Positions 1 through 23,829 of a stretch of 23,829 nt of DNA are shown one piece after another (positions within the stretch are counted from its first letter, which is position 1; every line of letters begins with the position of its first letter). Under the pieces are notes generated by a model. That model had not been told where the DNA came from. It saw only the letters and a program-made list of their open reading frames with translations, and did not search any database. The stretch comes from Amoeboradix gromovi X-113 (Eukaryota > Fungi > Sanchytriomycota): positions 1 through 23,829 of the forward strand of contig JADGIF010000065.1 of NCBI GenBank assembly GCA_018985225.1, written 5' to 3'. The position numbers and the translations under genes were made by a program.

Positions 1-171
1 CATATATTTGAACGAGATGCAGGGTGTTCTACTTTTATTTTGAAGAGGGGATTGAAGGTAATGAAAGAAAATTGGTATAATAGAAGATCTTTTATTAATG
101 ATAGCATTTCCTCTCTATGGAGCACGTTTAAAAACGAGTTAGTCTAGTTTTTATATTTGGTGTACCATATG
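1..171. mobile_element. Right-hand part of a MITE-like TIR element (left end outside window or decayed)
   Basis: About 36-171 aligns by eye at roughly 80% with 21400-21538. It ends in AGTTAGTCTAGTTTTTATATTTGGTGTACCATATG, the reverse complement of the TIR starting at 12522 and 21260. Confidence 0.8.
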
Positions 172-180
172 ACGACGACT

Positions 181-540
181 ATGTTTAGAGTGGCTAAAAA
201 CAAGCTAACCAACCACGTCGATTGTGTTTATCAAGTATGTATTGATTGCAAGATTAAGTAGCATCCTGTCAATATAATAAATGCTCTGAAATAAATCTCT
301 TATTTTGATCTTATCGGACCTATTGTTCTAATATAATAAGTAGTTTATGTTTGGTGTCTCGAGTTCAACGAACCTAATGTGATAAAGCTGGTAACAACTC
401 AAGTGCTACCTCAATGGTGAAATATATGGACACAAAAAGATCGCATAAACATGAATATTGCTCTGTAGCAGTTGATGATGCTAACGTTACTTTGGGTTTT
501 AAGAATTTACCAGTTGGTTGATGACTCAACGAGATTTGGC
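181..540 (+). pseudogene. Degenerate Merlin/IS1595(ISXO2)-like transposase, N-terminal fragment
   Basis: Manual translation across stops and frameshifts gives CIDCK...SYFDLIGPIVLI**VVYVW...CSVAVDDANVTLGFKNLPV/VDDS. This resembles the CxxC...F...IYxW...C...IGGxxxxVEVDES layout of Merlin transposases and the relic at 23380-23829. Confidence 0.45.
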
Positions 541-613
541 ATAGTAGTCATTTCTCTAATTGAGGTTCTGAGCAACAGATACTAAAAGAAACCAGCTCTT
601 TGCATTGTGGCTC

Positions 614-1405
614 ATGGAAATCGAAATTTTATTAATTCCTCAAACTAACAAGTTCCTTGGTACTAAATCAGTTATTTTAATAGAGAATAAGGAAAAGGTT
701 TTAGGCCGCGCTGGAAGCAAGGTAGATATCACGTTCAATTCAAAAGTCATAAGTCGACGACATGCTGTTTTTATTAGTAAAAACAAAAAACTGTTCTTGA
801 AGGACGCTGGAAGCAGTAGCGGAACATTTGTTAATAGCAGCAGGCTGTCAAGTATCGGTAAGGAATCTGAATATATGGAAATAAAAGATGGCGATGTCAT
901 TCAATTTGGTGAGACATTTCAACAAGCGGAAATACTTCATCCTTGCGTTCAATGCAAGATTTATTTAGCCAAGTCTTTCAATGGCGATTTAATAGGGCCA
1001 GAAACAGCAGAAGATATAGAGCAAGAATATCAAGAATTATGTAAAAGGTTGGACGAAAAGTCCAATATCTTGGGTATTTTGGAGGGTAGAAGAAACAGAA
1101 AAACTGGAAGTATCAGGCCTGTTGGAGCAGAAGAGTATAAGAGACTCCATAACAAATATTCCCTTCACCCTCTGATAACTGATACAGATATGGCTCTATT
1201 TGGTTTAATTGACGAGATTCTAAGTGAATACACAGAAGCACAAAAAACTACAATGACTTACTTGTTAGAAAAGATAGCAACAGAACAAGCTGATTCTCAA
1301 GCATCGATGTTTAGACGGCCAAGTGAAATACCGATATATGCGGGTGAGACTGAAGAAAAACCAGCTCAAAGATCTACTGATCTAAAACTAGGGCCAATAT
1401 TTTAA
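614..1405 (+). CDS. FHA-domain protein (Dma1/Vps64-SLMAP-like FHA; no RING seen)
   Basis: FHA motifs LGR, SKVISRRHA, DAGSSSGTFVN, GDVIQFG. First ATG is at 614 (the ORF track starts at TTG 605). AATAAA overlaps the stop. Confidence 0.85.
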   Translation: MEIEILLIPQTNKFLGTKSVILIENKEKVLGRAGSKVDITFNSKVISRRHAVFISKNKKLFLKDAGSSSGTFVNSSRLSSIGKESEYMEIKDGDVIQFGETFQQAEILHPCVQCKIYLAKSFNGDLIGPETAEDIEQEYQELCKRLDEKSNILGILEGRRNRKTGSIRPVGAEEYKRLHNKYSLHPLITDTDMALFGLIDEILSEYTEAQKTTMTYLLEKIATEQADSQASMFRRPSEIPIYAGETEEKPAQRSTDLKLGPIF

Positions 1406-1510
1406 TAAAACTTTTTGATTATGTTCACAGTATCATATCAAAGACTCTTCCATTTTTATGCGCGTAAAGTTGTAATATATTAAGATTTTAAGGGGTCCGT
1501 TTCATTTACT

Positions 1511-2266
1511 ATGGCAGAAAGAGAAATAGTATGTGGAAGCATTGCTGGAATATGTGCGAAATTGGCAGAGCATCCGCTAGATACAATAAAGACCAGGCAG
1601 CAAACTACTGGTGAGACTATATTTAAAATTGGACATGATTTAGTTGGAGAACATTGGAAATCCATTTATAAAGGTGTAAGTTTACCTTTGTTTGGTTCTG
1701 TAATCGAAAACGCATCTCTTTTTGGACTTTACAAATTTGCTTTTAATTACACTGACAACTCTATTATCTCTGGCGGGTTTTCAGGATTTACAACTTCGTT
1801 TCTACTGACTCCAATTGAGCTGGTTAAAGTAAGGTGCCAGGTCAATACCCTGCACTATCACACATACGATGCCTTTAATATACTTAAAGAAGTGCATAGA
1901 CAAGGTATCTGGTATCATGGCCATGTTGCTACTTGCACAAAAGAGACTCTAGGAGGAATAGTATGGTTCGGGACCTATTACGCCTATATAAATTCGATAA
2001 AAAGCCCCTCAACTTCACACTACTTCTTTGGTGGGTGTTTAGCTGGTATTTCATATAATTTACTTTTGTATCCTGTTGATGTTCTGAAATCAAAAAGACA
2101 AGCTTCCGGACTGCCGATGGGCTCTATAATTAAGCAAATGGTTGAATCTAGGTTTAAAATATTCAATGGATTGTCAATGTCGCTGATAAAGTCTATCCCT
2201 TCATCTGGAATCACATTTCTTGTTTATGAATATGCGAGTTATTATTATGACGCCTTAAATAAATGA
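1511..2266 (+). CDS. Mitochondrial carrier, ornithine/basic amino-acid carrier type (ORT1-like), compact 251 aa
   Basis: Three Px[DE]xx[KR] signatures (PLDTIK, PIELVK, PVDVLK). ORT1-like segments PLFGSVIENASLF and KETLGGIVWFGTY. Confidence 0.9.
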   Translation: MAEREIVCGSIAGICAKLAEHPLDTIKTRQQTTGETIFKIGHDLVGEHWKSIYKGVSLPLFGSVIENASLFGLYKFAFNYTDNSIISGGFSGFTTSFLLTPIELVKVRCQVNTLHYHTYDAFNILKEVHRQGIWYHGHVATCTKETLGGIVWFGTYYAYINSIKSPSTSHYFFGGCLAGISYNLLLYPVDVLKSKRQASGLPMGSIIKQMVESRFKIFNGLSMSLIKSIPSSGITFLVYEYASYYYDALNK

Positions 2267-2324
2267 TATATTTTAGCTAATTCAAAACTTTTAATATCCT
2301 TGTCAATAAAGGGCCAAACACAAT

Positions 2325-4332
2325 ATGCAGCATCAATTAATCGACGCAAAGCATAGCTACCACCCAGCAGTCTTTGAAAATAAACCCTATTCTTTATTGA
2401 GTATTGTTGGAAGCCAGAGTAGTGGTAAATCTACCTTATTGAATGAAATGTTTAATTTACAATTTGATGTTATGCAAGCAACTAGAAAGCAAACTACAAA
2501 AGGTGTTGTACTTGATAAGTATATGAATGATGAAAAGCAAGTCATAGTCTGTGACGTCGAAGGAAGCGATGGTAGAGAACATGGTGAAGAGCAAAAAACC
2601 GAAAGATTGTTACTGTTGTTTGCCCTGTCAGTCTCTGATATTTTGTTGTTTAATCTCTTTGAAAACTCGGTAGGTTTATACCATGGTGCCAACATGGGAC
2701 TAATGAGAATGGTTCTTGAAATATATTACGAAATATTTATTGAACATCACCAAAATGAAAAAATTAAGAAGAAGACTCTACTATTCGTCGTTCGCGACTA
2801 CACTAATACTACCCCTGTGGAAGAAATGCGCAACATACTCTACAACGATATTGCAACTATTTGGTCTAATTTGACTGATAAGAACGTTGATTTATATTTC
2901 GATGTCAACATTCATGCTTTACCCCATTTTAAACTTCAAAAGCTAGAGTTCCAGGATTCCGTCAAGTCCCTCAAGAATAATATCATATCGCTACAATATA
3001 AAGACGAGCTGAGGGTTCATAGTGACTCTTTGAACGACTACATGAGTCGCATTTGGGAGCTAATCACGACCAATAAAGAGTTAGATGTCCCCACGCAAAT
3101 GGAGTTAGTGATGAAGTATAGGGTTCAAAGACTTGGCCAAGAGTGTTTAGACTCATTCCAAATAAACGTGCAACAACTAAAAGCACCTAGTTCATTCGAT
3201 GTCAACAATATGAATCATTTTATCATGAAATCCGACGAATTAGCCAATAAGGCATTTTGTGATTTCAAGTCTATCACTAAACGTGTTTCTATTGACATTT
3301 CTGATGTTTATCTGAACATTAAACAGGAGCTACATTTAAAGATTTTAGAGCATCTGAATTTAAGTACATGGTTTACCAAAATGGTTTCTGAGACTGAGGG
3401 CTGTTCTACTGTTCAGGATTTAATTAAATCAGTTGATACCATTAAAATGGCATATGACGCCTTAATTCCAGTCACTTCGGTATTAGATGCCAGGCATGTG
3501 TATTCCAAATTTAATGATGCACTGAAGAAAGCTAGTCATGCCGCTCATTCGTTGATTCTGGATGATATGGATTTGAACAAGGATTGGCGCTTTATTCTAA
3601 AGTTAAATGTTCAGGACGAATTCAATTCTAGTTTAAATAAAACCTGGGATGCATACAAATCAAACCTATTTGATTCTGGTATTTTAGACTAACTTAGAAT
3701 ACTCTCTACCAATGGATGCTGTTGTTCATCATTTTACTGTCCTGATTCGTAAAATCATCAACTCTTGTTTTACAACCACAGCTATTTTACAATACTTGAG
3801 ACAAACATTGGAGGATGGGTTGCTTTATATCCACAATACACCTCGTATTTATCAAAACAACGATGAGCTACTGCAGGAATTCTCAACTCAACTAGATTTG
3901 TTAAAGTCGCTGTTTAACAAGCTAAAAAAGCCTTCAACCTTACCCAGTTCTAGTATAGCTGTACCAGACGAAATTATGTCATTAGTTCCCTTATACTTAC
4001 CGGAATTAAGTGATGTTGGGTGGACTGAACTAAAGAAAAATGCAGATATTTTGTATATCGATCATCAGCGCAGGATCATGCAGAATAATCAGAAGATCCC
4101 GAAATACATATATTTTATACTTCTGTTGCTGGGATGGAACGAGCTGATGATGGTTATCAGCAACCCAATTTATTTAGTTTTGATGAGTTTTATTGGGATA
4201 TCTGTGATTGTTACCATTCAATTGGGTATGATGCCAATTGCTCAACACATGATTATGGAGGGGTTAACTAAGGCCGTTGAGTTTGTCAAAGACAAAGTGT
4301 ACGAAAAGGCTAATAAAAATAAACAAGACTAG
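2325..4332 (+). CDS. SEY1: SEY1/RHD3 ER-fusion GTPase; exons 2325-3678 and 3698-4332, 662 aa
   Basis: GSQSSGKSTLLN, RKQTTKG, DVEGSDGRE and LLFVVRD in exon 1. TM hairpin IPKYIYFILLLLGWNELMMVISNPIYL in exon 2. A 19-nt intron joins the two ORFs in frame (…FDS-E-YSLPMDA…). Confidence 0.93.
3679..3697 (+). other. 19-nt spliceosomal intron (phase 1) GTATTTTAGACTAACTTAG
   Basis: GT..AG ends and a canonical CTAAC branch motif. It contains the in-frame TAA that truncates the first ORF, and removing it restores the SEY1 frame. Confidence 0.9.
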
Positions 4333-4390
4333 TAAACAGCTTTCTTAAATACAGTTCAATGCTATGTACCTTGAGTGTTTTATTAATATA

Positions 4391-5849
4391 TCATATCTGA
4401 CTGGCCATGCTTAAATAATCATATGCTATCTCTGATATGGCTTCTTTAGCATATTTCTTGCTGCAAAACGTTCGGCTACGTGGATCTTTAAACTTTTGAT
4501 TGCCCACTATAACCAACTGTTCATACAGCGTGCTGCCATGGTGTGGACAAACTGATTCAATGGTTTGGTACTCCGGAAACGATATACCTTTCGAACTGCA
4601 ATACTCTACATAAGCATAAGCTACCATTTAGTAGACTGGCGTACTTCATACGTTCTTGCCTTTTAGCACCCAGTTCATTTTCAAACTCATTGTCCAAATC
4701 GATTGCATCTACACTTTCAATTTCAAAGCCAACTCGCTGCAAATATGACATCACCTTTAAAGATAAAGACCTCTTGGCTTCCTCTAGGGTAGGAAACCTA
4801 AAAGAAGAATAAAACTCAGTGAATCCGATTACGATTTTTAAATTTATTTGCGAAACTTGGTTTACAGTCTCTGTGATCGGCTCTATGACCAACTCGTCTA
4901 AATTCCTCTTTTTCAATAAATTTTCCAACCTTTGAAATGGAGGAATGCTACAAAAGGAAGGATCGTTGTAAAGCTTTTGATAGCCAAGCTCAAATAGCTG
5001 AAGCTCGCACTCCTCTTTTGTATTGGTAGTATTCTCAGATGAAATGGAGACAAGCAAATCACCAAATATTGACAAAGATCCAGAGTATCCTTTATTAATT
5101 TTTCGAACCTCTACTGAATGCAATAAGCCATGTTGATTTATTAAGTCAAAGAACAGCTGGTCTTTCCTTGTAACTTTTAGTTGGGCTTTGGGTTGGATAA
5201 CCTGGACTGCTGGTTTTTTTGATACCCAAGAATTGACAAGTGTTAGTTTGTACTCTTGATTTAACTTAATAAAATTTTGCATTTGTGTTTCACTGAATTC
5301 AAAAACATCTTGGTGCACGCCTTTAATTTGTACTTTGTAAACAGGCCTTAGGATTTGTAAAGCTGTTAGAATTACAAGCCATAATAAATGGTCTTCGAAA
5401 AAGCAAAAAAGCTTAAACGATTCTACAGTATAAAGTCCCTTCATTTTGCTAGCTAGTTGTAAAATTTTATCACTAAAAGCAGGTTGGACACCAAATGCAG
5501 GAACAAGTTGTATTGTCAAGTCTTTCAAAAGATTTATAACAGGGCTATCATTTGCGTATTTCAAGCAGCCCAAAATAACAACTTGGTCAACATAGGATTT
5601 AGACAGCAAGATATAATCACTTAAAAGGCTTTCGACATCTGCAGTTACGTTAAAATGAACCTTGTTATTCAGCTGAAATTGTTCGTAATTGCGGCAAGTA
5701 AAAACTAAATCATAGGCGGCAGTATCAATGGGATTAGAGCCCGCAAAACTAATGGAGCATGTTATTGCATTTTCATAAACAATTAACGGAAAGTTAAAGG
5801 GTTCTAGATTCAAAATCAAAAATGGCTTTTTAACAGACGCTTCCCTCAT
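4391..5849 (-). CDS. Protein with about three tandem dsRNA-binding-like domains; exons 5849-4625 and 4605-4391, 479 aa
   Basis: The spliced C-terminus reads YASLLNEYCSSKGISFPEY…VIVGNQKF…FCSKKYAKEAISEIAYDYL, a typical dsRBD. Two weaker dsRBD-like units lie upstream (…TKEECELQLFELGYQKL; PFQRLENLL…FPTLEEAKRSLSLKVMSYL). Confidence 0.75.
4606..4624 (-). other. 19-nt spliceosomal intron (phase 1) GTAGCTTATGCTTATGTAG
   Basis: GT..AG on the minus strand. Removal fuses ORFs 4557-5849 and 4391-4627 into an intact dsRBD helix 1 (LLN-E-YC). Confidence 0.85.
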
Positions 5850-5892
5850 ATGTTGGAGATTGCACGGAGTTGATTTTTTGTTAACATTTATT

Positions 5893-6297
5893 ATGTATAG
5901 TTCTCACGCGTTGAAATTGATGGAAAAGTACACCAACAAAGATAATAGAAAAGTTAAAAAGCTATCCAAGAAGGGGGGTGCAAAAGAAATTGTTGAGAAT
6001 TCAAAACTGGGCAAACAGATATTTTTTGGGAAAAAGTTAAACACTTTAGGACTAGGACAAATTGACGATGAAAGCTTTGATTTTCTAGCCGATGCTTTGC
6101 GCAAAAAAGATGCAAACCCGTTGTATGGAAAGTTCGTAAAGCATGATGAATCATTGAAAAATATACCATCCATTGAAAAGTTAGAAGAGTTTTCTTATCT
6201 TAGTGGCAAGGGAGGGGTATGCAAAAGCAGCGCGAAACTTCTAAGAATGGAGGCACTTTATGCCAAAGACAAGGCAGAGGAAGAAACCAAAAAGTAA
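5893..6297 (+). CDS. Small basic protein, divergent GPATCH4/Tma23-like nucleolar factor
   Basis: Motifs KKLNTLGLG, LYGKFVK and SAKLLRMEA recall GPATCH4/Tma23 conserved blocks. Start is ATG 5893 or 5920. Confidence 0.55.
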   Translation: MYSSHALKLMEKYTNKDNRKVKKLSKKGGAKEIVENSKLGKQIFFGKKLNTLGLGQIDDESFDFLADALRKKDANPLYGKFVKHDESLKNIPSIEKLEEFSYLSGKGGVCKSSAKLLRMEALYAKDKAEEETKK

Positions 6298-6316
6298 ACT
6301 ATTGTATAAAGCAAAT

Positions 6317-6643
6317 TTACTGAGGACTTACAGTGTCTTCAAACTTACTGGCTAATTTAATGATATTATGTCTAATTACTCTTGGATCCAAATCAAGTTG
6401 ATTCTTCAAATCTGGAAGCTCATTCGGGTTTATGTCAAAGGTCATTGCCCAATAGAAACCATGCTGGTAAGCCTGTTGATGAGATCGCATAGTATAAGGG
6501 AGTTCTCTAGTCCTCAAATCATCCAGTTTCCTAACAACTCCTTTCTTTTTTATTACTTGGGTTGCCAAGTTCTTAATCAATGAAGCGATCTTAGATTTGT
6601 CTATGTTTATCTTTGAAATAACCAGTAATTCATACAATGGCAT
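6317..6643 (-). CDS. MRP17: Mitochondrial ribosomal protein bS6m (Mrp17)
   Basis: MPLYEL start, GVVR, LPY, G.YW.M.FD and LDPRVIRHNIIKL match the S6 family. Confidence 0.9.
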   Translation of the reverse strand: MPLYELLVISKINIDKSKIASLIKNLATQVIKKKGVVRKLDDLRTRELPYTMRSHQQAYQHGFYWAMTFDINPNELPDLKNQLDLDPRVIRHNIIKLASKFEDTVSPQ

Positions 6644-7057
6644 ATTGTTTCCTCCTTATATGGGACAGATTTTGCGAAAATGTCGGCAACTAGGACTACA
6701 AATAAATCCTTCGAGACACTAACATAATAACAACCCATTCACTTCCTCTACTTCGAGCTTCGTTTTTCGTGCGAAGTCAAACAACTATACAAGTCTTTTT
6801 TTATTTTCATAGCAACGATGTTATCCCTGTCAAAGATTAGGATTCCTTGTTAAAGCGTCCAGTATTATTAAGCTTCTTTTACGTACTTCTACAAACCTGT
6901 TGAGATGAATCTTCGAATAATCTCCTAGTAAATGGCTTATCTTTTATCTTGCAGTTGATCTTCTCACTCTCTAACCATTGTAGCACAAGATAGGAGCATA
7001 AAAAAGACTAAAAACAAAGCTATTTGAGCATTACTTTTTACTGTTGCTTCTATCAAA

Positions 7058-8923
7058 ATGATTGTAATTAAAATATTTGGTGTCAATCCACTCGATAAAA
7101 ACACCCGCAAGGGCGTACGTCCAGTCATAATTGGGACCATTTTCCCGAATTCTGTCCTAAAGAGGATAACACAAGGGAACTGGATGACATCACCATTTGA
7201 TCGAATAACAACATCGTCTTCTAAAAACAGGCGAAAAACTTTGGAACGGAACTTAGAACTTAAAGGCAAAAAATCTAAAATCAAAGACAGAAGAGACAAA
7301 AGAAAATTTGGCCATCTTACAAACTCAACCGGTTTAACTCATGGCGGAAAGCCTTTAGACTTTGACAACATGGAAGATGTGAATTCTGAATCAGATGATG
7401 AAATGATAGATTTGAATGATCCGAATGTTCAAAGAAAAGAGACATTGAACGAGATCATCGCAAAATACAAGTTAGAAAGACAAAAAAAGCAACTTGAAAA
7501 AAGATTGCTAACTACTGCGGTTAAAAGGCTCGACGAAGAATTCAAAGAGGTTAAGCGCTATGTTAAAAATGCTGAATTTGTTGAAATATTACCAGATGAC
7601 TATGATTTAAACTTGCACAGGCTTACAGGTGATAAACGGGCAATGGCTGTTGAGCGTACCAAGTCAGTTGCAGAATTAATGATACAAGAAGCAGAAAAAA
7701 TTAAGTCTAGTAGCCTGGAAAACCCTGCAGACTCAGTAGCTGTTGGCGCTCCCATGCCCGAGAGCTTAGAAGGAATAGAACTCACCTACTCTAGTAATTA
7801 TACTGGCACTATAACAGGGCCTACCGAAAAGTCTGTATTTAATGTTGAAGAATCGGGCAAGCTGTCCTCCGATTCAGATACTAGTAGTTTGGAGTCTTTT
7901 CAAATGGCTGAAAATGCTCCAGATCTGGGCGACGGCTTCCCAAGCTCATTCAAATCTTTCTCTAAGATCATTAGTTCATCCGACAATCCTTCTCTTTACA
8001 TACGCAAGTGCAGAGTACTCTACTACACTTCCCCAGAACATCTGAAGCAATTGTTAGACTATTTACTGTGTCTAGTAGCATATAATCAAGATATTGTACC
8101 TTTGATAGACTCAGTTTATCCTCATTTATTCAGTCTAGTGTATGACTACAAATTGGATGCAAGCAAAAGACTACTAGTTATATTTAAGCAGCTTTTAGCT
8201 AAAAATGGCACCATCTCATCTTTGCTATCAAACAACGCGCTGATGTTGTTTAAATTTTGTACAAAAGTGTACAGTAGAGATTCTACGGTTGTAAGTAGTA
8301 TACTTTCAGTTTTGAGTCAATACCTGCGTTCATCCGTAGAAAGCAAGCTGTGCGTAGAGCAGGGTGTAAAAGCGGTTACCTTGATATCAAATTATTGTAA
8401 TTCAAACTTTGTTTACTGCCCTGAAATATATGTGTTTGGATTGAGATTTTTTAAAACTTTGCATGGACTAAGTTCTGCAGCTACAAGTGCACTATCGTGC
8501 TTTCATTTTGTTTCCATTTCAGAGTATGAGCCGAGTATTATAAGGCTATTCTCAAACATTCCGTTGGAGCATCCTTGTCGCGAGTTGTACTATTCTATTC
8601 TTCCAGAATTCAGAGAAAGACTGGACGTATCTTTAAAGCAAACACTAAATTTACAATCTCACAAAAAAGAGATGATGAAAATGCAAATACCTGTGTTTGG
8701 AGAGATGAGTAAAACTAAATCCGACACAATTAAGTTGAAGAAACGTTTGAGGAATGAAGGAAAGAGTCTTTTGAGAAACATACGAGCTGATCAACGTTGC
8801 ATTACTGGAAAGAAAGTTGCTGATATAAAGAGAAAAGACAAGGAATACGCTAAGTATATTAATAAGCTGACAGGTGACTTGGCACATGAAAATGGGGAGC
8901 ACAGAAGAAGCACAAATGAATAA
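7058..8923 (+). CDS. NOP14: Nucleolar protein 14 (SSU processome), shortened and divergent; true start may be ATG 7184
   Basis: SPF…RRKTL…KIKDRR..KFG, LTHGGKPL, EIIAKYKLERQ, RLDEEF, DDYD..L..L..DKRA…ERTKS, and C-terminal KLKKRLRNEGK…RNIRAD. Confidence 0.88.
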   Translation: MIVIKIFGVNPLDKNTRKGVRPVIIGTIFPNSVLKRITQGNWMTSPFDRITTSSSKNRRKTLERNLELKGKKSKIKDRRDKRKFGHLTNSTGLTHGGKPLDFDNMEDVNSESDDEMIDLNDPNVQRKETLNEIIAKYKLERQKKQLEKRLLTTAVKRLDEEFKEVKRYVKNAEFVEILPDDYDLNLHRLTGDKRAMAVERTKSVAELMIQEAEKIKSSSLENPADSVAVGAPMPESLEGIELTYSSNYTGTITGPTEKSVFNVEESGKLSSDSDTSSLESFQMAENAPDLGDGFPSSFKSFSKIISSSDNPSLYIRKCRVLYYTSPEHLKQLLDYLLCLVAYNQDIVPLIDSVYPHLFSLVYDYKLDASKRLLVIFKQLLAKNGTISSLLSNNALMLFKFCTKVYSRDSTVVSSILSVLSQYLRSSVESKLCVEQGVKAVTLISNYCNSNFVYCPEIYVFGLRFFKTLHGLSSAATSALSCFHFVSISEYEPSIIRLFSNIPLEHPCRELYYSILPEFRERLDVSLKQTLNLQSHKKEMMKMQIPVFGEMSKTKSDTIKLKKRLRNEGKSLLRNIRADQRCITGKKVADIKRKDKEYAKYINKLTGDLAHENGEHRRSTNE

Positions 8924-8932
8924 TAAACAATT

Positions 8933-9436
8933 TTATTCAGAGTTGATAGTAGATGCACTTCCAAGGTCAGATTCAAAGTCTATCCAAGTGATTTGAGATT
9001 TTTCAAGGTTTTCGGAATAAAACGAGTATTCTCTAAAACAGAACCGGTAGATCTTGAAAGTAATAATGGTAAGAATAACCATTCCAAGGTGATTAGATAT
9101 TAAATCATAGTAACTAGGTCTTTCATATCTATTAGATTCTAAACACTTTAAAATTGCATCAAGTCTGAAAATTTGGACAATATTTATAAGTGCATACGCT
9201 GCCGCTAGAATCTGCATAACTTTTAAAATTCTTTCTCCTTTCAGGCGATGTACATTTATAATTATGAATCCTGACATTCCAGTGGTAATTAAAATTATTG
9301 CTGAGAATATCTCCAAAGCATTTAGTATACATTTGTTCTGAAGCAGTGAAAATCCTCCAATTGTAACTATTGATCCATTTAAAATGTATAATGATTGCTT
9401 TATATCGCTTATATCAATTTCATAATTTTTTCTCAT
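8933..9436 (-). CDS. Hypothetical membrane protein, about 4 TM segments
   Basis: Open frame with four hydrophobic stretches. First ATG is at 9436. AATAAA overlaps the stop, as in the neighbouring genes. Confidence 0.65.
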   Translation of the reverse strand: MRKNYEIDISDIKQSLYILNGSIVTIGGFSLLQNKCILNALEIFSAIILITTGMSGFIIINVHRLKGERILKVMQILAAAYALINIVQIFRLDAILKCLESNRYERPSYYDLISNHLGMVILTIITFKIYRFCFREYSFYSENLEKSQITWIDFESDLGSASTINSE

Positions 9437-10013
9437 TTCGAATCTGACCGTGGCTTGCAAATCAAAACTTTAAGTAGTTGGGTGCTATGCAAGCTGCAAA
9501 GAAGCGTGAAGTAGCTTACTGCAGGTACAAACAAGACACATCCAGCTCAGGTAGCTAAGGTTTAAATAACTAAATGGAAATCTAGCGCTCAAAGTTAATT
9601 TTTCAAGCAACTGCTCAATTCTGGACTTAGCATTGATAAACTCAAGAAACTTACCACCTACATTTTTTGGGACACAAATATTCTTGAGTTTACTTGGTGA
9701 CACACTTTAGTAGACTAGGTCTCATGTTTGACTAAGCATGTAAGAAGATAAAATTTATTGGTAGATGTATCAAGTATTGTGTAAACAGACATCCAGACCT
9801 ACCTAGCACAGACCTGGTCAAGGATCAACAGGCGCATCAATATTGTACCAAGTTTAGCAGGGTAGTAACACTATTATAAGCATAGAAATTGACGTGCATG
9901 GCTTTCCGATACTATTGAAAACACAACGCAGCAATAAAGATCATAGCTGTATTGACAGTCTCGTGGAGTAGCTTTGCAAAGTTTACCAATCGGAGCTTAC
10001 TTGGATACTCTCC

Positions 10014-11078
10014 ATGGAACAAGAAGAAAAATCACTCAAAACTACTCAGTCCAATGATGAGGCAAGTCAAGGGTCCAAATCCGTCATGGTTGATGCCAAA
10101 ATTAGCACAGATACAGCTTATGCTCACTTTGCTGAGTTTGCACCACTGCTGTCTTTGGAAAATGTACATTTTCCGTCTCACTGGCAACCAGAAGCAATTA
10201 TGTTTGCTGGTGCCTTTGCGACTGGTGTCCAATTCTACGATACAAAATACGATGAATACTTTGAATTTACCACAAGAGCTCACAGGAAGCGCTTAAAAAC
10301 ATTCAGGATCAATTTTTCGTTAAAGGAAAAATTCAGAGCTTCTTCTCCTTTAATTGATTTGATACGTCATTCTTCTTTTTATTTGGCTTTTTTTTTCTTT
10401 TTGGGTAGCTTTTTTTTCTTTGCAGCAGAATTGCTAAATTATTTGGACACTTCACATTATCTTGTTTTAATTCTCCAAACAATTAAAGGAGCTTTTTTCC
10501 TTTTAGGTGCAATCGCTGGGTTTATAGAAGTTATTGATCCTCCAACTCTTGTTCAGCTCGAGAAGGAATTTCTCTCTGGTGTTAAATACTATCGCAAACT
10601 ACACCTTCCCCTGAAAGCCAAAGCCGAGCATATAATGAAGAACACCAGGAGTTTTGCCAATTTCAGCTTGCATCAGCTTGCGTTTTGGTCCTCTTCTTAC
10701 CTGCTAAGTGCGGTGTGTTTATTAACAACTGTTGATATTGCAAATTTTGTAATATATCGCAAAGATCTTTCCAATGATCTTAGTTTAAAATTCAACTTGG
10801 AGGTGGTGTTCTTTGTGGGCTCTATTTTGTTGCTCATTGCAAACTTTATCAAGTTTATTGAAATAAGTCATTTCATGAAGAAGCCGCTACAGTACAAATC
10901 ATTTGGCTACTGGGCTGTTGTATCTTTTCTTATTTTAAGTGTCGGGATATTAATCGGTGCGTCAAACGTCTTATTTAGTTTTACGAGTAACAAAGTACAA
11001 GAAGGTTGTTTTATAGCAAGCGCTGTTTTTACTACTATCGGATCTAGTCTTTTGTATCTAGAGCTGAAGTTTACATAA
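10014..11078 (+). CDS. Multi-pass membrane protein with YrhK-like repeats
   Basis: 354-aa ORF with about 6 hydrophobic segments and repeated F.(L/V/I)GS motifs (FFLGSFFF, FFVGSILL, TTIGSSLL). The family call is tentative. Confidence 0.7.
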   Translation: MEQEEKSLKTTQSNDEASQGSKSVMVDAKISTDTAYAHFAEFAPLLSLENVHFPSHWQPEAIMFAGAFATGVQFYDTKYDEYFEFTTRAHRKRLKTFRINFSLKEKFRASSPLIDLIRHSSFYLAFFFFLGSFFFFAAELLNYLDTSHYLVLILQTIKGAFFLLGAIAGFIEVIDPPTLVQLEKEFLSGVKYYRKLHLPLKAKAEHIMKNTRSFANFSLHQLAFWSSSYLLSAVCLLTTVDIANFVIYRKDLSNDLSLKFNLEVVFFVGSILLLIANFIKFIEISHFMKKPLQYKSFGYWAVVSFLILSVGILIGASNVLFSFTSNKVQEGCFIASAVFTTIGSSLLYLELKFT

Positions 11079-11183
11079 ACAGAGGATGGAAAAATTAATT
11101 ATTGTGAACTTGAGCTTTTTAAATGCAATTAATTAACTCAATAAATCACTTTTTGCACAAAAACGGTAATCTTTATCAAGGAA

Positions 11184-11355
11184 ACATGTTTAGGAGCCCG
11201 CTAGCTGAAAGGACTGATAGCTAATCGACTACCGTTTCTCCTATGAGACTAAATTCGAGCTTAAGCAACAAATAAAAAGCCTGAGCGGCAAGAAAGTGAC
11301 ACGAAAGTAAATATGAAGTCTGAGCCCTTGCCGCAAGTGATGTTAAGTTTCTGAG
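11184..11355. ncRNA. Candidate structured RNA (two hairpins; snoRNA-like boxes), unassigned
   Basis: Stems TAGGAG/CTCCTA (11191-11196/11238-11243) with inner TAGCT/AGCTA, and GCGGCAAG/CTTGCCGC (11285-11292/11327-11334), in a locally GC-richer spacer. Confidence 0.3.
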
Positions 11356-11385
11356 TACGTCCCCGAATGATTATGGTTAATTTTT

Positions 11386-12300
11386 ATGACTAAATTTGAA
11401 ATTCGTGTCCCCTGTTCAAGCGCAAATCTAGGTCCTGGATTTGATGCATTAGGTCTTGCGCTCTCGTTATACCTATACGTTGAGGTTCAAGCACTTGACT
11501 CAGACGAGTTTGAAATTGTGATATTGGAGGCTACTCAGGGTCTGTCCTTGGAACCTGAAGTCAATTTGTTGACACAAATGATAACCCAAACATTAACTAG
11601 ATACGGGAAGAGCCCTAAAAAGAAGATCAAGTTGAAAATCAAATCTGAAATACCATTCGGAAGCGGGCTTGGCTCAAGTTCAACAGCTATTATTGCAGCT
11701 GTAATGATTGCTAACCAAGTTGGAGACTTGCATTTGAACAGGGATGCTTTGCTTGACATATGCTGCGAAATCGAAGGGCATCCTGATAATATTTGTCCCG
11801 GATTTCTTGGGAATCTGACTGTCTCTGTTTACTCCAAACCATGCATATACCTTACAATCTCGTTTCCAGAGGAGATAAAAATCATGGCTGCTACTCCATC
11901 CTACCAGTTGCCTACTGAAAAGGCAAGGCAAGTGTTGCCAAATTACTATTCTAGGGAAGATGTCGTGTTCAACATTCAGAGAGCTAGCGCTTTGCCTCAT
12001 ATATTAAGCAATCCTTCATATTGGAATCGTTTAAAAGATGTCTTGCAAGACAAAATTCATCAACCCTTTAGATTATCTTTGCTACCTGGTTTCGAGACTG
12101 TTCTTAGAATCGAAGAAGAAGGATGCCTAGGCGCATTTGTGAGTGGCGCAGGCCCCACTGCTTTAATACTGTATTTGAATAATGAGGAAAAGATTGAACA
12201 GTTTGTGAGAGATGCATTTTCAAAACACGGCTTTACAACGACAGTGAGGCATTTAAAAGTAGATGTGCATGGGGCCTTGCTAACAATGAAAAGTCAGTAA
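11386..12300 (+). CDS. THR1: Homoserine kinase
   Basis: VPCSSANLGPGFDALG, GHMP loop IPFGSGLGSSSTA, EGHPDN, DKIHQPFR, SGAGPT. Confidence 0.97.
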   Translation: MTKFEIRVPCSSANLGPGFDALGLALSLYLYVEVQALDSDEFEIVILEATQGLSLEPEVNLLTQMITQTLTRYGKSPKKKIKLKIKSEIPFGSGLGSSSTAIIAAVMIANQVGDLHLNRDALLDICCEIEGHPDNICPGFLGNLTVSVYSKPCIYLTISFPEEIKIMAATPSYQLPTEKARQVLPNYYSREDVVFNIQRASALPHILSNPSYWNRLKDVLQDKIHQPFRLSLLPGFETVLRIEEEGCLGAFVSGAGPTALILYLNNEEKIEQFVRDAFSKHGFTTTVRHLKVDVHGALLTMKSQ

Positions 12301-12521
12301 ATTGTTTTCTTAATTTTATTACACGGTACCCTGTAAAAAGTAGGCTACTTTTTACAAAATTAACATATGGGACACCTGATGTGATTTCTAGACTAACTCT
12401 GAAAATCTGATTTTGAGAAAAATCCATTTAAAGTTGAAAGTTCAAATGTGAAAATTAGACCAAGTCAATTGACGAATAAAACTCGTTTAATTTACAACTT
12501 CTTTTATTATTTCTAGACTAA

Positions 12522-12586
12522 CATGTGGGACATCAAATATAAAAACTGGACTAACTTTCTGTAACAACTTGGAACATTATTTCAGC
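12522..12586. mobile_element. Nested left end of the 21260-type MITE
   Basis: TGGGACATCAAATATAAAAACTGGACTAACTTTCTG…CATTATTTCA is nearly identical to 21260-21318. Confidence 0.8.
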
Positions 12587-12656
12587 TTTATGGTGAGAGA
12601 TCAGGTTGGCAACAAAGGATCACTGACAAAGTAATTTCGCCTATTGCCTAGGTGAA

Positions 12657-12751
12657 GAAATATGGGACACTACTGTGAAAACTTCAATTGGCTTTATCTC
12701 GTCACCCGCTTTTTACCCCTAGTCTAGTTTTTACAGAGCATGTCCCATATC
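12657..12751. mobile_element. About 95-bp mini TIR element flanked by a 7-bp direct repeat
   Basis: Perfect 10-bp inverted ends ATATGGGACA (12660-12669) / TGTCCCATAT (12741-12750). AGGTGAA occurs at 12650-12656 and 12752-12758. Confidence 0.65.
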
Positions 12752-12994
12752 AGGTGAATTGAATAAATTCTTAGTTACTATTTTATTTTTATCTGATTTA
12801 CAAGAATTGGTCTACTTTTTTCATTTGAAAATACAATTCAAACTTCAACTATGGATATTTCAACCGATAATAGACACACTGATTCAAAATTAAGATTTTT
12901 GAACAGTTCAAGTTCTAACGAACCTGAAAACACTACTTTTAGGATTTAGGACAATTTCGAGCTAGTCTGGAAATCATATAGGGTGTCCCATATG

Positions 12995-13660
12995 GCAGCC
13001 AATTTCAGAAAATGTCCCTTGTCTAAATCCGAGTATTCTTGGATAGATGTGTTAGTCCTATAATATTCCATTAAGCCTTTCTGAATATAAAAATGCACTG
13101 AAAATATCTCATTCAAAATAGCTTGGCTGATTAGCACTTACCATATGTTCTGACATCCCAACTGGCAACCATTTTCATATTCTGTCTTGATGTTTGTAAT
13201 GTTCGCACTAATACTTCAATATCGTCTTTTCTAATCTTTTGCAACTGCTCTTTTTGTCTGGTTCTCGTTTCTTCGTTGTGTTGGGCATGATGAATTAATG
13301 ACGGTGGGTAATCTATTGTGATTTCTAGGTGTTCCTGCTAATTATAAATGAGAAAATTTTGTCAGAATGGTCTAAAATACTTTATCACTTGTTGTTAGGC
13401 AAGACAGGTTACTGTTGCTTTTCTACTCGTTAAATGACAAGAATTTCCAATGACAATTACTCCGCCAAAGTGATTCCTCACGCTTGGACTTGCCTGAGAC
13501 GAGCCAAATTGGCCTTTTGGCATATTTTAGCAGGTCTTGTACTACTTGAGTATCCAGTTTGTTGTTTTACATCTCTTTTTGGAGTGGGAGGAGCGTAGTG
13601 AACTTCAGTGATGTTAAACTAGTCTGCATTGGTTTTATTACTTTGATAGCTGAAATTTGA
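12995..13660 (-). pseudogene. Decayed unidentified coding sequence running into the TIR element
   Basis: Protein-like minus-strand stretches (…DTQVVQDLLKYAKRPIWL…; QEHLEITIDYPPSLIHH…KDDIEVLVRTLQ…) are broken by stops and frameshifts. No family recognised. Confidence 0.3.
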
Positions 13661-13863
13661 TGGTGCAGCGGCCTAACGATCCCTTTCTTTTCATTCAAGG
13701 GTAAATAGATAACTTAAAAAAGGTTCGTTGCGCTTGCTGCTCAAAATTTGTACAGGTTAGGTACTAATCTTTCGGTTTTTTTGTGAAGCCTATGAGCCAA
13801 TCAAACAATAGACTTTATTATCATTTATTACCCACATTCCCCCAACAGCAATTCCTATTACAA

Positions 13864-15297
13864 ATGTTCTACTATTTAATTTGTAGTGCTTTCGAGCAAA
13901 GTAATATTAATCAACGGCATACCCAAATCATAGATGTAAACGATTATATTCTACAAACAGAAAAAGGTTGCATTAACCCAAACATCGCCGACTACTTATC
14001 TACATATACCAATATAACTAACATTTTTACGAACCATATATCGTTTACAAGTTCTCTGGACTCCAGTACCCTTTCTCAATTGTTAAGTAAACTAGACTGC
14101 AATTTGAATTTTAGAAAACAAATAAAATTCATTCCTACAGAGCAGGTTCAACAAACTTTTACAGCTGGCTGGTATCTTGATAGAATAGACCAATACAACC
14201 TACCATTAGATGGAAAATATCACTTTAATTTTACAGGGAAAGGTACAAACATATATATTATTGATAGCGGGGTGATTCTAAATAACAACCCTGAGTTGCA
14301 AAATAGAGTTAGCATGCCATGGAAGGCCAGCCATATTAACGAGACTACTGATGACTGTACTGGGCATGGGTCTCATATCGCATCAATAGCGGCAGGGAAA
14401 AATATAGGAGTTGCTAAATTAGCAAATGTTCTAGTTTTAAGAGTTCTTGATGGCTGCAATTCGGAAGAGGCTACTGCCAGAGAAGAAGACATAGTAGCTG
14501 CTCTGACTTGGCTCAGAGATAATATCAAAAAACCAGCAGTCATAAATATGAGTTTAGGACCGCAAAAAGGAAATGTGTATGAGTCTTCTCCCGCTATTGA
14601 TCACGCTGTGAAGGTGCTAATTTCTATGGACATTCCGATAGTAGTTGCTGCAGGAAACGATAATACCAATGCTTGCAAAGGTAGCCCAAGTAGTGTCAAA
14701 GAGGTGATAACTGTAGGTTCAACAGATTCCAATGATTCAAGAAGTGGATTTTCCAACTATGGAGACTGCGTTTCTATATTCGCACCTGGTAGGGAGATAT
14801 TCGGATACACTATTGATCCTAAAGTTAGCATGTCGTCCCCTGGCTATATATCAAAAGACGGCACCTCCCAATCTGCTCCACTTGTCACTGGAGCTATTGC
14901 TTTACTATTAGAAATGAATGGGGCTATTTCCCTGATGGAGTTGAAAAAGATTCTTTATGCAAACTCTCCATTTGTTCAGAATTCAAAAACTCCTGTCGCT
15001 AACGCTAGACTTCTTAAAATCACCTTTAACTCTGGAGGAACTGGAGAGCGTATTAACATAGATGACAATGTAATTCAATCTTTAGATAGTCGGCCATGGT
15101 TTGATAGATACAAAATTCATATAATAGTAGGACTCTCTGTATTCTCGGCTGTTTTAATTATAGTTTTGATTTGCGTATTCTTTAGTAGGCGCAAAAATAA
15201 TCAGCGAAATAGCTTCATTCAAAAGAAAACTTTCCAGGGCAGTAGACCACCTCCACAAACAATAACAAATCTAAACCAAAGAGATGAGAGCCCTTAA
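13864..15297 (+). CDS. Subtilisin (S8, proteinase K-like) serine protease with C-terminal transmembrane anchor; alternative ATG at 13792
   Basis: Catalytic motifs IIDSG, GHGSHIA and GTSQSAP; also WYLDRIDQ, INMSLG, VAAGND. TM segment IIVGLSVFSAVLIIVLICVFF followed by RRK. Confidence 0.92.
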   Translation: MFYYLICSAFEQSNINQRHTQIIDVNDYILQTEKGCINPNIADYLSTYTNITNIFTNHISFTSSLDSSTLSQLLSKLDCNLNFRKQIKFIPTEQVQQTFTAGWYLDRIDQYNLPLDGKYHFNFTGKGTNIYIIDSGVILNNNPELQNRVSMPWKASHINETTDDCTGHGSHIASIAAGKNIGVAKLANVLVLRVLDGCNSEEATAREEDIVAALTWLRDNIKKPAVINMSLGPQKGNVYESSPAIDHAVKVLISMDIPIVVAAGNDNTNACKGSPSSVKEVITVGSTDSNDSRSGFSNYGDCVSIFAPGREIFGYTIDPKVSMSSPGYISKDGTSQSAPLVTGAIALLLEMNGAISLMELKKILYANSPFVQNSKTPVANARLLKITFNSGGTGERINIDDNVIQSLDSRPWFDRYKIHIIVGLSVFSAVLIIVLICVFFSRRKNNQRNSFIQKKTFQGSRPPPQTITNLNQRDESP

Positions 15298-15315
15298 CTA
15301 GTAAAGCAATTTTAT

Positions 15316-16186
15316 TTACTGCACTTCGCTTTGATCTTCTTGCATTAAGTTTTCTAGCTTTGATAGTTTTTCAGTTCTGTATTGCTCATAGAGTATCTCT
15401 TGAGTAATTTCTTTCAAGTCAGTCAAGTGAGAGCTTAATAGGCAATATTTCAATCTCACAAAGTCACAGTGTTCCAGATTATCAATCTGTACAGTCCCCC
15501 ATGGATATTCTCTTTTATTAGAGAGTGAGCTCGATACAGCAAACGGCAGTAAGTTCTAAATTAAAAAAGGGTACTTTTAATTCCTTGTTTTCGCCAACTG
15601 TGTCTTCGTCGTCCTGATGGTGATCGTAAGGAAAACTAAAGATAGGAATATCATAAAATTCAATATCACTCATACACCTTTTTTTCAATACTAGTAGTTC
15701 TTCTAGGGTCATCGAGTCGGATTTTCCGATAACTGGTATGACGTTTATTCGATGGCTTAGTAATTTCATAAATTGAATATCCATCTCATGCAACCCATGC
15801 CCACCACTAATAAAATACAAACAAACATGTACCCTATTATCAACAAACTTCGGGTTTCTTTTAATTCTAGATTCCTCAGCTAAGAAATCGTCATATTGCT
15901 TTTCAACGTATTGCATTATTTGGTCAAATTGAGCTGTATTATCAATTGCATCTCCAAATCCGGGTGTATCCACTACGCTCAGACTAATCTTTAATCCATC
16001 TTCCTCCAGCTCGGCATGATATGGAGCAATCTCAAGAGTCGGGCTTAGATATGCCTGACGTTCAATTACTTTACTTCCCAAACAGTTTATGAATGTGGAT
16101 TTTCCTAATCCACTTCTTCCTACCACTATCATATTGAATTGAAACACCTTCCTAGCATTTCTACGCATTCTAAGGTCCGTGGCCAT
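15316..16186 (-). CDS. CDC11: Septin, Cdc11/AspA-like; exons 16186-15575 and 15555-15316, 283 aa
   Basis: GRSGLGKST, DTPGFGD, EESRIKRNPKFVDNRVH, GKSD. After the 19-nt intron it continues NLLPFAV…REYPWG…HCDFVRLK…SHLTDLKEITQEILYEQYRTEKL (septin unique element). Subgroup assignment is less certain than the family. Confidence 0.9.
15556..15574 (-). other. 19-nt spliceosomal intron (phase 0) GTACCCTTTTTTAATTTAG
   Basis: Removal converts ELK-VPFFNL…stop into ELK-NLLPFAV…RxYPWG, restoring conserved septin motifs with no missing residues. Confidence 0.93.
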
Positions 16187-16267
16187 GATTCTTCGTGTAT
16201 CAAAAAATATCGATAAAGTCTTAAATTGACCTGCAAAGTAAGATGATTATATATAACAAATTTATTA

Positions 16268-17568
16268 CTACCATGAGATGTCGTCCGTCTTTTTGCTGGT
16301 ACCAACACTTACAGGCTCCTATATTACCTAACAAATACTTCTTTTTTTATTACGTCGTCATGAATAATTAGCGGTTCCTTCAGCTCATGCTGAGTTACAG
16401 GGCTTTGAATTTCTATGTTGTTTTGCTGCTGTATTGGTAAGGGATGACCAATGTCATCAATTTGCTCATCTACGGCGGAAATAACTACATGCTTACCTTT
16501 CTGTTCTTGATGCTCCCCTAGCTGTTGGTCATTAGTAGAAAAACTGACATTCCTGCTTGAATTGCTCTTTAATGGGTTATGTGGCATTTCCTTTCTATTC
16601 TGATTTAAAAGCTTCAATTCTTGAGTGGAAATATCCACACTTACTCCCTCTCTGCTCTCAGGCTCTACAGATTCTTTCTTGAGTAATTTCAATTCTGCCG
16701 AACTCAAATCATAAGCCAAGTTTTTACTGCTTTTGCCCTCCAAACTCTTTTTTCTCAAAAGCTTCAACTCGTTCTGGCTTAAATCGCTCTTTGCTGAATT
16801 AGTGCGCCCGTCTGATGGTAAATGGTTCAATTCGTATTGCTGAAGAGGTGCATTGACCTGGTTGACTTCCAAATATCTTAAATCTGCAATTTCGCGCTGT
16901 AGCTCTTTGGTCGCCAATACCTGCTGATCAAGTTGTTGTTTTAATAACTCATTCATTTGCAAAGTATGTTGTAGCTTGCTGTTTTGCTGTTGGAATGTTT
17001 GTGGTGGATAACTAGCAAGTTGCTGGCTATTAGATAGCAGCTGTTTGATGTGTTCCAGCTCGTACAAATATGGATCTTTTTTCATCTGAAGTTCCAGCAC
17101 ACTTGATTTTACTTCTAGCAACTCTTGATGAATATTTTCCAGCAGATACTGATTTTGAGGTTGCTGCTTATAGAGTTGTTTGTAATTGTCATGCTCTCTT
17201 TGCAGTTTATATTGTAGTTGTTTGTAGTATTCCTGATTCTTTAGCAACTCCAAAGAATGTTTATTCTCTACGTCCTTTAACAAAGATTGATAGTACTGCT
17301 CTAGATGCTGGATATCGTAATTGACGGTATAACTCGTTTTGTATTCCTTGTATATATCTGACAAATCTTGAGATGTAGGAATTAATTCACATTCAGATTG
17401 AAGTGTGTTTAGGGTAGCTACCAAGCCTAATTTCTGCAGATAATTTGCTATGATGCTGGTCAATATTATATCCTCCTTATTTAAGACGGTCTTTTCGATC
17501 CCTTTGTATAGTTGGGATTTTACCTGAGAGCGAATCTGATTGATTTGATGATTTGAATATTGATCCAT
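16268..17568 (-). CDS. LisH + coiled-coil protein, OFD1-like centriole/basal-body protein; exons 17568-16339 and 16318-16268, 426 aa
   Basis: N-terminal QIRSQVKSQL, LisH-like SIIANYLQKLGLVATLNTLQSEC, and a Q/E/L-rich coiled coil. The spliced C-terminus …TDDISW* resembles the acidic-Trp tail of OFD1. Confidence 0.65.
16319..16338 (-). other. 20-nt spliceosomal intron (phase 0) GTATTTGTTAGGTAATATAG
   Basis: Same GTA…TAAT.TAG layout as the other three, and it contains the in-frame TAA. Splicing adds EPVSVGTSKKTDDISW* whose stop is followed by AATAAA (16261-16266). Confidence 0.75.
16561..16785 (-). repeat. Three 75-nt (25-aa) coding repeats D(L/I)SxxELKLL
   Basis: Asp codons start at 16785, 16710 and 16635, an exact 75-nt period: DLSQNELKLL, DLSSAELKLL, DISTQELKLL. 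Confidence 0.8.
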
Positions 17569-17799
17569 TGTTGAAACTTGGGAGCCAAATTGAATTTTAA
17601 AGATCACGATTTTACTTAAGAATTTGCAAAGATATACCTTGCCATCAACAAGTATAGACTTCAGTTTTCAGTTGACATAAAAAAGCGATTTTTCTTCTTT
17701 TCTTAGACGCCAAACGCCTACATTAAATGTGAATAAATTCAGCCTCTCTCAAATGTAGACAACTTTGGTAAGCAAAGTTTTAACACGTTCTTACCTAAA

Positions 17800-18725
17800 T
17801 AGCTAAAATGGGACACGGATTAATACCTCAATGATCTTGGTGATCACATGACAAACATCTAAACTGAAGAACATTATACGGCTATTGATGTGATCGCATT
17901 CAAAACAAGTCACTGTTAATTGCGCTCCACTGATAATGAATAAACTTTGTTCATATAACTTGCATTGCGTATCAATCTTTGTTTGAAGCTGTAATGGCCA
18001 AGTAATTGAGTTCTCTTTTCTCATAACGATTTAATTTCTTAATCATATCTTGCGCAGCAAACTCTGCCAAAAAATCACTGGAAACTTAGGAAGTGATTTG
18101 ATAACGTTATAGTGTGAAGTTCTAGACAGATCTTCGACAAGTTAATACATGCACGCTTTCTCACTTTCTTTTGACAATGAAATACTTTCCACGAGATAGC
18201 AATATCTTTGTTAACCAGATAAGTCTAAAATGTTGTTTTTCGGCGTCTTTCTGCATTCATAACCGTGAAGCGAAACTGAACCATTGATGCCACAAGCTAT
18301 TTGAAAGGCACAAGCTCCAGGTTCCAGCGTTACATTATTGGTAGGAGTGTCTGCTTGGTTTTTGCAGATAGCTCCCTACTAGCTGTAGAGTAATACTAGT
18401 TGATTCAGGATTAGAACAATCTTTGTAGCTGAATTATGATACTTCAGATGTTCTTTTGATTTCAGTTCACCTCTCCCCAATAACTTGGAAATGGTCTAGA
18501 ATGATGGCCTTCACCCTTCCTATAATCCCTACTCAGTAACTTCACAGTGTGGTGGAAGCGTGAGCAAACTTTATGACAGATCATTGGCTTATCCGCTTCT
18601 CTGCGATAATTCTCGATTTTCCCAGAAATCAGGACTTTTAATGTGAAGTGCACTTGATTGCTCTTCAATCTTTCCAAATGAGTAAAAATGCGGTACGAAT
18701 GGCAAGAAACCAAGATTCTTTTCAA
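17800..18725 (-). pseudogene. Decayed unidentified coding sequence(s)
   Basis: Protein-like minus-strand segments (e.g. SDFLAEFAAQDMIKKLNRYEKRELNYLAIT) are interrupted by stops and frameshifts. No family recognised. Confidence 0.25.
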
Positions 18726-18755
18726 TTATTGTAATTATTCTATTACGGGTTTGCT

Positions 18756-19868
18756 ATGAAACACTTTTCTAATATTATTGTTGGCAGTGGTCCAGCCAGT
18801 ATAGCTCTGATTGGTAAGCTGCTGGATAAAAACATCAAGAACATCTGTTGGGTTGATCCTACCTGGACTGGCGGAAGATTGAGCCAATACTCCTTGGTTC
18901 CTAGTAATACTAAAGTTAAACTGTTTACTCAATTTGGTAAGGTTTGCAACTCTTTTTCAAACATAAATAGTCAAAGTCGTGAAAAAATGGAGACACTTGA
19001 TCCTGACTCTGGGTGTGTTCTGCAGTATCCGTGTGAAATGGTGGTTGAATATGCCAATGAGTTGATTGCTAAATTTGGAATTTACAAATATGTGGGTTGC
19101 GTAGCTGGAATTAACAAGATGGACGACGGCTTCCAAGTAGATCTTACCCAGGACTCGATTGACTTGGATTCCTCTGCCCCATTTTACGGTTGTTCGGTTT
19201 CAGACTCATTTTCTTGCGATGCCATTTATCTAACAACAGGATCTAAACCATTGGTTCCATCAAATGGTGCACATACATACAATCCCGAAGCTCAAATCTT
19301 GCCGTTGGACATCTCTTTAGACCCTCTAAAATTAGCACATCGAATTCCGCCAAACTCAAAAATAGCGGTAATTGGTAACAGTCACTCTGCTATCCTAGTC
19401 CTACGAAACCTGAGCCAAATACAATGTAATGTCACTTGTTTCTATCGTAGACCCATTAAATATGCAATTTATGAAGATGGTTGGATTAGGTTTGATAACA
19501 CTGGACTGAAGGGCGAGGCCGCGTTATGGGCAAAGAATGAACTGCCAAAAACAAAAAATGTAAAGATGATCCAGCTTTTAAATGATGAGAAACAATTTCT
19601 GCAACATATGCCTGAAATTGATTTTGTAGTTTATGCTATTGGTTACGTACCTAGATCATTACCAATCATTAAGATAAACAGTAGGGTAGTATATAATATT
19701 AAGCATGACAATTCTAACGGTCAGATATACAGCAATGACGTTAAAATTGACAATTTGTATGGGTTTGGAGTTGCCTTTCCTGAGCAAGTCACTGACAGAG
19801 TTGGGAATGTAGAAATGAGTGTTGGGATGTGGAAGTTCATGAACTATATGAACAAAGTATTTGGTTAA
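18756..19868 (+). CDS. FAD/NAD(P)-binding oxidoreductase (pyridine nucleotide-disulfide oxidoreductase-like)
   Basis: IIVGSGPAS, GGRL…VPSNTKV, TTGSKP, AVIGNSHSA, DNTGLKG, YAIGY, YGFGVAFPE. Confidence 0.85.
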   Translation: MKHFSNIIVGSGPASIALIGKLLDKNIKNICWVDPTWTGGRLSQYSLVPSNTKVKLFTQFGKVCNSFSNINSQSREKMETLDPDSGCVLQYPCEMVVEYANELIAKFGIYKYVGCVAGINKMDDGFQVDLTQDSIDLDSSAPFYGCSVSDSFSCDAIYLTTGSKPLVPSNGAHTYNPEAQILPLDISLDPLKLAHRIPPNSKIAVIGNSHSAILVLRNLSQIQCNVTCFYRRPIKYAIYEDGWIRFDNTGLKGEAALWAKNELPKTKNVKMIQLLNDEKQFLQHMPEIDFVVYAIGYVPRSLPIIKINSRVVYNIKHDNSNGQIYSNDVKIDNLYGFGVAFPEQVTDRVGNVEMSVGMWKFMNYMNKVFG

Positions 19869-19894
19869 AAATAAATATGTTTATTATTTCAAGA

Positions 19895-20839
19895 TCACAC
19901 GCTATGAGTCGGGCTGTTCTCTTGTGACTGTTGAGAATCGCTCGCAAATGACACTCTTCTGGCTTTGTCGCCAGGACTTGATCCGCTGCTATTGCTCTCT
20001 TTTAAGCATGACTTTTGAGGCGATTTTAGTTCTCTAGCACTAGTTGTTTTACGCAATGGTTTAAATTCTAAAAATTCCTCAATACTCTCTGCAGATTGCA
20101 AAGGCTGCATCATTATTTCACCGCGAACATCTATAGGAGAAGGTGTTATCGGCTGCTTGTTTATTTTAGGAGTGAACTGATAAAAAAGTTTGTCGAGTTC
20201 AATTAAAGAAGTAGTTTGAGCCAAAGGATTAGGCAGTGATTGCAAACTAATTTCACTAGGAACTTGCTTAATTGAACTAACATCCCATCGAGCATATTCG
20301 CCTTCTGTAGGCGTTGTGTATTTGAAAAGTAGTTTGTACTTCAGATCCAAATTGAGTTTCTTATCCCATAAGTCATTCATCCACTTGCTAAGCTGCATTT
20401 CTTTCTTCAGGAACCTCTGACCATTAGAGGTATCTTGAATTCCTATCTTGCGCATGTCCATATAATCATTAATGTCGTCTAAAGTTGAGGCAGAACCAAA
20501 TTTATCATCATTTAGAATGCATTGGTATTCATACATTAATAAACCGCGCCATAGCAACTTACGCCTTCTGTCGATTGGGGACTTAAAAAGCACAACTTCA
20601 ATCAGTGGCGTATCCATTAGATGCTTGTCGCACTTTGTAAAGCTCTGTATTAACCTCAATGTGAGCTTGCAGTTATAGATAGCAATGTCCTTTAGCGCAG
20701 CCGCTAACCAGTCCTTTGTCAGCAAGGGAGCCATAAGTAACTGAACAGCGATTAAAATCCAGAACAGAAACACAAACGACGGCAACAAGAACAAATAAAG
20801 TATACCGGTGATCAAAAAAATGTAGTATCTCTTTGTCAT
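19895..20839 (-). CDS. Hypothetical protein; hydrophobic N-terminus, disordered C-terminus with KSCLK and RRVSF motifs
   Basis: 314-aa ORF with AATAAA just after the stop. No family recognised. Confidence 0.7.
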   Translation of the reverse strand: MTKRYYIFLITGILYLFLLPSFVFLFWILIAVQLLMAPLLTKDWLAAALKDIAIYNCKLTLRLIQSFTKCDKHLMDTPLIEVVLFKSPIDRRRKLLWRGLLMYEYQCILNDDKFGSASTLDDINDYMDMRKIGIQDTSNGQRFLKKEMQLSKWMNDLWDKKLNLDLKYKLLFKYTTPTEGEYARWDVSSIKQVPSEISLQSLPNPLAQTTSLIELDKLFYQFTPKINKQPITPSPIDVRGEIMMQPLQSAESIEEFLEFKPLRKTTSARELKSPQKSCLKESNSSGSSPGDKARRVSFASDSQQSQENSPTHSV

Positions 20840-21259
20840 AATTTATAATAGAAAGGTTTTAGAATGTTCGAAAAATATTTATGATATATTACGAAAAATA
20901 GACAGGGTGACATTGAAAACAATCTCATAGGGTCCAAGATTACTCCAGTTTACCCACTGTGGTGTGGCTGTGGATTGAAACGTAAGCACGCACTACAACA
21001 ATTTTCACCTTAGAGAAAATTTAATAAGCGATGCTTAAGGATCTTGCATGTAAAGAAGAGAAAGTAGCAACAGCAAGGTATCACTTAGATCTCAGGAGAT
21101 AAGATTTGTGATAATACTACATGATAAATACGTTAAGGATTTAATTATTGAAGGAAACTGTTTAATCAACATATATACCAAGCAAGTCGTTCCAGCGGTA
21201 TTGCAGTAAAAGAGCTCGGTAGCAGATAATGCCAAAATTTGTAAGTCTGCAGAAACGAA

Positions 21260-21534
21260 TGGGACATCAAATATAAAAACTAGACTAACTTTCTGAAATA
21301 GTTTGAATCATTATTTCAAGTGTGTGTCAACCGATAGTAAATTAAATTAAATTAATCTTATTGGTTGCACCTTTTGCTTAGACACTCAGAGACCCTATAT
21401 ATTTTAAAGAGGGGAATGACATTAATGAAAGAAAATTGGTTTAAAAGAAGGACTTTTATTAATAATAGTATTTCCTCCTTATGGAGCACCTCCTTTAAAG
21501 ACGACTTGATCCAGTTTTTATATTTGGTGTCCCA
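21260..21534. mobile_element. Complete 275-bp MITE-like element
   Basis: TIRs match at 23/25 (TGGGACAYCAAATATAAAAACTRGA). The left end is repeated at 12526 and the right half at 36-171. Confidence 0.88.
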
Positions 21535-21811
21535 AATGTTACTATTGAGCTGGAGCTACTAAATACTATCAACACACTGTTGGGAGTAACAAAGAATGTT
21601 CAGAAGTTGAGAGTTGTAGTTGCTGAAGTTAGTCAGCTAGAGAACCAAAGAGCTACTTGTGTTAAACGCAAGGAAGAGCTATTGGTGTTGATGAATTTAA
21701 TCAGGTAAGATGCCAACAAATTGGAAAAAATTGTTGATGATAAATTATGGCCATACTTCAAATATATTGAAATGTTGTACTAGGTTTTACAATAAAAGCG
21801 GGTTTTATTAC

Positions 21812-22903
21812 TTATTTATTCAATTCTGTTCGCAGCTTCGACAGATAGTCGTCACCATTTATGTATGCACCACACACATGCCTTTGCCCTACAAATGCTC
21901 TGCGGCCATGTAAGAATCTGTGGTTGTCTACTATAACAGCTAGTCCTGGTTTCAATTCTGCGCTCCATGTAATTTTGTTCAATATTTGCTGATACTCGTC
22001 AAGGGCAGCATAGTAATCAGTCATTGTTGCGTTAACAGCTGATAGTTGAGCACTTACATCATAATCCAAAGGACTTCTATCATCGGGGTTCCACCTTACG
22101 ACATTGTGACTGCTTAATGATTGAATGACAGGAAATCTACTAAGAATCTTAACATTCGAATCGCCAGTGCAATGTGCTTTTAAGGAGACAGAACTTAATA
22201 ATTTAAAGCTAAATTTACTTAGATTAGAAATGGCTTTGTATCCATCAGCATATGTGCTGCTTCCGCCTTTGCCATTAAACTTCAATACATGAAAGAGCTG
22301 AAGTCTTATTGGGTCAGTGAAGTAGGTGGTGTCTGTGTGCACAGCCAAGGAAGCGTTAGAGTAAGCACTATCCTTGTGTTTATAGTCTGCGGTAAAATCC
22401 CAAAGGGTGCCAAAATGGGTGGGTCTAATAAATGCAATTCTATTAGCAATTCGACTAGTGGCTAATTTAGTGGGCGGTGTATTCTTAATAAAGCAAATTC
22501 CGTATTGATATATGTTAACAAGGAGATCAAGCAAATTGCTATCAAGCTGATTATAGTCCATGCAGATGGATTTGTAATCCGCAGGATATAAAACACTGAG
22601 ACTGCTAAATTCATTGCAGCTGGTTGGGTAAGTATACTGATGCTTCAGTAGCCATTTCTCAGTAAAACTGGATTGATGCTTCTCCCATTTGACAATTAGT
22701 TGATGGTTTTCCACGCTCAACTTGGGTTTGGAAAACGAAATCGGGAGTGATATTTTTTGGTTTGTTATTGAGTCTACATTGCAAGGGTCATGATCATGTA
22801 ACCAGACGTAGTCAAAGTAATAAATCTTATTTCTGATCGACAAGCTCACATGCTTTGAGTGCAATGACTCAATACTCAGACTGCGAGCGAACTGATAAAA
22901 CAT
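21812..22903 (-). CDS. Trimethyllysine dioxygenase (TauD-family Fe/2OG enzyme, carnitine biosynthesis), likely mitochondrial
   Basis: HTDTTYFTDP..LQLFH, DNHRFLHGRRAF.G.R..CGAYI..DDY and N-terminal WLHDH. The start resembles a presequence (MFYQFARSLS). Confidence 0.9.
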   Translation of the reverse strand: MFYQFARSLSIESLHSKHVSLSIRNKIYYFDYVWLHDHDPCNVDSITNQKISLPISFSKPKLSVENHQLIVKWEKHQSSFTEKWLLKHQYTYPTSCNEFSSLSVLYPADYKSICMDYNQLDSNLLDLLVNIYQYGICFIKNTPPTKLATSRIANRIAFIRPTHFGTLWDFTADYKHKDSAYSNASLAVHTDTTYFTDPIRLQLFHVLKFNGKGGSSTYADGYKAISNLSKFSFKLLSSVSLKAHCTGDSNVKILSRFPVIQSLSSHNVVRWNPDDRSPLDYDVSAQLSAVNATMTDYYAALDEYQQILNKITWSAELKPGLAVIVDNHRFLHGRRAFVGQRHVCGAYINGDDYLSKLRTELNK

Positions 22904-22917
22904 GTGGGAAAAAACAT

Positions 22918-23282
22918 TTATTTAGCTTTCACGAGGTCGACATTACGCAATGCTTGGGCAAATAGCTCTTGCTGAACACCCTTTTTCTAATTCTGAATTG
23001 GTTCTCTTCAAAATAGTATCAAACATTCTCTGTTTTTAACTTTCCTTTTGAGATTGTACAAATCGGTACGAGACATCCAACTTGTGCGGTACTTGGTTCG
23101 TCAGCTCAGTTCTCTGTTTCAATTCATATGCTTCATTTTCCAGTTCAATCAGCTCTTGCTCAAAGTAAATAGGTTTTTGTTTCTGGAACAATATTGCTCA
23201 ACTTGCTAGTTCAGAGTTTTGTTGATGAGAATCAGTTAATATTTAAATCATATTAGTAATGTACGCATCTGCTGTTTCTATA
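22918..23282 (-). pseudogene. ATP4: Pseudogene fragment of mitochondrial ATP synthase subunit b/4 (C-terminal half)
   Basis: Manual translation gives …LFQKQK..ELIELENEAYELKQRTELTNQVPHKLDVSYRFVQSQKES*KQRMFDTILKRTNSELEK/GVQQELFAQALRNVDLVKAK*, following the ATP4 pattern LExxAYELxQ…LD..VR…. Stops at 23245-43, 23200-198 and 23038-36; frameshift near 22980. Confidence 0.7.
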
Positions 23283-23308
23283 TAAGCAGGTTTCGATTGC
23301 TTATATAG
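23278..23308. repeat. Perfect 11-bp inverted repeat (hairpin, 9-nt loop)
   Basis: CTATATAAGCA-GGTTTCGAT-TGCTTATATAG. Confidence 0.85.
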
Positions 23309-23379
23309 TGTCCCGCCTATAGTCACGAATGAAACGAACAAGATACTTTTCTAATTTTAATTATTTTGCTACAATTTTT

Positions 23380-23829
23380 TACCTCTTCGTCCTTGAAATC
23401 AAGGATTGGCGGGAAGAAATTGAAAGTTACTTAACGTTACTAAAACCCTGGAGTGAATTTGAAGATGGATGCACAAATTTCAACAATATGTTCTTCGTTA
23501 CCATATGGTCTTTATCTGCTGGTAAATTAAAAATTTCAAGGTTAATGTCTCTATTTTGGTTTATTCAGAGTTATGTAATTGTAGAGACTTGGCTAATAAA
23601 TGCTTCATCACATTCTACCAAGATCTTTTTATTTCCTTGGACTGCAGTTTCATTTATAGAACGTTTTCTGAGTGCAATAGACTGTATTATATTGTTTTGC
23701 GCTGTCTTCAGATTTAAATGTTCTGGATTGGTTTCGAGATAGCTGCCATAGATATGAAGGACTACATAGTCTACTCAATTAGAGATTATAGTAAGAAGTA
23801 CCACTGGAGAAACAAAATTCATGAAGACG
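23380..23829 (-). pseudogene. Degenerate Merlin/IS1595(ISXO2)-like DDE transposase (5' part runs off the window)
   Basis: One minus-strand frame reads …GNKKILVECDEAFI (first catalytic D block, 23618-23595)…L*I…IFNLPADKDHMVTKNILLKFVHPSSNSLQGFSNVK*, resembling …IIxxxVxPGSxIxTDxWxGYxxL. It has four in-frame stops. Confidence 0.6.

Follow-up and report, generated by a model that had tools for sequence, protein, structure and literature searches.

Uniform ultra-short spliceosomal introns have been described in several eukaryotes, against which the introns of sanchytrid fungi can be compared. Analogous to the sanchytrid case, Stentor coeruleus and other heterotrichs have uniform, tiny, AU-rich GT-AG introns with a weak donor, and their branch A lies at position 10 of 15 or 11 of 16, which is the same -6 position found here (PMC9505925). 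The Stentor introns are shorter, however, at 15-16 nt; their loop measures 10 nt, their branch site shows little consensus, and they belong to a free-living ciliate (PMC9505925), whereas those of the parasitic sanchytrids measure 19-21 nt, with a 14-16-nt loop and a heptamer in the TACTAAC register. Introns in the nucleomorph of the chlorarachniophyte Bigelowiella natans are of similar size (18-21 nt) and also sit in a compact genome, but this is the remnant nucleus of an endosymbiont, whose roughly 300 genes hold more than 800 introns (PMC10245619, PMC2483917). The parasite Mikrocytos mackini shares the very narrow size range and a conserved intron sequence, but is a rhizarian with 224 introns of 16-17 nt and a strongly reduced spliceosome without an identified U1 (PMC10245619). 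Myxobolid myxozoans and dicyemids are parasites whose introns have also shortened convergently, staying at ancestral positions while their splice motifs were reduced; unlike sanchytrids they are animals, with medians of 22-27 nt (22 in the myxozoans; PMC13644364).

Among holomycotan parasites, Encephalitozoon cuniculi likewise has short GT-AG introns whose branch motif lies close to the 3' end, but only 37 of them, of 22-76 nt, with a strict donor motif and low splicing levels (PMC3629993, PMC6349667). Short microsporidian introns splice poorly (PMC6349667). The fungus Yarrowia lipolytica also lacks a polypyrimidine tract and places its branch motif 2 nt before the AG, again putting the A at -6, but its introns are long, with a strong donor, a strict branch motif and no size compression (PMC2483917). 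We found no report in the literature of such introns in sanchytrids, Amoeboradix or other non-microsporidian fungi. Because microsporidia are a separate branch of the tree, the sanchytrid case is independent of theirs, which supports the independent origin in a mitochondriate fungus proposed in the initial annotation of this DNA. It is apparently the first such origin in fungi outside the microsporidia, and its introns fall below the 22 nt given as the minimum in E. cuniculi. The novelty raised in that annotation is narrower in other respects, as an A at -6 was already known from Stentor and Yarrowia, and tiny introns from Mikrocytos and myxozoans.

Four miniature introns and their genes

The window, a stretch of 23,829 nt, is NODE_67, a contig of the algal-parasitic fungus Amoeboradix gromovi (Sanchytriomycota), which has an autonomous nuclear genome of 10.5 Mb. 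Its published proteome was called without introns, using TransDecoder on genomic contigs, and the published proteins end at the intron breaks in four of the 16 genes in the window, confirming a suspected annotation blind spot. All four GT-AG segments proposed for these genes lie where they had been placed, with the same lengths (Table 1). An intron is present at each of the four sites in two or three metagenomic sanchytrid relatives as well, with lengths of 19, 20, 21 and once 26 nt, which supports real, lineage-wide miniature introns. In septin and SEY1 trees, the relatives and the window form one clade with support of 100/100. Read from the DNA, taking out the GT..AG segment at each conserved site gives back a predicted protein that is itself conserved, whatever the length of the segment, although the exact ends are not unique in the OFD1-like gene. 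Database searches were run exon by exon.

Table 1. Exons and introns of the four interrupted genes, in window coordinates
Feature	Position	Strand	Evidence
SEY1/RHD3 GTPase exon 1	2325..3678	+	Pfam RHD3_GTPase E=1.7e-61
SEY1 intron, 19 nt, phase 1	3679..3697	+	probable branch A at 3692
SEY1 exon 2	3698..4332	+	Pfam Sey1_3HB E=9e-22; 56% identity with relatives
dsRBD gene exon 1	4625..5849	-	37-42% identity with orthologues in L005, L007
dsRBD gene intron, 19 nt, phase 1	4606..4624	-	probable branch A at 4611
dsRBD gene exon 2, dsRBD-like	4391..4605	-	kept in three species
Septin exon 1	15575..16186	-	Pfam Septin 2-203 of 280, E=2e-63
Septin intron, 19 nt, phase 0	15556..15574	-	probable branch A at 15561; ancestral position
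Septin exon 2	15316..15555	-	Pfam Septin 219-278 of 280, E=3.5e-21; 85% identity with L001
LisH/coiled-coil (OFD1-like) gene exon 1	16339..17568	-	65% identity with L001 orthologue
OFD1-like intron, 20 nt, phase 0	16319..16338	-	probable branch A at 16324; ends inferred from motif
OFD1-like gene last exon, 16 codons	16268..16318	-	75-87% identity, three species

The SEY1 gene corresponds to NODE_67.p3, named SEY1 in Supplementary Data 1 of the published genome (PMC8371127). Read unspliced, it meets an in-frame stop within the branch motif; intron removal extends the reading frame from 455 to 662 aa, with Pfam Sey1 domains on both sides of the break. Relatives carry an intron at the same site, of 21 nt (L005), 19 nt (L007) and 26 nt (L009). 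The septin frame grows from 222 to 283 aa, and here too the Pfam Septin domain flanks the break on both sides. Its intron site is common to L001 (19 nt) and L003 (20 nt) and to Allomyces javanicus, where a 72-nt phase-0 intron is annotated; because of this intron, the septin intron probably descends from an ordinary one by shrinkage. In L003, a motif-like 19-mer within the conserved second exon of septin was taken to be coding sequence and discarded. No full-length spliced septin or SEY1 of sanchytrids was present among the homologues, and a scan of JGI metagenomes for septin gave no match.

The other two genes are less well characterized. The first exon of the putative dsRBD gene had no family match in profile and protein searches; a protein search with the gene returned only itself, a PDB search nothing of note, and its orthologues were identified by synteny. 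As a lead only, a C-terminal dsRNA-binding domain is suggested by Pfam dsrm and Atlas, the dsrm match to exon 2 being weak (E=0.056, profile 8-66 of 66). The frame lengthens from 430 to 479 aa on intron removal, and the intron site is shared with L005 (21 nt) and L007 (19 nt). In the LisH/coiled-coil gene, whose OFD1-like identity is likewise a lead only, LisH scores E=0.006-0.018 in the L001 orthologue and Atlas LisH_2 clusters score 0.81-0.89. Splicing would extend it from 414 to 426 aa. Its intron measures 21 nt in L001, in frame with two stops, and 19 nt in L003, with a GTC donor, and the last exon is entered in a different frame in each of three species. By alignment alone, lengths of 14, 17, 23, 35 and 38 nt would also keep the frame; among frame-keeping lengths, 20 nt fits the motif best.

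Motif, length and branch geometry

The features first noticed in the four window introns (T at -8, A at -6, a pyrimidine at -5 and a final TAG) hold in all four. Since the motif was derived from these introns, the relatives are its real test. For this we used 28 introns at 14 sites in four species, in about 110 kb of DNA; the sites lie near the four chosen genes, and the counts describe this sample and not the whole genome, at about one intron for every four genes. All 28 have GT..AG ends, T at -8 and A at -6, including the 26-nt intron. The GTA start and TAG end, which the initial annotation had treated as invariant, are so in the window but occur in 27 of 28 introns each across the sample. 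Beyond GTA the donor has no consensus: +4 is mixed, G at +5 occurs in 0/28, and the strong six-base donor consensus known from anchored branch-point introns is absent.

Both strands of the window hold 456 GT..AG segments of 19-21 nt, of which 34% have an A at -6 alone and only the four introns have the motif, and a motif scan gave 27 matches in the 19-21-nt peak against about 6 expected. The relatives' introns keep the motif as well. Two motif matches outside the pattern-defining set repair Sec61-alpha and an ADP/ATP carrier, and the carrier with its intron removed aligns without gaps to 16 distant homologues. A pair aligner that was allowed every GT/GC..AG segment from 10 to 250 nt, with no length or branch prior, picked exactly the proposed ends in SEY1, dsRBD and septin, and placed 19-21-nt introns at further sites too; introns close to the end of a gene, or in genes with little conservation, may escape it. 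That no longer intron is needed stands for the 12 of 16 window genes comparable with relatives. Longer aligner 'introns' were rejected: those in SEY1 and a peroxidase-domain gene are insertions of 51-102 nt, in frame in one species only, and others crossed stop codons into adjoining genes. Further window candidates (e.g. + 18390) lie outside any recognisable gene.

Lengths are concentrated at 19 nt (16 introns), with six of 20, five of 21 and one of 26 nt; 27/28 are thus ultra-short and uniform within this sample. The probable branch A at -6 is present in every intron, and a TACTAAC-like heptamer fits only that register, with a mean of 6.0/7 matches against at most 4.3 in others, in register with the U2 pairing consensus as judged from sequence. 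The branch-to-AG distance is fixed and the polypyrimidine tract absent, as originally proposed, a combination that marks an anchored branch point of the kind seen in Yarrowia, Trichomonas and Giardia. The distance from 5' site to branch is not invariant: it is 14-16 nt, once 21, and varies between orthologues, close to but wider than the 14-15-nt lariat loop first suggested. Because the branch-to-AG distance and not total length is fixed, the proposed 'ruler' on intron length was overstated.

Possible explanations for intron size

The reading we favor, with a probability of about 0.9, is that these are major-spliceosome (U2-type) introns of ordinary chemistry, reduced throughout Sanchytriomycota to about 19 nt, their functional floor. 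Such an intron would consist of three recognition elements in direct succession. The 5' site is weak (GTA, no G at +5) and would occupy positions 1-8, and a TAYTAAY-like branch sequence from -11 to -5 would, by its consensus, pair with U2 and bulge the A at -6. The 3' AG would then be taken at a fixed distance from the branch element (N-TAG). The initial annotation supposed that U1 and U2 could hardly bind at once; in a 19-mer their pairing footprints abut with no overlap. Most recognition may be borne by the branch sequence together with its constant distance to the AG; the donor would be the nearest GTA lying 14-16 nt upstream, so that the lariat loop measures 14-16 nt. We regard the length peak as most likely the product of deletion bias, which presses the introns of a compact parasite genome against this floor, and not of a ruler. 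At least the septin intron would trace back to an ordinary ancestral one; most introns of the ancestor would have been lost, and some sites differ between species.

A bolder version seems doubtful to us: that sanchytrids carry around a thousand introns of 19-21 nt, the shortest in any fungus, with rebuilt 5' site recognition (no +5 G, U1/U6 pairing co-evolved or bypassed), a branch-AG unit that alone defines the intron, and gain and loss ongoing between species.

One possible hypothesis keeps the same introns and changes the spliceosome, which would be remodelled to measure the distance from 5' site to branch, with U1 absent or acting only sequentially. The narrow 19-21 peak, the excess of motif matches, the missing +5 G and the precedent of Mikrocytos, with its 16-17-nt introns and no U1 identified (PMC10245619), are consistent with it, but orthologue lengths shift by single bases and reach 26 nt, and in Stentor even shorter introns are spliced by machinery that retains the full set of snRNAs (PMC9505925). 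The published proteome also bears on this point. About a fifth of its annotation was covered, in which SNRNP40, K12662 and K11093 are annotated and six other splicing proteins have no entry; at this coverage their absence carries no meaning. The three entries agree with the favored reading. We take K11093 to be a U1-70K-like protein, whose presence counts against this model. We found no snRNA genes in the DNA examined. Overall, we consider a measuring spliceosome unlikely, if worth keeping in view.

Far less probable is that ribosomes get past segments retained in the mRNA by frameshifting, hopping or read-through, or that a non-spliceosomal enzyme removes these segments. The introns are known here from DNA: a sequencing-run search listed no RNA run, protein and metagenome searches found no spliced sanchytrid product, and a metagenome scan with a relative's ADP/ATP carrier exon 1 returned only distant organisms at 68-78% identity. 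Two 21-nt orthologues in L005 are also in frame without a stop and could be tolerable unspliced. Recoding, however, would have to supply +1, +2 and stop read-through in different species, has no role for a GT, branch heptamer and AG consensus, and leaves the coincidence of the septin site with an annotated Allomyces intron. Frameshifting is very unlikely, and assembly indels are nearly refuted, because the OFD1-like intron occurs in all three lengths modulo 3. Indels or pseudogene lesions with fortuitous GT..AG fits can be practically dismissed, for although the genome was obtained via whole-genome amplification and many chance GT..AG segments could repair a frame, independent metagenome assemblies break at the same codons with other lengths and the same motif, and both exons are conserved, with gapless homologue alignment after removal.

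Under the favored reading of shrunken U2-type introns, shrinkage can be traced intron by intron against a sister phylum that has ordinary introns where sites are shared (72 versus 19 nt in septin), and the comparison tests the idea that deletion bias meets a functional floor. The A at -6, convergent with Stentor and Yarrowia, points to a shortest workable branch-to-AG spacing. Every such intron truncates a protein in the public sanchytrid proteomes; protein counts are inflated as a result, and conclusions about lost or lineage-specific genes may be affected.

Introns of the window and their counterparts in relatives

Four GT-AG segments of the window are, with a probability that we place at 0.9 or more on comparative sequence evidence, real introns. 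They lie where the initial annotation had put them (see table), removal of each extends its ORF, and the Pfam domains of septin and SEY1 run on past the breaks. Frame repair by itself is weak proof, because many other GT..AG segments could also repair the frame by chance. The case goes beyond this, since related species can be compared, with the segments at sites common to relatives, and since the motif initially proposed (GTA donor; T at -8, A at -6 and a pyrimidine at -5, counted from the intron 3′ end; terminal TAG) matches exactly these four among the window's 456 GT..AG segments with lengths of 19-21 nt. A codon-level pair aligner was allowed, at a flat cost, to excise from either sequence any GT/GC..AG stretch 10-250 nt long, or to take a frameshift instead. 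It chose exactly the proposed boundaries for SEY1, septin and the dsRBD-like gene, and left the OFD1-like intron ends undecided, owing to poor conservation of the protein on either side. The gene names dsRBD and OFD1-like are leads. That no other intron is needed holds for the 12 window genes comparable with relatives by the aligner.

Homology searches, queried exon by exon, returned ORFs ending near the same places from ENA metagenomes and a second EukProt genome, probably that of Sanchytrium tribonematis. A run search listed no RNA data, and neither protein nor metagenome searches yielded a spliced sanchytrid sequence. The relatives' contigs are syntenic with the window, group with it at 100/100 support in the septin and SEY1 trees, and represent at least three further species. 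In the OFD1-like gene each species enters a conserved 16-codon last exon in a frame of its own. Because all three lengths modulo 3 occur at this one site, the break there cannot be an assembly indel, and passage of the segments by recoding would need three different events. Near 3183 (aa about 286), the window SEY1 is without a 17-29-aa stretch that is in frame in L005 and L007.

Coordinates of introns and other features in the window and in contigs of metagenomic sanchytrids (L numbers)
Feature	Source	Position (strand)	Length	Remarks
SEY1 intron	window	3679-3697 (+)	19 nt	L005 21, L007 19 nt
SEY1 intron	L009	3656-3681	26 nt	longest seen; five extra codons after; same branch geometry
dsRBD-like intron	window	4624-4606 (-)	19 nt	relatives 21 and 19 nt
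Septin intron	window	15574-15556 (-)	19 nt	L001 19, L003 20 nt
OFD1-like intron	window	16338-16319 (-)	20 nt	relatives 21 (two in-frame stops) and 19 nt (GTC donor)
In-frame introns	L005	11439-11459 (+); 12354-12334 (-)	21 nt	no stop; shared 8-nt internal word
FHA-gene intron	L005	8198-8218	21 nt	
FHA-gene intron	L009	831-851	21 nt	
Glycine decarboxylase P intron	L012	5492-5473 (-)	20 nt	absent from L013 orthologue
Rejected 19-mer	L003	10702-10720	19 nt	within conserved septin coding sequence
Repeat	window	36-171		
Repeat	window	12362-12994		arms 12364-12399, 12959-12994
Repeat	window	21251-21548		arms 21251-21284, 21510-21543
ORF	window	8939-9436 (-)	166 aa	no Pfam match; stretch missing in L003 between Nop14 and next gene
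Broken frames	window	17700-18720	about 1 kb	short frames only; repeat-end copy near 17808

The dispersed non-coding repeats of the window, whose inverted ends span about 35 nt, occupy gaps missing from relatives and resemble a family of miniature inverted-repeat transposons. The stretch of broken frames is possibly a decayed element.

Intron anatomy and further introns

Anatomy was compiled from 28 introns at 14 sites in four species, with lengths of 19 nt (16 introns), 20 nt (six), 21 nt (five) and 26 nt (one). The initial motif stands for T at -8 and A at -6, both invariant, and for the pyrimidine always found at -5; TAG and GTA each hold in 27 of the 28, one intron ending in AAG. Position -9 is a pyrimidine in 27/28, -10 is A in 21/28, and G at +5 from the donor is found in none. 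When wobble pairs are counted, a heptamer of the TACTAAC type reaches 6.0/7 if its branch A is placed at -6, and no other register exceeds 4.3; from this consensus it follows that A at -6 would be the branch nucleotide. The 19-mers are laid out end to end as 5′ site region (1-8), branch heptamer (9-15) and N-TAG.

The aligner found more introns of 19-21 nt in genes for a peroxidase-domain protein, EMP24, PCI, MyTH4, glycine decarboxylase and FHA proteins, and in one unnamed gene. A motif scan of 110 kb gave 27 matches at 19-21 nt versus about 2 per length elsewhere, a partly circular comparison. At frame breaks, two matches outside the pattern-defining set repair Sec61-alpha and the ADP/ATP carrier, the latter becoming gap-free against 16 distant homologues. 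The rejected L003 19-mer fits the short motif without a pyrimidine at -9 and yet is coding, so the short motif is insufficient to define an intron. The two in-frame introns of L005 are read through by gene callers (P0130), as they contain no stop; their retention of the full motif suggests that both are still spliced.

Published annotation, gain and loss

Amoeboradix gromovi parasitizes the alga Tribonema and belongs to Sanchytriomycota, the sister phylum of Blastocladiomycota. Its published proteins come from TransDecoder run on the genomic contigs themselves, a procedure with no means of modelling introns (PMC8371127). Supplementary Data 1 lists SEY1 and a subtilisin on NODE_67_length_23829, the contig that makes up the window, in its A. 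gromovi sheet, and the main text does not discuss introns (PMC8371127). Ten window ORFs are identical to EukProt entries, including all four truncated first exons up to the first stop.

Among Blastocladiomycota, the Allomyces javanicus septin gene has six introns of 72-224 nt, one of them a 72-nt phase-0 intron at the codon of the sanchytrid intron; that of Blastocladiella emersonii has three (59-226 nt), and Coelomomyces SEY1 has four (132-229 nt). Since this sister group carries more and longer introns, one at a shared codon, sanchytrids have lost most of their introns and shortened at least one that they retained. Tiny introns have also been gained or lost recently, as in the FHA gene, where L005 and L009 have introns at differing sites, one ending in AAG, and the window has none (at 1121 and 905). 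In the relatives, outside the four chosen genes, introns come about once every 5 kb; a rough extrapolation from these other species gives on the order of a thousand or two per 10.5 Mb genome.

Probable splicing and comparison with other short introns

Removal is most likely by the major spliceosome in the usual two steps. K11093 we take to be U1-70K. It is present with SNRNP40 and K12662 in the published A. gromovi annotation (PMC8371127). U2 would pair with -11 to -5, the AG would be chosen at a fixed distance from the branch, and the weak donor would be a GTA lying 14-16 nt 5′ of the branch. The initial annotation had envisaged a ruler-like spliceosome making 14-15-nt lariat loops, but orthologous introns differ in total length by single bases and reach 26 nt, so that what stays constant is the geometry of the 3′ end. 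Such a ruler fits less well than deletion bias pressing introns down to a functional minimum, the case made for mikrocytids (PMC10245619). A rebuilt spliceosome appears unlikely.

Ultra-short introns have been reported from nucleomorphs (18-21 nt), from heterotrich ciliates (15-16) and from Mikrocytos (16-17) (PMC10245619), with medians of 22-27 in myxobolid myxozoans (PMC13644364) and a range of 22-76 nt in E. cuniculi (PMC3629993). Stentor likewise has its branch A at -6 (PMC9505925); Yarrowia lipolytica fixes the branch motif 2 nt before AG, giving the same -6, but in long introns (PMC2483917). A literature search that scarcely covered subscription journals gave no publication dealing with the introns of sanchytrids or with introns this small in other fungi. 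The sanchytrid introns add a new, independent case to an already described class, the ultra-short and uniform spliceosomal introns, and are probably the first in non-microsporidian fungi.
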